Assembly: GCA_041675125.1 (NCBI GenBank) | Contig: JBAYUM010000001.1 | Span: forward strand, 1-60,967 | Source of the DNA: Candidatus Nanopelagicales bacterium | GTDB taxonomy: Bacteria > Actinomycetota > Actinomycetes > S36-B12 | Direction: 5' to 3' | Length of the DNA: 60,967 bases | Shown: positions 1 through 60,967 of the stretch, piece after piece | Layout: each line of letters starts with the position of its first letter | Position numbering within the stretch: the first letter of the stretch is position 1 | The notes under the pieces: generated by a model | What the model saw: the letters and a program-made list of their open reading frames with translations, nothing else | Database searches by the model: none | What the model was told of the DNA's origin: nothing | Translations under genes and position numbers: made by a program

Positions 1-1074
1 CTCTCGGTCGTTGATCGTGACCAGTTGGTGCTCGACCTCGAGCTGCCTGTGGTGCAGCAGGTCGGTACCGCGCCGGAAGACCTCAGCGAACACGTTCGGG
101 TATTGATCGAAGATGGCGTTCCACTCCGCAAGGGTCTTTCCCTGCACGATGTCGTAGAGCAGGTTCCAGAACTCGAAGCGCATCTCGCCCGAGGCATCCG
201 GTGGTATGAGCACGGTGTCCGTGCACATCCTCACGAAGTCGCCCCACTTCTCATCCTCGTACATCCAATCGAGCTCGCATGCGGTCATGAAGTCGCGGAA
301 CAGGCGAGGCTGGACCTGGGCGAACTGGAGCCAGTGCCCGTCCTTGGTGATCGCCACCAGCAGCTTGTATGAGTAGCTCAGGAAGGGCGCGCCGTCCTCG
401 CGCAGGATCATGCCGCCACCCTGGAATGCGTCGGGGAAGATCTGGGCCAGCGCTGCGTTGGTCTGCTGCCAGGGATCGAGCCCACCGAGCGCATGGGCAA
501 GGCTGGTGCCCACGACCTGCCCGGCACCACTGGTCTCGCGCTCGCGCAGCGCTGCGAAGATGCCCTGCAGGGCTGCCTGCGAGCCGCTCCACGAGGCCCA
601 TGGAGTGCTCGACCAGTTGGGACCCGGCCGGTCGGTAGCGGACCCGAAGGCGTGACTCAGGCCGAGTTTGGCCGAGACGAGGGCCTCGTCGGCCTTCACA
701 TCCGCCAAAGGCCCCTGTTCGCCGAAGCCGGTGACCTGCGCATAGATGAGTCGAGGGTTGAGCGCCGTGATCGAAGTCGCATCGAGCCCGAGGGCTACGA
801 GCTCGCAGACGCGTTCCTGAGTGACCACGACATCAGCGTCCGCCATGAGCCGGCGAGCGACCTCGAGGTCTGCCGCCTCGGCGCGGTCGAGCACGATGCT
901 CTTCTTGCCGCGGGCGATGAACAGGAAGCCAGGCTCCCTGCGCAGGACCGCCCCGCCTGGATTCTCGATCAGCACGACCTCGGCCCCGAAGTCGGCCAGG
1001 AGGTTGCCCACCTGCGCGCAGGACAGCCCATCCCCGAACTCGACGACCTTCAGACCGTTCAACACGCCGCTCAT
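1..1074 (-). CDS. Family III CoA-transferase (CaiB/BaiF-type); C-terminal end lies outside the window
   Basis: The minus-strand frame is open for all 358 codons from ATG (1074-1072) to the window edge. It is absent from the ORF track only because no stop lies inside the window. The N-terminus MSGVLNGLKVVEFGDGLSCAQVGNLLADFGAEVVLIENPGG is the typical family III CoA-transferase opening. Confidence 0.8.
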   Translation of the reverse strand, partial: MSGVLNGLKVVEFGDGLSCAQVGNLLADFGAEVVLIENPGGAVLRREPGFLFIARGKKSIVLDRAEAADLEVARRLMADADVVVTQERVCELVALGLDATSITALNPRLIYAQVTGFGEQGPLADVKADEALVSAKLGLSHAFGSATDRPGPNWSSTPWASWSGSQAALQGIFAALRERETSGAGQVVGTSLAHALGGLDPWQQTNAALAQIFPDAFQGGGMILREDGAPFLSYSYKLLVAITKDGHWLQFAQVQPRLFRDFMTACELDWMYEDEKWGDFVRMCTDTVLIPPDASGEMRFEFWNLLYDIVQGKTLAEWNAIFDQYPNVFAEVFRRGTDLLHHRQLEVEHQLVTINDRE

Positions 1075-1150
1075 GGGAGACCTTTCACCTGCTCGAATCT
1101 GACCGAAGGTCCGCAATCATGCCCGGAATCGGAACCGAAGTCTACGGTGT

Positions 1151-1162
1151 ATAGGTACCTAT
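1151..1162. promoter_or_regulatory. Perfect 12-bp AT-rich palindrome ATAGGTACCTAT, candidate operator upstream of the CoA-transferase gene
   Basis: Read directly. It lies in the 107-bp gap between the acyltransferase stop (1182) and the CoA-transferase start (1074), about 77 bp upstream of the latter. No cognate regulator was identified. Confidence 0.2.
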
Positions 1163-1181
1163 TGAGATGAAAGATCCTGAA

Positions 1182-3227
1182 TTACTGCCGTCCGATAATC
1201 TGCGCAAATACCCCCGAAAGGTGCTCGCTGGCAGCGATGGAGATGTGCCCGTCGTCACGGTAGAGATAGGCCCCGCCGAGTTCGGTGGTGCACAGGCGGC
1301 CAGGGCACAACTGCCCACGCACATCCAGCACGTCAGCACCGGTCACCTTGGCGACCCCGTTGATCGCAGTGCGGGCGGCCTGCTGATTCCTGTCAGCGAA
1401 GTCTTGGGGCATCTGCTCCCCGAGATCGCCTCCGATGGCAATGTCCAGGACCGAGAAGCGATGGGGATCAGAAGCGTAGGGAGAGGCGAAGTACGGCACG
1501 TCCTGAACCAGGACCACGCGGTGCCCTGACTCCTGCAGCTGTCGCACCGTCGACTCCATGCCGGCCTGCAGGCTGAGTCGCTTGGCATCCCGATCATTGG
1601 TCAACGCATCCGCACTCGGACCTGCGGAGAAGGCTTTCGAATTCCAGTAGACGCTCGACGCGCCGATCACGACGATTCCGGGCGGCTGCTGCTTGAGCCA
1701 TGCCAGGGTCTTCTGCACGAACTGCCGGCACGGTGAACGGGGCGCCGCAGTCGAGTGGAAATGCGTGTCGTAGAACGGGCACGCATTTGCCGTGGCAATG
1801 GTGAGTGGTTCATCCAGTGCGCCGGTGGCATTGATCACTGCTTCACTGAAGTGGTCAGCATGCGAATCGCCCACGAGATACACATGGGTTCCCTGTGCGT
1901 CCGCATGCCAGGTGCAGGCCGTCGCTCTGCGATCACTTGGAGCGATCGACTTATTGCATCCCGCCTTGTTTCCCGCATGCATCGGAGCGACCGATGCGAC
2001 GAACTCCTGCACGCGCGGGCTCCAGAATCCGTGGTCTGCTGCGATCCACAGGCCGAAGGCCAGAGCGATCGAGGGAACCATGGTGATGGCGACGATCCGT
2101 GTCATTCGTGGCTTGCTCACATCGCGGAGTCCGCGGATCGGCTGCTCGACCCACTGATACGAGATGAACGAGGGAACAAGAGAGGCAAGAGCGGCGACGA
2201 AGGCGATGCCTGGAGCCGTAGGCCACAGCATCAATGCGAACACGATGAGCGGCCAATGCCAGAGGTACCACGAGTACGAGATGTTGCCGACTGCGACAAA
2301 CGGACGCGTGCCCAGGAATCGACTCACAGGGTTAGTGACTGCGTAGCCGGCCATGAGCAGCAACAACGTGCTCACGACGGGGAGAATGGTCAACGGTCCT
2401 GGCCAGACCGTCTCGCCATTGACGATTCCCAGTGAGATCACCAGCCCGATGACGCCAAGAACTGCCAACACCGTGCCAACTGCACGGCCGATGAACGGCT
2501 CGATCCTGGCCGCGAGAAGTGCGAGCAGGGCTCCCGCAGCGAACTCCCACGCTCTGCTCGCCGGCCCATAGAAGCCGCCGAGCCAACTCGGCATCAATGG
2601 GATGTCGTGCCCCGCCGCCTCGAGCATCGCAATGGCGAAGGACACCAGGGCGACCGCCCCGACGAAGAGAACAGGCACCCAGCGAGCATTGAGCCGGCGC
2701 GCGAGCCTCCAGCCGAGGAAGAGCACTAGGGGGAAGATCAGGTAGAACTGCTCTTCAACTGACAGCGACCACGTGTTGAGCAGCGGGTTCGAGGCCGCCG
2801 GAGCGTCGAAATAGCCACCAGTCGTCTCGGCTATCACGATATTCGCGCTGAGCAGCAGCGCACCCAGCCCGGTCTTGGCGGCGATCTGCTGGTCGCCCAT
2901 CGGCGACTCGATCAGTGCCGACAGGAGGACGACGACTGCCACCAGCAGTGCCAGGGCCGGGGTCAGGCGCCTGAACCGTCTGGCATAGAAGGTCGAGAAG
3001 CGGAGGGTCTGCGTACGCACCCACTCCCGAGCGAGCATCGCAGTGATCACGAATCCGGAGATGACGAAGAACACGTCGACACCGAGAAAACCACCAGGCA
3101 CCGGCAGCCCGGCGTGGAACGCCACTACGAATCCGACCGCGAGGGCTCGCAGCCCCTGGATGTCGTCCCGACGGTTCTCCTGAGCCTGCGGGGACATCGT
3201 GGGCACGGCTGGACGGCCGTTCGTCAT
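1182..3227 (-). CDS. Membrane O-acyltransferase: acyltransferase_3 (OafA/OatA-like) domain fused to a C-terminal SGNH/GDSL-like domain
   Basis: 681-aa ORF. The N-terminal polytopic part has DIQGLRALAVGFVVAFHAG...GVDVFFVISGFVI (AT3 signature). The C-terminal soluble part has VYLVGDSHADH (GDS block). Confidence 0.85.
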   Translation of the reverse strand: MTNGRPAVPTMSPQAQENRRDDIQGLRALAVGFVVAFHAGLPVPGGFLGVDVFFVISGFVITAMLAREWVRTQTLRFSTFYARRFRRLTPALALLVAVVVLLSALIESPMGDQQIAAKTGLGALLLSANIVIAETTGGYFDAPAASNPLLNTWSLSVEEQFYLIFPLVLFLGWRLARRLNARWVPVLFVGAVALVSFAIAMLEAAGHDIPLMPSWLGGFYGPASRAWEFAAGALLALLAARIEPFIGRAVGTVLAVLGVIGLVISLGIVNGETVWPGPLTILPVVSTLLLLMAGYAVTNPVSRFLGTRPFVAVGNISYSWYLWHWPLIVFALMLWPTAPGIAFVAALASLVPSFISYQWVEQPIRGLRDVSKPRMTRIVAITMVPSIALAFGLWIAADHGFWSPRVQEFVASVAPMHAGNKAGCNKSIAPSDRRATACTWHADAQGTHVYLVGDSHADHFSEAVINATGALDEPLTIATANACPFYDTHFHSTAAPRSPCRQFVQKTLAWLKQQPPGIVVIGASSVYWNSKAFSAGPSADALTNDRDAKRLSLQAGMESTVRQLQESGHRVVLVQDVPYFASPYASDPHRFSVLDIAIGGDLGEQMPQDFADRNQQAARTAINGVAKVTGADVLDVRGQLCPGRLCTTELGGAYLYRDDGHISIAASEHLSGVFAQIIGRQ

Positions 3228-3402
3228 GATTCCTCCAGCAGCCCAGCGGCAATGGTCGAGTTGCGGAGTCTACGTGGGCTTTCTCTCATGAACGCGGCGC
3301 GCATGAGGGAGGAGCGACAGGTCATTCAGGCCTCACCGGGAACTGACGTATTCTGGACAACCTGCCTGCGAGCACCTCACCCGAACTCCCTGGAGCGACG
3401 TC

Positions 3403-5082
3403 TTGACCGAAGTACACGGCCGCAAGAGGGTCGAGGTCACGACTGCCACGATCATCACGATTGTCGTAGCGGTCCTTGCCCTGCTGCTCGTCGGCGTCAC
3501 CAATTCCGCCAGGGCCGGCGAGGCAGGACCCGATGGGACCGGCCTGGTCGATGGTTCGACCCAGGCACCATCGGCTCCGCCCACCACCCCGGCCACCGGC
3601 TCAGTGTCGGGGATCAAGAACGTGGTCCTGATCCTGGCCGACGACCTCGACTGGGCAGCCTTCGATCAGGTACCCCGCCTGGCAGCGCTCAAGGCGCAGG
3701 GCACCACGCTCTCGAACTTCGTCGTCACCGACTCCCTGTGCTGCCCCTCACGCACGTCCTTGATGAGAAGCCAGTTCGTGCACAACCACCGCGTGCTGTC
3801 GAATGTGCCGAAGTCTGGCGGTGGTTGGGAGAAGTTCTACGCTCGCGATCTGGAGATGAACTGCCTGCCAACCTGGCTCAATCGCTCGGGTGTGGACACG
3901 TCGCTCATTGGCAAGTACCTCAACGGTTTCCCGACCGGCGCTCCGGCGGAGACCTACATCCCGCCTGGCTGGAACTACTTCGTGTCATCCACCTCGAAGA
4001 ATCAAGCCTACGTGGGCTGGAACTACACACTCAACGAGAACGGGAAACTCAAGAGCTACGGCAACAAGCCGCAGCACTTCCTCAATGATGTGCTCACCGC
4101 GGCTGCCATCGCGCACATTGCCAGCGTGAAGGTTCCCTTCTTCATGGAGTTGGCCACCTACAACCCACATGTGCCGGCACCAGTTGCAGCGCGTCACGCA
4201 GGCACGCACAGCACGGACACCATTCCGCGCACCCCGTCCTTCAACACTCCTGGAACCGGTGAAGTCAACTGGCTGAGCTCGCGCCCGGTGCTCACCGCTC
4301 CACGCGTTGCCAACCTCGACCGGCTCTGGCGCAAGCGGCTTCAATCAACGGAATCCGTAGCCGACTCCTACGACGCGATCACTGCCCAACTCAAGGCGAC
4401 CGGTCATGCCGACGACACACTGGTGATCGTCACATCTGACAACGGATACCACGCCGGTGTCCATCGTCTTGCCACTGGCAAGCAGACCGCGTTCCGCGAG
4501 GATTCAGTTGTGCCCGCCATCTTCATCGGCCCAGGAATCGCCAAGGGTGCCGTCATTGACGAAACGACCTCAATGGTCGATCTCGGCCCCACTATCGCCG
4601 AACTGCTCGGGGCAAGCACCCCTGAATGGGTCGACGGCCGAAGCCTGCTTCCACTGCTCTCCGGCCAAGCAGACGTGCCCTGGCGCACTGCGACCTTGAC
4701 GGAGAGCCTGGCCCGCACCACCCCGGGCGATCCCGACTACACACCATTCGAGCCTCCCCCATTCCATGCACTGCGCAGCAGGCAATGGCTCTACGTCGAG
4801 TACCGCAGCGGTGAGGTCGAGCTCTACAACCTGAAGAACGACCCGTTTGAGATGAACAATGTCGTGAGTTCGACCAACCCCACGATCATTGGCCAACTGC
4901 ACGCTCAACTCGACGCCATGGTCCACTGCACCGGGCCGACCTGTCGAATCGCCGACAGCATGCCCAATGGCACGTCCATTCTTCCGCTTCCGCAGCCGAC
5001 ATCCAGCCCTGTGGCCACGGCTTCGCCAAGTGACTCAGCGAGCGGCACGCCATCGCCTACTGCAGCATCACCTGCTCAATAA
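3403..5082 (+). CDS. Exported formylglycine-dependent (type I) sulfatase with a Pro/Ser/Thr-rich C-terminal tail
   Basis: 559-aa ORF with a TTG start preceded by GGAG. It has an N-terminal hydrophobic anchor/signal (TTATIITIVVAVLALLLVGV...ARA), the metal-site block NVVLILADDLDW, and SLCCPSRTSLM (C-x-P-x-R formylglycine motif). The tail is PLPQPTSSPVATASPSDSASGTPSPTAASPAQ. Confidence 0.85.
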   Translation: MTEVHGRKRVEVTTATIITIVVAVLALLLVGVTNSARAGEAGPDGTGLVDGSTQAPSAPPTTPATGSVSGIKNVVLILADDLDWAAFDQVPRLAALKAQGTTLSNFVVTDSLCCPSRTSLMRSQFVHNHRVLSNVPKSGGGWEKFYARDLEMNCLPTWLNRSGVDTSLIGKYLNGFPTGAPAETYIPPGWNYFVSSTSKNQAYVGWNYTLNENGKLKSYGNKPQHFLNDVLTAAAIAHIASVKVPFFMELATYNPHVPAPVAARHAGTHSTDTIPRTPSFNTPGTGEVNWLSSRPVLTAPRVANLDRLWRKRLQSTESVADSYDAITAQLKATGHADDTLVIVTSDNGYHAGVHRLATGKQTAFREDSVVPAIFIGPGIAKGAVIDETTSMVDLGPTIAELLGASTPEWVDGRSLLPLLSGQADVPWRTATLTESLARTTPGDPDYTPFEPPPFHALRSRQWLYVEYRSGEVELYNLKNDPFEMNNVVSSTNPTIIGQLHAQLDAMVHCTGPTCRIADSMPNGTSILPLPQPTSSPVATASPSDSASGTPSPTAASPAQ

Positions 5083-7360
5083 CGCGCTTGGCCGCAGTCC
5101 CCTGGTCATACGAGCAGAAGCGACGGCGAAATTCAGCGAGCCTTTGCCGGTTCTCGGCTGACTGGTACTCAGCATTCGACATGATCGCGTTCAATTGCGC
5201 TTGATTCGACGCAACTGCACCAGGCGGTCCTGCAAGGAGATCGAAGTACGTGCCCCGAGCCTCCTGGTAGGCCTCCCAGTCATCGGCGTAGATGATGATC
5301 GGACGGTTCAGGACGGCATAGTCGAACATCACCGAGGAATAGTCGGTGATGAGCAGATCCGCTGCCAGGTAGCAGTCGATGATGGATGCGAATGCAGAGC
5401 CGTCGATCACTCGGCCCGAGGCGACCAGACCCTTGATCCGCGACCCCAAGGTCGTCGTGTGGTGTGCCCGCACGATGAAGACGAAGTCCTCGGGAACACG
5501 GCTGATCAGCTCCTCGAAATCAATGCGCAGCGAGGTATCGCCCTCGACATCACGGTAGGTGGGTGCGTAGAGCACCGCAGTCTGATCGGGGCGCACGCCG
5601 ACACGCTCCCTGCTCGCAGCGATGTCACTCGCCGTGGCATTGACGAGCACATCATTCCTGGGATAGCCGAATTCAAGCCACGAGTACGAGCACGGATAGG
5701 CGTGACTCCACATCTCGGTTGAATAGGCATTGGAACTCAAGGCATAGTCCCAATTGTCACTGCGACGCAGCAGGTCTGCGAACTCCTGCCGACTGCGTGA
5801 GGGATCGAGCTCCACGACATGATCGCCCCTGCGGGGAGCCTTTCGATTCGGATCGATGGCAGTGCTCGCGACTGAATGATTCATCACGTCAAGTCCGCAG
5901 TACTTCAATGGCGTGCCATGCATCGTCTGGATGACGACTTGCCCTGGGCGCTTGACGAAGGCCCCCGGGAAATTGACGTTGTTCACGAAGTACTTGGCGC
6001 GGGCAAGCACCGCCCACTGCTTCAGGGTGTTGGGAGCGACGTGCGCGACTCCTGGCGGGAGCTTGCCGACCTTGTCCTTCTCCATGACCCACACGGCCTT
6101 GAGGTGTGGCGCATAGGTCGGCAGGGCCTCGAAGATCGCTCTGGGATTGCAGCCATAGCCGGTGCCCCAGTACTCAGAGAACACGACGACATCGTCCTTC
6201 AATGGAAGCTTGCGGAAGAAGCCGTACCAGAGTCGTCCGACCGCGCGGACCTTGCGAACGGTGCGGCGCAACGGCCAATAGATGCGTCCAATGAAGCGGC
6301 GCAACGGAATGCGCTTCCTGTCCACCCAGTTGTACAGCGCGAACGCACGATACGAGCCCTTGCGGAACAGTCGGCCCCGCACATCACTTGGCAGATTCTT
6401 CGCGTGATCATCCGATGACGGTGGAGCATGCTTGCGCGCCGACAGCGTTGCCTGGGCGAAGAAGGGCTTGCGCTCCGACGCGGCGATGCGTCCTCGATGC
6501 CGAATGATGATGACGAAGTGATTCACCATGATGTCGTAGAGATGCTTGCGCACGCCGTCGCTGACGCCGAGGCGATCGAGCTCGTCGAACACCAGGTCGT
6601 ATTGCGCGAAGACATCGAAATGATGTGGGCTCGGTGTGCCCAGGATGTTGCCGCCCGATCTTCGCTGCCGATACAGGAGCACGACCCGGTTGAGGGTCAC
6701 CGCCCGCCTGGCATTGAGCAGGACCGCATAGGTGAAGGAGATGTCCTCATAGAGACCAGCGCGGAAGCTCACTCCGAGCTGCTGCAGGAAATCACGCCGA
6801 TACGCCTTGTTGCACGCGATGGGGAGCAGATTGAAGAGCCGACGATGGTCCTTGGGCTGGAAGCTGCCCACGGACAGGCTCGCCAGCTGCTCCGCTCCCC
6901 AGCTCACCGCCTCGCGCCCGTCCCACCAGACACGTGAGTAGTTGTAGATCAGGACTTCAGGAAGGTCATTGCTGTTCAGCTTGTCGGCGATGGCCTTCAG
7001 CGAACCGGGGGCGAAGGTGTCGTCCCCGTCGAGGAAGAGGATGTACTCGCCCTCGGCTGCCGCCACACCGGCATTGCGCGCATGACCCAAGCCGACGTTC
7101 TTCTCAAGGTGCAAGGGTCGTATCCGCGCATCCGCCCGCGCCATCTCATCGGCGATGTCGCCACTGTGGTCAGGTGAGCAGTCATCGACGACAACGATCT
7201 CGAAATCCTCGAAATCCTGCTCGAGAACTGACGTGAGGCACTCGCGCAGGTACGACTGCACGTTGTAGACCGGCACGATGATGGAGAAGAACGCCATGGA
7301 AGCCGAGGATAGGCCTACCCGATGCCCGTCCTTGACCCATGAAACTCGCAAGGTGCTCAT
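5057..7360 (-). CDS. Bifunctional GT2 glycosyltransferase / CDP-glycerol glycerophosphotransferase (TagB/TagF family)
   Basis: 767-aa ORF. The N-terminal half has FSIIVPVYNVQSYLRECLTSVLEQDFEDFEIVVVDDCSPD and FLDGDD (GT-A fold, DxD). The C-terminal half has VLYAPTYRD ... LITDYSSVMFDYAVLNRPIIIYADDWEAY, typical of TagF-like enzymes. ATG at 7297 (MAFFSIIVPVYN) is an alternative start. Confidence 0.85.
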   Translation of the reverse strand: MSTLRVSWVKDGHRVGLSSASMAFFSIIVPVYNVQSYLRECLTSVLEQDFEDFEIVVVDDCSPDHSGDIADEMARADARIRPLHLEKNVGLGHARNAGVAAAEGEYILFLDGDDTFAPGSLKAIADKLNSNDLPEVLIYNYSRVWWDGREAVSWGAEQLASLSVGSFQPKDHRRLFNLLPIACNKAYRRDFLQQLGVSFRAGLYEDISFTYAVLLNARRAVTLNRVVLLYRQRRSGGNILGTPSPHHFDVFAQYDLVFDELDRLGVSDGVRKHLYDIMVNHFVIIIRHRGRIAASERKPFFAQATLSARKHAPPSSDDHAKNLPSDVRGRLFRKGSYRAFALYNWVDRKRIPLRRFIGRIYWPLRRTVRKVRAVGRLWYGFFRKLPLKDDVVVFSEYWGTGYGCNPRAIFEALPTYAPHLKAVWVMEKDKVGKLPPGVAHVAPNTLKQWAVLARAKYFVNNVNFPGAFVKRPGQVVIQTMHGTPLKYCGLDVMNHSVASTAIDPNRKAPRRGDHVVELDPSRSRQEFADLLRRSDNWDYALSSNAYSTEMWSHAYPCSYSWLEFGYPRNDVLVNATASDIAASRERVGVRPDQTAVLYAPTYRDVEGDTSLRIDFEELISRVPEDFVFIVRAHHTTTLGSRIKGLVASGRVIDGSAFASIIDCYLAADLLITDYSSVMFDYAVLNRPIIIYADDWEAYQEARGTYFDLLAGPPGAVASNQAQLNAIMSNAEYQSAENRQRLAEFRRRFCSYDQGTAAKRVIEQVMLQ

Positions 7361-7384
7361 TTGGCGCTGTAGTAAGGTCGGCGA

Positions 7385-8281
7385 GTGAATTTAGGTGGAG
7401 CAGATTGCCTGAACCCTGTCCTAGTCGGCGGAACCGGGCGAAGTGGCTCCACGATCCTGGGCCAGATCCTGGGCCAGCATCCTGACCTGATGCTCACTGA
7501 TCCGCCTGAGATCCGGTTCCTCGCCAATGACCATGGCGTCGCCGAGGCACTGACCATGACTCGCGGACCCTGGCTCAAGCGCCGCAAGGCCAAGTCAGAG
7601 GCGAAGTTCTGCCTCGAGCGCACCAAGACGCTGTGGTTCTGGCGTGCGGCCAAGATCGGTCTGCATACTTCGATCACGATCGAGGAGGTCGACGCCCTGG
7701 GCAAGGACTATCTCGACCAATTCGGCCGCGACCCGATCGCCGCGTCACAGGCGTTCACCTACGCCATCATGCGCAAGGTGGCGATCAACGCCAACGGCCG
7801 CAGATGGGTCGACACAACGCCCGCCAATGCCCGCATCTCCGACCAGATCGAGCCGATCTATCCAGATTCCCAGGTCATCGGCATGATCCGTGACGGTCGC
7901 GATGTGGCAGCCTCCTTCGTGGCCCAGACCTTCGGGCCCAATGAGATCTTCGCCTCGCTGCGCCAGTGGGAGAAGCGCTCGCTGCTCATCCACCAGTCGA
8001 CCCTGGCAAGCCGACCTGGCCGCTGCATCATCGTCGACATGCTCGACCTGGTCGATCGTGATCGGGACAGCACCCTCGAGCGGATCTGCGATTTCCTGAA
8101 TGTGCCCGTCGATCCGACGATGAAGGGCTGGTTCGACGAGACGGTCAATGCGTCCAACGCCCACGTCGGGCGTTGGCGCACCCAGTTCGATGAGGCCACC
8201 ACTAGGGAAATCGACCGGATCTACGGCGAGATGGTCGACCGCCTGTCGGCCCAAGGCGTCCAGATCCCGCTCGAGTCCTAG
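7385..8281 (+). CDS. Cytoplasmic PAPS-dependent sulfotransferase family protein
   Basis: 298-aa ORF with a GTG start. VLVGGTGRSGSTILG resembles the 5'-phosphosulfate-binding loop. MIRDGRDVAASF resembles the 3'-phosphate-binding R-x-x-R-D-x-x-x-S block. No signal peptide or TM segment is present. Confidence 0.7.
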   Translation: MNLGGADCLNPVLVGGTGRSGSTILGQILGQHPDLMLTDPPEIRFLANDHGVAEALTMTRGPWLKRRKAKSEAKFCLERTKTLWFWRAAKIGLHTSITIEEVDALGKDYLDQFGRDPIAASQAFTYAIMRKVAINANGRRWVDTTPANARISDQIEPIYPDSQVIGMIRDGRDVAASFVAQTFGPNEIFASLRQWEKRSLLIHQSTLASRPGRCIIVDMLDLVDRDRDSTLERICDFLNVPVDPTMKGWFDETVNASNAHVGRWRTQFDEATTREIDRIYGEMVDRLSAQGVQIPLES

Positions 8282-8369
8282 CCAATGCGCCGGGTTCGGC
8301 CAATGCCGCGCATCCGCAGGCCCTGTCGCCTCTTAAGGTGGGAATCATCATGACCAAGGTAGGAAAGCA

Positions 8370-9284
8370 ATGAGCCGCGGCGCCCCCACGCAGGAGCGCA
8401 CGGTCCAGGTCTTCCTGCCCCATCGCGCCGGACTGCCTCGTCTCACCACCTATTTCGCCACGCTCTGGTCACGACGCCACTTCGCTGCCGAGCTCTCCAG
8501 CGCCACGATGCGCGCAGCCCACACCAACACCTTCTTCGGCCAGTTCTGGCTGGTGATCAGCCCGGCACTCAATGCTGCTGTCTACTTCCTGCTGGTCAAT
8601 GTCATCCGCGGCGGCAGCGCCGGACCCGACTTCTTCATGCACCTGCTGGCAGGCCTCTTCGCCTTCAACTTCATCCAGACAGTCATGACCAATGGCGCGG
8701 ACTCGGTCGTCAAGGGCGGCAGCCTGGTGCTGAATACCGCTTTCCCCCTGCTGCTCCTCCCTTTCTCGGCACTGCGCACGGCCTTCTTCAGATTCCTGCC
8801 CTCGCTCGGGATCCTGCTGGCCTTCTTCATCTACTTCGACTACGCCGGTCCGCATTCCCAGGAGTGCAGCCAGGCGACGGGTGCGTGCTTCGATCTCAAC
8901 ACGATTCACTTCAGTCCAGTCCAGCTCATGGCCATTCCAGCGTTCCTGCTGATCTTCGTCTTCGCCATGGGCCTCTCAGCCCTGATGGCCACCGTGCAGG
9001 TGTACTTCCGCGACACCACCCAGTTGCTGCCCTATGCCACTCGCATCTGGCTCTATCTGTCACCAGTGCTCTACTTCGCCGATCAGATGAAGCCATGGAT
9101 GCTGAAGTTCGAGGTCTTCAATCCCCTCTACCCCCTGCTTGGAGTCTGGACCGACACATTGATCCGCGGCACCATGCCGCCACTGACCTGGTGGCTGGGA
9201 TCGGCAGCCTGGGCCTTCGGCACCCTCATTCTCGGCACCTTCTGGTTCATCTCGCGTGAGCGCGAGTTCGCGGTGCGGATTTGA
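8370..9284 (+). CDS. ABC-2 type polymer exporter permease (TagG/Wzm-like)
   Basis: 304-aa ORF with about 6 hydrophobic helices. The N-terminal cytoplasmic segment LWSRRHFAAELSSATMRAAHTNTFFGQFWLVISPALNA is typical of ABC-2 teichoic-acid/O-antigen permeases. It is followed directly by the ATPase gene. Confidence 0.8.
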   Translation: MSRGAPTQERTVQVFLPHRAGLPRLTTYFATLWSRRHFAAELSSATMRAAHTNTFFGQFWLVISPALNAAVYFLLVNVIRGGSAGPDFFMHLLAGLFAFNFIQTVMTNGADSVVKGGSLVLNTAFPLLLLPFSALRTAFFRFLPSLGILLAFFIYFDYAGPHSQECSQATGACFDLNTIHFSPVQLMAIPAFLLIFVFAMGLSALMATVQVYFRDTTQLLPYATRIWLYLSPVLYFADQMKPWMLKFEVFNPLYPLLGVWTDTLIRGTMPPLTWWLGSAAWAFGTLILGTFWFISREREFAVRI

Positions 9285-9309
9285 TGATGAACCCGACAGG
9301 AGGTGCACT

Positions 9310-10134
9310 GTGATCGACGAAGAGGACGACACCCTCATCCCGAAGATTGCCGAACGAAAGATCTCAGAGGACATCGCCGTATCCGTCACGGAGCTCGATG
9401 TCACCTATCGCACCACGTTCGAGAAGCGGCCGACGCTGAAGCAGGCCGTCGTCCGCCTGGGGCGGGGCAAGCGGTCAGTCAAGACCGTCGAGGCATTGAA
9501 GGACGTCACCTTCGAGGTGCAACGAGGTACCGTCCTGGGCATCGTCGGACACAATGGCGCCGGCAAGAGCACGCTCATGCGCACCATCGCCGGCATCGTT
9601 CCACCGACCCGGGGGCGCATCGAGGTCGCAGGCCGCACGAGCACACTGCTGTCCTTGGGCGTTGGCTTCAACCGAGCACTCACCGGCCGCGAGAACATCA
9701 TCCTTGGCGGCCTGGCAGCCGGGCTGACCAAGGAAGAGCTCGAGGAGCGCTACGAGCGCATTGCGGAGTTCGCCGACATCGGAGACTTCATCGATATGCC
9801 CATGCGTTCGTATTCATCCGGCATGGGCGCTCGTCTGGCCTTCAGCGTCGCAGTCCACCTCGACCCGGACATCCTCCTGATCGACGAAGCACTGTCGACT
9901 GGCGACGCCGTGTTCAAGGAGAAGGCATCGCAGCGCATGATGGAGCTGGTCGACAACTCGAGCACCATGCTGCTGATCTCGCATGCCCTTCGCACGATCA
10001 TCAACATGTCAACTGAGTGCATCTGGCTCGATCATGGCAAGCTCATGATGCAGGGCGATCCTGAAGAGGTGGTCGACGCCTACACCGAGTTCGTCCACGT
10101 GAAGAAGACGTCAGCAGCCATGAACGACATGTGA
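9310..10134 (+). CDS. ABC polymer exporter ATP-binding protein (TagH/Wzt-like)
   Basis: Walker A GHNGAGKSTL, signature YSSGMGARLAF, Walker B ILLIDEALSTGD. I prefer GTG 9310, which has AGGAGG at 9298-9303 with a 6-nt spacer. The ORF track begins at 9256, which would overlap the permease by 29 nt. Confidence 0.85.
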   Translation: MIDEEDDTLIPKIAERKISEDIAVSVTELDVTYRTTFEKRPTLKQAVVRLGRGKRSVKTVEALKDVTFEVQRGTVLGIVGHNGAGKSTLMRTIAGIVPPTRGRIEVAGRTSTLLSLGVGFNRALTGRENIILGGLAAGLTKEELEERYERIAEFADIGDFIDMPMRSYSSGMGARLAFSVAVHLDPDILLIDEALSTGDAVFKEKASQRMMELVDNSSTMLLISHALRTIINMSTECIWLDHGKLMMQGDPEEVVDAYTEFVHVKKTSAAMNDM

Positions 10135-10139
10135 TTGGA

Positions 10140-11663
10140 CTACTCCTCGACCCGTTCCACCTGCTGCGGCATGAAGCGCCAGGCCACCAGAACCCCGGTG
10201 GCCGTGATCAACGCACCGATGAACAGCGCCCAGGTCATGCCCGAGACGAAGGCCTCACCGGCTACTCGACGATAGATCACTGACACGCCCTGGGGTATCT
10301 GACCGGCCGCAATCGAGGCCGCAGCCAAGGACTCGCGCGCTGCAGACAGCGCACCCGCTGGCAGCTGATTGACCTGCTCGCCGGCAGCGGCAATGGCGGC
10401 CTCGATGTTCTGCCGATACGTCACCGACATGGTGGCTCCGAGAATGGCAACACCGAAGGACCCGCCCAGTTCGCCCATCGCATCGTTGACTGCCGACCCC
10501 ATCCCAGAGCGCTCTGTCGGCACAGAGGCAAGGACTCCATTGGTCGCTTGGGGAAGGGTCATGCCCAGGCCCGCTCCCACGATGCCGAAGGTGATGCCGA
10601 CGTAGGCATACGGCGTTGACGACGAGAGGTAGCTGAAGCCGATCATCCCGACGGTCACGATGGACATGCCGATGACGACCATGCGGCGCGAGCCGAATCT
10701 CTCGGCGAGCCGCGGGCTGACCAAGGACGCAACCAGGAGTCCACCGGCGCCAGGCAGTACCGCGACTCCCGATTGCAGCGGGGTCATGCCCTGCACGAGC
10801 TGCAGGAACTGCGGAAGGAAGAACATGGCACCCATCAGCGCGAAATAGACGAGGCCGACGATCACGATGGATGACGAGAACAGTCGCTGCTTGAAGAATT
10901 CAAGGGGCAGCATCGCGCGCGGCGCTCGTCTCTCCCACCAGACAAAGCCTCCGAGCAGCAGGACTGCCGCTATTGCCGCCGAGATGGTTGATGCACTCAC
11001 GCCGGAATCTGGGACCTCGATGATCGTGACGACCAGGGCGATCAGTCCCAGGCCTGAAAGCACCGCACCGAGCAGATCCAGTCTCGGCTTTGCTGCATCA
11101 CGCGATTCGGGAACGAGAATGACCACCGCGATGAGGACGAGTATCGCGATGGGTGGATTGACCAAGAAGATCGCGTGCCACGAGTAATGCTCCAGGAGTA
11201 GGCCACCGACAATCGGGCCGATCGCCACGCCAAGGCCGGCAACGGCCGCCCAGGTGCCGATCGCCTGCGCTCGTTCCCTTCGATCGGGAAACACCTGCAC
11301 GAGGATGCTGAGCGTCGACGGCATGATGAACGCCCCTCCGACGCCCATCAGCGCCCTGCACAGCGTCAGCTCGTTCGCATTCGCGACGAATACCGCGCTG
11401 ATGGACCCGAGGGTGAAGATGCACAAGCCGATGATGAGCATGCGTCGACGACCGAACCTATCGCCGAGCGAGCCGGCAAGAAGCAAGGTGCCGGCGAACA
11501 TGACCGAGTAAGCGTCAATGACCCACTGCAACTGCGAGGTCGTCGCTCCCAGATCCTCCTGCAGGCGCGGCAGCGCGACATTGACAATGGTGTTGTCGAG
11601 TGAGATGACTGCGAGCGCCGCTGACAGCACCACCAGGACGGCCCAACGATTCGTCTGCCTCAT
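10140..11663 (-). CDS. MFS transporter, DHA2 (EmrB/QacA, 14-TMS) family
   Basis: 507-aa polytopic ORF. LDNTIVNVALPRLQEDLGATTSQLQWVIDAYSVMFAGTLLLAGSLGDRFGRRR is the DHA2 motif region. Confidence 0.85.
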   Translation of the reverse strand: MRQTNRWAVLVVLSAALAVISLDNTIVNVALPRLQEDLGATTSQLQWVIDAYSVMFAGTLLLAGSLGDRFGRRRMLIIGLCIFTLGSISAVFVANANELTLCRALMGVGGAFIMPSTLSILVQVFPDRRERAQAIGTWAAVAGLGVAIGPIVGGLLLEHYSWHAIFLVNPPIAILVLIAVVILVPESRDAAKPRLDLLGAVLSGLGLIALVVTIIEVPDSGVSASTISAAIAAVLLLGGFVWWERRAPRAMLPLEFFKQRLFSSSIVIVGLVYFALMGAMFFLPQFLQLVQGMTPLQSGVAVLPGAGGLLVASLVSPRLAERFGSRRMVVIGMSIVTVGMIGFSYLSSSTPYAYVGITFGIVGAGLGMTLPQATNGVLASVPTERSGMGSAVNDAMGELGGSFGVAILGATMSVTYRQNIEAAIAAAGEQVNQLPAGALSAARESLAAASIAAGQIPQGVSVIYRRVAGEAFVSGMTWALFIGALITATGVLVAWRFMPQQVERVEE

Positions 11664-11709
11664 GCGGGCACTCTATTCTCGACTGTTCCGCACATTTCGA
11701 ACCTCGCAG

Positions 11710-12924
11710 TCAGGCGACATGCGCAGTTCGGTTCATTCGCACTGCCCATCTTGCTCCGTAGAGTCCTGCACCCAGAGCAGCAGCAGCTCCAAGCCCCAGC
11801 GCCCATCGAGGTCCCGCGGTCTCGGCAACCCAGCCGACAATTGGCGCGCCCACGGGAGTGCTCCCGATGAAAGCGACTGTCCACAGTGACATGACGCGTC
11901 CACGCATCTGGGGCTCGGTATGCAATTGCACTGCACTGTTGCCGGCCGATGTGAACCAGATGCTGGCGGCACCCACCGGAATCATCGCGACCGCCGCCCA
12001 TATGACTGACGGCATCACTGCAGCTGCGAAGACAGCGAGCCCGAACACTCCTGATGCAAGTGCGATGGCCCTGATTCCGCTTGATTGCCTTGTCGCGCTG
12101 ATGAGGCCGCCGATCACAGCGCCGACTCCCATAGCGGCCGAGAGCAGTCCAAGGCTCTGTGCTCCACTGTCGAATGTCTCTGAAGTGAGTGCAGGCAGCA
12201 CCACCTGGAATTCGTAGGTGAGCGTGCCGACAACGGCCATCATGATCAGGGGCACCCGCAGATCAGGGTTGCGCCATACGTATCTCATGCCTTCACGGAG
12301 CTGGCCCGGTGCCCGTTCAACAGGCTCCACCGGGATGAGCTGATCACTTCGCATGATTGCGTAGGCCGTGATCACGCCGACGAAGCTTGCAGCATTCGCT
12401 GCGAAGCACCATCCAAGGCCTATCGAGGCGATCATGACTCCCGCCAGTGCGGGACCAACAATTCGAGCGCCATTGATCACAACCGAGTTCAGGCTCACGG
12501 CATTGCGAACAAGTTCCGGATCGACCATCTCGCGAACGAAGGCAGCTCTCGCCGGCATGTCAAACACGTAGATGAATCCGAGGAAGAGCGAGAGGATCAG
12601 GACCAGGACGATGTTCGCATGACCGGTCAGCACCAGAACGGCCAGGAGTCCCGCCTGCACGCCGGCAAGTGACTGCGTGGTGATCAGGAGTCTGCGCTTG
12701 TCCACTCGATCGACGACAACGCCACCGTAGGGGCCGAAGACCAGCACAGGCAGGAACTGCAGGGCCACAGCCAGTCCGATGGATGCTGCAGAGCCCGAGA
12801 TCTCGAGAATCAACCAGGCCATGGCCACGGATTGAATCCACGTGCCAATGAGCGATATGGCCTGCCCGGCGAAGAACCTCCGATAGTTCGGAATGCCAAG
12901 GGCAGCGAAGGTATCGCGAACCAT
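11710..12924 (-). CDS. MFS transporter (EntS/transmembrane-secretion-effector-like subfamily)
   Basis: About 404-aa polytopic ORF with NYRRFFAGQAISLIGTWIQSVAMAWL...GGVVVDRVDKRRLL. ATG at 12924 overlaps the AKR stop as TGATG, which suggests translational coupling. The track start at 12927 is a TTG one codon upstream. Confidence 0.8.
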   Translation of the reverse strand: MVRDTFAALGIPNYRRFFAGQAISLIGTWIQSVAMAWLILEISGSAASIGLAVALQFLPVLVFGPYGGVVVDRVDKRRLLITTQSLAGVQAGLLAVLVLTGHANIVLVLILSLFLGFIYVFDMPARAAFVREMVDPELVRNAVSLNSVVINGARIVGPALAGVMIASIGLGWCFAANAASFVGVITAYAIMRSDQLIPVEPVERAPGQLREGMRYVWRNPDLRVPLIMMAVVGTLTYEFQVVLPALTSETFDSGAQSLGLLSAAMGVGAVIGGLISATRQSSGIRAIALASGVFGLAVFAAAVMPSVIWAAVAMIPVGAASIWFTSAGNSAVQLHTEPQMRGRVMSLWTVAFIGSTPVGAPIVGWVAETAGPRWALGLGAAAALGAGLYGARWAVRMNRTAHVA

Positions 12925-13895
12925 CAACGGAAGCCGGCGACTGCCCGGGGGGTGTACGGCTCTTCCAGCAGCAGCATGTCCTCAGGCTGCAGCATCACAT
13001 CGACGGCCGCCACTGCATCAGACAGATGGTGCGGCTTGGTCACGCCGACGATCGGCGCTGTGACCCCTGGTTGCTGCAGGACCCAGGCAAGTGCCACCTG
13101 TGCGGTCGGCAGCCCGAGTCGTTCGGCCAGGGCGGCAACACGCTCGACGATGACGAAATCATCCTCGTGATACAGCGTCTGGCCGAACTCGTCGGTCTCG
13201 CTTCGTGCACTCACGGTGTCCCATGGACGGGTGAGCCGTCCACGCGCCAAAGGACTCCACGGGATGACGCCGACGCCGAGATCCCGGCACAGTGGGAGCA
13301 TCTCGCGCTCCTCTTCACGATGGAGCAGGTTGTAGTGGTCCTGCATGGAGATGAATCGAGTCCATCCGTTGAGATCGGCCGTGTACTGCATCTTGGCGAA
13401 TTGCCAGGCATACATCGAGGAAGCACCTATGTAGCGCGCCTTGCCTGCCTTGACGACATCGTGCAGGGCCTCCATCGTCTCCTCGATCGGAGTGCGCGAG
13501 TCGAATCGATGGATTTGATACAGGTCCACGTAGTCAGTGCCAAGTCGCTCCAGGCTGCGATCGATCTCGGTCATGATCGCCTTGCGCGAAAGACCGCCCG
13601 CGTTGACGTCCTTGCGCATAGGCCCATGCACCTTGGTCGCAATGACCACCTCATCGCGATCTGCGAAGTCGTTGAGCGCTCGTCCGAGAATCTCCTCGCT
13701 GCTGCCTGCCGAATACACGTTCGCAGTATCGAAGAAGTTGATTCCAGCATCGAGTGCGGACTTGATGATGGCGCGACTGTCATCCTCATTCAGAGTCCAA
13801 GCGTGAGGACCTCGATCAGCTTCGCCGAAACTCATCGCCCCGAGGCAAATACGTGAGACTGACAGTCCGGAGTTGCCGAGTCTGGCGTAGCGCAC
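12924..13895 (-). CDS. Aldo/keto reductase
   Basis: 323-aa ORF. MRYARLGNSGLSVSRICLGAMSFG, FFDTANVYS and LDYVDLYQIHRFD are canonical AKR blocks. Confidence 0.9.
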   Translation of the reverse strand: MRYARLGNSGLSVSRICLGAMSFGEADRGPHAWTLNEDDSRAIIKSALDAGINFFDTANVYSAGSSEEILGRALNDFADRDEVVIATKVHGPMRKDVNAGGLSRKAIMTEIDRSLERLGTDYVDLYQIHRFDSRTPIEETMEALHDVVKAGKARYIGASSMYAWQFAKMQYTADLNGWTRFISMQDHYNLLHREEEREMLPLCRDLGVGVIPWSPLARGRLTRPWDTVSARSETDEFGQTLYHEDDFVIVERVAALAERLGLPTAQVALAWVLQQPGVTAPIVGVTKPHHLSDAVAAVDVMLQPEDMLLLEEPYTPRAVAGFR

Positions 13896-13944
13896 GATCG
13901 CTCACTCTCTCCACGTATCGACTCAAGGTTTCAAGCCTCAAGCA

Positions 13945-15519
13945 TCATGTCGCAATATCGTCGACTTCGCTCAGGATTTGATGGGGAACACCAGCCTGCG
14001 AGATTCTCGCTGGGATCGCCTTGACCGCATAGGCAGCACCGATGAACGCCAGTACCGCCGCGACGATCAGGGCGATCCGCATCCCACTGATGTAGGCATT
14101 GCCTGCAATCTCCATGAGTGCCGCATGCAGGGATTCAGGGAGCGAGTCTGCAACATGCACCGCAGCTGAGAGCGACGCATTCGCATGCTGCAGATCCTCA
14201 GCTGAGACCTGTGGGATCGAAGGCGCCTGCTGGCTGAAATAGCGCTGGAATCCAACCGTTGCCAGGCCTCCGAGCAAGGCCACACCCAGGGCCTGTCCGG
14301 TCTGGCGAGTGATCTGGTTGAGCGCAGACGCACCACCCGACTTCTCCGGGGGAACCGCAGTCATCATGGCTTCAGTGCTCGCCGGCATGAAGATGCTGAA
14401 CGCCATTGCCATGGAGGCGAATGCCAGTCCCAGCATCCAATAGGGCGAGGTTGTCGAGGTCGTTGACATCACGAGGGCTGCAACGCCAGTCATTGCGGTG
14501 CCGAAGGCGATCGTCCTGCGCAGGCCGAAGCGCTGCATGATCCACGGCGCACGGGGAACCACGAGGATGTTGACCACTACGACAGGTCCCGAAGTGGCGA
14601 TCGCAGCCTGGAGCGGGGTGTAGCCCTTGACAAGCTGCAGGCACAGGGTTGCAAGGAACATCGAACCCGACATCGCCACGAAGGCCACGGTCAGCGTGAG
14701 GGCAGCAGCGCTCAACTGCGGGCTCTTCATGAGAGTGAGCTCGAACATTGGCGTGGCGGTGTGGTTCTCCCAAACGAAGAAGAGTGCGCCAAAGCCGATG
14801 GCGACGGCAAAACCAGCAAGGATCGGCAGACTCGTCCATCCGTGACCCGGAGCCTCGATCACCGACCAGATGAACGAGGCAAGGGCAACGGTCGACAGCA
14901 GCGCGCCCAGGAGGTCGAAACGTGCGGTGAATGGGTCCCGTGAATCGGGGACCATCAGCACGGTCAGTCCGATGGTGACGAGCAGCAGCGGGACATTCAC
15001 CAGGAAACAGGCCTGCCAGCTGAACCAGGCCAGCAGGAGGCCGCCGGTGATCGGACCGATGAAGGCTCCTATGGCATTCATGAGAGACCAGTAGGCAATG
15101 GCCCGGCGTCGCTCATTGGCCTCGCGGAAGACGTCGACCAGGATCGACAGCGTGGCAGGGAAGGTCAGCGCCGCACCTACGCCCATGAGCCCGCGCCACA
15201 GGATCAACTGCGCAGGATCTGTCGAGAGCGAGGCACCGATGACCGTGACCACTGAGATGCCCAGACCGATGACGAGAGCCTTCTTGCGCCCGTACTTGTC
15301 TCCGACAGCAGCCCCCGTGAGCGTGAGGCCTGCCAGCACGACAATGTAGGAGTCGATGATCCACTGCAATTGCTCGTCCGTGGCACCCAGCTGACGAACC
15401 AAGGTCGGCAGGGCAGTGTTGAGGATCGAGAGTTGCATGCTGATCGTGACCAGCACCAAGCAGAGCACGATGAGTACCCACCAGCGGCGAGGATGTCCGT
15501 GGTCAGGGTTATGAGGCAT
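13945..15519 (-). CDS. MFS transporter, DHA2 family (second copy)
   Basis: 524-aa polytopic ORF. LNTALPTLVRQLGATDEQLQWIIDSYIVVLAGLTLTGAAVGDKYGRKK parallels the motif region of the 10140-11663 protein. Confidence 0.85.
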   Translation of the reverse strand: MPHNPDHGHPRRWWVLIVLCLVLVTISMQLSILNTALPTLVRQLGATDEQLQWIIDSYIVVLAGLTLTGAAVGDKYGRKKALVIGLGISVVTVIGASLSTDPAQLILWRGLMGVGAALTFPATLSILVDVFREANERRRAIAYWSLMNAIGAFIGPITGGLLLAWFSWQACFLVNVPLLLVTIGLTVLMVPDSRDPFTARFDLLGALLSTVALASFIWSVIEAPGHGWTSLPILAGFAVAIGFGALFFVWENHTATPMFELTLMKSPQLSAAALTLTVAFVAMSGSMFLATLCLQLVKGYTPLQAAIATSGPVVVVNILVVPRAPWIMQRFGLRRTIAFGTAMTGVAALVMSTTSTTSPYWMLGLAFASMAMAFSIFMPASTEAMMTAVPPEKSGGASALNQITRQTGQALGVALLGGLATVGFQRYFSQQAPSIPQVSAEDLQHANASLSAAVHVADSLPESLHAALMEIAGNAYISGMRIALIVAAVLAFIGAAYAVKAIPARISQAGVPHQILSEVDDIAT

Positions 15520-15606
15520 GAATCGCAGTCTCTCACTTTCGACTGCGCACGTTCGCCAGACCCAAGAACTGACCCCGAAGGTGGCCCTTTTCGCAGCATG
15601 AGCGAG

Positions 15607-16365
15607 CTAACGCGGCAGCTTCCTGAACACGGGTCGGGGCAAGGTCTTCAGCCCCGCCATGACCAAGCGCAGAGGCCCAGGGGCATAGACCGTCTCGCGC
15701 CCCTTGCGCAGCGCCTTGACGACAATGTCCGCGACCACGTTTGCGTCAAGGGTCATTGGAGCCTCGGGAAGGCCCGCACTCATCCGGGTGCGCACCATCC
15801 CCGGACGCACGACCAGCACATGGGCGCCTGTGCCGTACAGCGCATCACCGAGGCCCTGGGCAAAGGCATCCAGCCCAGCCTTGGTCGATCCATAGATGTA
15901 GTTCGACCGGCGCGCCCTGTCCCCGGCAACGCTCGAGAAGACGACGAGGGACCCATGACCCTGGAGACGGAGTCGACGGGCGACGTGAAGGCCGACGCTC
16001 ACGGCACCTGTGTAGTTGGTGGTTGCGACTTCCACTGCAAGGTGCGGATCAGCCTCAGCGGCCTCCTGGTCTCCCAGTACTCCGAAGGCCAGGAGAACGA
16101 CGTCGATGTCTCCGGCATCGAAGACACCGTCGATGAAAGCACCGTGCGTGTCGGTGCTGCGGGCGTCGAAATCGATGCCGGTGACGCCACTGACTCCTGC
16201 TTGCGTCAGCGCGAGGACTGAAGCATCACGATGAGCAGACGGCCGAGCCGCGAGCACAACCCTGCGAAGCCGGGCACGCGGAAATGCCTTGACCGTCGCA
16301 AGAGCGATCTCGCTGGTTCCGCCGAGCACCAGCACTGATTGCGGCTCGCCTAGTGCGTCATTCAT
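15607..16365 (-). CDS. dprE2: Decaprenylphospho-2'-keto-ribofuranose reductase DprE2 (SDR)
   Basis: 252-aa ORF. It is colinear with my recollection of M. tuberculosis Rv3791 (PQSVLVLGGTSEIALA, NYIYGSTKAGLDAF, VLVVRPGMVRTRMSA, C-terminal FRKLPR). It sits directly downstream of dprE1. Confidence 0.85.
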   Translation of the reverse strand: MNDALGEPQSVLVLGGTSEIALATVKAFPRARLRRVVLAARPSAHRDASVLALTQAGVSGVTGIDFDARSTDTHGAFIDGVFDAGDIDVVLLAFGVLGDQEAAEADPHLAVEVATTNYTGAVSVGLHVARRLRLQGHGSLVVFSSVAGDRARRSNYIYGSTKAGLDAFAQGLGDALYGTGAHVLVVRPGMVRTRMSAGLPEAPMTLDANVVADIVVKALRKGRETVYAPGPLRLVMAGLKTLPRPVFRKLPR

Positions 16366-16382
16366 GTGTTTCCCTCAGTTCG

Positions 16383-17747
16383 CTAAATGGAAAGCCTGCG
16401 TGCTAGATCGGACGTGAAGACTCCTCGCGGGTCGAGCTCATCTCGCACGAGTTGCCACTCGGCCAGGCGAGGATAGGTGCGCGCGAACATCTGGGGAGAC
16501 TGACGGGAGTCCTTTGCCAGGTACAGGCGCCCACCGACATCGGTGATGAGCTCATCGAGTTCATCGAGCGTGGCACCCAGCCCTTCAATGCGTGCTGGCA
16601 CATCAGCAGCCAAAGTCCAGCCTGCCTGCGGAAAGGACAGAGGGGCGGGGTTTGCCGGGCCGAATCGCTTCAGCACCGTCAGGAAGCTCGGTGCACCAAC
16701 CTCACGAAGCCGGTCAAGGGCGATGCGAATCACATGCGAGGCTGAATCCGGGACAACGAATTGGTACTGCAGGAATCCACGGGGTCCATAGATGCGATTC
16801 CAGTTCTGGATGCCGTCCAGCGGATGGAAGAAGGCGCCGATCGACTGCAGCTCACCGACGCGACTCCTGGGCGCCTTGCGAAACCACGCCTCATTGAATG
16901 CACGGATCGTGAGGTTGTTCAGCAACCCGCTCGGGAATATGGCAGGGGCCGTGGCCAATGCCTTGGGGTCGAAGGCCAGCGCCTTGATGCGCTGCTTGTC
17001 CGACAGCTGATCGACCGGGGCATGATCACCACTGGTGATGATGCCGCGACCACTCGATGCGACCGAATCGATCCAGGCGACCGTGTACCGATATCCCGAG
17101 TCCCCTTCAGCCATCCGGGCCATGACATCGTCCAGGTTGCTCACGCGCTGGGTGTCGACGCTGATGAGCGAGCTCGTCAGCGGGATCACGTCGAAGGTTG
17201 CTTCGACGACCGCACCGGTGAGCCCCATGCCGCCAATGGTCGCCCAGAACTGAGCAGCTGTCTCACCCGATGGTGCCAGTTCGCGGATCTCTCCATTGCC
17301 ATCGATGAGCGTCATCTTCTGAACATGGGTACCGAAGGTGCCATCGACGTGATGGTTCTTCCCATGTACATCAGCCCCGATTGCCCCGCCTACCGTGATC
17401 ATGCGTGTTCCCGGGGTGACAGGAACGAAGGCGCCCTGCGGCACGATGCTGCGCATGATCTCATCGAGGCTCGCCCCTGCGCCGGCGGTGACAGTTCCAG
17501 ACAGCGGGTCATAGGCGACACCCGACATCGCTCGCAGGTCGAGCACCGTTCCGCCACCACTTTGCGAAGCGTCTCCATAGGAACGACCCAGTCCTCTGAC
17601 GAGAGCACCTCGAGGACCAGCCTGGCGAATCGCGGTCTGCACATCCTCAACGGACGCGCAGGGCTGTACGCGCGCCAGGCTCGGGCAGGTGCGACCCCAG
17701 CCGGTGAGCAGCTGCTCGCCCTCGGTCACTGAAAGTGACGGTGTCAT
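16383..17747 (-). CDS. dprE1: Decaprenylphospho-beta-D-ribofuranose 2'-oxidase DprE1 (FAD-dependent)
   Basis: 454-aa ORF. It has the FAD-binding N-terminus GWGRT...VRGLGRSYGD and a C-terminus (GFLQYQFVVP, GGRLYLAKDSR, VFTSDLARRL) colinear with Rv3790. Confidence 0.85.
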   Translation of the reverse strand: MTPSLSVTEGEQLLTGWGRTCPSLARVQPCASVEDVQTAIRQAGPRGALVRGLGRSYGDASQSGGGTVLDLRAMSGVAYDPLSGTVTAGAGASLDEIMRSIVPQGAFVPVTPGTRMITVGGAIGADVHGKNHHVDGTFGTHVQKMTLIDGNGEIRELAPSGETAAQFWATIGGMGLTGAVVEATFDVIPLTSSLISVDTQRVSNLDDVMARMAEGDSGYRYTVAWIDSVASSGRGIITSGDHAPVDQLSDKQRIKALAFDPKALATAPAIFPSGLLNNLTIRAFNEAWFRKAPRSRVGELQSIGAFFHPLDGIQNWNRIYGPRGFLQYQFVVPDSASHVIRIALDRLREVGAPSFLTVLKRFGPANPAPLSFPQAGWTLAADVPARIEGLGATLDELDELITDVGGRLYLAKDSRQSPQMFARTYPRLAEWQLVRDELDPRGVFTSDLARRLSI

Positions 17748-17748
17748 T

Positions 17749-18657
17749 TCAAACCCCCAATGCGCCTAGGCCGAACAGGAGCACCCATGCCAAGCCGATC
17801 GACAGCAGGACACGGTCATGCAGCACAGCGTCCTCGGGCGCTTCAGCATTCCCACGATCAATTCCCACTCCATAGCGAAGGATGCCCAGGACGAAGAAGA
17901 GCACACTCCACTGCGCCCATGGAACAGTCGATGGAGCGACTCCGACCTCGAAGGCCCAAAGGCAGTAGGCCGTAATGGTGACGGCCGCCGCCAGAGCCCA
18001 TACGAAGCGCAGATAGCCAGCCGTGTATCCATCAAGACTCTTGCGCTTGACAGCAGCTCCATCGGATGCGGGCGATTCGAGACGCGTCAACTCGCAGTAG
18101 CGCTTGCCCGCCGACATGTAGAGCGCACCGAAACCGGCGACGATCAGGAACCATTGCGAGATCGGAAGATCAGAGGCGACACCTCCTGCAATCGCCCGCA
18201 GCAGGAACCCCATCGAGAGCAGGGCCAACTCGATCACCGGCTCGTTCTTGAGGCCAAGGGAGTACGACAGCGTGAAGACGAAGTAGATCGCGATCACGCC
18301 CGCCAGCTCAGGTCTGATCCAGTACGACAGGGCAATCGAGACGATGACCAGGACGATGGCCATCGCAATTGCGATGGCGGGCGCCAGCTCGCCCGCAGGA
18401 ATCGGACGAAAACACTTGGTCGGATGCTGCCTGTCGGTGTCGACATCGCGCACATCATTGATCAGGTACGTGGCACTGGCAATCATGCAGAAGGCGACGA
18501 ACGCGCCGACCGTCGGCCAGAGGACCGAGGACTCGAAAACCGACCCCGCAGCGAGCGGGGCCGCGAACACCAAGGAGTTCTTCAACCACTGACGGGGTCG
18601 CATCGCGATAAACGCTGCCACGGGCAATGCGCGACTGCCCACACGCGTTGTCGTCAT
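17749..18657 (-). CDS. ubiA: Decaprenyl-phosphate 5-phosphoribosyltransferase (UbiA prenyltransferase superfamily, Rv3806c-like)
   Basis: 302-aa polytopic ORF with RPRQWLKNSLVFAAPLAAG and YLINDVRDVDTDRQHPTK (UbiA-type Asp-rich motif). Its stop lies 1 nt from the dprE1 start. Confidence 0.8.
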   Translation of the reverse strand: MTTTRVGSRALPVAAFIAMRPRQWLKNSLVFAAPLAAGSVFESSVLWPTVGAFVAFCMIASATYLINDVRDVDTDRQHPTKCFRPIPAGELAPAIAIAMAIVLVIVSIALSYWIRPELAGVIAIYFVFTLSYSLGLKNEPVIELALLSMGFLLRAIAGGVASDLPISQWFLIVAGFGALYMSAGKRYCELTRLESPASDGAAVKRKSLDGYTAGYLRFVWALAAAVTITAYCLWAFEVGVAPSTVPWAQWSVLFFVLGILRYGVGIDRGNAEAPEDAVLHDRVLLSIGLAWVLLFGLGALGV

Positions 18658-19163
18658 CGCTGGACTTCGCTCAGGAGCTCCCGCGCCTGGCTCGCATCGG
18701 GTTCTGAGTCACCCGCAATGCGGGCGATCTGAGGGACGATCAGGAACCAGGCAACTGCGTGCATGACCATCAGCCAGATCCTTGTCGACCAAAGCACCCC
18801 GCTCGGCTGCAGCGCTGGCCAGGCAATCGAAGCGATTGCGATCAGGCCACCAGCCCACAGCACCACCTGCTTGGCATGGCGCCGACCGAGCACCAGACTC
18901 GAAGCAAGGGCGCCCAGCACTGCCACCGCGAAGGGCACTGCCAGCGGCACGAACCAGGGCACGATCCGCAACTCGTCACCCTCGCGCGGTGCGGTGAGGA
19001 AGGGCACCCCAAGCAGCCTGCCAAGTCCATAGACGACAAGGGCGGCCAATCCGGCCCAGGCTCCCGTGACGACACCTGCATAGAGCAGGGAGCGCCACGT
19101 CGGGTTTGCCGACTTCGGCGGCGCGATTGGCGTCTTCGACGTCAGCCAAGGGCGGAAGGTCAT
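18654..19163 (-). CDS. Hypothetical integral membrane protein (about 4 TM helices), translationally coupled to ubiA
   Basis: 169-aa ORF with four hydrophobic stretches. Its stop overlaps the ubiA start as ATGA. I recognise no PAP2 (PSGH/SR..H) or clear GtrA motifs. Confidence 0.5.
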   Translation of the reverse strand: MTFRPWLTSKTPIAPPKSANPTWRSLLYAGVVTGAWAGLAALVVYGLGRLLGVPFLTAPREGDELRIVPWFVPLAVPFAVAVLGALASSLVLGRRHAKQVVLWAGGLIAIASIAWPALQPSGVLWSTRIWLMVMHAVAWFLIVPQIARIAGDSEPDASQARELLSEVQR

Positions 19164-19283
19164 GCCCCCATTGTGTCGAATGCCGTGCCCTGGTGTGCTG
19201 GTGAGGCAGGCCGAAGCCGTTGGGGAACTGTTTCGGCGCTGACGCCGTCATACTCGTCGTTACCCCAAGCCCCAGGAGGACTC

Positions 19284-19712
19284 ATGCGTTCCACTCTCGC
19301 TGTCGCCGCTGCCGCCACATTCGTCATCGGGGCAGCCCTTGCCCCACTGGCTCAGGCTGCCCCCGCCGCACCCAGCAAGACGAAGATCGTCGCCTGCACG
19401 AATGCCGGCACCGTGCTGGAGACCAAGCCCAAGTCGTACATCCTGACGTGTGCGGATGCCAACAGCCTGCTCAAGGATCTCAAGTGGTCCTCGTGGACTT
19501 CAGGCACGGCAAAGGCGACTGGCATCTTCCAGGAAAATGACTGCAAGCCGAACTGCGCTGCCGGGAAGTTCATCGACGCCCCCGCAACAGTCTCGCTGAC
19601 CGTGCCGAAGACGATTGACGGAAACCGGGTGTTCACCTCGATCACGGTGACCACCTCGAGCAACGGCAAGACGCACAGGCAGGTCTATGAGGCGCCACGC
19701 CTGACGAAGTAG
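19284..19712 (+). CDS. Small secreted protein with four Cys, unknown function
   Basis: ATG 19284 is preceded by AGGAGGA (19274-19280). The signal peptide is MRSTLAVAAAATFVIGAALAPLAQA. The mature part has C-x13-C and C-x3-C pairs. The 317-aa track ORF (18759-19712) is an artefactual upstream extension antisense to the membrane-protein gene. Confidence 0.6.
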   Translation: MRSTLAVAAAATFVIGAALAPLAQAAPAAPSKTKIVACTNAGTVLETKPKSYILTCADANSLLKDLKWSSWTSGTAKATGIFQENDCKPNCAAGKFIDAPATVSLTVPKTIDGNRVFTSITVTTSSNGKTHRQVYEAPRLTK

Positions 19713-19718
19713 CCGTCG

Positions 19719-21791
19719 GTGGGCCACTCGCGAGACAGGCGCGTAAGGTCGTCGAGTGGGCAGATGGAGCAGGGGATGAGCCGGCTGGTGCAGACAGGGC
19801 AGCCGACTCGGGTTCCCGTCGCCCTCATCGGCCTGGGACTCGTCGCAGCTCTCATCAGCGTGCTGTCGGTAGCCCTGGTGATCAGCGGCGGCGGCTATGA
19901 GCCACCTGCATCCGGGCTGCCCGATCCTGGACCCCTCGTGGTCTGGGGCACGCCGATCCTGCGGCTGCTGACCGACCTCGCAGCCCTGGCGACCATCGGC
20001 TGGCTGTTGGCTGCCAGCGTGCTGGACCCCGCCGGCAAGAAGGGAGTGGTCTCGCCTGCCGGAAGGCAGGACCTCGTGCGCGCTGGTACCGCGGCCTGCA
20101 TCTGGGCTGTTCTGGCTCTCGTGCAGATGGTCTTCGCACTGGCCGATGTCCTCGGACTGACCCTAGGCCAGGTGCTGAACCCTCAGCTCATCGCGACGTA
20201 CGCCAACGACATCCCGGCGACTCGGGCCCTGCTTGCAATCGCCCTGATCGCGGTCGTGGTCGCAGCAGGCTGCTTCGTGAGTTCGACAACCGGGGCCGGC
20301 CTCGGTTGGCTGGTGGTGTCGCTCCTCGCCGCCGCACTGCCGTCGCTCGGCGGTCACGGGTCGGGGCTCGGCGACCACGCCCTGGCACTGACATCCGGTG
20401 TCGCACACGTACTCGGCGCCTTCCTCTGGATCGGCGGCCTCCTGGCACTGGCACTGCATGCCCTGCGTCGTGACATACCCGTGCAGCGATCGGTCCAGCG
20501 GTTCTCCAGCATCGCTCTCATCGCCTTTGCACTCGTCGCGGCGAGCGGACTCGGCAACGCGTACACCAGGCTCGACTCAGCGTCGCAACTGCTCACCACT
20601 GGCTACGGCCAGATCACCATCGTCAAGGTCCTGGTGCTCGTCGCACTTGCAGCCATCGGCTGGCAGATGCGCCACCGCGTCGCCGCATCGCTCACGAGCT
20701 CACGCAGTCAGGTCTTCATTCGCGTCGCCGCACTCGAGCTGCTCACGATGGGCGTGGCGATCGCCTTGGGCGTCGCGTTGGCATCCTCGGCCCCACCGCG
20801 CATCGAGACGCAGTTCACGACCCTCGGCGAGAGTCTTCTCGGATTCGCGTACCCACCAGCGCCAACAGTGAGCTCTGTCGTCCTCGGCTTCCATCTCGAC
20901 CCCTTCTTCTTCACGGGATCACTGATCGCAGCAGGCCTGTACTGCTATGGAGTTGCACGTCTGCGCGCGCGCGGCGACAAATGGCCTTGGGGCCGCACCA
21001 TCTCGTGGCTGGGCGGCATCGGTGTCGTCATCTGGTGCACCAACGCCGGCATTGCCAACTACGCACAGGTGTCGATCGCCTTGCACATGACCGAGCACAT
21101 GACGATGGCCATGCTGGCACCGATCCTGCTCGTTCTCGGGGCACCGGCGACCCTTGCCCTACGAGCCTTGAAACCGTCACACGGAAACGAGCGTGGACCA
21201 CGCGAATGGCTTGTCTGGTTCCTGCACAGCTGGGTCACTCGACTGCTCACCAACCCGTTCTACGTGTTCTTCGTCTATGTCATCGGGCTCTACGGCCTCT
21301 ACCTGACCCCCGCCTTCGGCTGGCTCATGGGCAGCCACGTCGGGCATATCTACATGCAATTGCACTTCCTGCTCGCGGGCTACCTCTTCTACTGGGTGGT
21401 GATGGGCATCGACCCACGTCCGAAGCCACTGCCGTACTGGGGGCGCTTCATGCTCCTGCTGCTCGCCATATCCGTGCATGGCTTCTTCGCCGTCATTCTC
21501 ATGATGAGCTCTGACCTCTCACTCGCACCAGAGTGGTACGGGGTCGTGCAGCCTCCGTGGGTCACCAGTCTCGTGCAGGACTCGCTCATCGGCGGGCAGA
21601 TCGCCTGGGCACTGGCCGAGATCCCATCGATCATGGTGATGGTCGTCATCGCAGTTCAATGGGCTCGCAGCGATGACAGGGAGAATGCGCGAGCCGACCG
21701 ACAGGCCGATCGCGACGGCAATGCGGAGATGGTTGCCTACAACGAGCGCCTGGCTCGAATAGCCGAACGCGACCGGCGCCTGTCGCAGTGA
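19719..21791 (+). CDS. CopD-domain / cytochrome c oxidase assembly factor CtaG (caa3_CtaG) fusion membrane protein
   Basis: 690-aa polytopic ORF. The N-terminal half has CopD-like helices. The C-terminal half has HMTEHMTMAMLAPILLVLGAP and the FYWVVMGIDP style of caa3-type CtaG. The exact start is uncertain (GTG 19719). Confidence 0.75.
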   Translation: MGHSRDRRVRSSSGQMEQGMSRLVQTGQPTRVPVALIGLGLVAALISVLSVALVISGGGYEPPASGLPDPGPLVVWGTPILRLLTDLAALATIGWLLAASVLDPAGKKGVVSPAGRQDLVRAGTAACIWAVLALVQMVFALADVLGLTLGQVLNPQLIATYANDIPATRALLAIALIAVVVAAGCFVSSTTGAGLGWLVVSLLAAALPSLGGHGSGLGDHALALTSGVAHVLGAFLWIGGLLALALHALRRDIPVQRSVQRFSSIALIAFALVAASGLGNAYTRLDSASQLLTTGYGQITIVKVLVLVALAAIGWQMRHRVAASLTSSRSQVFIRVAALELLTMGVAIALGVALASSAPPRIETQFTTLGESLLGFAYPPAPTVSSVVLGFHLDPFFFTGSLIAAGLYCYGVARLRARGDKWPWGRTISWLGGIGVVIWCTNAGIANYAQVSIALHMTEHMTMAMLAPILLVLGAPATLALRALKPSHGNERGPREWLVWFLHSWVTRLLTNPFYVFFVYVIGLYGLYLTPAFGWLMGSHVGHIYMQLHFLLAGYLFYWVVMGIDPRPKPLPYWGRFMLLLLAISVHGFFAVILMMSSDLSLAPEWYGVVQPPWVTSLVQDSLIGGQIAWALAEIPSIMVMVVIAVQWARSDDRENARADRQADRDGNAEMVAYNERLARIAERDRRLSQ

Positions 21792-22537
21792 GCCGGTGCG
21801 CAGTGCGGCATGTCATCGGCTCCGCCGTGGTGGCTCTCGCACTGTCCGGCTGGGCCGGACCAGCCTTCGCTGATCAGCCAGCCGCCCTCGAGACCGTCAC
21901 GAGCTCGGATCAAGTGGTGCTGGTATCCGCGCCAGCGCTCACGTCGACCAAGGGAACCCTGCGCACCTACCAACGCTCAGCTGGGCGCTGGACGCAGATC
22001 GGCAGACCAACGCCGGTCTTCCTTGGCATCCATGGCCTCGTGGCCGGGAATCAGCGCATCCAGTCGACGGGCAAGACACCGATGGGCCGGTACCGCCTGA
22101 CCTCGGCATTCGGCAGGCAGCCCGATCCAGGGGCGCACCTCCCATATGTTCGTGTCGATCACGATGACGCGTGGACGTACGACCCGCGAGTGCCTGCGAC
22201 ATACAACCTCTTCCAGTCGGCGCCACGCCCATGGGCGTCCTATGGGAGATTCGTCGAGCACCTCTGGCAGATGGGACCGCAGTACGACTACGTCGTGGCC
22301 ACGGACTTCAACGCCCCGCCAGGACCGATCGTGCGCACTGCTGACGGGATCAACCGCGCTTCGCAACCCGCGAACACGCGCCGCGGTGGTGGGATCTTTC
22401 TGCACGTCTCCAAGGGAGTCCCGACGGCAGGATGCATCAGCATGCCCAAGGTGCGCATGCGCGAACTGGTCACCTGGCTCAAGCCTGCAAGCAATCCGAT
22501 TGTCGTGATCGGTCTGGAGCGTCAACTCACGAAGTGA
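21788..22537 (+). CDS. L,D-transpeptidase (YkuD) family protein, secreted
   Basis: The signal peptide is ...AVVALALSGWAGPAFA. The catalytic region GGGIFLHVSKGVPTAGCISMP carries the H ... G-C motif. The GTG start overlaps the upstream stop as GTGA. Confidence 0.8.
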   Translation: MSRCAVRHVIGSAVVALALSGWAGPAFADQPAALETVTSSDQVVLVSAPALTSTKGTLRTYQRSAGRWTQIGRPTPVFLGIHGLVAGNQRIQSTGKTPMGRYRLTSAFGRQPDPGAHLPYVRVDHDDAWTYDPRVPATYNLFQSAPRPWASYGRFVEHLWQMGPQYDYVVATDFNAPPGPIVRTADGINRASQPANTRRGGGIFLHVSKGVPTAGCISMPKVRMRELVTWLKPASNPIVVIGLERQLTK

Positions 22538-23336
22538 ATGAGCCGTGAATGCGCATGTCGCGCAGCACGGGAAACGACGTGCGCAGTTGCTCTGCCGCTG
22601 ATGCATCGACTTCCACGATGAGGATCGACTCTGAGTCATCGGCGCAGGCAACGACATCCCCTGCTGGGCTCACCACCTGCGAGCAGCCTCCGAGCGCTAT
22701 CTGGTCACCGACAGGTCCCTGCAGTCCAACCTCGTTGCACGCGAGGACCCACGCCTGATTCTCGATCGCTCGGGCACGCACCAGGACCTTCCAGTGCTCC
22801 AGGCGCGCCATGGGCCAACCGGACGAGATGACGAACGAATCTGCGCCTTCGTCAGTCAGGGCACGGAACAACTCTGGGAAGCGCAGGTCGTAGCAGGTGG
22901 CCAAGCCCGTCCTGCCAAGTGGCGTGCTCACGCATACGAGCTCATCACCACTCGAGAGCTCTGCAGCCTCCCCAGATTCGAAGCCGAACAGATGCACCTT
23001 GCGGTACGTCGCAATGCGCTCACCGGCCGGATCGAACACCAGGCTGGTGTTGAACAGATGCCCGTCGACTGCGAGCTCAGCGAAGGAGCCCGCATGCAGC
23101 CAGGCGCTAGCAGCCCTCGCCGCTGCGCTCATCCGCAATGCCAGATCCCCGTCCAGTGAGATCGCATCGGTCTTCGCCGCGGGAATGTCGAAGGCACCAA
23201 CGTGCCAGAGTTCGGGCAGCACAATCAGATCGGCCCGGGTGGCCGCCTGTGCCACCATGTCCAGGGCGCGGGCGCACCTCGACTCGACTGGCTCGGCGCT
23301 GGACACGTCCAACTGGATGAGCGCAACCGAGGTCAT
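22527..23336 (-). CDS. Carbon-nitrogen hydrolase (nitrilase superfamily) protein
   Basis: 269-aa ORF. The E-K-C triad contexts are LIVLPELW, YRKVHLF and LATCYDLRFPE. Confidence 0.85.
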   Translation of the reverse strand: MTSVALIQLDVSSAEPVESRCARALDMVAQAATRADLIVLPELWHVGAFDIPAAKTDAISLDGDLALRMSAAARAASAWLHAGSFAELAVDGHLFNTSLVFDPAGERIATYRKVHLFGFESGEAAELSSGDELVCVSTPLGRTGLATCYDLRFPELFRALTDEGADSFVISSGWPMARLEHWKVLVRARAIENQAWVLACNEVGLQGPVGDQIALGGCSQVVSPAGDVVACADDSESILIVEVDASAAEQLRTSFPVLRDMRIHGSFTS

Positions 23337-23453
23337 GCTGAAAGCCTATGACGCACCGACCAGATCCAGCCGATCCCACGATCCCCTGGAACCTGGAATG
23401 ACTCAGCGCCTGGCTTCTCCATGGCTGGTCATCGGTTAGGGCAGAATGGCCCA

Positions 23454-24122
23454 ATGCCCAGCCCCGTCGAGCCCATTCGCGTCTTCCTGCTTGATGACCA
23501 TGAAATCGTTCGCCGAGGTCTTGCTGATCTCATCAATCTCGAGTCCGATATGGAAGTGGTCGGCGAGGCCTCCTCGAAGGACGAGGCACTCCACCGGATC
23601 CCAGCCTCACGTCCGACAGTTGCCGTGCTCGATGTGCGGCTTCCCGACGGATCAGGTGTCGAGGTCTGCCGGGATATCCGATCCGACCTACCGGATGTCC
23701 GCTGCCTCATGCTCACCTCCTATGCAGACGATGAGGCGCTCTTCGACGCGATCATGGCTGGCGCCTCCGGCTATGTGCTGAAGGAGATTCGGGGAAACGA
23801 CCTCATGACGGCAATCCGCGAGGTGGCCGCAGGCAAGTCACTGCTCGATCCAGGCGCCACTCAAAGAGTCCTGGACCGGCTTCGCTCCGGCGACCAGCAG
23901 GATCAACGCCTTCAGGGCCTGTCAGATCAAGAGCACAGGATTCTGACCCTGATAGGCGACGGTCTCACCAACCGACAGATCGGCGAGACGATGCACCTTG
24001 CCGAGAAGACCGTCAAGAACTACGTCTCCAGCCTGCTGGCGAAACTTGGCATGGAACGACGAACCCAGGCCGCAGCGCTGGCCGCTCGCATGGCTGCCGA
24101 GCAGCACTCCAAGAACTCCTGA
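23454..24122 (+). CDS. Two-component response regulator, NarL/LuxR family (DosR/DevR-like)
   Basis: The receiver domain has [16 protein letters not shown] ... [11 protein letters not shown]. The C-terminal LuxR HTH is [47 protein letters not shown] 23454 gives the usual short N-terminus. The track start at 23421 is 11 codons upstream. Confidence 0.9.
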
Positions 24123-24142
24123 GCATTGGGGCGAGCCAAGGT

Positions 24143-25867
<1,725 letters not shown>

Positions 25868-25886
25868 TCACCGTTCTCACATCTGC

Positions 25887-27656
25887 CTACTTGGACCTGA
25901 ACAGGGACCGGTCGGAGGCCACCAAAGCGATCTCCCGCTGAGCCTGCCATTGCTGTGCGAACCAGCCGGGCCCCACCTGGAGATCACGGCAAGCTCCCTC
26001 GGCAGTGATTCGTCCCTCCTGCATCTCGATCACCCGAGCCTCATCAGGGATGCCCAGAAGCGCATGGGTGATGGTCAGCGTCGTGAACGATGCAAGTTGC
26101 TCACGAAGCACCCCCTCCACGGAGTCCGCAGTGCCAAGATCCAGGTGCTCAGTGGGCTCATCCAGAATCACCAATGGGCGGGGTTCGACAATGAGTCGAG
26201 CAAGCGCGATGCGCTGCGCCTCGCCACCGGAGATCGCAGAGCCGAAGGCTCCAACCGAAGTCTCTGCGCCGTGCGGCAGGCGCGCGACCATGGTGTCCAG
26301 TTGAGCACCGCCGATCGCTGCCGAGACGACATCTTCCGCCAGAGCCCTTCGACCGAGTGTCACGTTCTCCTGGATCGTCGTATCGAAGATGTGCGCACGC
26401 TGTGCCAAGAGGCCCACGCGCTCGCGCAACTGGTCATGGTCAGAGTCCGCAATCTCCACGCCGTTGATGAGCGCAGATCCCGTGTAGGGCAGGAATCCCA
26501 TGAGGACCATGGCGAGCGTCGACTTGCCAGCGCCGCTTGGACCGACGAGAAAGACATGCTCGCCCTGATGGATGCTCAATTGGATTGATACGAGGTCCCC
26601 GTGGACGTCATTCGTCCATGAGGCATGGAGGTCCAGCAGGTCAAGGCCTTGGAAGCCTTCAGGAATTGCGCGTGGAGACGACGGCTCGTCAACGGGGGTT
26701 GGCATACCGCTGAGCGCTGCGATGCGAACCGCCCCCGCACGCACCCGCTGGAATGCAATCGCTGAAGCAGGAAGGGTGGCCAGGACGTCGAAGACCGCTA
26801 TCGGCAGCAGTGCGGCCACGGCAAGCCACACCGCATCCAGCCGACCGCTGGAGACAGCGGGGGTCACCAGACAGATTGCACCGACGACCGCGGCCCCTTG
26901 AACAACTGTCATCAGCGCACCCGCCAGTCCAAGTCCGAAGGCCTCGCGACGGCCGTGCATTGTGAGCTCTGCGTCGATGGTCGCGAGTCGACCAAGAGCC
27001 CGGTCACTGGCGCCGAGGGCATTCAGGTCTGCAACAGCAGAGAACCCGTTGACCATTGCAGCAGACAGTTCAGCGCGAACAGGAGTAAGGCGCTCCTGGG
27101 CTCGCAGAGTGAGGCGGGATATCAGCCATGGCACCAGGGTCAGGGCCATGAGCCCTACCGCCGCCATGAATGCGGCAAGCACGGGAAGCAGCCACCAGAA
27201 GAAGACCAGAGCACCCGCGACCACGAGCGCTGCCTGCAGCCATGGCAGTACCACGCGCAAAGGGAGGTCGACCGCGGAATCCACATCAGTCACCAGTCGG
27301 CGCAGGAGATCACCACGCCCGAAGTTGACCAGTCCACCGGGTGCAAGGCGTTCCAGTTGTCGATACACGGAGACTCGCAGGCCTGCGAGACCTCGGAAGG
27401 CTGCGTCATGCCCGGCCAGACGCTCGGCGTAGCGGAAGATCGCTCGAAAGAGCGCAAAGGCCCGCACCATGACCGCTGCCACAGTGAGCGTCAGGACTGG
27501 AGGTGCGCCTGCGGCAGTAGCAATCAGCCAACCCGAGGTGCCCAGGAGCGCCACTGCGCTGGCAGAGGCGATGAAGCCAAGGACCGCTGCGCCGGTGAGC
27601 TCTCGACCCTGCGCACGCATGGCCATCCAGACCTGCCATACCGGACTGCGCCTCAC
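25887..27656 (-). CDS. cydC: Thiol reductant ABC exporter subunit CydC
   Basis: 589-aa ORF with 6 TM helices plus an NBD (GPSGAGKSTL, SGGEAQRIALAR, LVILDEPTEHLD). It is the fourth gene of the cydABDC order and overlaps cydD by 4 nt. Confidence 0.85.
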   Translation of the reverse strand: MRRSPVWQVWMAMRAQGRELTGAAVLGFIASASAVALLGTSGWLIATAAGAPPVLTLTVAAVMVRAFALFRAIFRYAERLAGHDAAFRGLAGLRVSVYRQLERLAPGGLVNFGRGDLLRRLVTDVDSAVDLPLRVVLPWLQAALVVAGALVFFWWLLPVLAAFMAAVGLMALTLVPWLISRLTLRAQERLTPVRAELSAAMVNGFSAVADLNALGASDRALGRLATIDAELTMHGRREAFGLGLAGALMTVVQGAAVVGAICLVTPAVSSGRLDAVWLAVAALLPIAVFDVLATLPASAIAFQRVRAGAVRIAALSGMPTPVDEPSSPRAIPEGFQGLDLLDLHASWTNDVHGDLVSIQLSIHQGEHVFLVGPSGAGKSTLAMVLMGFLPYTGSALINGVEIADSDHDQLRERVGLLAQRAHIFDTTIQENVTLGRRALAEDVVSAAIGGAQLDTMVARLPHGAETSVGAFGSAISGGEAQRIALARLIVEPRPLVILDEPTEHLDLGTADSVEGVLREQLASFTTLTITHALLGIPDEARVIEMQEGRITAEGACRDLQVGPGWFAQQWQAQREIALVASDRSLFRSK

Positions 27657-29323
27657 TCGTGACCACCGCCGATGCGCACGACCTGATCCGCGATGGCCAG
27701 CATGGCTGGCCGGTGCGCGACAACCAGCACGACCGCACCGCGATCGGCTGCCTGGCGAATTGCCAGCAATACCGCCTGCTCGCTCTTCGCATCCAAGGCC
27801 GCAGTCGGCTCATCGAGGATGAGCAGCTCGGGCAGCCGCACCAGGGCGCGTGCGAGGGCCAATCGCTGCAACTGGCCAACAGAGAAGCCTGCACCGTCGA
27901 CATGCAGTTCGCGTGCGAGTCCACTGGGGTCGTGCGTCACTTCGTCCGCGATGCCTGCCTGCACCAGCGCATCCATCACCTCGCGATCACCTGCCGCAGG
28001 TGCTCCGAGTGCGACCACCTCACGGAGAGTGACGTTCGAGCGCAAGGAGGCAGACACCAGATGAGCTCGCTGAGGAACCCAGCCGATCGACGACCTCCAC
28101 GCCTCGAGGTCCACATCCTTCTGGTCAACGACCACATCGGTCTGCAGCCAGACGGACCCTTCAGTTGGCGGTATGAATCCCATGACAACTGCAAGCAATG
28201 TGGTCTTCCCCGCTCCCGAGGGACCGGCAAGGGCCGTGATCTGTCCCGCCTCGGCGCGAAAGGAGACCGGTGCAAGGGCTTGATGATCGCCGAATCTGAC
28301 CTGGAGATCAGTAACGCCAAGGGCTGCCACCGGTCCCTTCACCGTGACTGTGGCTTTCTCCATATCAGCATCAGGACCGATCAGGGCGAAGACGTGCTCG
28401 GCCGCACCCATGCCCTCAGCTGCAGCATGGAACTGCTGCCCGACCATGCGCAATGGCAGATAGGCCTCCGGAGCCAGGATCAGGATGAAGAGCGCAGTGG
28501 AGTACTGGATCTGCCCCTCAGCCAGTCGCAGACCGACGGATACGGCCACCAGGGCAACCGACAGGGTCGCCAGCAGTTCGAGGGCAAGTGAGGACAGGAA
28601 GGAGATGCGCAGAACGCCCATAGTCGAGGAGCGGTATTCCTCACCCATGGCACGGATGGCCCGTTCTTGATCCTTAGCCCGACCGAAGGCCTTCAGGGTG
28701 GGGAGCCCGGCCACGATGTCGAGGAAATGGCCGGACAGCCGGCCCAGGGTGCGCCACTGTCGATCGACTCGAGTCTTCGTGTACATGCCGATCAATGCCA
28801 TGAACAGTGGAATCAACGGAATGGTGACGGCGATGATGAGAGTGCTGAGGAGATCAGCGCCAACCATCACCCCCAGCACTGCGAGTGGCACCACTACGGC
28901 AAGGATCAGTTGGGGAAGGTACCTGGCGTAGTAGGCATCAAGGCCATCGATGCCACGGGTCATCAGTGTCGCAAGCTCACCTGGCTGTGTCCCCGCGGGA
29001 CCGTACGGACCAGCAAGGAGGATCTGCTCCGTCGCAGCGCTGCGGAGTTCCTGCTTCGCGGTAGCCGCAGACCTGAAGGCTGCCACCTCAGACCACCAGT
29101 TGAGCAAGGCTCGCACTGCGAAGACAGCTCCCAGCAGCCAGATCGCCGGCATGACGCTGCTCAGTCCAGCGCCTTCGGACGTGACGTCAACGATGATATT
29201 CGAAAGAACCCGAGCCTGGACGATCACGACAATCGAGGTGAGGACCCCGAGCAGCACCGCGAGCACGAGAAACCGACGACTGCTGCGTACGTACCGCAGC
29301 AGTCGCGGATCAATAGGCCTCAC
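27653..29323 (-). CDS. cydD: Thiol reductant ABC exporter subunit CydD
   Basis: 556-aa ORF with a TM domain plus an NBD (GPSGAGKTTLL, SVGQLQRLALARAL, LLILDEPTAALD). It follows cydB. Confidence 0.85.
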   Translation of the reverse strand: MRPIDPRLLRYVRSSRRFLVLAVLLGVLTSIVVIVQARVLSNIIVDVTSEGAGLSSVMPAIWLLGAVFAVRALLNWWSEVAAFRSAATAKQELRSAATEQILLAGPYGPAGTQPGELATLMTRGIDGLDAYYARYLPQLILAVVVPLAVLGVMVGADLLSTLIIAVTIPLIPLFMALIGMYTKTRVDRQWRTLGRLSGHFLDIVAGLPTLKAFGRAKDQERAIRAMGEEYRSSTMGVLRISFLSSLALELLATLSVALVAVSVGLRLAEGQIQYSTALFILILAPEAYLPLRMVGQQFHAAAEGMGAAEHVFALIGPDADMEKATVTVKGPVAALGVTDLQVRFGDHQALAPVSFRAEAGQITALAGPSGAGKTTLLAVVMGFIPPTEGSVWLQTDVVVDQKDVDLEAWRSSIGWVPQRAHLVSASLRSNVTLREVVALGAPAAGDREVMDALVQAGIADEVTHDPSGLARELHVDGAGFSVGQLQRLALARALVRLPELLILDEPTAALDAKSEQAVLLAIRQAADRGAVVLVVAHRPAMLAIADQVVRIGGGHE

Positions 29324-29365
29324 TCAGTCATTCTTGCTGAAGGTGCACAGCAGCACCAATCCCTG

Positions 29366-30391
29366 CTAGCTGGGGATCATTGCCGATGTCAGGCGCTTGC
29401 GGAAGACCCAGTACGTCCAGCCTTGGTAGAGCAGCACCAGAGGTGTCATGATCACCGCCACAACCGTCATCACGGTCAAGGTGTACGACTGGCTGGAAGC
29501 GTTGAACACCGTGAGATTGAACGCTGGGTCAATGGCGCTTGGCATGACATTCGGGTACAGGCCGAAGAACAGTGCGGCTACGGCAAAGACAATCGTTCCT
29601 GCACTCAGGATGAATGCCCAGCCATCCCGGCCCTTGAGCGTCGCAACCAGGCCGCTGAGCCACATAACGGCGGCAATGAGCACCAATGGCAGGGTCACGG
29701 CGACGCGCTCACTGAACGTCTGTGCCCACAGCAGCGCGATCACTGCGAATACGGCGGCAACCAGGCCAATGCGCACGGCCGCTTTGCGCGAGGCCTCGCG
29801 CACTTCACCGGAAGTCTTCAAGGCCAGGAATATCGCACCGTGCGTTGCAAACACCGTCAGCGTCATCAGGCCGACGATGACAGAGAACGGATTGAGCAGA
29901 TCGAAGAATGAACCTACGTAGTTGATGGAACCAGCATCAGCAGCATTCGCTGATGTCGATGCAATCTGCGACCCGCCGACGATGTTGCCGAAGGCAACCC
30001 CGAACAGCAGGGCAGGCAGACTGGAGCCGACGACGATTGCTGCATCCCAATTTCGGCGCCAGTTGACGTCGTCCTTCTTTCCGCGATATTCGAATGCGAC
30101 GCCTCTCAGAATCAAGGCCAGCAGGATGAGGAACAGGGCGAGGTAGTAGCCGCTGAACATCGTGGCGTACCAGAGCGGAAAGGCTGCGAACGTCGCGCCA
30201 CCGGCAACCAGTAGCCAGACCTCATTGCCGTCCCAGACGGGCCCGATGGAGTTCACCATGACTCGGCGACTGACGTCGTTGCGCCCAATGATCGGGAGCA
30301 GCATCCCGACGCCGAGGTCGAAGCCATCGAGTACGAAGTATCCGATCCACAGCACGGCGACCAGAATGAACCAGACGGTTACGAGTTCCAT
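29366..30391 (-). CDS. cydB: Cytochrome bd ubiquinol/menaquinol oxidase subunit II
   Basis: 341-aa polytopic ORF that opens with MELVTVWFILVAVLWIGYFVLDGFDLGVGMLLP, the canonical CydB N-terminus. Confidence 0.9.
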   Translation of the reverse strand: MELVTVWFILVAVLWIGYFVLDGFDLGVGMLLPIIGRNDVSRRVMVNSIGPVWDGNEVWLLVAGGATFAAFPLWYATMFSGYYLALFLILLALILRGVAFEYRGKKDDVNWRRNWDAAIVVGSSLPALLFGVAFGNIVGGSQIASTSANAADAGSINYVGSFFDLLNPFSVIVGLMTLTVFATHGAIFLALKTSGEVREASRKAAVRIGLVAAVFAVIALLWAQTFSERVAVTLPLVLIAAVMWLSGLVATLKGRDGWAFILSAGTIVFAVAALFFGLYPNVMPSAIDPAFNLTVFNASSQSYTLTVMTVVAVIMTPLVLLYQGWTYWVFRKRLTSAMIPS

Positions 30392-30411
30392 GTCAGTTCC
30401 TTAATCCCAGA

Positions 30412-31815
30412 TCAGTATGCGAAGTAGAGCTGCTTGTCGGAAGAATCCTTGGCGTCCCCGAACGGATCCTCAGATGAGATCTCCGGGGGACCGGCCTTGA
30501 TCGCCTTGAGCATCAAGCGCACTTCGAATATCGCCAGCACTGCGTAGACCACGGTGAATCCGATGAACGAGATGAGCACCTCAGTCGACGTCACTGTCGG
30601 AGAGACTCCCTCGGCTGTCTTCTGCAGCCCGAACACAAGCCAGGGCTGGCGTCCCATCTCGGTGAAGATCCATCCGGCTGAGATGCCGAACAATGGCATC
30701 AGGGTGATACCTGCGGTGGTGAGGGCGAAGATCTTGCTCTTCGGATTTCTACCACCGCGGAAGCGCCACAAGGCCCAGACTGCATAGAGGGCAGCGAGCA
30801 TCCCGAGACCGATCATGAGGCGGAAGCCCCAGTAGGTGACCGGCACATATGGGCTGTAGTCACCAGGTCCGTACTGCTGCGTATAGGTCTCCTGCAGGTT
30901 GTTGATCCCCTGCACGGTGCCATCAAAGGATCCTGTCGCCAGGAAGGACATCAACCCGGGCACCTCGATGATGCGAGTAGCGGTGTCACCCGAGATATCG
31001 CCGATGCTCAGAATCGAGAATGGCGCGTTCGCCGTGGTCTGGTAGAGGCCTTCAGCAGCGGCCATCTTCATCGGCTGCTGCTCGACCATGATCTTGGCAT
31101 CAAGATCGCCAGTGACCGATACGACGACTGCTGCAATCAGGATCACCCACGAAGCCGCCTTCACAGCTGGGCGGAAGACGTCGACGTCGCGGCCTTTGGC
31201 CATGTGCCAGGCGCCGACCGCAGCGACAAAGGCCCCCGCAACCAGGAATGAGGCGAAGATCGTGTGCGTGAACGCGATGAGCGAGGTGTTCTGGAACAGC
31301 ACCGAGCCGATGTCGTTCAACACTGCTCGACCCGTCGTCGCACTGATCTCATACCCGGTTGGATGCTGCATCCACGAGTTCGCGGCAAGAATGAAGAACG
31401 CCGAGGAGAGCGTGCCGATGGCCGCCGCCCAGATCGTTGCGAGATGCAGTTTCTTCGGCAGTCGATCCCAGCCAAAGATCCATAGCCCCAGGAAGGTGGA
31501 TTCAAGGAAGAACGCCAGCAGTCCTTCCATCGCCAGTGGGGCACCGAAGACGTCACCCACGAACTTGGAATAGTCCGACCAGTTCATCCCGAATTGGAAC
31601 TCCTGGACGATTCCCGTCACCACGCCCATGGCGAAGTTGATCAGGAAGAGCTTTCCGAAGAACTTGGTCAGTCGCAGGTACTTCACGTTTCCAGTGCGCA
31701 CCCAAGCAGTCTGGAAACCGACCACGAACCACACCGTACCAAGAGTGAGCGGCACGAAGAAGAAGTGATAGACGGTGGTAACCGCGAATTGCCAACGGGC
31801 TAGGTCAAGATTCAT
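30412..31815 (-). CDS. cydA: Cytochrome bd oxidase subunit I
   Basis: 467-aa ORF with ARWQFAVTTVYHFFFVPLTLG, EFQFGMNWS and WMQHPTGY, which are canonical CydA blocks. Confidence 0.95.
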   Translation of the reverse strand: MNLDLARWQFAVTTVYHFFFVPLTLGTVWFVVGFQTAWVRTGNVKYLRLTKFFGKLFLINFAMGVVTGIVQEFQFGMNWSDYSKFVGDVFGAPLAMEGLLAFFLESTFLGLWIFGWDRLPKKLHLATIWAAAIGTLSSAFFILAANSWMQHPTGYEISATTGRAVLNDIGSVLFQNTSLIAFTHTIFASFLVAGAFVAAVGAWHMAKGRDVDVFRPAVKAASWVILIAAVVVSVTGDLDAKIMVEQQPMKMAAAEGLYQTTANAPFSILSIGDISGDTATRIIEVPGLMSFLATGSFDGTVQGINNLQETYTQQYGPGDYSPYVPVTYWGFRLMIGLGMLAALYAVWALWRFRGGRNPKSKIFALTTAGITLMPLFGISAGWIFTEMGRQPWLVFGLQKTAEGVSPTVTSTEVLISFIGFTVVYAVLAIFEVRLMLKAIKAGPPEISSEDPFGDAKDSSDKQLYFAY

Positions 31816-31885
31816 TTCGCCTCTTCACACATTGGTGTCTGCATGAACACTATTGCGCGAAATGCGAATTCACCATCATCAGCCC

Positions 31886-31899
31886 AGGACCAAAGTCCC
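31886..31899. promoter_or_regulatory. DosR/DevR-box-like inverted repeat AGGAC-CAAA-GTCCC in the cydA / PP2C divergent region
   Basis: Read directly. It matches 12 of 14 positions of the core GGGACTWWAGTCCC of the mycobacterial DosR consensus TTSGGGACTWWAGTCCCSAA. It lies 71 bp upstream of the cydA start and 61 bp upstream of the PP2C start. A DosR-type regulator gene is 8 kb away. Confidence 0.35.
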
Positions 31900-31959
31900 G
31901 ACTTTTCGGTCTGGCACGCCGTATCTTCTCTGGGACGCAGTGGAGTGCGGGGGTAGACC

Positions 31960-33432
31960 ATGCTGAGTCTGAAATCATGGGCACGAGGGCTCACGACAAC
32001 AAGTGCCCTGCTGGTGCTCGTCTGTGGTGCTCTGCTCATCGATGACGAACTGCAATCGCGACGCACGAGGGCACTGATAGATGAGCAGTGGATTCCTGCG
32101 TTCGATTCATACCTCGCCCTGAATCACAGTGAGCAGCTCGCGATCGCCGCCCTGTCCGACTTCGAGCACCATCGATCACGGGGCCCGAGGCAGCACGCCC
32201 TCTCGACGATCACCTCCCTGGACAATGCTCTTGAGCATGCTTCAATTCCATCTGCGGATGCTCAATTCGTCAGCCTGAGTCAGTCTGCCCGCAAGTCCGC
32301 GCGCGAATGGGTCACCGGTGTGGCTGCATCCGTACTGGCCGACGATCCACCACGACTGTCGAAACCGCAACTCGCTCTCTCCGAGGAGATGCTCGACTCC
32401 TCACGGACCCTGACGGATGCAATCGCCGAAGGCAGCCAGCCCCTGCGCTCCTCATTGCGGCGCACCGAGGCACTGCTCCGAACGACCGTCGCGATAGAGA
32501 CGGTGCTGCTGCTAATCCTGATCATGGCAATGCTGATCGGAATCGACCGACGAGTGCTTCGACCGCTCTCATCACTGCGAAGGGACTTGAGCACGTCGAC
32601 TCGACACCACGAACACGTCATTGCAGGCTGCGGACCTGCCGAGATCGCATCGGTCGGCAGCGACGCCGAACTGCTCCGACGAGCACTTGTGCACGAGCAC
32701 GACACCGCAGCGCAGAAATCCCAAGCCCTGGAACAGGCTGCCCCGATCACTGTGGCCATACACGCAGCCCTTGATCAGTCGGGTGCGGCCGTCCCCGGAA
32801 TCCACGGCTTCCATCGACCGATCGAAGGAGTCATTGCAGGTGATTGGTGGTGGGCAGGAGAGCGCACTGACGGCCGGCGGGTCTTTGCCATGGCCGATAT
32901 CGCCGGCCATGGAGTCCCGGCGGGCGTGATCGCGCTGCAGAGCCAAGCGATCGTCAGTACAGCCCTCCAAGCAGGTGTCCCGCTGGCAGTCATTGCGCAC
33001 TCCCTCGCAGTTGGTGGCTGGGATCCGGGCAGATTCCTCACCCTGTTCATGGGCGTACTTGATGGTGAGTCCCTCGAGTTCTGCTCGGCAGGCCATCCCT
33101 TCGCCCTGCTCCTGGAAGCCGGCCAGACACAGGTGCTCCCGACAACTGGTCCGGTGGTCAGCGGCCTAGGTGGCCAGTGGACATCGATGACCATCCACAT
33201 GGCTCGCGGCACCGCCTGCCTGATCGCAACTGATGGGCTCATCGAGTGCAGCGACGATTCAACAGTGACCCGCTGGGCCAGCGAAGCCTGGCACCAGGCA
33301 CAAGGAGACGCCGCCGAGGCGCTCGAGCTGCTCATGGGCCAAGCGCGCGAACAGTCACTCCCATGGGCAGATGACATCACCGTGATCATTGCCACTCAAG
33401 AACAGCAGTGGCGCACGCCGGCCGACACCTGA
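31960..33432 (+). CDS. Membrane-associated PP2C (SpoIIE-family) protein-serine/threonine phosphatase
   Basis: 490-aa ORF. It has N-terminal TM segments and a helical linker. The C-terminal domain has GDWWWAGER...FAMADIAGHGVPAG ... SAGHP ... IATDGLIE, which are PP2C/SpoIIE metal-site blocks. Confidence 0.85.
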   Translation: MLSLKSWARGLTTTSALLVLVCGALLIDDELQSRRTRALIDEQWIPAFDSYLALNHSEQLAIAALSDFEHHRSRGPRQHALSTITSLDNALEHASIPSADAQFVSLSQSARKSAREWVTGVAASVLADDPPRLSKPQLALSEEMLDSSRTLTDAIAEGSQPLRSSLRRTEALLRTTVAIETVLLLILIMAMLIGIDRRVLRPLSSLRRDLSTSTRHHEHVIAGCGPAEIASVGSDAELLRRALVHEHDTAAQKSQALEQAAPITVAIHAALDQSGAAVPGIHGFHRPIEGVIAGDWWWAGERTDGRRVFAMADIAGHGVPAGVIALQSQAIVSTALQAGVPLAVIAHSLAVGGWDPGRFLTLFMGVLDGESLEFCSAGHPFALLLEAGQTQVLPTTGPVVSGLGGQWTSMTIHMARGTACLIATDGLIECSDDSTVTRWASEAWHQAQGDAAEALELLMGQAREQSLPWADDITVIIATQEQQWRTPADT

Positions 33433-33453
33433 TCGAGTGCCACGATTGCTTGC

Positions 33454-34701
33454 ATGCGCCTGAACAGACCCCTTGCCTTCATCGCCAGTGCTGCTATCGC
33501 CATGACGGTGCTGGCTCCAGCCCAAGCAGCCCCAGGAGCCAGGGGCAATAACCCGTTGAAGGGCCAGGTCGTTCCCGCGACTCTCTTCGGCATGCATGTC
33601 ATGAACGCCGAGATCGGCTCCTGGCCGACTATTCCGATCGGTTCGCTTCGCCTTTGGGACAACCAGACCAGCTGGGCGAATATCGAGAAGGTCCAGGGGA
33701 CTTTCGACTGGACCAATCTCGACAAGGCAGTCGCAACCTCTCAGGCACACGGCGTCAACGACATCCTGATGGTCCTGGCCGGTACCCCTTCCTGGGCCAC
33801 CAACGACCCGTCGCCGGATGCACTGCCCCAGCCGGGAGCCGCAGGCATGCCCAAGGACTTCGCATGGTGGAATCAATGGGTCACGGCCGTGGTGACCCGC
33901 TACAAGGGCAAGATCACCTCGTACCAGCCATGGAATGAGGCAAACCTCAGCACCTTCTCCACCGGCTCGCCAGCGCAGATGGCAGACCTGACCAAGCGGG
34001 CCTACGACATCATCAAGCGCATCGACCCGGCAGCCACCGTGGTTGCCCCCAGCACGGGCACACGCCTTGGTGGACCGTTCAAGAAGTTCTACCCGGCCTT
34101 CCTCGAGGAGCTCGGCAGCAAGGGCTGGCCGATCGATGTATGGGCAGCCCACACGTACCCCGCAAGCCTGGGCACCCCCCTTGACCAGGCTGCACTGGCC
34201 CAGCAATGGCAGGACATGCTGGTCAAGGCGCATGCCCCGACCAAGCCCATGTGGGAGACCGAGGACAACTACGGGCTCAAGGGTCCAGGACCTAAGAACC
34301 CGGATGTCGATATCGACGACACCCGCGCTTCCTCATGGGTGGCTCGCACCTATCTCGATGCTCTCAATATGGGCATCAGCCGGGTCTACTGGTACCGATG
34401 GGAACCATTCAACGATCTCTGGGGCATCCAGATGTTCGACAAGTCCCTCGGCGCCAAGGCCTACGCCTCCATGGAGGAATGGATCGTCGGCGCGACGTTC
34501 AATGGCTGCTCGACCAGGGGCCGCCAGGTCGCCTGCGCTTTCTCGAAGGCAGGCAAGCCCTTCACGATCCACTACAGCACGAATGACAAGCGGATCACGG
34601 TCAAGACCAAGGGTGCAACTGAGGTCTGCACCCTGGTCGGTGGCTGCTCTGCGTTGAGCAAGAAGGTGATCAGCACACACGTGCCGATCAAGATCGGCTA
34701 G
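33454..34701 (+). CDS. Secreted glycoside hydrolase, clan GH-A (GH5/GH39-like TIM barrel)
   Basis: The signal peptide is MRLNRPLAFIASAAIAMTVLAPAQA. YQPWNEANL (acid/base N-E) and PMWETE (nucleophile Glu) have the spacing typical of clan GH-A. The family number is not resolvable by eye. Confidence 0.65.
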   Translation: MRLNRPLAFIASAAIAMTVLAPAQAAPGARGNNPLKGQVVPATLFGMHVMNAEIGSWPTIPIGSLRLWDNQTSWANIEKVQGTFDWTNLDKAVATSQAHGVNDILMVLAGTPSWATNDPSPDALPQPGAAGMPKDFAWWNQWVTAVVTRYKGKITSYQPWNEANLSTFSTGSPAQMADLTKRAYDIIKRIDPAATVVAPSTGTRLGGPFKKFYPAFLEELGSKGWPIDVWAAHTYPASLGTPLDQAALAQQWQDMLVKAHAPTKPMWETEDNYGLKGPGPKNPDVDIDDTRASSWVARTYLDALNMGISRVYWYRWEPFNDLWGIQMFDKSLGAKAYASMEEWIVGATFNGCSTRGRQVACAFSKAGKPFTIHYSTNDKRITVKTKGATEVCTLVGGCSALSKKVISTHVPIKIG

Positions 34702-35930
34702 GCCGGAGAGCGCACTCGACCCAGATAGCGCGCATGCGCGTCATTGAGGCCCAGTTCCACGGCCTGTGCACTGGCGGCGCGTGCCTCTTCAGTTCGATCG
34801 AGTCGATGCAGCAGCTCGGCGCGTGCTGCATGCCACCAGGCATGCAGCTCAAGACCGCGAATCGCCTCGACTTCCGTCAACCCGATCTCCGCACCATCGC
34901 GCTCGCCGATTGCACTTGCCCTTCCCAGTTGGGCAGCCGGCGAGTTCTGCACGGTGAGCAGTACGTCATACCAGGAGATCACCGCATCCCAGTCAGTGTG
35001 CGCGAAGTCCCCAGCGAGAGCATGACATGCGGCAATGGCTGCCTGCACCGCATAGGCATCAGGTTCCTGCGGAGTCCTTCGCAGGGCTTCTCCGACGAGT
35101 TCGACTCCCTCGCGTATCCCAGCAGCGTTCCATTGGGTGCGATCCTGTTCGGACAGCGGGATCACCGACCCCTGGCTTGATACTCGGGCCTGCCTGCGCG
35201 AGTCCTGGAGCAGCATCAATGCGAGCAGGCCAGTCGCAGAAGCCTCATCTGGCATCAAGTCGTGCACAAGACGCCCAAGCCTCAGCGCCTCATCGATCAG
35301 GACGATCCTCATCACCTGTTCGCCACCGCCAGCCGCGTAGCCCTCATTGAAGATGAGGTAGATGGTCGACAGCACTGCAGGCAGGCGAAGAGGCAGCTCT
35401 TCATCCGACGGCACACGATACGGAATTCGTGCAAGCCGGATCTTCTGCTTCACTCGGGTCAGGCGCTTTGCCATCGTCGGTTCCGGCACCATCAATGCTC
35501 GTGCCACCTCTGCCGTGCTCAATCCGCCGAGGGTCCGCAGGCTCAAGGCGACCTGCGCATCGAGCGAGAGACTGGGATGGCAGCAGGTGAAGACCAGGCG
35601 CAGGAGGTCATCGCGCACAACCGAATCGGACGGCTCAGGAACGTCCTCGAACGTGAACGCCACCGCTGCGGCCTCCTTGGCCTCGCGCACCAGATCACGA
35701 CGGATCCGGTCGATTGCGCACCGTCGAGCCACGGTTGTCAGCCATGCTCGCGGTTGCTCGGGTATGCCGTCTCGAGACCAGGTCTGCAGTGCACGCACCG
35801 TCGCCTCTTGCAGCGCATCCTGGGCGATATCCACATCGCCGGTGACGCGGATGAGCGTGGCAAGAATGCGCGAGTAGTGCTCGCGCACAGCCAACTCAGC
35901 CGCGTCAGCCGGCGAAGGTGTCGGACTCAA
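34698..35930 (-). CDS. ECF sigma factor with long C-terminal extension (ECF42-like)
   Basis: Region 2 is ALQEATVRALQTWSRDGIPEQPRAWLTTVARRCAIDRIRR. Region 4 is LGGLSTAEVARALMVPEPTMAKRLTRVKQKI. About 230 aa of helical C-terminal extension follow. The track ORF (to 36167) runs through the upstream YciI gene. A TTG at 35930 (8 nt after the YciI stop) or a GTG at 35888 is the realistic start. Confidence 0.75.
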   Translation of the reverse strand: MSPTPSPADAAELAVREHYSRILATLIRVTGDVDIAQDALQEATVRALQTWSRDGIPEQPRAWLTTVARRCAIDRIRRDLVREAKEAAAVAFTFEDVPEPSDSVVRDDLLRLVFTCCHPSLSLDAQVALSLRTLGGLSTAEVARALMVPEPTMAKRLTRVKQKIRLARIPYRVPSDEELPLRLPAVLSTIYLIFNEGYAAGGGEQVMRIVLIDEALRLGRLVHDLMPDEASATGLLALMLLQDSRRQARVSSQGSVIPLSEQDRTQWNAAGIREGVELVGEALRRTPQEPDAYAVQAAIAACHALAGDFAHTDWDAVISWYDVLLTVQNSPAAQLGRASAIGERDGAEIGLTEVEAIRGLELHAWWHAARAELLHRLDRTEEARAASAQAVELGLNDAHARYLGRVRSPA

Positions 35931-35940
35931 TGCGCGAGCA

Positions 35941-36288
35941 TCACATGATCGGCAGGACCGGGCGCACCTCGACCGCCCCGTCCCACGCAGCAGGAATCTG
36001 GGCGGCAAGCGCAATGGCCTCGTCGAGATCAGCGCACTCAAGCACGAAGAATCCCGTGAGTGACTCCTTCGTGTCGGCATACGGGCCGTCAGAGGCCAGC
36101 ACCTCGCCGCCCTTGCCACCGGATACACGCACGGTTGTCGCCGTGACAGTGGGGTACAGGGCTGCACCGCCGCGGATCACGGCAGCGGCCGCCTCATTGA
36201 AGGCTCCGTACTCAGCCATGTCAGCGGCCTGGTCAGGATGCGACCAGTCGACATCCTTGGTGTAGAGAATTGCGACGTACTGGGGCAT
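35941..36288 (-). CDS. YciI/DGPF-family protein
   Basis: 115-aa ORF: MPQYVAILY...GFFVLECADLDEAIALAAQIP. ATG 36288 lies 5 nt after GGAGG. The GTG at 36291 in the track is too close to the SD. Confidence 0.85.
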   Translation of the reverse strand: MPQYVAILYTKDVDWSHPDQAADMAEYGAFNEAAAAVIRGGAALYPTVTATTVRVSGGKGGEVLASDGPYADTKESLTGFFVLECADLDEAIALAAQIPAAWDGAVEVRPVLPIM

Positions 36289-36409
36289 CACGACCTCCTC
36301 GGGTGCCGGCGCCTATCGCCAGCGTCATCCTATGGACGAATGGAAGCACCGCAGAAGGACACTTCTTCCCTGGAGATCTCGGGATCGCCACAACCGGTCT
36401 GGCCCTGCA

Positions 36410-36449
36410 ATTGAGGAAGGCCCGAGCATGCGCTCGGGCCTTCCTCAAT
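36410..36449 (-). terminator. Perfect 18-bp stem hairpin downstream of etfA
   Basis: ATTGAGGAAGGCCCGAGC-atgc-GCTCGGGCCTTCCTCAAT, read directly. It lies 22 bp after the etfA stop. There is no clear U-tract, which is common in high-GC actinobacteria. Confidence 0.55.
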
Positions 36450-36470
36450 GAACTGCTGGACTGGATACGA

Positions 36471-37427
36471 CTAGCCCTTGCGCTTGTTGACCTCTTCGGT
36501 CAGCTGGGGGAGCACGACAAACAGATCGCCAACGACGCCGAAGTCAGCGAGTTCGAACATGGGTGCTTCCGCATCCTTGTTCACCGCCACAATCAGCTTC
36601 GAGGTCTGCATGCCAGCGCGATGCTGGATTGCACCCGAGATGCCGTTCGCGATGTAGAGCTGGGGCGAGACCGTCTTGCCGGTCTGGCCCACCTGGAAGG
36701 TGTGCGGGTACCAGCCTGCGTCGGTTGCTGCGCGCGAGGCTCCAACGGCTGCACCAAGCGCATCGGCGAGGGCCTCCACCACTCCAAAGCCCTCAGCTGC
36801 GCCAACACCACGTCCACCGGAGACGACGATTGCAGCCTCGGTGAGCTCTGGTCGTCCGCCCTTCTGGGCGACCGCACGACCGGTGACCTTGGCCTTGGTC
36901 GCAGCCTCGCTCAGGTCAACTGACACGTCGACACGAGCCGCAGCCCCGGCAGCCGCAACTGGAGCCGTGGAGTTCGGGCGCACCGTGATGATCGGGGTGC
37001 CATTGGCGACCTTCGACTGCACGACCGTAGAACCACCGAAGATGCTCTGCGTTGCCACGAGGTCAGAGGTGAGCCCGATGGCATCAGTGATGATGCCCGA
37101 GTTCGTGCGGACTGCCAGGCGAGCCGCCACTTCCTTGCCCTCTGCTGAAGAAGGCACCAGGACTGCAACCGGCGAGACATCTGCAACGAGCTTTGCAAGC
37201 ACCTCCGCCTTGGGGGCGATCGGGTGATCGACGTACTGCGCACCATCGGCAACGTAGACCTTGGCTGCACCGAACTCACCAAGCGTTGCGGCTGCGGCAT
37301 CGGTGTAACCCGGGCCGATCCACACTGCACTTGGCTCGCCAACCGTGCGAGCAAGGGTCAACAACTCAGTGGTGACCTTCTTGACTGAACCGTCTGCGGC
37401 CTCTACGAGGACGAGAACCTCTCCCAT
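36471..37427 (-). CDS. etfA: Electron transfer flavoprotein alpha subunit
   Basis: 318-aa ORF. The C-terminal FAD block is [49 protein letters not shown]. Confidence 0.95.
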
Positions 37428-37478
37428 TACGACTCCTTTAAAGTTCCAAAAACCAGTGATGTAGTGAGCGAGTAGCTC

Positions 37479-38261
37479 TTAGAGGACCTTCTGCGCAGCC
37501 AGGAAGTCGGCAATGGCGATTCCGCCGTTGCCCTCGTCCTGAACAACCACGCCAGCGGCCTTCGGCGGACGAGCCGCGAAGCTGTCGACCTTGGACCAGG
37601 CGGCGCCGAGACCGATCTGCGCAGTGTCGAGGCCTGCGTCAGCCGCAGAGAGCGTCTCGACTGGCTTCTTCTTGGCGGCCATGATGCCCTTGAACGAGGG
37701 GTAACGAGGCTCATTGATCTTCTCGACGACGCTCACGACTGCAGGAAGAGTCGCCGTGATGGTCTCAATGCCATTGTCGCTGACGCGATCGATCGTGACC
37801 GAGCCACCGGCGACCTCGACCTTGTTCGCGAAGGTCAACTGCGCGAGGCCCAGGCGCTCTGCGACCATGGCGGGCACCACGCTCATGCGCGCATCGGTCG
37901 ACTCCGAGCCGAAGAGCACGAGATCGAATCCACGCCCGTCGATGACCTTGGCGAGCGCGTAGCTGGTGGCGACCGCGTCTGAACCGGCAAGGCTGGCGTC
38001 AGCGAGGTGGATTCCCGAATCGGCGCCCATGCTCAACGCCTTGCGGACGGCTTCTGCGGCACGATCAGGGCCCATGGAAACGACGACGACTTCGCCACTG
38101 CCATTGGCTTCAACGATCTTCAGGGCCTCTTCGACAGCGTACTCATCGAGTTCATTCATGACGCCCTCGACTGATTCGCGATCCAGGATGGCATCGCCGT
38201 CACGGAGCTTCTTCTCAGCCCATGAGTCTGGAACTTGCTTCACACAAACTGCGATCTTCAC
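37479..38261 (-). CDS. etfB: Electron transfer flavoprotein beta subunit
   Basis: 260-aa ORF that opens with MKIAVCVKQVPD and has DLVLFGSESTD. Confidence 0.95.
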   Translation of the reverse strand: MKIAVCVKQVPDSWAEKKLRDGDAILDRESVEGVMNELDEYAVEEALKIVEANGSGEVVVVSMGPDRAAEAVRKALSMGADSGIHLADASLAGSDAVATSYALAKVIDGRGFDLVLFGSESTDARMSVVPAMVAERLGLAQLTFANKVEVAGGSVTIDRVSDNGIETITATLPAVVSVVEKINEPRYPSFKGIMAAKKKPVETLSAADAGLDTAQIGLGAAWSKVDSFAARPPKAAGVVVQDEGNGGIAIADFLAAQKVL

Positions 38262-38324
38262 GACACATTCCTTTCGAGAGCGGCCCGCATGTGACGGAGC
38301 GTTCTGCTGTGGTTTGGGTAAATG

Positions 38325-40532
38325 CTAGGACTTGGTGGCATTGAGCAGAAGAGTGGAGACGTCTACGACCTCTACTCCTACGGCTCGACCCTCTTCTTGC
38401 TGGCGGCTGGTCACCGCGTCGTTCAACATGACTGAGCAGAACGGACAGGCAACCGCAATGCGCTTCGCTCCCGTTGCGATGGCCTCATCGCCGCGGTTCT
38501 GATTGATGCGGGTGCCGATCTTCTCTTCCATCCACATGCGTGCGCCACCGGCGCCGCAGCAGAAGCTCTTGTCACCGCTGCGCTCCATCTCAACGGTGTT
38601 CTCAACTGTGGCCCCGACAAGCTCACGCGGCGGCGTGTAGATCTTGTTGTGACGGCCCAGGTAGCACGGGTCGTGGTAGGTCACGGTCTTGTCGATCTTG
38701 TTGACCGGTGTCAGGCGACCGGCCTTGACCAGGTCGTTGAGCAACTCGGTGTGGTGGACAACGTCGTAGTTGCCACCCAACTGCGGGTACTCGCGCTTGA
38801 GGGTGTTCAGGCAATGCGGGCAGGTCACGACGATCTTCGTGGCCTTGATCTCATTGAGCACCTCGACGTTCTGGGCAGCCTGCATCTGGAACAGGAACTC
38901 ATTGCCGGCACGACGTGCGGGATCGCCCGTGCAGGTCTCACCCTCGCCCAGCACCATGAACTTGACCCCTGCGATGTGCATGAGCTCAGCGACGTTCTTG
39001 GTCGTGCGCTTGGCGCGATCCTCGAAGGCGCCCGCACAGCCAACCCAGAAGAGGTAGTCGACGTCAGCAGGGATCGTGTCCTCGCCATTGGCGCCGAAGA
39101 CAGCGACATCGAAGTCGACCTCCCCGATCCAAGCGTTGCGATCCGAGGCATTCATGCCCCAGGGGTTGCCCTTGTTCTCGAGGTTCTTGAACAGGCCATT
39201 GAGCTCGGTCGGGAAATCACTGGCGATCATGACCTGGTTGCGCCGCATGTCGATGAAGTGATCGATGTGCTCGATGTCCACCGGGCACTGGTTGACGCAG
39301 GCGCCACAGGTGGTGCAGTTCCAGAGGGCTTCCTCATCGATGATCGCAAGATCGGCGCCAGTCGAACGGTGTCCGTCGAAGGTGTAGCCGTCTTCAGCCG
39401 AGTGCTCCGAGCCCTCGCGAGATCCGATGAAGGGGCGCTCGACCTCTGCTCGAACCTCGGGGCTGAGGCTGTTGAGTGCCGCCTCATCGAACTCGCCGAG
39501 GCCTGGATGCTTGCCCTTGGCCGCGAGCAGGTAATCGGACTGGGCGAACATCGTGTCGCGCAGGTTCATGATCATCAGCTTCGGTGACAACGGCTTCTCG
39601 GTGTTCCAGGCCGGGCACTGCGACTGGCAGCGACCGCACTCAGTGCAGGACATGAAGTCGACATAGCCCTTCCACGTGAACTCGGCAATATGGCCCTTGC
39701 CGAAGAGTGCATCCTCCGGTGGATCCTCGAAGTTCAATGGCTCACCGTTGTACATCATCGGCAGCAGCGGGCCCAGCGCATTCGGGCGACGCGAGGTGAA
39801 GACGTTGACGGGAGCGGCACCGATATGCAAGTGCTTGGAGTGCAGCACGATGAGCAGGAACAGCAGCACCACGGCGATCTGGAGCCAGATGCCGATGGTC
39901 TCAAGCCACTCATTGGCAGTCTCGCCCAGCGGCTCGAGCCATGAGGCAACAGTCTCGGTGACGAAGGCGCCGCCATCCATGAACGGGAAGACACCGGTGT
40001 TGTACTGGGCAGCGCGGTACAGGAACAGGGTCCAGACCACGTTGAAGATCATGAACAGGATGATCCAGGCGCCAGAAGTGTGCGATCCGAAGAACCGGGA
40101 CCATCGGCCCCTCTTCTCCGGATTGTTCCTCAGGCGCAGAATTGCGAAGATCGAGATACCCACGAGCACCAGCAGGCCGAAGAGATCCTCGAGGAAGCCC
40201 ACGAGCGACCAATGCCCGACGATCGGGATGGCGAAGTCGGAGATGAACAGTGCGCCGTAGACCTCGAGGATCGTGGCGCCAAGCACCAGGAAGCCCCAGA
40301 ACGCGAACACGTGCGCGATACCAGGAATGGTCCACTTGAGCAGTTTCCTCTGGCCCAGAACCTCGACGGCCTCGGCTTCGACCCGTGCGGTGGGATCGGT
40401 CAGGCGCCCTGAGGCGGGCTTTCCACTGCGTGCGAGCTTCACAAGGAACGCCATTCGGCGACCAGCGAAGGCCAAGATTCCGATGGTCAGCGCAAGCCCA
40501 ACAATCAGGCGCAACACCATGTCCGACTCCAT
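38325..40532 (-). CDS. etfD: Membrane-anchored Fe-S oxidoreductase with two CCG (HdrD/GlpC-like) domains, EtfD-like (Rv0338c-like)
   Basis: 735-aa ORF. It has N-terminal TM helices, two 4Fe-4S motifs (CTECGRCQSQCP, CTTCGACVNQCP), and CCG-domain motifs (FWVGCAGAF, YHDPCYLGRHN, FCCGAGGA). It sits immediately upstream of etfBA on the same strand. Confidence 0.75.
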   Translation of the reverse strand: MESDMVLRLIVGLALTIGILAFAGRRMAFLVKLARSGKPASGRLTDPTARVEAEAVEVLGQRKLLKWTIPGIAHVFAFWGFLVLGATILEVYGALFISDFAIPIVGHWSLVGFLEDLFGLLVLVGISIFAILRLRNNPEKRGRWSRFFGSHTSGAWIILFMIFNVVWTLFLYRAAQYNTGVFPFMDGGAFVTETVASWLEPLGETANEWLETIGIWLQIAVVLLFLLIVLHSKHLHIGAAPVNVFTSRRPNALGPLLPMMYNGEPLNFEDPPEDALFGKGHIAEFTWKGYVDFMSCTECGRCQSQCPAWNTEKPLSPKLMIMNLRDTMFAQSDYLLAAKGKHPGLGEFDEAALNSLSPEVRAEVERPFIGSREGSEHSAEDGYTFDGHRSTGADLAIIDEEALWNCTTCGACVNQCPVDIEHIDHFIDMRRNQVMIASDFPTELNGLFKNLENKGNPWGMNASDRNAWIGEVDFDVAVFGANGEDTIPADVDYLFWVGCAGAFEDRAKRTTKNVAELMHIAGVKFMVLGEGETCTGDPARRAGNEFLFQMQAAQNVEVLNEIKATKIVVTCPHCLNTLKREYPQLGGNYDVVHHTELLNDLVKAGRLTPVNKIDKTVTYHDPCYLGRHNKIYTPPRELVGATVENTVEMERSGDKSFCCGAGGARMWMEEKIGTRINQNRGDEAIATGAKRIAVACPFCSVMLNDAVTSRQQEEGRAVGVEVVDVSTLLLNATKS

Positions 40533-40555
40533 GCCAGTTCACTCCCTGCAGACCG

Positions 40556-40584
40556 ATTGTGTGGGGATTCCCAGATCACACAAT
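40556..40584. promoter_or_regulatory. Inverted repeat ATTGTGTG-N13-CACACAAT in the etfD / tetR divergent region (candidate operator)
   Basis: Read directly. The 8-bp arms are perfect, and the spacer contains the near-palindrome GGGATTCCC. It lies 24 bp upstream of the etfD start and 73 bp upstream of the TetR start. Confidence 0.35.
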
Positions 40585-40656
40585 GAGTTATAACTTTAGC
40601 ACAAATGGGCTTTGGCCCCCTGGGCCTGCTGAACCTACCGAAACCCGTCGCTCGGC

Positions 40657-41397
40657 ATGCAAGAATCCCATGATATGACTGCCGATCCGGAGGCGGTGCC
40701 CCTGCAGGCACCCGCGCCGCGCAAGCGTAATCCTCGTGGTTCGCTGAACCCAGAGGTCATTCTGGCCGAGGCCTTCCGACTCTGCCGCGAGGAGACTCTC
40801 GACGAGTTGAGCATGCCCAAGCTGGCCAGGCGGCTCGGCGTGGGCGTCACCAGCCTCTACTGGTACTTCCACACCAAGGAAGAGCTCCTCCAGGTGATGC
40901 TCGAGCAGGTGGCCCATGAGTTCCTCCATGCGCTGCCGGATTACGACTCGCTGCCCTGGGATGAGCACTTCCGCCGCTACTTCACCCAGATGCGACGCAT
41001 CTTCCTGGCCAATGAGGTCATCTGCGACTTCCTGGTGATGCGCACCCATATGTCGATCATGAACCCCGGGCAGTTCTTCATCGAGCGTCTCAATCGGGAG
41101 GTCGGAGTGCTCCTCGACGCCGGCTTCGCGCCGGATATCGCCACTCGTGGGTACCAGGCGATGTCGGTCTACACCACGGGTTCGGTTCAGAAGATCCGTC
41201 AACTGCAGATTCGTGGCGAGAACACAGAAGGCAAGATGTTCCCAATCGACGATATGGAGACCATGCAGTCAATCGCCGACAAGTACCCGAACCTGCAGCT
41301 GACCGCCCCGTACTGGCACCGCACCTACTCGACCAATATCGACTATGAGGTCGGCCTCAACCTCATCATCGACGGGCTTCGCACGCACTTGAAGTAG
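40657..41397 (+). CDS. TetR-family transcriptional regulator
   Basis: 246-aa ORF. The HTH is ILAEAFRLCREETLDELSMPKLARRLGVGVTSLYWYFHTKEELL. Confidence 0.9.
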   Translation: MQESHDMTADPEAVPLQAPAPRKRNPRGSLNPEVILAEAFRLCREETLDELSMPKLARRLGVGVTSLYWYFHTKEELLQVMLEQVAHEFLHALPDYDSLPWDEHFRRYFTQMRRIFLANEVICDFLVMRTHMSIMNPGQFFIERLNREVGVLLDAGFAPDIATRGYQAMSVYTTGSVQKIRQLQIRGENTEGKMFPIDDMETMQSIADKYPNLQLTAPYWHRTYSTNIDYEVGLNLIIDGLRTHLK

Positions 41398-41409
41398 CCG
41401 GTTGAAATA

Positions 41410-41443
41410 AGGAAAGGCCCCGACGTGAGTCGGGGCCTTTCCT
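41410..41443. terminator. Bidirectional hairpin between convergent tetR and acyl-CoA dehydrogenase genes
   Basis: AGGAAAGGCCCCGAC-gtga-GTCGGGGCCTTTCCT is a perfect 15-bp stem, read directly. Confidence 0.7.
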
Positions 41444-41456
41444 GTTGACCGAGTTC

Positions 41457-42587
41457 TTACAGACCGATCAGATCGGCGATGCGGCGCTTGTGGTCTGCCG
41501 GCGTGCCGAACAGCTGGCGATCGACCATCGTGCGGCGCAGGTAGAGGTGGCAGTCGTGCTCCCACGTCACGCCGAGGCCACCGTGCATCTGCACGCAGTC
41601 CTGGATGATCTGAACGGCCTTGGTTCCGACGTAGGCCTTGGCAACGCTGGCCAGACGCCCTGCGTTGTCATCGCGATCGTTGACGGCCTTGACGGCTGCA
41701 TCCGTTGTCGCCATGCAGCACTCAAGCCAGGTGCGCATATCCGAGAAACGGTGCTTGAGCGCTTGGTAGGACGCGAGAGGACGGCCGAAGGAGTAGCGAT
41801 CGAAAGCCCACTGAACAGTGAACTCGAACACGCGATCGATCGCACCGCACATCTCAGCGGACTGCAGAGTGATGGCCACCTGGAACATGCGCTCGACGAT
41901 GTCGGCTGAGGTTGCCTCCGTGCCGACCATTGCCTCAGCAGGCACTGTCACGCCATCGAACCGGATGGTCGCGTAGTTGCGGACGAAGTCCAGGGAGTCA
42001 ACCGGCTCGACCGTGACGCCGTCGGCATCGGTTGGCACGAGGAACAGTGCAACACCTGAATCAGTCTTTGCCGACACCAGCACGACATTGGCGACGTCGC
42101 CGACCTCGACACGATCCTTGACACCGGTGATGACGTAGTTGCCGCCGTTCTTTGCGGCCGTGGTTCCGGGATTGAGCGGATCCCAGTGACCCTTGGGCTC
42201 ATAGGCGGCCCAACTGCCAATGCTCTCGCCGGACATCAGGCCCTCGATTGCCTCGCTGTGGTCGGGGCCGCTTGCAGCGCCCTCGACCAGGCCAGCGATC
42301 ACGGTGTTGACGGGCAACAGCGGTCCCGGGCTGACCAGGCGACCGAACTCCTCGGCGACAATGACCAGATCCTGGAATCCATTGCCCGAGATGCTGCCGC
42401 CACCGAGGTCTTCAGGAACAAGCAGCGCTGCCCAGCCGAGCTCGGCACCCTGTGCCCAGAACTCGGGGGGGAAACCTCCACCGGCCTTGTTGAGCTCGCG
42501 CACCTTCTCAACAGGTGCCTCGGTCTCGAGGAACTTCACGGTCGTGTTGCGGAAAAGCTTCTGGTCCTCAGTGAGTTGCAGGTCCAT
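41457..42587 (-). CDS. Acyl-CoA dehydrogenase family protein (376 aa)
   Basis: It has the ACAD N-terminal, middle and C-terminal layout (MDLQLTEDQKLFRNT..., GSWAAYEP..., KAYVGTKAVQIIQDCVQMHGGLG). It lies 66 bp downstream of the second ACAD. Confidence 0.9.
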   Translation of the reverse strand: MDLQLTEDQKLFRNTTVKFLETEAPVEKVRELNKAGGGFPPEFWAQGAELGWAALLVPEDLGGGSISGNGFQDLVIVAEEFGRLVSPGPLLPVNTVIAGLVEGAASGPDHSEAIEGLMSGESIGSWAAYEPKGHWDPLNPGTTAAKNGGNYVITGVKDRVEVGDVANVVLVSAKTDSGVALFLVPTDADGVTVEPVDSLDFVRNYATIRFDGVTVPAEAMVGTEATSADIVERMFQVAITLQSAEMCGAIDRVFEFTVQWAFDRYSFGRPLASYQALKHRFSDMRTWLECCMATTDAAVKAVNDRDDNAGRLASVAKAYVGTKAVQIIQDCVQMHGGLGVTWEHDCHLYLRRTMVDRQLFGTPADHKRRIADLIGL

Positions 42588-42653
42588 GCGGACTCCTCAA
42601 TTCTTTCTTCGCCCTTGCGAGCAATTGGTCGATGACAAGTGAACGGGACGCTC

Positions 42654-43895
42654 TCAGCGTCCGCGGCGAACCTCACGGAACGGAACATCGCGGTCAGCAG
42701 CAGCCTCACGCGGCATCATCAGCACGCGCTCGGAGATCATGTTGCGGCTCATCTCCGAAGAACCGCCGCCGAGGCTTGCGCCTTGGCGCATGAGGTACGA
42801 GACACCGATCGAACGCAGGTATCCGTCGCCCTCAGGCACGCTCGTGACGGCTTCATCGCCAGCGATGTCGAACATGATGTCCTGCTTGGTCTGAGGAATC
42901 TCAGCATGTGCAAGGCGCATCATCGAGCTGGCCATCGCCGGGTACTCACCCGAAGTCATGCCGATCGTGATGCGCTTGATCAACTGGTTGTTGACGACGT
43001 CCTGGGCGTGAACCCAGCCGACGAGCTCACGAGTCGCCGGATCCTTGTCCTTGCCGACCTGGCGGGCCAGATTCTCGATGCTCAGGCCAGCTGCGTTTCC
43101 GCGTGAAGGCGCACGACCGCTGACATAGGGCGATCCGCCGCCGACTGCCTGGCGCTCGTAGAACAACTGCCGCTGACCGACGGTCCAGCCGTCGTTCTCA
43201 GTGCCCACGAGATTCTCGGCAGGGACCACGAGGTCGGTGAAGAACTCCTCGCAGAACTCGTCCGAGCCATCAACCATGCGCACGCGGTTGAGGTGGGTCT
43301 GTGGGTCATGGACGGGAACGATGATCATCGAGAGGCCACGGTGCTTAGGCGCATCCCAGTCGGTGCGCACGAGACAGGTGGCGTAGTCCGCTGCATAGGC
43401 GAAGGTGCTCCACGTCTTCTGACCGTTGATGACGTAGGTGTCACCATCGCGCTGGGCACGGGTCAGCAGGCCCGCGAGATCAGAGCCTCCGCTTGGCTCC
43501 GAGAGGAACTGGCACAGGATGATCTCGCCGGAGATCGCGCCGCGCAGGTACTTCTGCTTCTGCTCTTCGCTGCCCATGTCGAGCAACATGCCCGAGCAGA
43601 TGCCCAATGATGGGACGTTCAGCCGGAGTGGCATCTCATAGGGGAGCGACTCCTCGGTGAATGCAGCCTGGTGCGCTGGGGTGAGGCCCTGACCGCCGTA
43701 CTCCTTGGGGAAGCACAGACCTGCGAAACCGCCGGCGAAGAGCTTCTTCTGCAGTTCGCGGTGCTCAACCCACTCGCGATCGGCGACCCGGTTGGTGTTG
43801 TATTCCTTGTTCGGATCCAGCTTTGGCATGTTGTCTGCGAGCCAAGCACGAGCGCGGATGCGGAAATCCTCAACCGATTCAATCTGGTCTGACAT
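42654..43895 (-). CDS. Acyl-CoA dehydrogenase family protein (413 aa)
   Basis: LSEPSGGSDLAGLLTRAQRDGDTYVINGQKTWSTFA (ACAD middle-domain signature) and GGGSSEMSRNMISERVL near the C-terminus. Confidence 0.9.
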   Translation of the reverse strand: MSDQIESVEDFRIRARAWLADNMPKLDPNKEYNTNRVADREWVEHRELQKKLFAGGFAGLCFPKEYGGQGLTPAHQAAFTEESLPYEMPLRLNVPSLGICSGMLLDMGSEEQKQKYLRGAISGEIILCQFLSEPSGGSDLAGLLTRAQRDGDTYVINGQKTWSTFAYAADYATCLVRTDWDAPKHRGLSMIIVPVHDPQTHLNRVRMVDGSDEFCEEFFTDLVVPAENLVGTENDGWTVGQRQLFYERQAVGGGSPYVSGRAPSRGNAAGLSIENLARQVGKDKDPATRELVGWVHAQDVVNNQLIKRITIGMTSGEYPAMASSMMRLAHAEIPQTKQDIMFDIAGDEAVTSVPEGDGYLRSIGVSYLMRQGASLGGGSSEMSRNMISERVLMMPREAAADRDVPFREVRRGR

Positions 43896-43913
43896 TTACT
43901 CCCCAACTCTGCG

Positions 43914-43935
43914 GTGACCAAGGGGTATTGGTCAC
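43914..43935. promoter_or_regulatory. Inverted repeat GTGACCAA-N6-TTGGTCAC upstream of the acyl-CoA dehydrogenase pair (candidate TetR-type operator)
   Basis: Read directly. The 8-bp arms are perfect and start 19 bp upstream of the ACAD start codon (43895), inside the 197-bp divergent region shared with moxR. Confidence 0.4.
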
Positions 43936-44092
43936 AAACATTCCGAATGCGAACACGGGAGGTCCGATAAGTGATAAAAATCTGCCTATTAGACCTAGAT
44001 GGTTATACGACCACTCGGCGAAGGCCTTGTCAACCGATCTTGGATAACCCGTCCGAGATGTTTGTCGCATGGTTCAGCCCTGAAGGAGTTTC

Positions 44093-45004
44093 ATGTCCGC
44101 CACGCCCAACCCCGCCCCATCAGTGATGGCCTCCGCCGTTGCCGCCTTTCCGAATATCTCGGAAGTACAGGCGCGACTGGCTGCCGTCGGTTACGTGGCC
44201 GATCCCCATATCGCCGGAGTCGTCTCGCTGGCCAGCCAGCTCGGCAAGCCCCTGCTCGCCGAGGGTCCTGCGGGCACAGGCAAGACCGAACTCGCCAAGG
44301 CGATCAGCCGTGCGCTGGGTGCTCGACTCATCCGACTTCAGTGCTACGAGGGCCTGGACGAGTCGCGCGCACTCTACGAATGGGACTATCGCAAGCAGCT
44401 GCTGCGCATCCAGGCCGTGCGCCAGGAGGCCGCTGGCGACTGGAATGCCATCGAGGATGACATCTTCGGCGAGGAGTACCTGCTGCATCGACCACTGCTT
44501 GAGGCCATTCAAGCCGAGGACGACGTCGTGCTGCTGATCGACGAGGTCGATCGCCTCGACATCGAGACCGAGGCGCTCCTGCTGGAGATCCTGTCGGACT
44601 TCCAGGTCTCCATTCCAGAACTCGGCACCGTTCATGCCCGTCAGCACCCGCTCGTCGTGCTGACCTCGAACAACAGCCGTGATCTCTCCGAGGCGCTCAA
44701 GCGCCGGTGCCTGTTCATGCACGTGGGCTACCCCACGGTCGAGCGCGAGCGCGAGATCATCCTCGCTGCGGTTCCAGGCATCACCGAGAACCTGGCCGAG
44801 CAGGTCGCGCGCATCGTTCGCACCCTGCGCGATCTCAACCTGAAGAAGAGCCCATCGGTCTCCGAGACCATTGACTGGGCCCGGGCGCTCGTGCTTCAAG
44901 GCAAGGCGGACGTGACCACCGATATCGTCATTGAGCACCTCTCAGTGCTGCTGAAGCATCAGACAGACATTGAGAAGGCCACCGAGGAACTCGCTGGGGC
45001 ATGA
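44093..45004 (+). CDS. MoxR-family AAA+ ATPase (CoxD/NorQ-like)
   Basis: 303-aa ORF with AAGGAG upstream. Walker A is EGPAGTGKTELAKA and Walker B is VVLLIDEVDR. It has the YEWDYRKQLLRIQ insert typical of this MoxR subgroup. Confidence 0.9.
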   Translation: MSATPNPAPSVMASAVAAFPNISEVQARLAAVGYVADPHIAGVVSLASQLGKPLLAEGPAGTGKTELAKAISRALGARLIRLQCYEGLDESRALYEWDYRKQLLRIQAVRQEAAGDWNAIEDDIFGEEYLLHRPLLEAIQAEDDVVLLIDEVDRLDIETEALLLEILSDFQVSIPELGTVHARQHPLVVLTSNNSRDLSEALKRRCLFMHVGYPTVEREREIILAAVPGITENLAEQVARIVRTLRDLNLKKSPSVSETIDWARALVLQGKADVTTDIVIEHLSVLLKHQTDIEKATEELAGA

Positions 45005-45027
45005 GCAGCCTTGGCTCTCGCCACCGA

Positions 45028-45660
45028 CTACTCCGACAGGAATCGGAGAACTTCGTCCTGGCACTTGAAGTTCGACGTGGTCGCGTAGTGGTCGACGCCC
45101 TTGAGCACCACCAGCCGGGCATCGGGCAGTGCCGCGGTGAGCGCGTCAGCCGGACCAACCATGTCACGATCGCCAATGACGACGAGTGCCGGAACCGTCA
45201 CCTTCGACAGCTGGCCGAGGTCGGGCATCTCCGTGAAGCCCTTCACGTACCGCTCAACCAAGGCTCGGTCATTGCCAGCTGTCTCAAGCAGCTGGAGCAC
45301 GAGATCTGCCAACTCGAAATCGCCTTCAGCCGGTCGGTGATTCCACATGCCATCGCCAATGCCGAGCAGCACGATCTTGTGGAAGGCCTCAGGCTTGGCC
45401 AGCGCTGCGCGCAGCACCAGGCGTGCACCAGCGCTGAAACCCACCGCGTCCACCGGCCCGATCTCGCTCACCAGATCCACCAGTCGCTGAACGGCCTCTG
45501 TCTCACCGCCGGGCGCCGCGGGTGCCGAGCCGTGACCGGGAAGCTCATGGGCAATCACGGCGAAGCCCTCGGACTGCAGGATGTCGTCCCAGCCGCTCAC
45601 GCCCCAGTTATGCGCGAAGGACGAGCCAAGACCATGAACGAGCACTACAGGAATGGACAT
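45028..45660 (-). CDS. Small alpha/beta-fold hydrolase
   Basis: About 210-aa product from ATG 45660 (MSIPVVLVHGLGSS). It has the oxyanion HG, the nucleophile elbow GFSAG, GDRD, and the C-terminal VDHY. The 362-aa track ORF (to 46116) is an upstream extension antisense to the VWA gene. Confidence 0.8.
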   Translation of the reverse strand: MSIPVVLVHGLGSSFAHNWGVSGWDDILQSEGFAVIAHELPGHGSAPAAPGGETEAVQRLVDLVSEIGPVDAVGFSAGARLVLRAALAKPEAFHKIVLLGIGDGMWNHRPAEGDFELADLVLQLLETAGNDRALVERYVKGFTEMPDLGQLSKVTVPALVVIGDRDMVGPADALTAALPDARLVVLKGVDHYATTSNFKCQDEVLRFLSE

Positions 45661-45697
45661 TCGCCGAGCATAGGACGAACCCAAGGCCGGAGGCAGC

Positions 45698-47089
45698 ATG
45701 CTTTCAACAGTTGAGGGACTCGTTCGCGAACTTCGCACGATTGGCATCCCCGTCTCGACAACGGAGCACATCGACGCCGCTCGGGCCTTGAAGGTCATTG
45801 ACATCAGTGACCGCTCGCAGGTCAAGGCGGCACTCTCAGCAACCATGATCAAGCGCATCGAGCACATGAAGACCTTCGACACGGTCTTCGACCTGTTCTT
45901 CTCGGGACTGGCGCAGTCGGAGATCACCTTCGAACTCGCCGAGGGTGGGCAGGACAACAGCATCGAGGCAATGCTCAACGCCCTCGACGATGACCAACTG
46001 CACGAGATGCTCGTCGATGCCACGGCAGCCAATGACGAACTCATGGTCAATGCCCTGGTGCAGGTGTTCGTCAATCGCAAGGCCAATATCCAGCAAGGCG
46101 CACAGGTTGCGGGCAACCTCTACGTGTTTCGCGTCCTGCGGGCGCTCGACTTGCCCGGCATCCGCGAAGAGCTCATCGACCGCGAGCAGATCGACCCGCA
46201 GAGCCCCGGCGCTGACCTTCAGCAGCGAATCGCCGAGAGCGATGCCGACCACAAGGTCGAGACCTTGCAGCAGAAGGTCGAGGCCGCAGTGCGTGCCCAA
46301 CTCGTCGCTGACCGAGGACCCAGTGCGGTCGCGCGTTCACTTCGATCGAAACTGCCGGAGGATATCGACTTCCTCACCGGATCGACCGCTGAGATCGAAG
46401 CACTCGAATGGACTCTCGCCCCCCTTCCGATCCAGCTCGCCCAGAAGCTTGCCCAGAAGCGATCACATGGCCGCCGCGGCGCAATTGACTTCCGTGGCAC
46501 CGTCCGTCATTCGATGTCCACCGGCGGCGTTCCTGTCGACATCGCCTTCAAGAAGCCTCATCCGCCGAAGCCCGAACTGATCGTGCTCGCTGACATCTCG
46601 GGTTCTGTCGCATCTTTCGCGACATTCACGCTCCAGCTCACATTCGCTATCCGGTCGCAGTTCCGAGCGGTCCGCAGCTTCGTCTTCATCGACGGCATCG
46701 ATGAGGTCACCGACATCATGTCCACGGCTGACAACATCTCGCAGGCCGCCCAGCGCATCGATGAGGAGAAGAAGGGATTCTCTCTCGACGGTCGCTCGGA
46801 CTACGGATCAGCCTTCAAGATCTTCCACAAGCGCTGGGGCCAGCAGATCACCAGCCGCAGCATCGTCCTTATTCTCGGCGACGGTCGCTCGAACTACCGT
46901 CAGCCGAATGCAGACGCCGTCGAATTCATGCACAAGCGTGCGCACCGGGTGTACTGGTTGAATCCTGAGCGCGAGGTGAGCTGGAACGAGGGCGACTCGA
47001 TCATCGCCAAGTACGCCCCGTACTGCAATTCGGTTTTCGAGTGCAGAAATGTTCGGCAACTGAAAGCATTCATCGAAGAACTCGACTAG
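45698..47089 (+). CDS. VWA domain protein, CoxE-like partner of MoxR ATPases
   Basis: 463-aa ORF. The C-terminal VWA domain has a MIDAS-type LADISGSVASF and LILGDGRSNY ... VYWLNPE, characteristic of CoxE-family proteins. Confidence 0.85.
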   Translation: MLSTVEGLVRELRTIGIPVSTTEHIDAARALKVIDISDRSQVKAALSATMIKRIEHMKTFDTVFDLFFSGLAQSEITFELAEGGQDNSIEAMLNALDDDQLHEMLVDATAANDELMVNALVQVFVNRKANIQQGAQVAGNLYVFRVLRALDLPGIREELIDREQIDPQSPGADLQQRIAESDADHKVETLQQKVEAAVRAQLVADRGPSAVARSLRSKLPEDIDFLTGSTAEIEALEWTLAPLPIQLAQKLAQKRSHGRRGAIDFRGTVRHSMSTGGVPVDIAFKKPHPPKPELIVLADISGSVASFATFTLQLTFAIRSQFRAVRSFVFIDGIDEVTDIMSTADNISQAAQRIDEEKKGFSLDGRSDYGSAFKIFHKRWGQQITSRSIVLILGDGRSNYRQPNADAVEFMHKRAHRVYWLNPEREVSWNEGDSIIAKYAPYCNSVFECRNVRQLKAFIEELD

Positions 47090-47122
47090 CACCACCAAAG
47101 GTTCCAACGAAGAAAGGAAGCC

Positions 47123-47644
47123 ATGAGCAACATCTCGGAGGCCATGAAGGCCGCTGTGGGCACAGTCACTGCTCGCACCACGAGTTATCCCATCAGCGAA
47201 TCCGACATTCGCAAGTGGGCGCTCGCCGTCTACTGGCCCGACAAGCCACCGGCATACTTCATCGATTCTGCTGAGGCGGCCAAGACAGTGCACGGCGGAA
47301 TCGTCGCGCCAGAGGACTTCAACCCGTTCGCCTGGATCAGCGCCGGCCACGAGTCCCTCATCAAGAACTCCCTGCGCGCAGGGACGAATGACCCCGACTC
47401 GACCGAGAAGTCGCTCGGCATCGAAGGTCCAGGCCTGACCTTCATGCTCAACGGCGGTCTCGTGTGCGAGTACGGCGTCCGCATGCGTGCCGGCGACGTC
47501 ATCACGAGCGAGAGTTCGGTCGGCGAGTACAGCGAGCGCGAGGGTCGCCTTGGGCTCATGCTCTTCAGCCGCAGCATCTCGACTTGGACAAACCAGAAGG
47601 GTGAGATGGTCAAGCGGACCACCGGCACCCTGATTCGGTACTAG
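47123..47644 (+). CDS. MaoC_N / FAS1-like dehydratase N-terminal-type hot-dog protein (hydratase subunit A-like), copy 1
   Basis: 173-aa ORF with YPISESDIRKWALAVYWPDKPP ... PGLTFMLNGG ... LMLFSRSISTWTNQKGEMV. It is paired with the following MaoC gene, as in HadA/HadB-type heterodimers. Confidence 0.75.
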   Translation: MSNISEAMKAAVGTVTARTTSYPISESDIRKWALAVYWPDKPPAYFIDSAEAAKTVHGGIVAPEDFNPFAWISAGHESLIKNSLRAGTNDPDSTEKSLGIEGPGLTFMLNGGLVCEYGVRMRAGDVITSESSVGEYSEREGRLGLMLFSRSISTWTNQKGEMVKRTTGTLIRY

Positions 47645-47655
47645 GAGGAATGAAC

Positions 47656-48048
47656 ATGACTGTCAACGTTGGCGATGCCATCCCAACCTTCACCCGCGCC
47701 ACGGGCTTTGCGAACTGGAACCGCTATGCAGCGGTGAACGATGAGTTCGTACCGATCCACATGGACGACGAGGCCGGCGCCGCAGCTGGCAACGGCGGGG
47801 CGTTCGGCATGGGCAACCTCCAGTGGGCCTACCTGCACAACATGCTCCGCGACTGGATGGGGCCGAACGGCGAGATCCTCAGCATCGAGGTGCAGTTCCG
47901 CAGCCCGAACGTCAAGGGCCAGACCGTGACCGCCCATGGCGTGGTCACCGCTGTCGAGGGCGATGTCGTGACCCTCGACGTCTGGACCGAGCAGCAGGAG
48001 GGCACCAAGCTCGCACCGGGCTCGGCCAAGGTCCGCCTGGCCAAGTAG
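47656..48048 (+). CDS. MaoC-like (R)-specific enoyl-CoA hydratase hot-dog subunit, copy 1
   Basis: NWNRYAAVNDEFVPIHMDDEAGAAAG carries the D-x(4)-H-type hydratase motif region. ATG 47656 lies 7 nt after AGGAGG (47643-47648). The track start at 47650 is only 1 nt after the SD. Confidence 0.8.
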   Translation: MTVNVGDAIPTFTRATGFANWNRYAAVNDEFVPIHMDDEAGAAAGNGGAFGMGNLQWAYLHNMLRDWMGPNGEILSIEVQFRSPNVKGQTVTAHGVVTAVEGDVVTLDVWTEQQEGTKLAPGSAKVRLAK

Positions 48049-48063
48049 CGAACCGATCGACTC

Positions 48064-48100
48064 GCGTACGGCCACTGGGCACGACCCAGTGGCCGTACGC
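48064..48100 (+). terminator. Perfect 16-bp stem hairpin between the two hydratase gene pairs
   Basis: GCGTACGGCCACTGGG-cacga-CCCAGTGGCCGTACGC, read directly. There is no U-tract, so it may be an attenuator or mRNA-stability element rather than a full terminator. Confidence 0.45.
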
Positions 48101-48135
48101 GCTTCCAACCCCATGATCACCTGAAGGAGACACCC

Positions 48136-48633
48136 ATGACCGAGTCGTACCTCACTGAGGTGGTGCTGCAGGCCGCGGGCCGCGAGTGCTCGCGTGCGAC
48201 CAGTTACCCGATCGAGGCCTCCGACATCCGCAAGTGGGCTCTCGCCTCCTACTGGCCAGAGCAGCCCCCGCAGCACTTCATCGATGCCGAGGTCGCCCCG
48301 GAGGACTTCGACCCCTTCGCCTGGGGCCCTGCGCACTACGAGTCACTGCTGCCCGACGACGATGGCAGCGTCATCGTCCGCCACGGCATCAACGAACGCG
48401 CCCTCGGCTTCCCCGACTGGAAGTTCCGGGCTGGCCTCAATGGCGGCATGAACTGCACCTATGGGATGCGCATGCACGTCGGTGACGTCATCACGGACAC
48501 CAAGTCATGCGGTGAATACACCGAGCGCCAGGGCCGCAATGGCCTCATGCTCATCACCCAGTCGATCAGTACCTGGACCAATCAGAATGGCGAGGTCGTC
48601 AAGCGCACGATCAACTCCGGGATCAGGTTCTGA
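48136..48633 (+). CDS. MaoC_N / FAS1-like dehydratase N-terminal-type hot-dog protein, copy 2
   Basis: 165-aa paralogue of 47123-47644 (YPIEASDIRKWALASYWPEQPP ... LMLITQSISTWTNQNGEVV). Confidence 0.75.
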   Translation: MTESYLTEVVLQAAGRECSRATSYPIEASDIRKWALASYWPEQPPQHFIDAEVAPEDFDPFAWGPAHYESLLPDDDGSVIVRHGINERALGFPDWKFRAGLNGGMNCTYGMRMHVGDVITDTKSCGEYTERQGRNGLMLITQSISTWTNQNGEVVKRTINSGIRF

Positions 48634-49034
48634 GCACCATCGCAGTCGCCGCGATCGGCGACCTTGTTCGCGATGTCTCAATCCAGTCCGGGGTCGACAA
48701 TTGGAACAGGTTCGCGGCGGTCAACGATGAATTCCTGCCCCACTCCATGGACGACTCCGCCGCGCGCGCGGAAGGCTTCCCCGCAGCAATAGGCATGGGC
48801 AACTACCAGTGGGCGATCCTGCATCGCATGCTTCGTGGGTACACCGGACCCAACGGCGTGATTGTTCGGGTCGAAATCAAATTCCGACGCCCGAACGTCA
48901 AGGGGCAGATCCTGACACCCATGGGCCGCGTGACCTCTGTCGACGGCCGGGTCATCGGTCTGGATGTATGGACCGAGGACCAGACCGGCGCGCGTCTTGG
49001 TGAGGGAACAGCCCAAGTCGTCCTGGCAGCGTAG
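48630..49034 (+). CDS. MaoC-like hydratase subunit, copy 2; 5' end lacks a canonical start codon
   Basis: The frame is open from 48516. Residues encoded upstream of the first ATG (48747) align with copy 1 (IGDLVRDVSIQSGVDNWNRFAAVNDEFLPHSMDD versus VGDAIPTFTRATGFANWNRYAAVNDEFVPIHMDD). No ATG, GTG or TTG occurs in frame between 48516 and 48747. Candidate starts are a CTG at 48630, which overlaps the upstream TGA as CTGA, or an ATC at 48639. Confidence 0.55.
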   Translation: MSTIAVAAIGDLVRDVSIQSGVDNWNRFAAVNDEFLPHSMDDSAARAEGFPAAIGMGNYQWAILHRMLRGYTGPNGVIVRVEIKFRRPNVKGQILTPMGRVTSVDGRVIGLDVWTEDQTGARLGEGTAQVVLAA

Positions 49035-49079
49035 GCCATAGACCAGGCACCGAATCCAGTACCGGCGGTAGTGCAAACT

Positions 49080-49113
49080 GAGAGGACCCCGCAGAAATCC
49101 ACGGGGTCCTCTC
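49080..49113. terminator. Hairpin between convergent hydratase and VOC genes
   Basis: GAGAGGACCCCG-cagaaatcca-CGGGGTCCTCTC is a perfect 12-bp stem, read directly. Confidence 0.55.
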
Positions 49114-49144
49114 ATGCCGCTCTCACGAAATGCGGCAAGCGTGC

Positions 49145-50080
49145 CTAGCCTGCGAACGGATCGCCTGGAATGTCCTCATCCGTGAAGAACATCGGAGCAC
49201 CCAGGGTGTCCTCGACGTTGCAGTGGATGAGGTTGTCACGCAGTCGTGTGGTGCGAACACCCTGCTTGTTCAGCCATGCCTCTGCCGAGTTGAGGTCCTT
49301 GACCTTCCAGCGCAGCGAGTAGATGCAGTTGCCCCACTTCTCGACATGGCGCCCAAGATCGGAATCCATCTCGAGGGGTTGAGCCAGCTGCAGCAGGCAG
49401 TCACCCAGGATCACGGTCTGGTACTTGCACTGCAGGTCCTCATCTATTCCATCAGCCAATGGAACTGCCTGCATGATGTCGACATAGGTTGCCACGGCCG
49501 AATCAAGATCCTTGACGCCGAGCGTGACGTAGTTGAATCGCTCGAAGGTCATCGGATGCTGTTCGTACAGGCGCATCAACTCCGTGTAGGTGTCCTGATC
49601 CTTGGGGTCGTTGCGCATATCGATCTTGCAGAGCTCGACCATCAGGCCTGCAGTGTCGCGAGGGCTCGGGTAGAAGTAGAGCGTCTCGGGATCGAGCTTC
49701 TCGATCTTGCCACCACCCGGAGCGCCGATGTACACGCCCTTCTCAAGCAGGCGATCTGCGAGACCGGCGAGGTCCTCGACCTTGTAGCCCACCGAGTGCA
49801 GGTGCTCACCGAACTTCGAGTAGAACTTGCCCACCGGCTTGTTCACGTCGACCGGGAAGTTGGGGGCCATGGTCTCGATGCAGACATCCGCAACCATGAG
49901 CAGGCTCGCCCAGCGGTCCTCCGGCGGCAGGTAGTTGAGTTCATCGATACCCATGTAGAGGTACCCACCCAGACCACGACGGTAGAACTCGTTCAACTTA
50001 TTCACATCGTCGGTCATATGCACGATATGAATCATGTTGCCGATGCCGTAGTCACCGGTTGTCTTGTATTGCCTTCTCAT
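49145..50080 (-). CDS. Two-domain VOC (glyoxalase/bleomycin-resistance/dioxygenase fold) protein, paralogue 1
   Basis: 311-aa ORF. It has repeated beta-alpha-beta-beta-beta-type modules with candidate metal ligands in NMIHIVHM, GEHLHSVGYKVEDL and GLMVELC. The second domain begins FNYVTLGVKDLDSA. Confidence 0.75.
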   Translation of the reverse strand: MRRQYKTTGDYGIGNMIHIVHMTDDVNKLNEFYRRGLGGYLYMGIDELNYLPPEDRWASLLMVADVCIETMAPNFPVDVNKPVGKFYSKFGEHLHSVGYKVEDLAGLADRLLEKGVYIGAPGGGKIEKLDPETLYFYPSPRDTAGLMVELCKIDMRNDPKDQDTYTELMRLYEQHPMTFERFNYVTLGVKDLDSAVATYVDIMQAVPLADGIDEDLQCKYQTVILGDCLLQLAQPLEMDSDLGRHVEKWGNCIYSLRWKVKDLNSAEAWLNKQGVRTTRLRDNLIHCNVEDTLGAPMFFTDEDIPGDPFAG

Positions 50081-50121
50081 TGATCTCCTTTAAGGGCTTC
50101 GGCCTCGTTGGTAGGTCTGTC

Positions 50122-51057
50122 TTACTCAGCGAACGGGTCGCCCGGAATGTCCTCAGTGGTGAAGAACATCGGCGCACCGAAAGTGTCCTCTTCATTCGCC
50201 TGCAGCAGGTTGTCGCGGAGTCGCTCCGTGCGCACACCCTGGCTGTTGAGCCAGGTGGCAGCTGCGTCGAGATCGCGTACCTTCCAGCGCAGGCTGTAGA
50301 TCATGTTGCCCCACTTGGCCACATGGCGACCCAGATGCGAATCCTCCTCGAGCGGCTGAGCCAACTGAAGCAGGCAGTCACCGAGGTGCAGGGTCATGTA
50401 CTTGCACTGCATGGCCTCATCGATGCCCTCTTGAAGCGGGATCGCCTGCATCGTGTCTACGTACGTCTGCACGGCACTGTCGAGGTCCTTGCAGCCAAGA
50501 GTCACGTACGAGAAGCGCTCGAAGGTCATGGGATGGAACTTCCACATGCGGAACAGTTCCGACCAAGTTGGCAGGTCCTTGGGGTCGCTCGGCATGTCGG
50601 TCTTGCAGAGCTCGACCATCAAGCCGGCAGTATCGCGGGGACTGGGATAGAAGTAGGCGGTGTCCTCCTCGAGCTTGTCGATCTTGCCGCCGCCAGGTCG
50701 GCCGATGTACACGCCCTTGGAGATCAGCCGGTCAGCGAGGCCTGCCAGATCATCGACCTTGTAGCCCACTGAGTGCAGGTGCTGGCCGAACTTCGAGTAG
50801 AACTTGCCCACGGGCTTGTTCACGTCCGGCGGCATATTCGGCGCCATGGTCTCGATGCACACGTCAGAGACCATCAGCAGGCTTGCCCAGCGATCCTCGA
50901 TCGGAAGATAGGTGGGTGCATCCGGGCCCATGAAGACGAATCCGCCGAAGACGCGTCGATAGAAGTTATTGAGCTCCTCCACATCGTCGGTCATGTGGAC
51001 GAAGTGGATCATGTTGCCGATGCCGTAGTCACCGGTCTTCTTGTACTGGCGCTGCAT
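50122..51057 (-). CDS. Two-domain VOC-fold protein, paralogue 2
   Basis: ATG 51057 (MQRQYKKTGDYGIGNMIHFVHM) lies 5 nt after GGAGG and gives exactly 311 aa, like the other two copies. The track ORF (to 51183) adds 42 unsupported codons. Confidence 0.75.
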   Translation of the reverse strand: MQRQYKKTGDYGIGNMIHFVHMTDDVEELNNFYRRVFGGFVFMGPDAPTYLPIEDRWASLLMVSDVCIETMAPNMPPDVNKPVGKFYSKFGQHLHSVGYKVDDLAGLADRLISKGVYIGRPGGGKIDKLEEDTAYFYPSPRDTAGLMVELCKTDMPSDPKDLPTWSELFRMWKFHPMTFERFSYVTLGCKDLDSAVQTYVDTMQAIPLQEGIDEAMQCKYMTLHLGDCLLQLAQPLEEDSHLGRHVAKWGNMIYSLRWKVRDLDAAATWLNSQGVRTERLRDNLLQANEEDTFGAPMFFTTEDIPGDPFAE

Positions 51058-51217
51058 GGAGGCCTCCATCGAAGATGCGTGCAAGTCCGAAGGCAAAGTT
51101 AGGCCTCTGCAGCAGCCAAGGAGGTCAAAACAGGGAAATATTCGGCGGAATTCGGATGAACCCGGCAACCCGTCGCGTTCCAACTGGCCACGACTACTAG
51201 TGACCTTTGCGGATATC

Positions 51218-51237
51218 GCAGGGACCTAGGTCCCTGC
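51218..51237. promoter_or_regulatory. Perfect 20-bp palindrome GCAGGGACCTAGGTCCCTGC (DosR-box-like core GGGAC-N4-GTCCC)
   Basis: Read directly and checked to be self-complementary over all 20 nt. It lies in the 263-bp divergent region between VOC paralogue 2 (start 51057) and the amidohydrolase (start 51321). Confidence 0.45.
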
Positions 51238-51320
51238 CAGTTCCCAGATCACAGTTCCACTCTGAGTCCACGAGTACTCGCCGCACTCGCGCCGAGACCG
51301 TATCAATGGCTGGAGGAAAT

Positions 51321-52550
51321 ATGACACATTCGGCAATGGATGCCCAACAAGTGGAATCCATCATGGGCGGGCTCACCATCATCGACGGTGACAGTCACTT
51401 CGCTGAGCCGGCTGATCTTTGGACCTCTCGGGCACCAGCCAAGTACAAGGACCGCGTGCCGCAGTTGGGCGTGGTCGATGGAACGACGTGCTGGATGCTC
51501 GAGGGCAACTACTGGACAGGCCTCGGTGGTCACACGATCGCCAAGGGACAAACCAAGACACTCGGCGTGTTGAGCCTGCCGTACGAGGAGATCGACGACT
51601 CGGCATGGTCAGTTCCAGGTCGTCTGGAGCTCATGGACAAGCAGGGCGTCTACGCGGCGGTGCTGTATCCCAACTCCATCGGATTCGCATCGAATGCGGT
51701 CATGGGCATTCAGGATATCGAGTTCCGCAACATCGTCAGCAGCATCTACAACGACGGCATGGTCGATTTTCAGCACGAGTCAGGAAACCGCCTGCTCCCG
51801 CAGTGCATTCTCCCCATTTGGGATATGGACCTGACCGTCAAGGAGATGGCGCGACTGCATGATCAGGGCATCCGTGGTTTCACGGTGACTGACAAGCCGC
51901 AGATGGTGGGGCTCCCCGACCTTGACTCGCCCTATTTCGCTCCGATGTGGGCCTTGGCAAATGAGCAAGGTGCGGTCATCAACTTCCATATCGGCAGCGG
52001 CCTTCCGCCAAGCACTGGTGAGGCCTCACGTACGAACACGGTCGTCTCAGGGGCGAACTCCGACATCTACTGGCAGTCATTCGGTCCTCAGCGCCGCCTT
52101 GCAGTCCTTGCAACGCAGTTCTACATGTCGAATGTCCGAGTGATCACGAACCTGATCATGAGCAACATGTTCGATCGCTATCCCAACCTCAAGATCGTGT
52201 CTGCCGAAAGCGGCATCGGATGGGTGCCCTTCGTGCTGGAAGCATGTGAGTACCAACTCGACGAGATGGTGACGACGAAGGACGAGAGGGGTTTCCAGAA
52301 GCTCCGTCCCACCGAGTACTTCCGCAACCACATCTACGTGATGAGCTGGTTCGAGAAGTCAGCGATGAAGGTGCTCGACGATGTCGGCGTCGACAACGTC
52401 ATGCTCATGACTGACATCCCGCACCCCACCTGCTTGTACCCCAACTCCCGTGAGTACTTCGCAGAGGTGACCAAGGACCTTGCACCTGATGTCCGCCGCA
52501 AGTTGGTGCAGGATAACGCAGCGCGGGTTTACGGAATCACCATTCCATAG
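51321..52550 (+). CDS. Amidohydrolase_2 (ACMSD/LigW/LigI-type metal-dependent hydrolase/decarboxylase) family protein
   Basis: IIDGDSHFAEP (N-terminal metal ligands), INFHIGSG and LMTDIPHP (C-terminal Asp/His block). Start ATG 51321 follows GGAGG (51312-51316). ATG 51306 is possible. The track start at 51207 is unlikely. Confidence 0.8.
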   Translation: MTHSAMDAQQVESIMGGLTIIDGDSHFAEPADLWTSRAPAKYKDRVPQLGVVDGTTCWMLEGNYWTGLGGHTIAKGQTKTLGVLSLPYEEIDDSAWSVPGRLELMDKQGVYAAVLYPNSIGFASNAVMGIQDIEFRNIVSSIYNDGMVDFQHESGNRLLPQCILPIWDMDLTVKEMARLHDQGIRGFTVTDKPQMVGLPDLDSPYFAPMWALANEQGAVINFHIGSGLPPSTGEASRTNTVVSGANSDIYWQSFGPQRRLAVLATQFYMSNVRVITNLIMSNMFDRYPNLKIVSAESGIGWVPFVLEACEYQLDEMVTTKDERGFQKLRPTEYFRNHIYVMSWFEKSAMKVLDDVGVDNVMLMTDIPHPTCLYPNSREYFAEVTKDLAPDVRRKLVQDNAARVYGITIP

Positions 52551-52571
52551 CCGGTACTGTTCACCGAAAGA

Positions 52572-52607
52572 GATGAAGGGCGGGTGCAACAGCACCCGCC
52601 CTTCATC
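52572..52607. terminator. Bidirectional hairpin between convergent amidohydrolase and VOC paralogue 3
   Basis: GATGAAGGGCGGGTGC-aaca-GCACCCGCCCTTCATC is a perfect 16-bp stem, read directly. Confidence 0.7.
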
Positions 52608-52627
52608 ATGGCCTCAGACCGCAAGGA

Positions 52628-53563
52628 CTACTTGGCGAATGGGTCGCCAGGGATCTCCTCGTCAGTGAAGAACCAAGGTGCACCGAGGGTGTCCTCGACG
52701 TTGCAGACAATGAGGTTGGTGCGTGGACGGGTCGTGCGAATGCCCGCCTTGTTGAGCCATGCGTTTGCCGACTCGATGTCCTTGACCTTCCAGCGCAGGC
52801 TGTAGATGAAGTTGCCGTACTTCTCGACGTGGCGGCCGAAATCGGTATCGGCCTCGAGAGGCTGGGCGAGCTGCAGAAGGCAATCGCCGAGCTGCATCGT
52901 GTAGTACTTGCACTGCAGATCGTCGTCGATGCCCTCTTGCAGCGGAACTGCCTGCATGATGTCGACGTACGTCTTCACTGCTGCGTCAAGATCCTTGACA
53001 CCGAGCGTGACGTAGCTGAAGCGATCGATCGTCATCGGGTGCTGCTCGAACAGGCGCATGAGCTCCGTGTAGGTATCAGCGTCCTTGGGGTCATTCGGCA
53101 TGTCGATCTTGCACAACTCGACCATGAGGCCGGCGGTGTCGCGCGGGCTCGGGTAGAAGTAGTGCGTGTCCTCGTCGAGCTTCTCGATCTTGCCGCCGCC
53201 AGGTGCACCGATGTAGATGCCCTTCTCGAGCATGCGGGCTGCGAGGCCGGACAGGTCATCGACCTTGTAGCCCACCGAGTGCAGGTGCTCACCGAACTTC
53301 GAGTAGAACTTGCCAACGGGCTTGTTCACATCGACCGGGAAGTTCGGGGCCATGGTCTCGATGCAGACATCGCCGACCATGAGCAATGACGCCCAGCGGT
53401 CTTCTGGCGGGAGATAGCTCGGCACGTCAACGGTCATGAAGCCGAAGGCCCCGAAGACACGGTGGTAGAGCTCGTTGAGCTTGTTCACGTCATCCGACAT
53501 GTGGATGACGTGGATCATGTTGCCGATGCCGTAGTCACCGGTCTTCTTGTAGTCGCGCTTCAT
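52628..53563 (-). CDS. Two-domain VOC-fold protein, paralogue 3
   Basis: 311-aa ORF. By my hand count of a gapless alignment it has 58 differences from paralogue 1 (about 81 % identity). It includes an identical run MAPNFPVDVNKPVGKFYSKFGEHLHSVGYKV. Confidence 0.75.
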   Translation of the reverse strand: MKRDYKKTGDYGIGNMIHVIHMSDDVNKLNELYHRVFGAFGFMTVDVPSYLPPEDRWASLLMVGDVCIETMAPNFPVDVNKPVGKFYSKFGEHLHSVGYKVDDLSGLAARMLEKGIYIGAPGGGKIEKLDEDTHYFYPSPRDTAGLMVELCKIDMPNDPKDADTYTELMRLFEQHPMTIDRFSYVTLGVKDLDAAVKTYVDIMQAVPLQEGIDDDLQCKYYTMQLGDCLLQLAQPLEADTDFGRHVEKYGNFIYSLRWKVKDIESANAWLNKAGIRTTRPRTNLIVCNVEDTLGAPWFFTDEEIPGDPFAK

Positions 53564-53607
53564 TACTCTCCAATTGCGATTGCTAGTTGAGGATCTGGGG
53601 GGTCTAA

Positions 53608-53940
53608 CTAGGCCACGTAGCCGGTGTTGCCCGCCCAGTGCAGGACGGCAGGATCGTTCTCGCGGTCCATGGTGTCGGTCTGGGTGAAGCCTGCGGCGTT
53701 CGAGAACAACTGGCCGGCGGCCGTCGCGATGTCGGCCTCGTCGATCTCGTAGATGGCGACGAAGCGATTGAGCTTCGCTCCGGTCTGCGGATCGGTGAGC
53801 TGGTACCGCGTGACATTGCTGATCGATGGGATCGCAGCACGCACCTCGGGGATGTGCGTGCCCTCGTACCAGGACGCGAACTCAGGGATCTGCGTCTCGG
53901 TGGTGGCGCTCGAGAAGGCGATGAGCAGGGTATTGGCCAT
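53608..53940 (-). CDS. Small alpha+beta-barrel protein (EthD/Dabb-like; family assignment tentative)
   Basis: 110-aa ORF in operon position between the 3-hydroxyacyl-CoA dehydrogenase and VOC paralogue 3. Its size and the pattern LLIAFSS...FASWYEGTHIPEV...RYQL...FVAIYEID fit ferredoxin-like dimeric barrels. This is not verified by search. Confidence 0.45.
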   Translation of the reverse strand: MANTLLIAFSSATTETQIPEFASWYEGTHIPEVRAAIPSISNVTRYQLTDPQTGAKLNRFVAIYEIDEADIATAAGQLFSNAAGFTQTDTMDRENDPAVLHWAGNTGYVA

Positions 53941-54004
53941 GGTTGTCTCCGTTGTTGTCAGGCGTCGAAGCAGCCGCCAGCGGTGCCGGCGACCGTGTCA
54001 GCGG

Positions 54005-54859
54005 TTACGAGTCGTAGCGGTAGAAGCCGCGTCCGGTCTTGCGGCCGAGCCAGCCGAGCCGCACGTACTGCGTGAGCATCTTCGGCGGGAAGTACTTGGG
54101 ATCCTTCGTCTCGTTGTAGATCGAGACGCCCTGGGCGTGCACGATGTCCAGGCCGACGAGGTCGGCCAGGCGGAACGGGCCCATCGGGTGGTTGAAGCCG
54201 AGGGTCATGACGTCATCGATCGACTCCATCGGAGCCACGCCGCTCTCGAAGGCACGGATGGCATCATTGAAGAACGGGGTGATGAGCAGGTTGCCGATGA
54301 AGCCGGGCACGTCGTTGACGACCACCGGACTCTTGCCCATGCGCTGGGCGAGCTCCACCATCGCGGCCACGTCGTCCTCGGACGTGACCGGAGTCTTGAT
54401 GACCTCGACGAGCTTCATGGCCGGCACCGGGTTGAAGAAGTGCAGGCCCACGACGCGCTCAGGGCGGGTGGTGGCCGCAGCCAGGACCACCAGGGGAATC
54501 GTGGACGTGTTGGACGCGATGAAGGTGTTGGGCCCGACGAGCTTGTCGATGCGCCCCAGGATGTCGTTCTTGAGCTCCACATCCTCGTAGACCGCTTCAA
54601 CCACGATGTCGGCACCGGCGACATCGCCCAGGTCGGTGGTAATGGTGAACAGCTCGCGTGCCTTGGCCGCTACCTCCTCGGTGATCTTGCCGCGCTTGAG
54701 GGTGCCGTCGAGGCCTGCGTTGACCCGGTCACGCGCACGCTGGGCGCCGGCCTCACTGGTCTCGACGCCGACGACCTCGATACCGGTCTGCGCCGCGACT
54801 TGGATGATGCCGGTGCCCATGACGCCGCAGCCGACGACTGCCATCTTGTTGACTGTCAC
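54005..54859 (-). CDS. 3-hydroxyacyl-CoA (3-hydroxybutyryl-CoA-type) dehydrogenase
   Basis: KMAVVGCGVMGTGI (NAD fold), GLHFFNPVPAMKLVEVI and PGFIGNLL. GTG 54859 lies 8 nt after AAGGAG. The track start at 54898 is 13 codons upstream. Confidence 0.9.
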   Translation of the reverse strand: MTVNKMAVVGCGVMGTGIIQVAAQTGIEVVGVETSEAGAQRARDRVNAGLDGTLKRGKITEEVAAKARELFTITTDLGDVAGADIVVEAVYEDVELKNDILGRIDKLVGPNTFIASNTSTIPLVVLAAATTRPERVVGLHFFNPVPAMKLVEVIKTPVTSEDDVAAMVELAQRMGKSPVVVNDVPGFIGNLLITPFFNDAIRAFESGVAPMESIDDVMTLGFNHPMGPFRLADLVGLDIVHAQGVSIYNETKDPKYFPPKMLTQYVRLGWLGRKTGRGFYRYDS

Positions 54860-54932
54860 GTGAATGTCTCCTTGATCGCGCAGGCCGCGGCCGCGCATGG
54901 TCCGTCTGGTGATGATGGGACGCTAGTACAGA

Positions 54933-54971
54933 GCTGAGGCCCCGTCCACCTAGGGGGGACGAGGCCTCAGC
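54933..54971 (-). terminator. Imperfect GC-rich hairpin between thiolase and 3-hydroxyacyl-CoA dehydrogenase genes
   Basis: GCTGAGGCCCCGTCC-acctagg-GGGGACGAGGCCTCAGC, with one mismatch/bulge and a weak U-tract. It may be an intra-operon attenuator. Confidence 0.35.
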
Positions 54972-54980
54972 GCGGTCTGG

Positions 54981-56159
54981 CTAGGCCTTGGGAACCTCGA
55001 TGATGACGGCGCCGCCCTGGCCACCGCCGGCACACATGGTCGACAGGCCGATGCCGCCGCCACGACGACGAAGCTCGTGGATGAGCGTTGCGATCTGGCG
55101 GGTGCCCGACGCTGCCACGGGGTGGCCCAGTGAGCAGCCACTGCCGTAGATGTTCACCTTCTCCTCATCGATGCCCATGATCTTGCATGCGGCTACGGGG
55201 ACGGAGGCGAAGGCCTCATTGATCTCCCACAGGTCGATGTCCTCGACCTTGAGGCCGGCACGCTCGAGCACCTTCTCAGCAGCGGCAAGGGCTCCCATGC
55301 CGGTGTACTTGGGATCAACGCCAGCAGCGGCCCATGCCTTGACCGTGGCAAGTGGGGTCAGGTTGTGCTCGGCGGCGTACTTGTCGCTGACCACGACTAC
55401 GGCCGAGGCTGCGTCGTTGACGCCCGACGAGTTGCCTGCCGTGATCGAGAAGTCCTCGATCTCCGGGTGCAAGGGCTTCAGGGTGGCCATCTTCTCCAGC
55501 GTCGAACTGCCACGTGGGTGCTCATCGACTGCGAACTCGACCGTCGAGCCGTCCTTGGTCTTCACCGTGATGGGACGGATCTCGTCGAGGAACTTGCCGT
55601 CCTCGATCGCCTTGGCCGCACGCATGTGCGAACGCCAGGCCCACTTGTCCATGTCCTCGCGGCTCAGGCCGGCCTTCTGTGCAACGTTCCAGCCAACGGA
55701 CAGGCTCACGTCGTCCGTCGCGTCCTCGCGGTGGGGGAATGTCGGGGCCATGCGGGTCTCGAACTCGTCCTCGGTGCCCAGGACGCGGAAGACGGTACGG
55801 GGGCCTGCGGACGAGGCCTGGACACCGCCGGCGACGACGACGTCCTCCATGCCTGCCTTGATCGAGGCGGCGGCATTGCCCAGTGCAGCAAGGCTTGAGG
55901 CGCAGTGGCGGTTGATCGCCTGGCCGGAGACATCCTGAAGGCCGTTGGCTACCGCGGCGTAGCGAGCGAGGTCGCCGCCGCCATAGCCTGACTCGCCGAG
56001 GATGACGTCGTCAACGTCATTGCCATCGATGCCCGCGGCCTTGATGGCCTCACCAATGATGAAAGTGGCCAGATCCTCGGCAGAGGTCTCGCTCAGGGTG
56101 CCCTTGCGAGCGGTGCCAATCGGGGTACGAACTGCACTGACAATGACGGCTTCGGTCAC
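54981..56159 (-). CDS. Acetyl-CoA C-acyltransferase (degradative thiolase)
   Basis: 392-aa ORF with a GTG start. It has NRHCASSLAAL (nucleophilic Cys), GCSLGHPVAASG and MCAGGGQGGAVIIE (C-terminal His/Cys blocks). Confidence 0.9.
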   Translation of the reverse strand: MTEAVIVSAVRTPIGTARKGTLSETSAEDLATFIIGEAIKAAGIDGNDVDDVILGESGYGGGDLARYAAVANGLQDVSGQAINRHCASSLAALGNAAASIKAGMEDVVVAGGVQASSAGPRTVFRVLGTEDEFETRMAPTFPHREDATDDVSLSVGWNVAQKAGLSREDMDKWAWRSHMRAAKAIEDGKFLDEIRPITVKTKDGSTVEFAVDEHPRGSSTLEKMATLKPLHPEIEDFSITAGNSSGVNDAASAVVVVSDKYAAEHNLTPLATVKAWAAAGVDPKYTGMGALAAAEKVLERAGLKVEDIDLWEINEAFASVPVAACKIMGIDEEKVNIYGSGCSLGHPVAASGTRQIATLIHELRRRGGGIGLSTMCAGGGQGGAVIIEVPKA

Positions 56160-56398
56160 AACTACCTCACACAGACATAGGCGCCGGGATTAGCGCCACA
56201 CGGGATGACTCTAAGGAGGGAATCTGTCGGGTGACGAGGCCTCCTCAGGCACCGTTACTTTAGAATAATAAGGCCATCTATGTAAATGCGGTAGACAATT
56301 CGCTAATATTCGCTTTCGGCGCAGGCACCGTGGCCTGAAGCCCCCTTACGGGTCCGGATTCTGTCGGCCCGAACGGACCCAACTCAGGAGGAAATCTT

Positions 56399-57163
56399 AT
56401 GGAGCTCAAGGGCGCATCCGCCATCGTGACCGGCGGAGCCGGCGGCTTCGGCGAGGCAACTGTCCGCCGTCTGGTCGACAAGGGCGTCAAGGTCGTCATC
56501 GCCGACCTGCACGACGAGCGGGCGACCGCACTGGCCAAGGAGCTGGGCTCGGCCGTCCAGTACGTCCGCACCGACATCACCGACGAGCAGAACGTCATCG
56601 AGGCCATCAATGCAGCACAGGCCATGGCCCCTCTCCGCGTGGCCGTTGCAGTGCACGGCGGCCCAGCAGCCGGCAAGCGCTTCGTCGGTCGCAATGGCGA
56701 GACCTACCCGGTCGAAACCTTCCGTCGCACGGTCGAGATCTTCCTGGTCGGCAACTTCACGGTGCTCAGCCGCGCAGCAGCGGTCATGAGTCAGAACGAG
56801 CCCTTGGCGGACAACCAGCGCGGCGTGTGCATCGGCACCGCATCCATCGCCGGCTTCGAGGGCCAGGTCGGCCAGTCCGACTACTCGGCAGCCAAGGGCG
56901 GCGTCATCGGCATGACCCTCACCGCGGCACGTGACCTCGGTCCAGCCGGCATCCGCGTCATGACCATCGCACCAGGCACCTTCCACACGTACGCCTACGG
57001 CGATGTTGATGCAGCCACCCTGAACGAGCGCTTTGGCGCTCTCATCCCCAACCCCAAGCGCATGGGACACCCGGATGAGTACGCGCAGCTCGCACTCCAG
57101 ATCTGCGAGAACGACTTCCTCAACGGCTACACCATCCGCCTCGATGGAGCCCAGCGCTTCTAA
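56399..57163 (+). CDS. SDR, type-2 3-hydroxyacyl-CoA dehydrogenase (HSD17B10-like), tandem copy 1
   Basis: 254-aa ORF with TGGAGGFG, NEPLADNQRGVCIGTASIAGFEGQVGQSDYSAAKGG and FLNGYTIRLDGAQRF. It is colinear with my recollection of human HSD10. Confidence 0.85.
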   Translation: MELKGASAIVTGGAGGFGEATVRRLVDKGVKVVIADLHDERATALAKELGSAVQYVRTDITDEQNVIEAINAAQAMAPLRVAVAVHGGPAAGKRFVGRNGETYPVETFRRTVEIFLVGNFTVLSRAAAVMSQNEPLADNQRGVCIGTASIAGFEGQVGQSDYSAAKGGVIGMTLTAARDLGPAGIRVMTIAPGTFHTYAYGDVDAATLNERFGALIPNPKRMGHPDEYAQLALQICENDFLNGYTIRLDGAQRF

Positions 57164-57176
57164 GCAGGACCCAGAA

Positions 57177-57211
57177 GTGGCCGGCGGATGTTCCGTCGGC
57201 CACTTTTCCTT
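57177..57211 (+). terminator. Rho-independent-type terminator after SDR copy 1
   Basis: GTGGCCG-gcggatgttcc-gtCGGCCAC followed by TTTTCCTT, read directly. Confidence 0.55.
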
Positions 57212-57291
57212 GTATCCCCTGCACGCGTGGCACACGACAGCCATAATTCGCAGACTCGACAACCCAAGCACTTGGTACATCTGGAGGAACT

Positions 57292-58068
57292 ATGGAACTC
57301 AAGGGCGCATCCGCCATCGTGACCGGCGGAGCCGGCGGCTTCGGCGAGGCAACAGTCCGCCGTCTGGTCGACAAGGGCGCCAAGGTCGTCATCGCCGACC
57401 TGCACGACGAGCGCGCCAACGCACTCGCCAAGGAGCTGGGCTCGGCCGTCCAGTACGTCCGCACCGACATCACCGACGAGCAGAACGTCATCGAGGCCGT
57501 CAATGCGGCCCAGGAGATGGCCCCGCTGCGCGTGGCCGTTGCAGTGCATGGCGGCATGGGCGGCCCCGGCGGCGGCGCGGCGCGCATGGTCGACCGCCAC
57601 GGCGTGCCGATCTCGCTGGAGTCCTTCCGATTCTCGGTCGAGATCTACCTCATCGGTCACTTCACCGTGATCTCCCGCGCGGCTGCGGTCATGAGCCAGA
57701 ACGAGCCGGATGACGACAACCAGCGTGGTGTCTGCATCGGCACGGCCTCCATCGCCGGCTTCGAGGGCCAGGTCGGCCAGGTGTCGTACTCGGCGGCCAA
57801 GGGCGGCGTCATCGGCATGACCCTCACCGCGGCACGTGACCTGGGCCCGGCTGGGATCCGCGTGATGACCATCGCGCCAGGCACCTTCCACACCTATGCC
57901 TACGGCGATATGCCGATCGAGCAGCTCAACGAGCGCTTCGCCTCACTCATCCCCAACCCCAAGCGCATGGGTCGGGCCGATGAGTACGCGCAGCTGGCCA
58001 TGCAGATCGTCGAGAACAACTTCCTCAACGGCTACACCATCCGCCTCGATGGAGCGCAGCGCTTCTGA
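57292..58068 (+). CDS. SDR, type-2 3-hydroxyacyl-CoA dehydrogenase (HSD17B10-like), tandem copy 2
   Basis: 258-aa paralogue of copy 1. The first 264 nt differ from copy 1 at 16 positions by hand count. Confidence 0.85.
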   Translation: MELKGASAIVTGGAGGFGEATVRRLVDKGAKVVIADLHDERANALAKELGSAVQYVRTDITDEQNVIEAVNAAQEMAPLRVAVAVHGGMGGPGGGAARMVDRHGVPISLESFRFSVEIYLIGHFTVISRAAAVMSQNEPDDDNQRGVCIGTASIAGFEGQVGQVSYSAAKGGVIGMTLTAARDLGPAGIRVMTIAPGTFHTYAYGDMPIEQLNERFASLIPNPKRMGRADEYAQLAMQIVENNFLNGYTIRLDGAQRF

Positions 58069-58081
58069 CGAACACCAGATG

Positions 58082-58119
58082 AAACGGCCGACGGGATCTC
58101 CCGTCGGCCGTTTCTCTTG
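58082..58119 (+). terminator. Rho-independent-type terminator after SDR copy 2
   Basis: AAACGGCCGACGG-gatctc-CCGTCGGCCGTTT followed by CTCTTG, read directly. Confidence 0.7.
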
Positions 58120-58149
58120 GCCCATCAGTGCATGCGTAAGGTTTGAGCA

Positions 58150-58926
58150 ATGGCTGGCATTCTGGACATTCTGACAATTGATCAAATCGATGACGATCAC
58201 TTCATCACGCGAGTAGTCGACAAGGAGTTCCCGGGGCTGTACGGCGGTCAGGTCGCCGCACAATCACTGTTGGCCGCCTGTCGCACGATCAGCGAGCATC
58301 AGGTGCCTCACTCGCTGCATGCCTACTTCCTGAGAGCCGGGCGCAGTGCCGTACCCATCGAGCTCCAGGTCTTCCGCGACCGCGATGGTCGCTCCTATGC
58401 GGCGCGGCGCATCGTTGCAACCCAGTCCGGTGAGGTCATCTTCAACATGTCCGCGTCATTTCACGAACTTGAGGATGGGCCAGACGTGCAGGCGGTCTCG
58501 ATGCCGTCGGTCCTGCCACCGCTCACCGAGAACTCCCAGCCAGTGCCGCGCGGATCAGATGACATCGAACTGGTCAATGCCTCCCCAAACGATGAACATG
58601 AGATGCCGTATCGGACATGGACCCGCGCAAGGATCGAGCTACCCGACGATCCTCATATCCATGCCTGCGTGCTCACCTACGTCTCGGATTTCTACACCGG
58701 ACTCGTGCAGTTCGAGGAGTTCCCGAAGAACCCACGCGTCGCGAGCCTGGACCATGCGATGTGGTTCTATCGCGCGGTCAACATGAACCACTGGCACCTG
58801 ATGGACTGGCAGGCCCAGTCCATGGCCAATGGCCGAGGGCACTACGTCGGTCATATCTATGACGACCAGGGCCGACTCGTCGCCGGCCTCGGTCAGGAGA
58901 TGGTCGTCCGTGCAGCACGCACTTAG
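58150..58926 (+). CDS. tesB: Acyl-CoA thioesterase II (double hot-dog, TesB-like)
   Basis: 258-aa ORF with LYGGQVAAQSLLAA and SLHAYFLRAG, and the C-terminal half SLDHAMWFYR. These are typical TesB blocks. Confidence 0.8.
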   Translation: MAGILDILTIDQIDDDHFITRVVDKEFPGLYGGQVAAQSLLAACRTISEHQVPHSLHAYFLRAGRSAVPIELQVFRDRDGRSYAARRIVATQSGEVIFNMSASFHELEDGPDVQAVSMPSVLPPLTENSQPVPRGSDDIELVNASPNDEHEMPYRTWTRARIELPDDPHIHACVLTYVSDFYTGLVQFEEFPKNPRVASLDHAMWFYRAVNMNHWHLMDWQAQSMANGRGHYVGHIYDDQGRLVAGLGQEMVVRAART

Positions 58927-59732
58927 TTGATCGCGGGCGAGATCCCTGCATCCACATGAAAGTTCGTGCCATTGATGATGTCTGCGCGTGGGCTTGCAAG
59001 CATGGTCACGGCGTAGGCGATATCGGCGACTTCGCCCACCCGGCCAACGGTTTGCCCTGTTCCCTTCACGAAATACTCCTCGGCCTTGGGGATGTCATCA
59101 CCCCAGCCGCGCTTCTGCGCGAAATTGCCGAGGAACTCCATCAGGCCCTCCGTACGGATCATTCCCGGTGACACGCAGTTCACCGTGACACCCGTCATGC
59201 GCAGCGTCTTGGAAAGCCCGAGGGACAGATTCACCATTGCCGCTTTCGCAGGGCCGTAGTCGGGCTGTGCGGATGTGGGCGTGATCGCTGCTGCGGTGGC
59301 AATGTTGATGATCCGGCCCCAGCCACGCTCCTTCATCGCCGGCGCCAAAGCCTGGATCAGGCGGAAGGCTGCCACGGTGTTGGCCTCGTAGGTGGCGACC
59401 AGGACTTCTGGGGTGACGCTGAAGAAGGACGGATCGGGAGTATCGGAACTGCCACCAGCGTTGTTCACGAGGATGTCGATGCCGCCGAAAGCGGCAAGGG
59501 CGGCCTCAGCCACTGCTGCCGCACCCTCATTGGTCGAGAGGTCACCGATCGCAACCGCGGCCTGACCGCCTGACTCCCGAATTCGCGCAGCAACGGCTTC
59601 GGCGCGCTCACTGTTGCGCCCGTGCACCACGACCCGGGCACCCTCGGCAGCCAACTCGGCTGCAATGCCAGCACCAATGCCACTGCTGCTACCCGTGACC
59701 AGCGCACGGCGTCCAGTGAGGTCAAGCTCCAT
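58923..59732 (-). CDS. SDR-family oxidoreductase
   Basis: 269-aa ORF with VTGSSSGIGAGIA, NNAG and YGPAKAA (Y-x3-K). The convergent 4-nt overlap with tesB is read directly. Confidence 0.85.
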   Translation of the reverse strand: MELDLTGRRALVTGSSSGIGAGIAAELAAEGARVVVHGRNSERAEAVAARIRESGGQAAVAIGDLSTNEGAAAVAEAALAAFGGIDILVNNAGGSSDTPDPSFFSVTPEVLVATYEANTVAAFRLIQALAPAMKERGWGRIINIATAAAITPTSAQPDYGPAKAAMVNLSLGLSKTLRMTGVTVNCVSPGMIRTEGLMEFLGNFAQKRGWGDDIPKAEEYFVKGTGQTVGRVGEVADIAYAVTMLASPRADIINGTNFHVDAGISPAIN

Positions 59733-59894
59733 GAATTGATCCTTCTTCCTTCATCGCACTTCGAACTTCGTGAAAATCGATACTAATAGCACAAAACAGA
59801 CTTAGCGGATTTTCCTTGGAAGGTCCTACCGAAAGCCTTACCGTGACCGGTAGGTGAACCGTATTGGATCGCGTTACCCGAGGAAAGGAAATCC

Positions 59895-60967
59895 GTGGAC
59901 ATCAACGACATGATCTTGCTCAGCATCGATGATCACATCATCGAGGCGCCAACGACGTTCGACAAGCACATGCCAGCCAAGTACAAGGACCAGGCTCCCA
60001 GGCTCGTTGCCGATCCTGACAACCCAGCGATCGATCGTTGGGAGTTCCAGGGGACTGCAGCGTTCACCGGCGGGCTGGGAGCTGTTGTCTCGTGGCCCAA
60101 GGAAGAGTGGGGCTTCGAGCCAACCGGCCTCGCCGAGATGCGGCCGGGCACATACGACATTCACGAGCGAGTGCGCGACATGAACGTCAACGGCGTGCTG
60201 GCCGGCATGAACTTTCCGACCTTCCCCGGCTTCGCCGGCACGCACCTTGCGAACATGCCTGACAAGCAGCTGGCTCTTGCGGCGATCCAGGCCTACAACG
60301 ACTTCCTGATGGATGAGCTTGTCGGCTCATACCCGGGTCGCTTCATTCCGATGGGCATCATCCCGTTCTTCGACATCGAGGAGTCGGTCAAGGAGATCCA
60401 TCGTCTTGCAAAGAAGGGCTGCGTATCCATCACGATGCCCGAGACTCCCTACGGCATCGGTCAGCCTGACTTTGCGACCGGTCACTGGGATCCAGTGTTC
60501 AAGGCACTCGTCGACACCAACATGGTCGCCAGCATGCACATCGGTGGTGGCTTCGGCCTGATCCAGCGCCCGCCGTCAGCCCTGGTCGACGACATCGTGA
60601 TCATCGCCGCTCTGGTGTCCACGATCGCAGCGACGGACATCCTGACCAGCGGTGTCATCAAGAGATTCCCTGACATCAAGTTCGCGATGAGCGAGGGCGG
60701 CCTGGGCTGGATCCCGTTCCTGCTCGACCGGATGGACCGCCACATGGTCAACCACTCCTGGACGCACCTGGACTCACTGCCCAAGGGAATGTCGCCAACT
60801 GAGGTCTGGAAGAAGAACTTCCTCGCCTGCTTCATCACCGAACCCACGGCGCTGCGCACGCGCGATCGCTACGGTGTTGAGACCATCGCCTGGGAATGCG
60901 ACTACCCGCACTCCGACTGCACCTGGCCGTACTCGCCAGAGCTCCTGCTCAAGGAACTAAATGCGGC
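59895..60967 (+). CDS. Amidohydrolase_2 family protein, second copy; C-terminus outside the window
   Basis: The frame is open from GTG 59895 (AGGAAAGGAA upstream; ATG 59910 is an alternative) to the window edge, so it is absent from the ORF track. It has LSIDDHIIEAP, MHIGGG and ECDYPHSD metal-site blocks. It is a paralogue class of 51321-52550. Confidence 0.8.
   Translation, partial: MDINDMILLSIDDHIIEAPTTFDKHMPAKYKDQAPRLVADPDNPAIDRWEFQGTAAFTGGLGAVVSWPKEEWGFEPTGLAEMRPGTYDIHERVRDMNVNGVLAGMNFPTFPGFAGTHLANMPDKQLALAAIQAYNDFLMDELVGSYPGRFIPMGIIPFFDIEESVKEIHRLAKKGCVSITMPETPYGIGQPDFATGHWDPVFKALVDTNMVASMHIGGGFGLIQRPPSALVDDIVIIAALVSTIAATDILTSGVIKRFPDIKFAMSEGGLGWIPFLLDRMDRHMVNHSWTHLDSLPKGMSPTEVWKKNFLACFITEPTALRTRDRYGVETIAWECDYPHSDCTWPYSPELLLKELNA

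What the first reader, a model, noticed from the sequence alone, without database searches (positions are those of the whole stretch)
51218..51237. Perfect 20-bp palindrome GCAGGGACCTAGGTCCCTGC between a VOC paralogue and an amidohydrolase shares the GGGAC-N4-GTCCC core with the cydA site
A 20-nt perfectly self-complementary sequence is very unlikely by chance in a 263-bp intergenic region. Its core GGGAC-CTAG-GTCCC has the same half-sites and spacing as the DosR-type box at 31886-31899. It is centred between two divergent catabolic genes. Either the DosR-type regulator of this window also controls part of the catabolic island, linking oxygen/redox sensing to this oxygen-related VOC chemistry, or a different dimeric regulator uses a similar operator. 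No regulator gene lies directly next to the palindrome.
Basis: partly seen in the sequence, partly recalled or inferred. Interest (0 to 1): 0.6.

Follow-up and report, generated by a model that had tools for sequence, protein, structure and literature searches.

The report
DosR operator upstream of oxygenase-like gene
The perfect 20-bp palindrome is most likely a binding site for the window's own DosR/DevR-type oxygen-sensing regulator, placed 100 bp upstream of a gene annotated as an amidohydrolase that is most similar to di-iron oxygenases; this suggests that an uncultured freshwater actinobacterium links oxygen sensing to oxygen-dependent catabolism.

Summary
The palindrome GCAGGGACCTAGGTCCCTGC is present at 51218-51237 and is perfect. 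It lies in the 263-bp gap between a VOC gene and a PF04909 gene, 100 bp before the PF04909 start.

- **Regulator.** The window encodes a true DevR/DosR orthologue with an identical recognition helix, and a DosS/DosT-type haem-GAF kinase.
- **Motif.** GGGAC-YWWR-GTCCC occurs 5 times in this 2.17-Mb assembly against 0.05 expected, always outside likely coding sequence.
- **Co-occurrence.** Across 201 genomes of the order, the motif is enriched only where a DosR orthologue is found (136 boxes against 20 controls, versus 14 against 24).
- **Targets.** Order-wide it sits upstream of cydA, PFL-like, USP and arginine deiminase genes.
- **This genus.** It also sits 75-105 bp upstream of several PF04909 paralogues. 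Most of these carry the full motifs of amidohydrolase-related dinuclear oxygenases, including DitZ-like genes.
- **Orthologues.** Six of seven usable orthologues of the window gene keep an 8-10/10 box at about -77 to -114, despite different neighbours. One 95%-identical orthologue keeps only 7/10.

This is a new member of a known kind, with an unreported regulon content. Binding, transcription start and the sign of regulation are untested, and a few genomes have boxes but no detected DosRS. Earlier scan notes reported DosR boxes at cydA in other genomes.

The parts
51218..51237 (.). Primary DevR/DosR-type box: a perfect 20-bp palindrome with core GGGAC-CTAG-GTCCC at 51221-51234
   Evidence: Each half carries G4G5G6A7C8, the bases contacted by the DevR C-terminal dimer (PMC3177182). 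It also fits the OsdR consensus AGGGCC-N4-GGCCCT (PMC5069765), differing at the position where this box has A/T.
51200..51213 (.). Possible weak secondary site: a GTGAC half-site exactly 21 bp upstream of the primary core
   Evidence: It scores only 5/10, and 12% of window positions score that well. However, the same GTGAC/ATGAC half-site lies at the same 21-bp offset in four DitZ-like promoters. Secondary box-like sequence is enriched about 5-fold at +/-21-23 bp across 73 boxes. In M. tuberculosis tgs1, the P and S boxes are 21 bp apart. Inconclusive.
51321..52550 (+). PF04909 gene downstream of the box: an ARO-like protein of 409 aa with D-S-H at residues 24-26 and D-I-P-H-P-T at residues 365-370
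   Evidence: Pfam Amidohydro_2. The best solved relatives are DitZ (E 2.8e-28) and PtmU3 (E 5e-23).
50122..51057 (-). Divergent VOC-fold gene (311 aa), first of a tandem VOC pair (the second is 49145-50080); a possible second target of the box
   Evidence: Pfam Glyoxalase/Glyoxalase_4. The box centre is 170 bp from its ATG. Orthologous loci do not keep this neighbour.
23421..24122 (+). DevR/DosR orthologue (receiver domain plus GerE/LuxR helix-turn-helix), the proposed binder
   Evidence: domains. E 5.3e-78 to M. tuberculosis DevR (3c3w), with the helix [11 protein letters not shown] identical, including the K179, K182 and N183 equivalents. It is the only such protein in the assembly.
24143..25849 (-). 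DosS/DosT-type sensor kinase (GAF-GAF-HisKA_3-HATPase), probably the last gene of the cydABDC operon
   Evidence: GAF-A domain E 5.6e-55 to DosT (2vzw), with the HPPM haem-histidine context conserved.
31886..31899 (.). 9/10 Dev-type box (AGGACCAAAGTCCC) 71 bp upstream of cydA (30412-31815, minus strand)
   Evidence: Perfect boxes lie at the same place upstream of cydA in two same-genus genomes and in many genomes of the order.

Best explanation
The palindrome is most likely the primary operator (a 'Dev box') for the DevR/DosR-type response regulator encoded 27 kb away at 23421-24122.

Proposed mechanism:
1. The haem-GAF kinase (24143-25849) senses low O2, or NO or CO, and phosphorylates the regulator. 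This step is inferred from orthology.
2. A regulator dimer binds the two GGGAC half-sites. This is inferred from the identical recognition helix and the comparative evidence.
3. Binding changes transcription of the PF04909 gene at 51321-52550, and possibly of the divergent VOC pair.

Activation is the more likely sign, by analogy with DevR class I promoters. If the weak -10-like CACTCT at 51258-51263 is used, the box centre falls at about -42.5. That is a post-hoc inference.

In this genus the same box sits upstream of cydABDC and of several PF04909 paralogues. Most of these paralogues carry the full motifs of amidohydrolase-related dinuclear (di-iron) oxygenases. The likely logic is therefore to co-regulate O2-consuming catabolic oxygenases and the high-affinity oxidase according to oxygen supply.
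For: - **Sequence match.** Both halves carry G4G5G6A7C8 with the DevR spacing.
- **Cognate system present.** The DevR orthologue has an identical recognition helix. The kinase is DosT/DevS-like. No other protein in the assembly has this helix.
- **Enrichment in this genome.** GGGACYWWRGTCCC occurs 5 times against 0.05 expected, always outside likely coding sequence.
- **Co-occurrence in the order.** In 88 genomes with a DosR orthologue there are 136 boxes against 20 controls. In 113 genomes without one there are 14 against 24. Boxes often lie 5-35 kb from dosR.
- **Order-wide targets.** cydA, PFL-like, tandem USP, arginine deiminase and NrfD/4Fe-4S genes.
- **This genus.** Boxes lie 75-105 bp upstream of PF04909 paralogues from four subfamilies in G000, G001, G002, G008 and G009. 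In G000, 5 of 11 such genes have a box against 20 of 1876 other genes.
- **Orthologues.** They keep a box at about -77 to -114, in different neighbourhoods: 9/10 in G008, L021 and L103; 8/10 in G012/L020/L101 and L022.
- **G008 and G002.** Each has its own dosR-dosS pair, with the same helix and a 9/10 box upstream of dosR.
Against: - No binding or expression data exist.
- No sigma-70-like promoter was found.
- The tandem secondary site that marks M. tuberculosis DevR promoters is only a 5/10 half-site here.
- The closest orthologue (95% identical, same metagenome) has only a 7/10 box.
- G001 and G052 carry boxes (upstream of a ditZ-like gene and of cydA, respectively), but no DosR or DosS orthologue was found in their assemblies, which are 95-96% complete.
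- There is no box upstream of dosR itself in this window.
- The related genomes are not statistically independent.
Confidence: 0.72

Rival explanations
1. A different dimeric regulator, for example a genus-specific one, recognises a GGGAC-N4-GTCCC-like operator upstream of the PF04909 genes. On this view the resemblance to the DosR box is convergent or shared.
For: - PF04909-associated boxes were seen only in this genus.
- A genus-restricted MarR-like gene carries a box in G000 and G001.
- G001 and G052 have boxes without a detected DosRS pair.
Against: - The MarR orthologues share a different self-palindrome, GTTGC-N5-GCAAC, at their start codon. Ten of 12 have no Dev-type box.
- The boxes upstream of PF04909 genes have the same core and spacer class as the cydA boxes in the same genomes.
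- Enrichment of the box tracks the presence of the DosR orthologue.
- No second protein with a DevR-like recognition helix exists in the assembly.
Confidence: 0.13
2. The palindrome acts at the RNA level, as a stable stem-loop in the 5' leader of the PF04909 transcript or of the VOC transcript, affecting stability or processing.
For: As RNA it folds into an 8-bp stem with a 4-nt loop. The 40-nt context folds at -21.1 kcal/mol, z = -4.2 against shuffles. The transcription start is unknown.
Against: - The same pentamers recur with invariant sequence rather than covarying pairs, upstream of unrelated genes in many genomes.
- Orthologous sites are imperfect palindromes that would fold weakly.
- There is no U-tract, and the site lies between divergent genes, so it is not a terminator.
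Confidence: 0.05
3. The palindrome is a chance or relic sequence with no present function.
For: About 20 perfect palindromes of 20 bp or more exist in the genome. The closest orthologue has a degraded 7/10 version.
Against: - The YWWR-spacer box is expected 0.05 times per genome.
- The site lies at a conserved distance upstream of orthologues: four promoters score 9/10 or better, where the chance is about 8e-5 per position.
- The cognate regulator is present.
Confidence: 0.07

Closest known systems
M. tuberculosis DevR/DosR 'Dev boxes' (class I promoters such as tgs1-Rv3131; Chauhan et al. 2011, PMC3177182)
   Same: - A 20-bp palindromic site with G4G5G6A7C8 in each half.
- A cognate NarL-family regulator with an identical recognition helix, paired with a haem-GAF kinase.
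- Distance from the start codon within the reported range of 17-221 bp.
- A divergent-promoter setting.
- A possible secondary site 21 bp away, as with tgs1 P and S at -42.5 and -63.5.
   Different: - Position 9 is C, not T (spacer CTAG). The flanks are A/T where the M. tuberculosis consensus, as I recall it, has S.
- The secondary site is at best a half-site.
- The target is a PF04909 oxygenase-like catabolic gene, a class I did not find reported in DevR regulons.
- Binding has not been shown.
Streptomyces coelicolor OsdR/OsdK (Urem et al. 2016, PMC5069765)
   Same: This is a DevR orthologue outside mycobacteria that binds a 16-nt palindrome, AGGGCC-N4-GGCCCT, at positions such as -81 and -100. 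Many of its sites lie near its own gene. The window's box reads AGGGAC-CTAG-GTCCCT.
   Different: The half-site is GGGCC rather than GGGAC. The regulon covers stress and development genes, not PF04909 genes.
DosR boxes upstream of cydABDC noted earlier in this scan in other actinomycete genomes (e1-4774294, e1-2190717, e1-3026038)
   Same: The same motif and the same dosS-cydDC neighbourhood. I found this independently here for the window, for two same-genus genomes and for many genomes of the order.
   Different: Those notes concern cydA only. The site examined here is upstream of a PF04909 gene.
Amidohydrolase-related dinuclear oxygenases (AROs: DitZ, PtmU3, SfbO, AibH2; Liu et al. 2026, PMC13154177) - applies to the downstream gene, not the palindrome
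   Same: PF04909 fold, N-terminal D-x-H (D-S-H, as in PtmU3), and D-x-P-H in the C-terminal loop. The best solved relatives are DitZ and PtmU3. The box-bearing paralogues on contig C14 give E 2.7e-193 against DitZ over its full length.
   Different: The window protein and all its orthologues have D-I-P-H-P-T. The final D/E of the defining motif is replaced by Thr. No activity data exist.

Membership tests
DevR/DosR operator (Dev box) | Inverted repeat with G4G5G6A7C8 in each half of a 20-bp palindrome (GGGAC-N4-GTCCC) | tested here: met
   One search shows 10/10 core positions. The motif definition is from PMC3177182.
DevR/DosR operator (Dev box) | T at position 9 of each half (consensus GGGACT...AGTCCC) | tested here: not met
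   The spacer is CTAG, so position 9 is C. C or T at this position is common among the order-wide boxes.
DevR/DosR operator (Dev box) | A cognate DevR-family regulator with conserved DNA-contact residues, plus a DosS/DosT-type kinase, in the same genome | tested here: met
DevR/DosR operator (Dev box) | At least two boxes in tandem and in helical phase | tested here: inconclusive
   There is only a GTGAC half-site (5/10) 21 bp upstream. The same offset is seen in paralogous promoters, and box-like sequence is enriched at +/-21-23 bp across 73 boxes.
DevR/DosR operator (Dev box) | The motif is over-represented upstream of genes, and only where the regulator exists | tested here: met
   Exceptions are G001 and G052.
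DevR/DosR operator (Dev box) | Proximal box next to or overlapping the -35 region (about -42.5 from the transcription start) | not testable with these tools
DevR/DosR operator (Dev box) | Binding by the phosphorylated regulator and hypoxia-dependent expression | not testable with these tools
   This needs EMSA or footprinting, and a reporter or RNA measurement.
Amidohydrolase-related dinuclear oxygenases (downstream gene) | PF04909 fold with an N-terminal D-x-H | tested here: met
   fold; DSH at residues 24-26.
Amidohydrolase-related dinuclear oxygenases (downstream gene) | C-terminal D-x-P-H-x-D/E motif (PMC13154177) | tested here: not met
   The motif is DIPHPT in the window protein, in its C10 paralogue and in all orthologues. 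The other box-bearing paralogue groups with complete sequence have DYPHSD.
Dispersed repeat (REP/MITE-like) | Many copies with conserved flanks | tested here: not met
   The 20-mer is unique, and no copy is found with up to 3 mismatches. Flanks of the box sites are unrelated except in tandem gene duplicates.
Intrinsic terminator | GC-rich hairpin followed by a T-run, downstream of a gene | tested here: not met
   One search found none. The site lies between the 5' ends of two divergent genes.

The most novel reading that the evidence does not exclude
In this uncultured freshwater actinobacterial genus, the DosRS gas-sensing system may have recruited a whole family of PF04909 dinuclear-iron oxygenase genes into its regulon, alongside cytochrome bd. 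These genes include DitZ-like diterpenoid hydroxylases, PtmU3-like members and the DIPHPT variant found here. Oxygen availability would then directly set the level of O2-dependent enzymes for alicyclic or terpenoid carbon catabolism. Related genera show boxes upstream of Rieske and extradiol oxygenases, which hints at a wider DosR-oxygenase link.
Probability: 0.5. Interest if true: 0.55.

Novelty: new member of a known kind. Interest (0 to 1): 0.42.

Why it matters
DosR/DevR is studied almost only as the dormancy switch of M. tuberculosis. Here the same switch, in small-genome freshwater Actinomycetota, appears to govern the high-affinity oxidase and also a set of recently recognised 'misannotated amidohydrolase' oxygenases.

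If this is confirmed:
- It would give a physiological context (oxygen limitation) for a largely uncharacterised enzyme superfamily.
- It would give a simple sequence marker, the box, for finding oxygen-regulated catabolic genes in metagenomes.
- It would be an example of regulon rewiring within a single genus.

It would not change what is known about how DosR works.

Tried and rejected
- **MarR-like protein (contig C3:34779-35276) as the binder: rejected.** Its 12 orthologues share another palindrome, GTTGC-N5-GCAAC, at the start codon. Only G000 and G001 have a Dev-type box.
- **Dispersed repeat: rejected**.
- **Terminator: rejected**.
- **The longer ORF from TTG 51207, which would place the palindrome in coding sequence: rejected.** Homology to orthologues and to DitZ/PtmU3 starts after ATG 51321, which has a GGAGGA Shine-Dalgarno.
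- **Sigma-70 consensus scan of the gap:** nothing found.
- **Scoring the site with a matrix of footprinted M. tuberculosis boxes:** the paper's supplementary tables are not held.
- **Autoregulatory box upstream of dosR in this window:** none found.
- **Literature searches for DosR control of oxygenases or AROs:** nothing relevant in the library.

Full report
**Observation.** The sequence GCAGGGACCTAGGTCCCTGC lies at 51218-51237 and is perfectly self-complementary.
- It sits in the 263-bp gap between a 311-aa VOC-fold gene (50122-51057, minus strand) and a PF04909 gene whose real start is the ATG at 51321, preceded by GGAGGA.
- The box core starts 100 bp before that ATG, and its centre is 170 bp from the VOC ATG. 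It is therefore not centred in the gap.
- The cydA site at 31886-31899 is AGGACCAAAGTCCC, a 9/10 match.
- The 20-mer is unique in the assembly (G000: 2.17 Mb, 245 contigs, 63% G+C, 92.6% complete).

**Is it more than chance?**
- Palindromy alone is only moderately rare: 0.125 perfect palindromes of 20 bp or more are expected per window, 2 are seen, and about 20 occur in the genome.
- The bare core GGGAC-N4-GTCCC is not enriched (5 seen, 4.1 +/- 1.7 expected).
- All five cores have a Y-W-W-R spacer (0.05 expected).
- All five lie outside likely coding sequence, which covers about 86% of the assembly.

**The regulator.**
- The gene at 23421-24122 has a receiver domain plus a GerE helix-turn-helix. 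It matches M. tuberculosis DevR at E 5.3e-78, and the recognition helix [11 protein letters not shown] is identical. By the 3c3w numbering this includes K179, K182 and N183, which from my knowledge of the DevR-DNA structure are the base-contacting residues.
- The convergent gene at 24143-25849 is a GAF-GAF-HisKA_3 kinase. Its first GAF domain matches DosT at E 5.6e-55 and keeps the HPPM histidine context. It follows cydA, cydB and two further genes that I take to be cydDC, all on the same strand.
- No other protein in the assembly has this recognition helix.
- According to PMC3177182, a DevR C-terminal dimer contacts G4G5G6A7C8T9 in each half of the palindrome. The window site has G4-C8 in both halves and C at position 9.
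- It also fits the S. coelicolor OsdR consensus AGGGCC-N4-GGCCCT (PMC5069765), differing at the position where this box has A/T.

**Comparative test across the order.** Record titles of relatives point to freshwater Actinomycetota MAGs, one of them labelled Candidatus Nanopelagicales.
- In 201 genomes of the order, GGGACYWWRGTCCC occurs 150 times, against 44 for the reversed control pattern.
- A DosR orthologue (E below 1e-70) was found in 88 genomes. These hold 136 boxes against 20 controls. The other 113 genomes hold 14 boxes against 24 controls.
- Boxes are often 5-35 kb from dosR on the same contig.
- I fetched 60 box loci. The genes downstream are repeatedly cydA, PFL-like, tandem USP, arginine deiminase, NrfD/4Fe-4S, NDH-2/SQR-like and an ABC ATPase. 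A few are Rieske oxygenases and a catechol-dioxygenase-like VOC.
- This is a recognisable DosR-type hypoxia regulon. Related genomes are not independent samples, so the Fisher value overstates significance.

**What is special in this genus.**
- In G000 the boxes lie upstream of the following:
  - the window PF04909 gene;
  - two tandem PF04909 genes on contig C14 (identical 20-mers);
  - a MarR-like gene;
  - a FlgN-family gene.
- One-mismatch boxes lie upstream of two more PF04909 genes (C8, C163) and of cydA.
- In same-genus genomes, perfect boxes lie 65-105 bp upstream of PF04909 paralogues in G001, G002, G008 (three) and G009. They lie upstream of cydA in G009 and G012.
- In G000, 5 of 11 PF04909 genes have a box with at most one mismatch, against 20 of 1876 other genes. 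At least three independent promoter lineages are involved.
- G008 and G002 have their own dosR-dosS pair, with the same helix and a 9/10 box upstream of dosR.

**Orthologous promoters.** Orthologues of the window gene keep a box-like sequence at a similar distance.

| Orthologue (amino-acid identity) | Box score | Position |
|---|---|---|
| G008 (88%) | 9/10 | -104 |
| G012/L020/L101 (88%) | 8/10 | -102 |
| L021 (77%) | 9/10 | -114 |
| L103 (76%) | 9/10 | about -86 |
| L022 (73%) | 8/10 | -77 |

- Background frequencies per position are 6e-4 for 8/10 or better and 8e-5 for 9/10 or better.
- The neighbouring genes differ between these loci, so the box goes with the PF04909 gene and not with the VOC genes.
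- A 95%-identical orthologue from the same metagenome has only 7/10.
- The 70%-identical paralogue clade (contig C10 type) has no box, and instead has a conserved TTGCTAGGTTC.

**What the downstream gene is.**
- Its best solved relatives are DitZ (E 2.8e-28) and PtmU3 (E 5e-23). Both are di-iron members of the amidohydrolase-related dinuclear oxygenases (AROs) (PMC13154177).
- The defining motifs of AROs are an N-terminal D-x-H and a C-terminal D-x-P-H-x-D/E.
- The C14 paralogues match DitZ at E 2.7e-193 and have DDH and DYPHSD.
- Two further paralogues (contig C36 and C14:16629), which have no box themselves but belong to the same group as the truncated box-bearing C8/C163 genes, have DSH and DYPH(W/L)E.
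- The window protein and all its orthologues have DSH and DIPHPT, so the last motif position is not met. I therefore call it ARO-like, not an ARO.

**Architecture.**
- In M. tuberculosis, tandem boxes in helical phase are a hallmark. In tgs1 the P and S boxes are centred at -42.5 and -63.5.
- Here a GTGAC half-site lies exactly 21 bp upstream of the core (51200-51204). The same half-site at the same offset occurs in four DitZ-like promoters.
- Across 73 boxes, secondary box-like sequence is enriched about 5-fold at +/-21-23 bp.
- In the window the secondary site scores only 5/10, which 12% of positions reach. This is inconclusive.
- No consensus promoter was found. A weak xAxxxT hexamer (CACTCT, 51258-51263) would place the box centre near -42.5. 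That is a post-hoc reading.

**Rivals.**
- The MarR-like protein is unlikely to be the binder.
- An RNA hairpin is energetically possible. However, it does not explain invariant pentamers upstream of unrelated genes.
- A chance or relic origin is unlikely, given the enrichment and the positional conservation.
- The main open problem is boxes in G001 and G052, where no DosR or DosS orthologue was found. This could reflect assembly gaps or another binder.

**Known or new?**
- The motif, the regulator and the mechanism are known. The cydA link was already noted in this scan on other genomes.
- A DosR-type box upstream of ARO-family genes was not found in the literature library.
- Verdict: a new member of a known kind, of moderate interest.

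**Limits.** There are no binding or expression data and no transcription start. My gene calls are crude ORF/GC3 calls made in scripts.

Noticed in passing
G000 contig C3:34779-35330; loci L085-L096: All 12 genus orthologues of a MarR-like gene share TAAGATAGTTGC-ATG-nnGCAACCAAC. This is a GTTGC-N5-GCAAC palindrome straddling the start codon, with a TAnnnT hexamer 6 nt upstream, which suggests a leaderless, self-repressed gene. Only G000 (perfect) and G001 (9/10) add a Dev-type box at about -55.
   Followed up: partly
G000 contig C14:19534-22744; window 59895-60965: A tandem array of at least three DitZ-like ARO genes (E 2.7e-193 to RrDitZ, PDB 8UYR). The two complete copies each have their own promoter, which contains a Dev box, a GTGAC half-site 21 bp upstream, CA(G/C)ATT about 25 nt downstream, and a conserved TATCGAAAG...CGGTAA block. 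A further DitZ-like gene with no box runs off the right end of the window.
   Followed up: partly
G000 contig C10:15335-15560; loci L104-L108: The 70%-identical paralogue clade of the window protein has no Dev box. It has a conserved TTGCTAGGTTC about 130-150 bp upstream, probably the operator of a different regulator.
   Followed up: no
G000 contig C58:2277-2296: A near-consensus box, GAAGGGACTTTAGTCCCTTT, lies about 119 bp upstream of a FlgN-family gene (Pfam E 4e-19). A link between a DosR-type box and a flagellar chaperone gene is unexpected.
   Followed up: no
Loci L061, L065, L066 and L054 (genomes G107, G189, G195, G032): In other genera of the order, perfect boxes lie 108-165 bp upstream of Rieske oxygenase alpha subunits (LigXa-like and ring-hydroxylating types) and of a catechol-2,3-dioxygenase-like VOC. 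This hints that DosR-type control of O2-dependent catabolic oxygenases is wider than this genus.
   Followed up: partly
Genomes G052, G001 and G004: No DosR or DosS orthologue was found in these assemblies (95%, 96% and 89% complete). Yet G052 has three perfect boxes, one of them upstream of cydA, and G001 has one upstream of a ditZ-like gene.
   Followed up: partly
window 30412-31815 to 24143-25849 (minus strand): The DosS/DosT-like kinase gene follows cydA, cydB and two further genes on the same strand, behind the 9/10 box. The kinase may therefore be induced together with cytochrome bd, while dosR itself (convergent, 23421-24122) has no box upstream.
   Followed up: partly
locus L099 (metagenome contig Ga0172380_10038644): The source metagenome holds a second, 95%-identical orthologue of the window protein whose upstream box is degraded to AGGTCCAAGGTCAC (7/10). 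This is possible natural variation in DosR control between co-occurring strains.
   Followed up: no
G000 contig C36:12008-12051: A 44-bp perfect palindrome lies directly after the 3' end of another ARO paralogue (C36:12069-13229, minus strand). It is probably a terminator hairpin.
   Followed up: no
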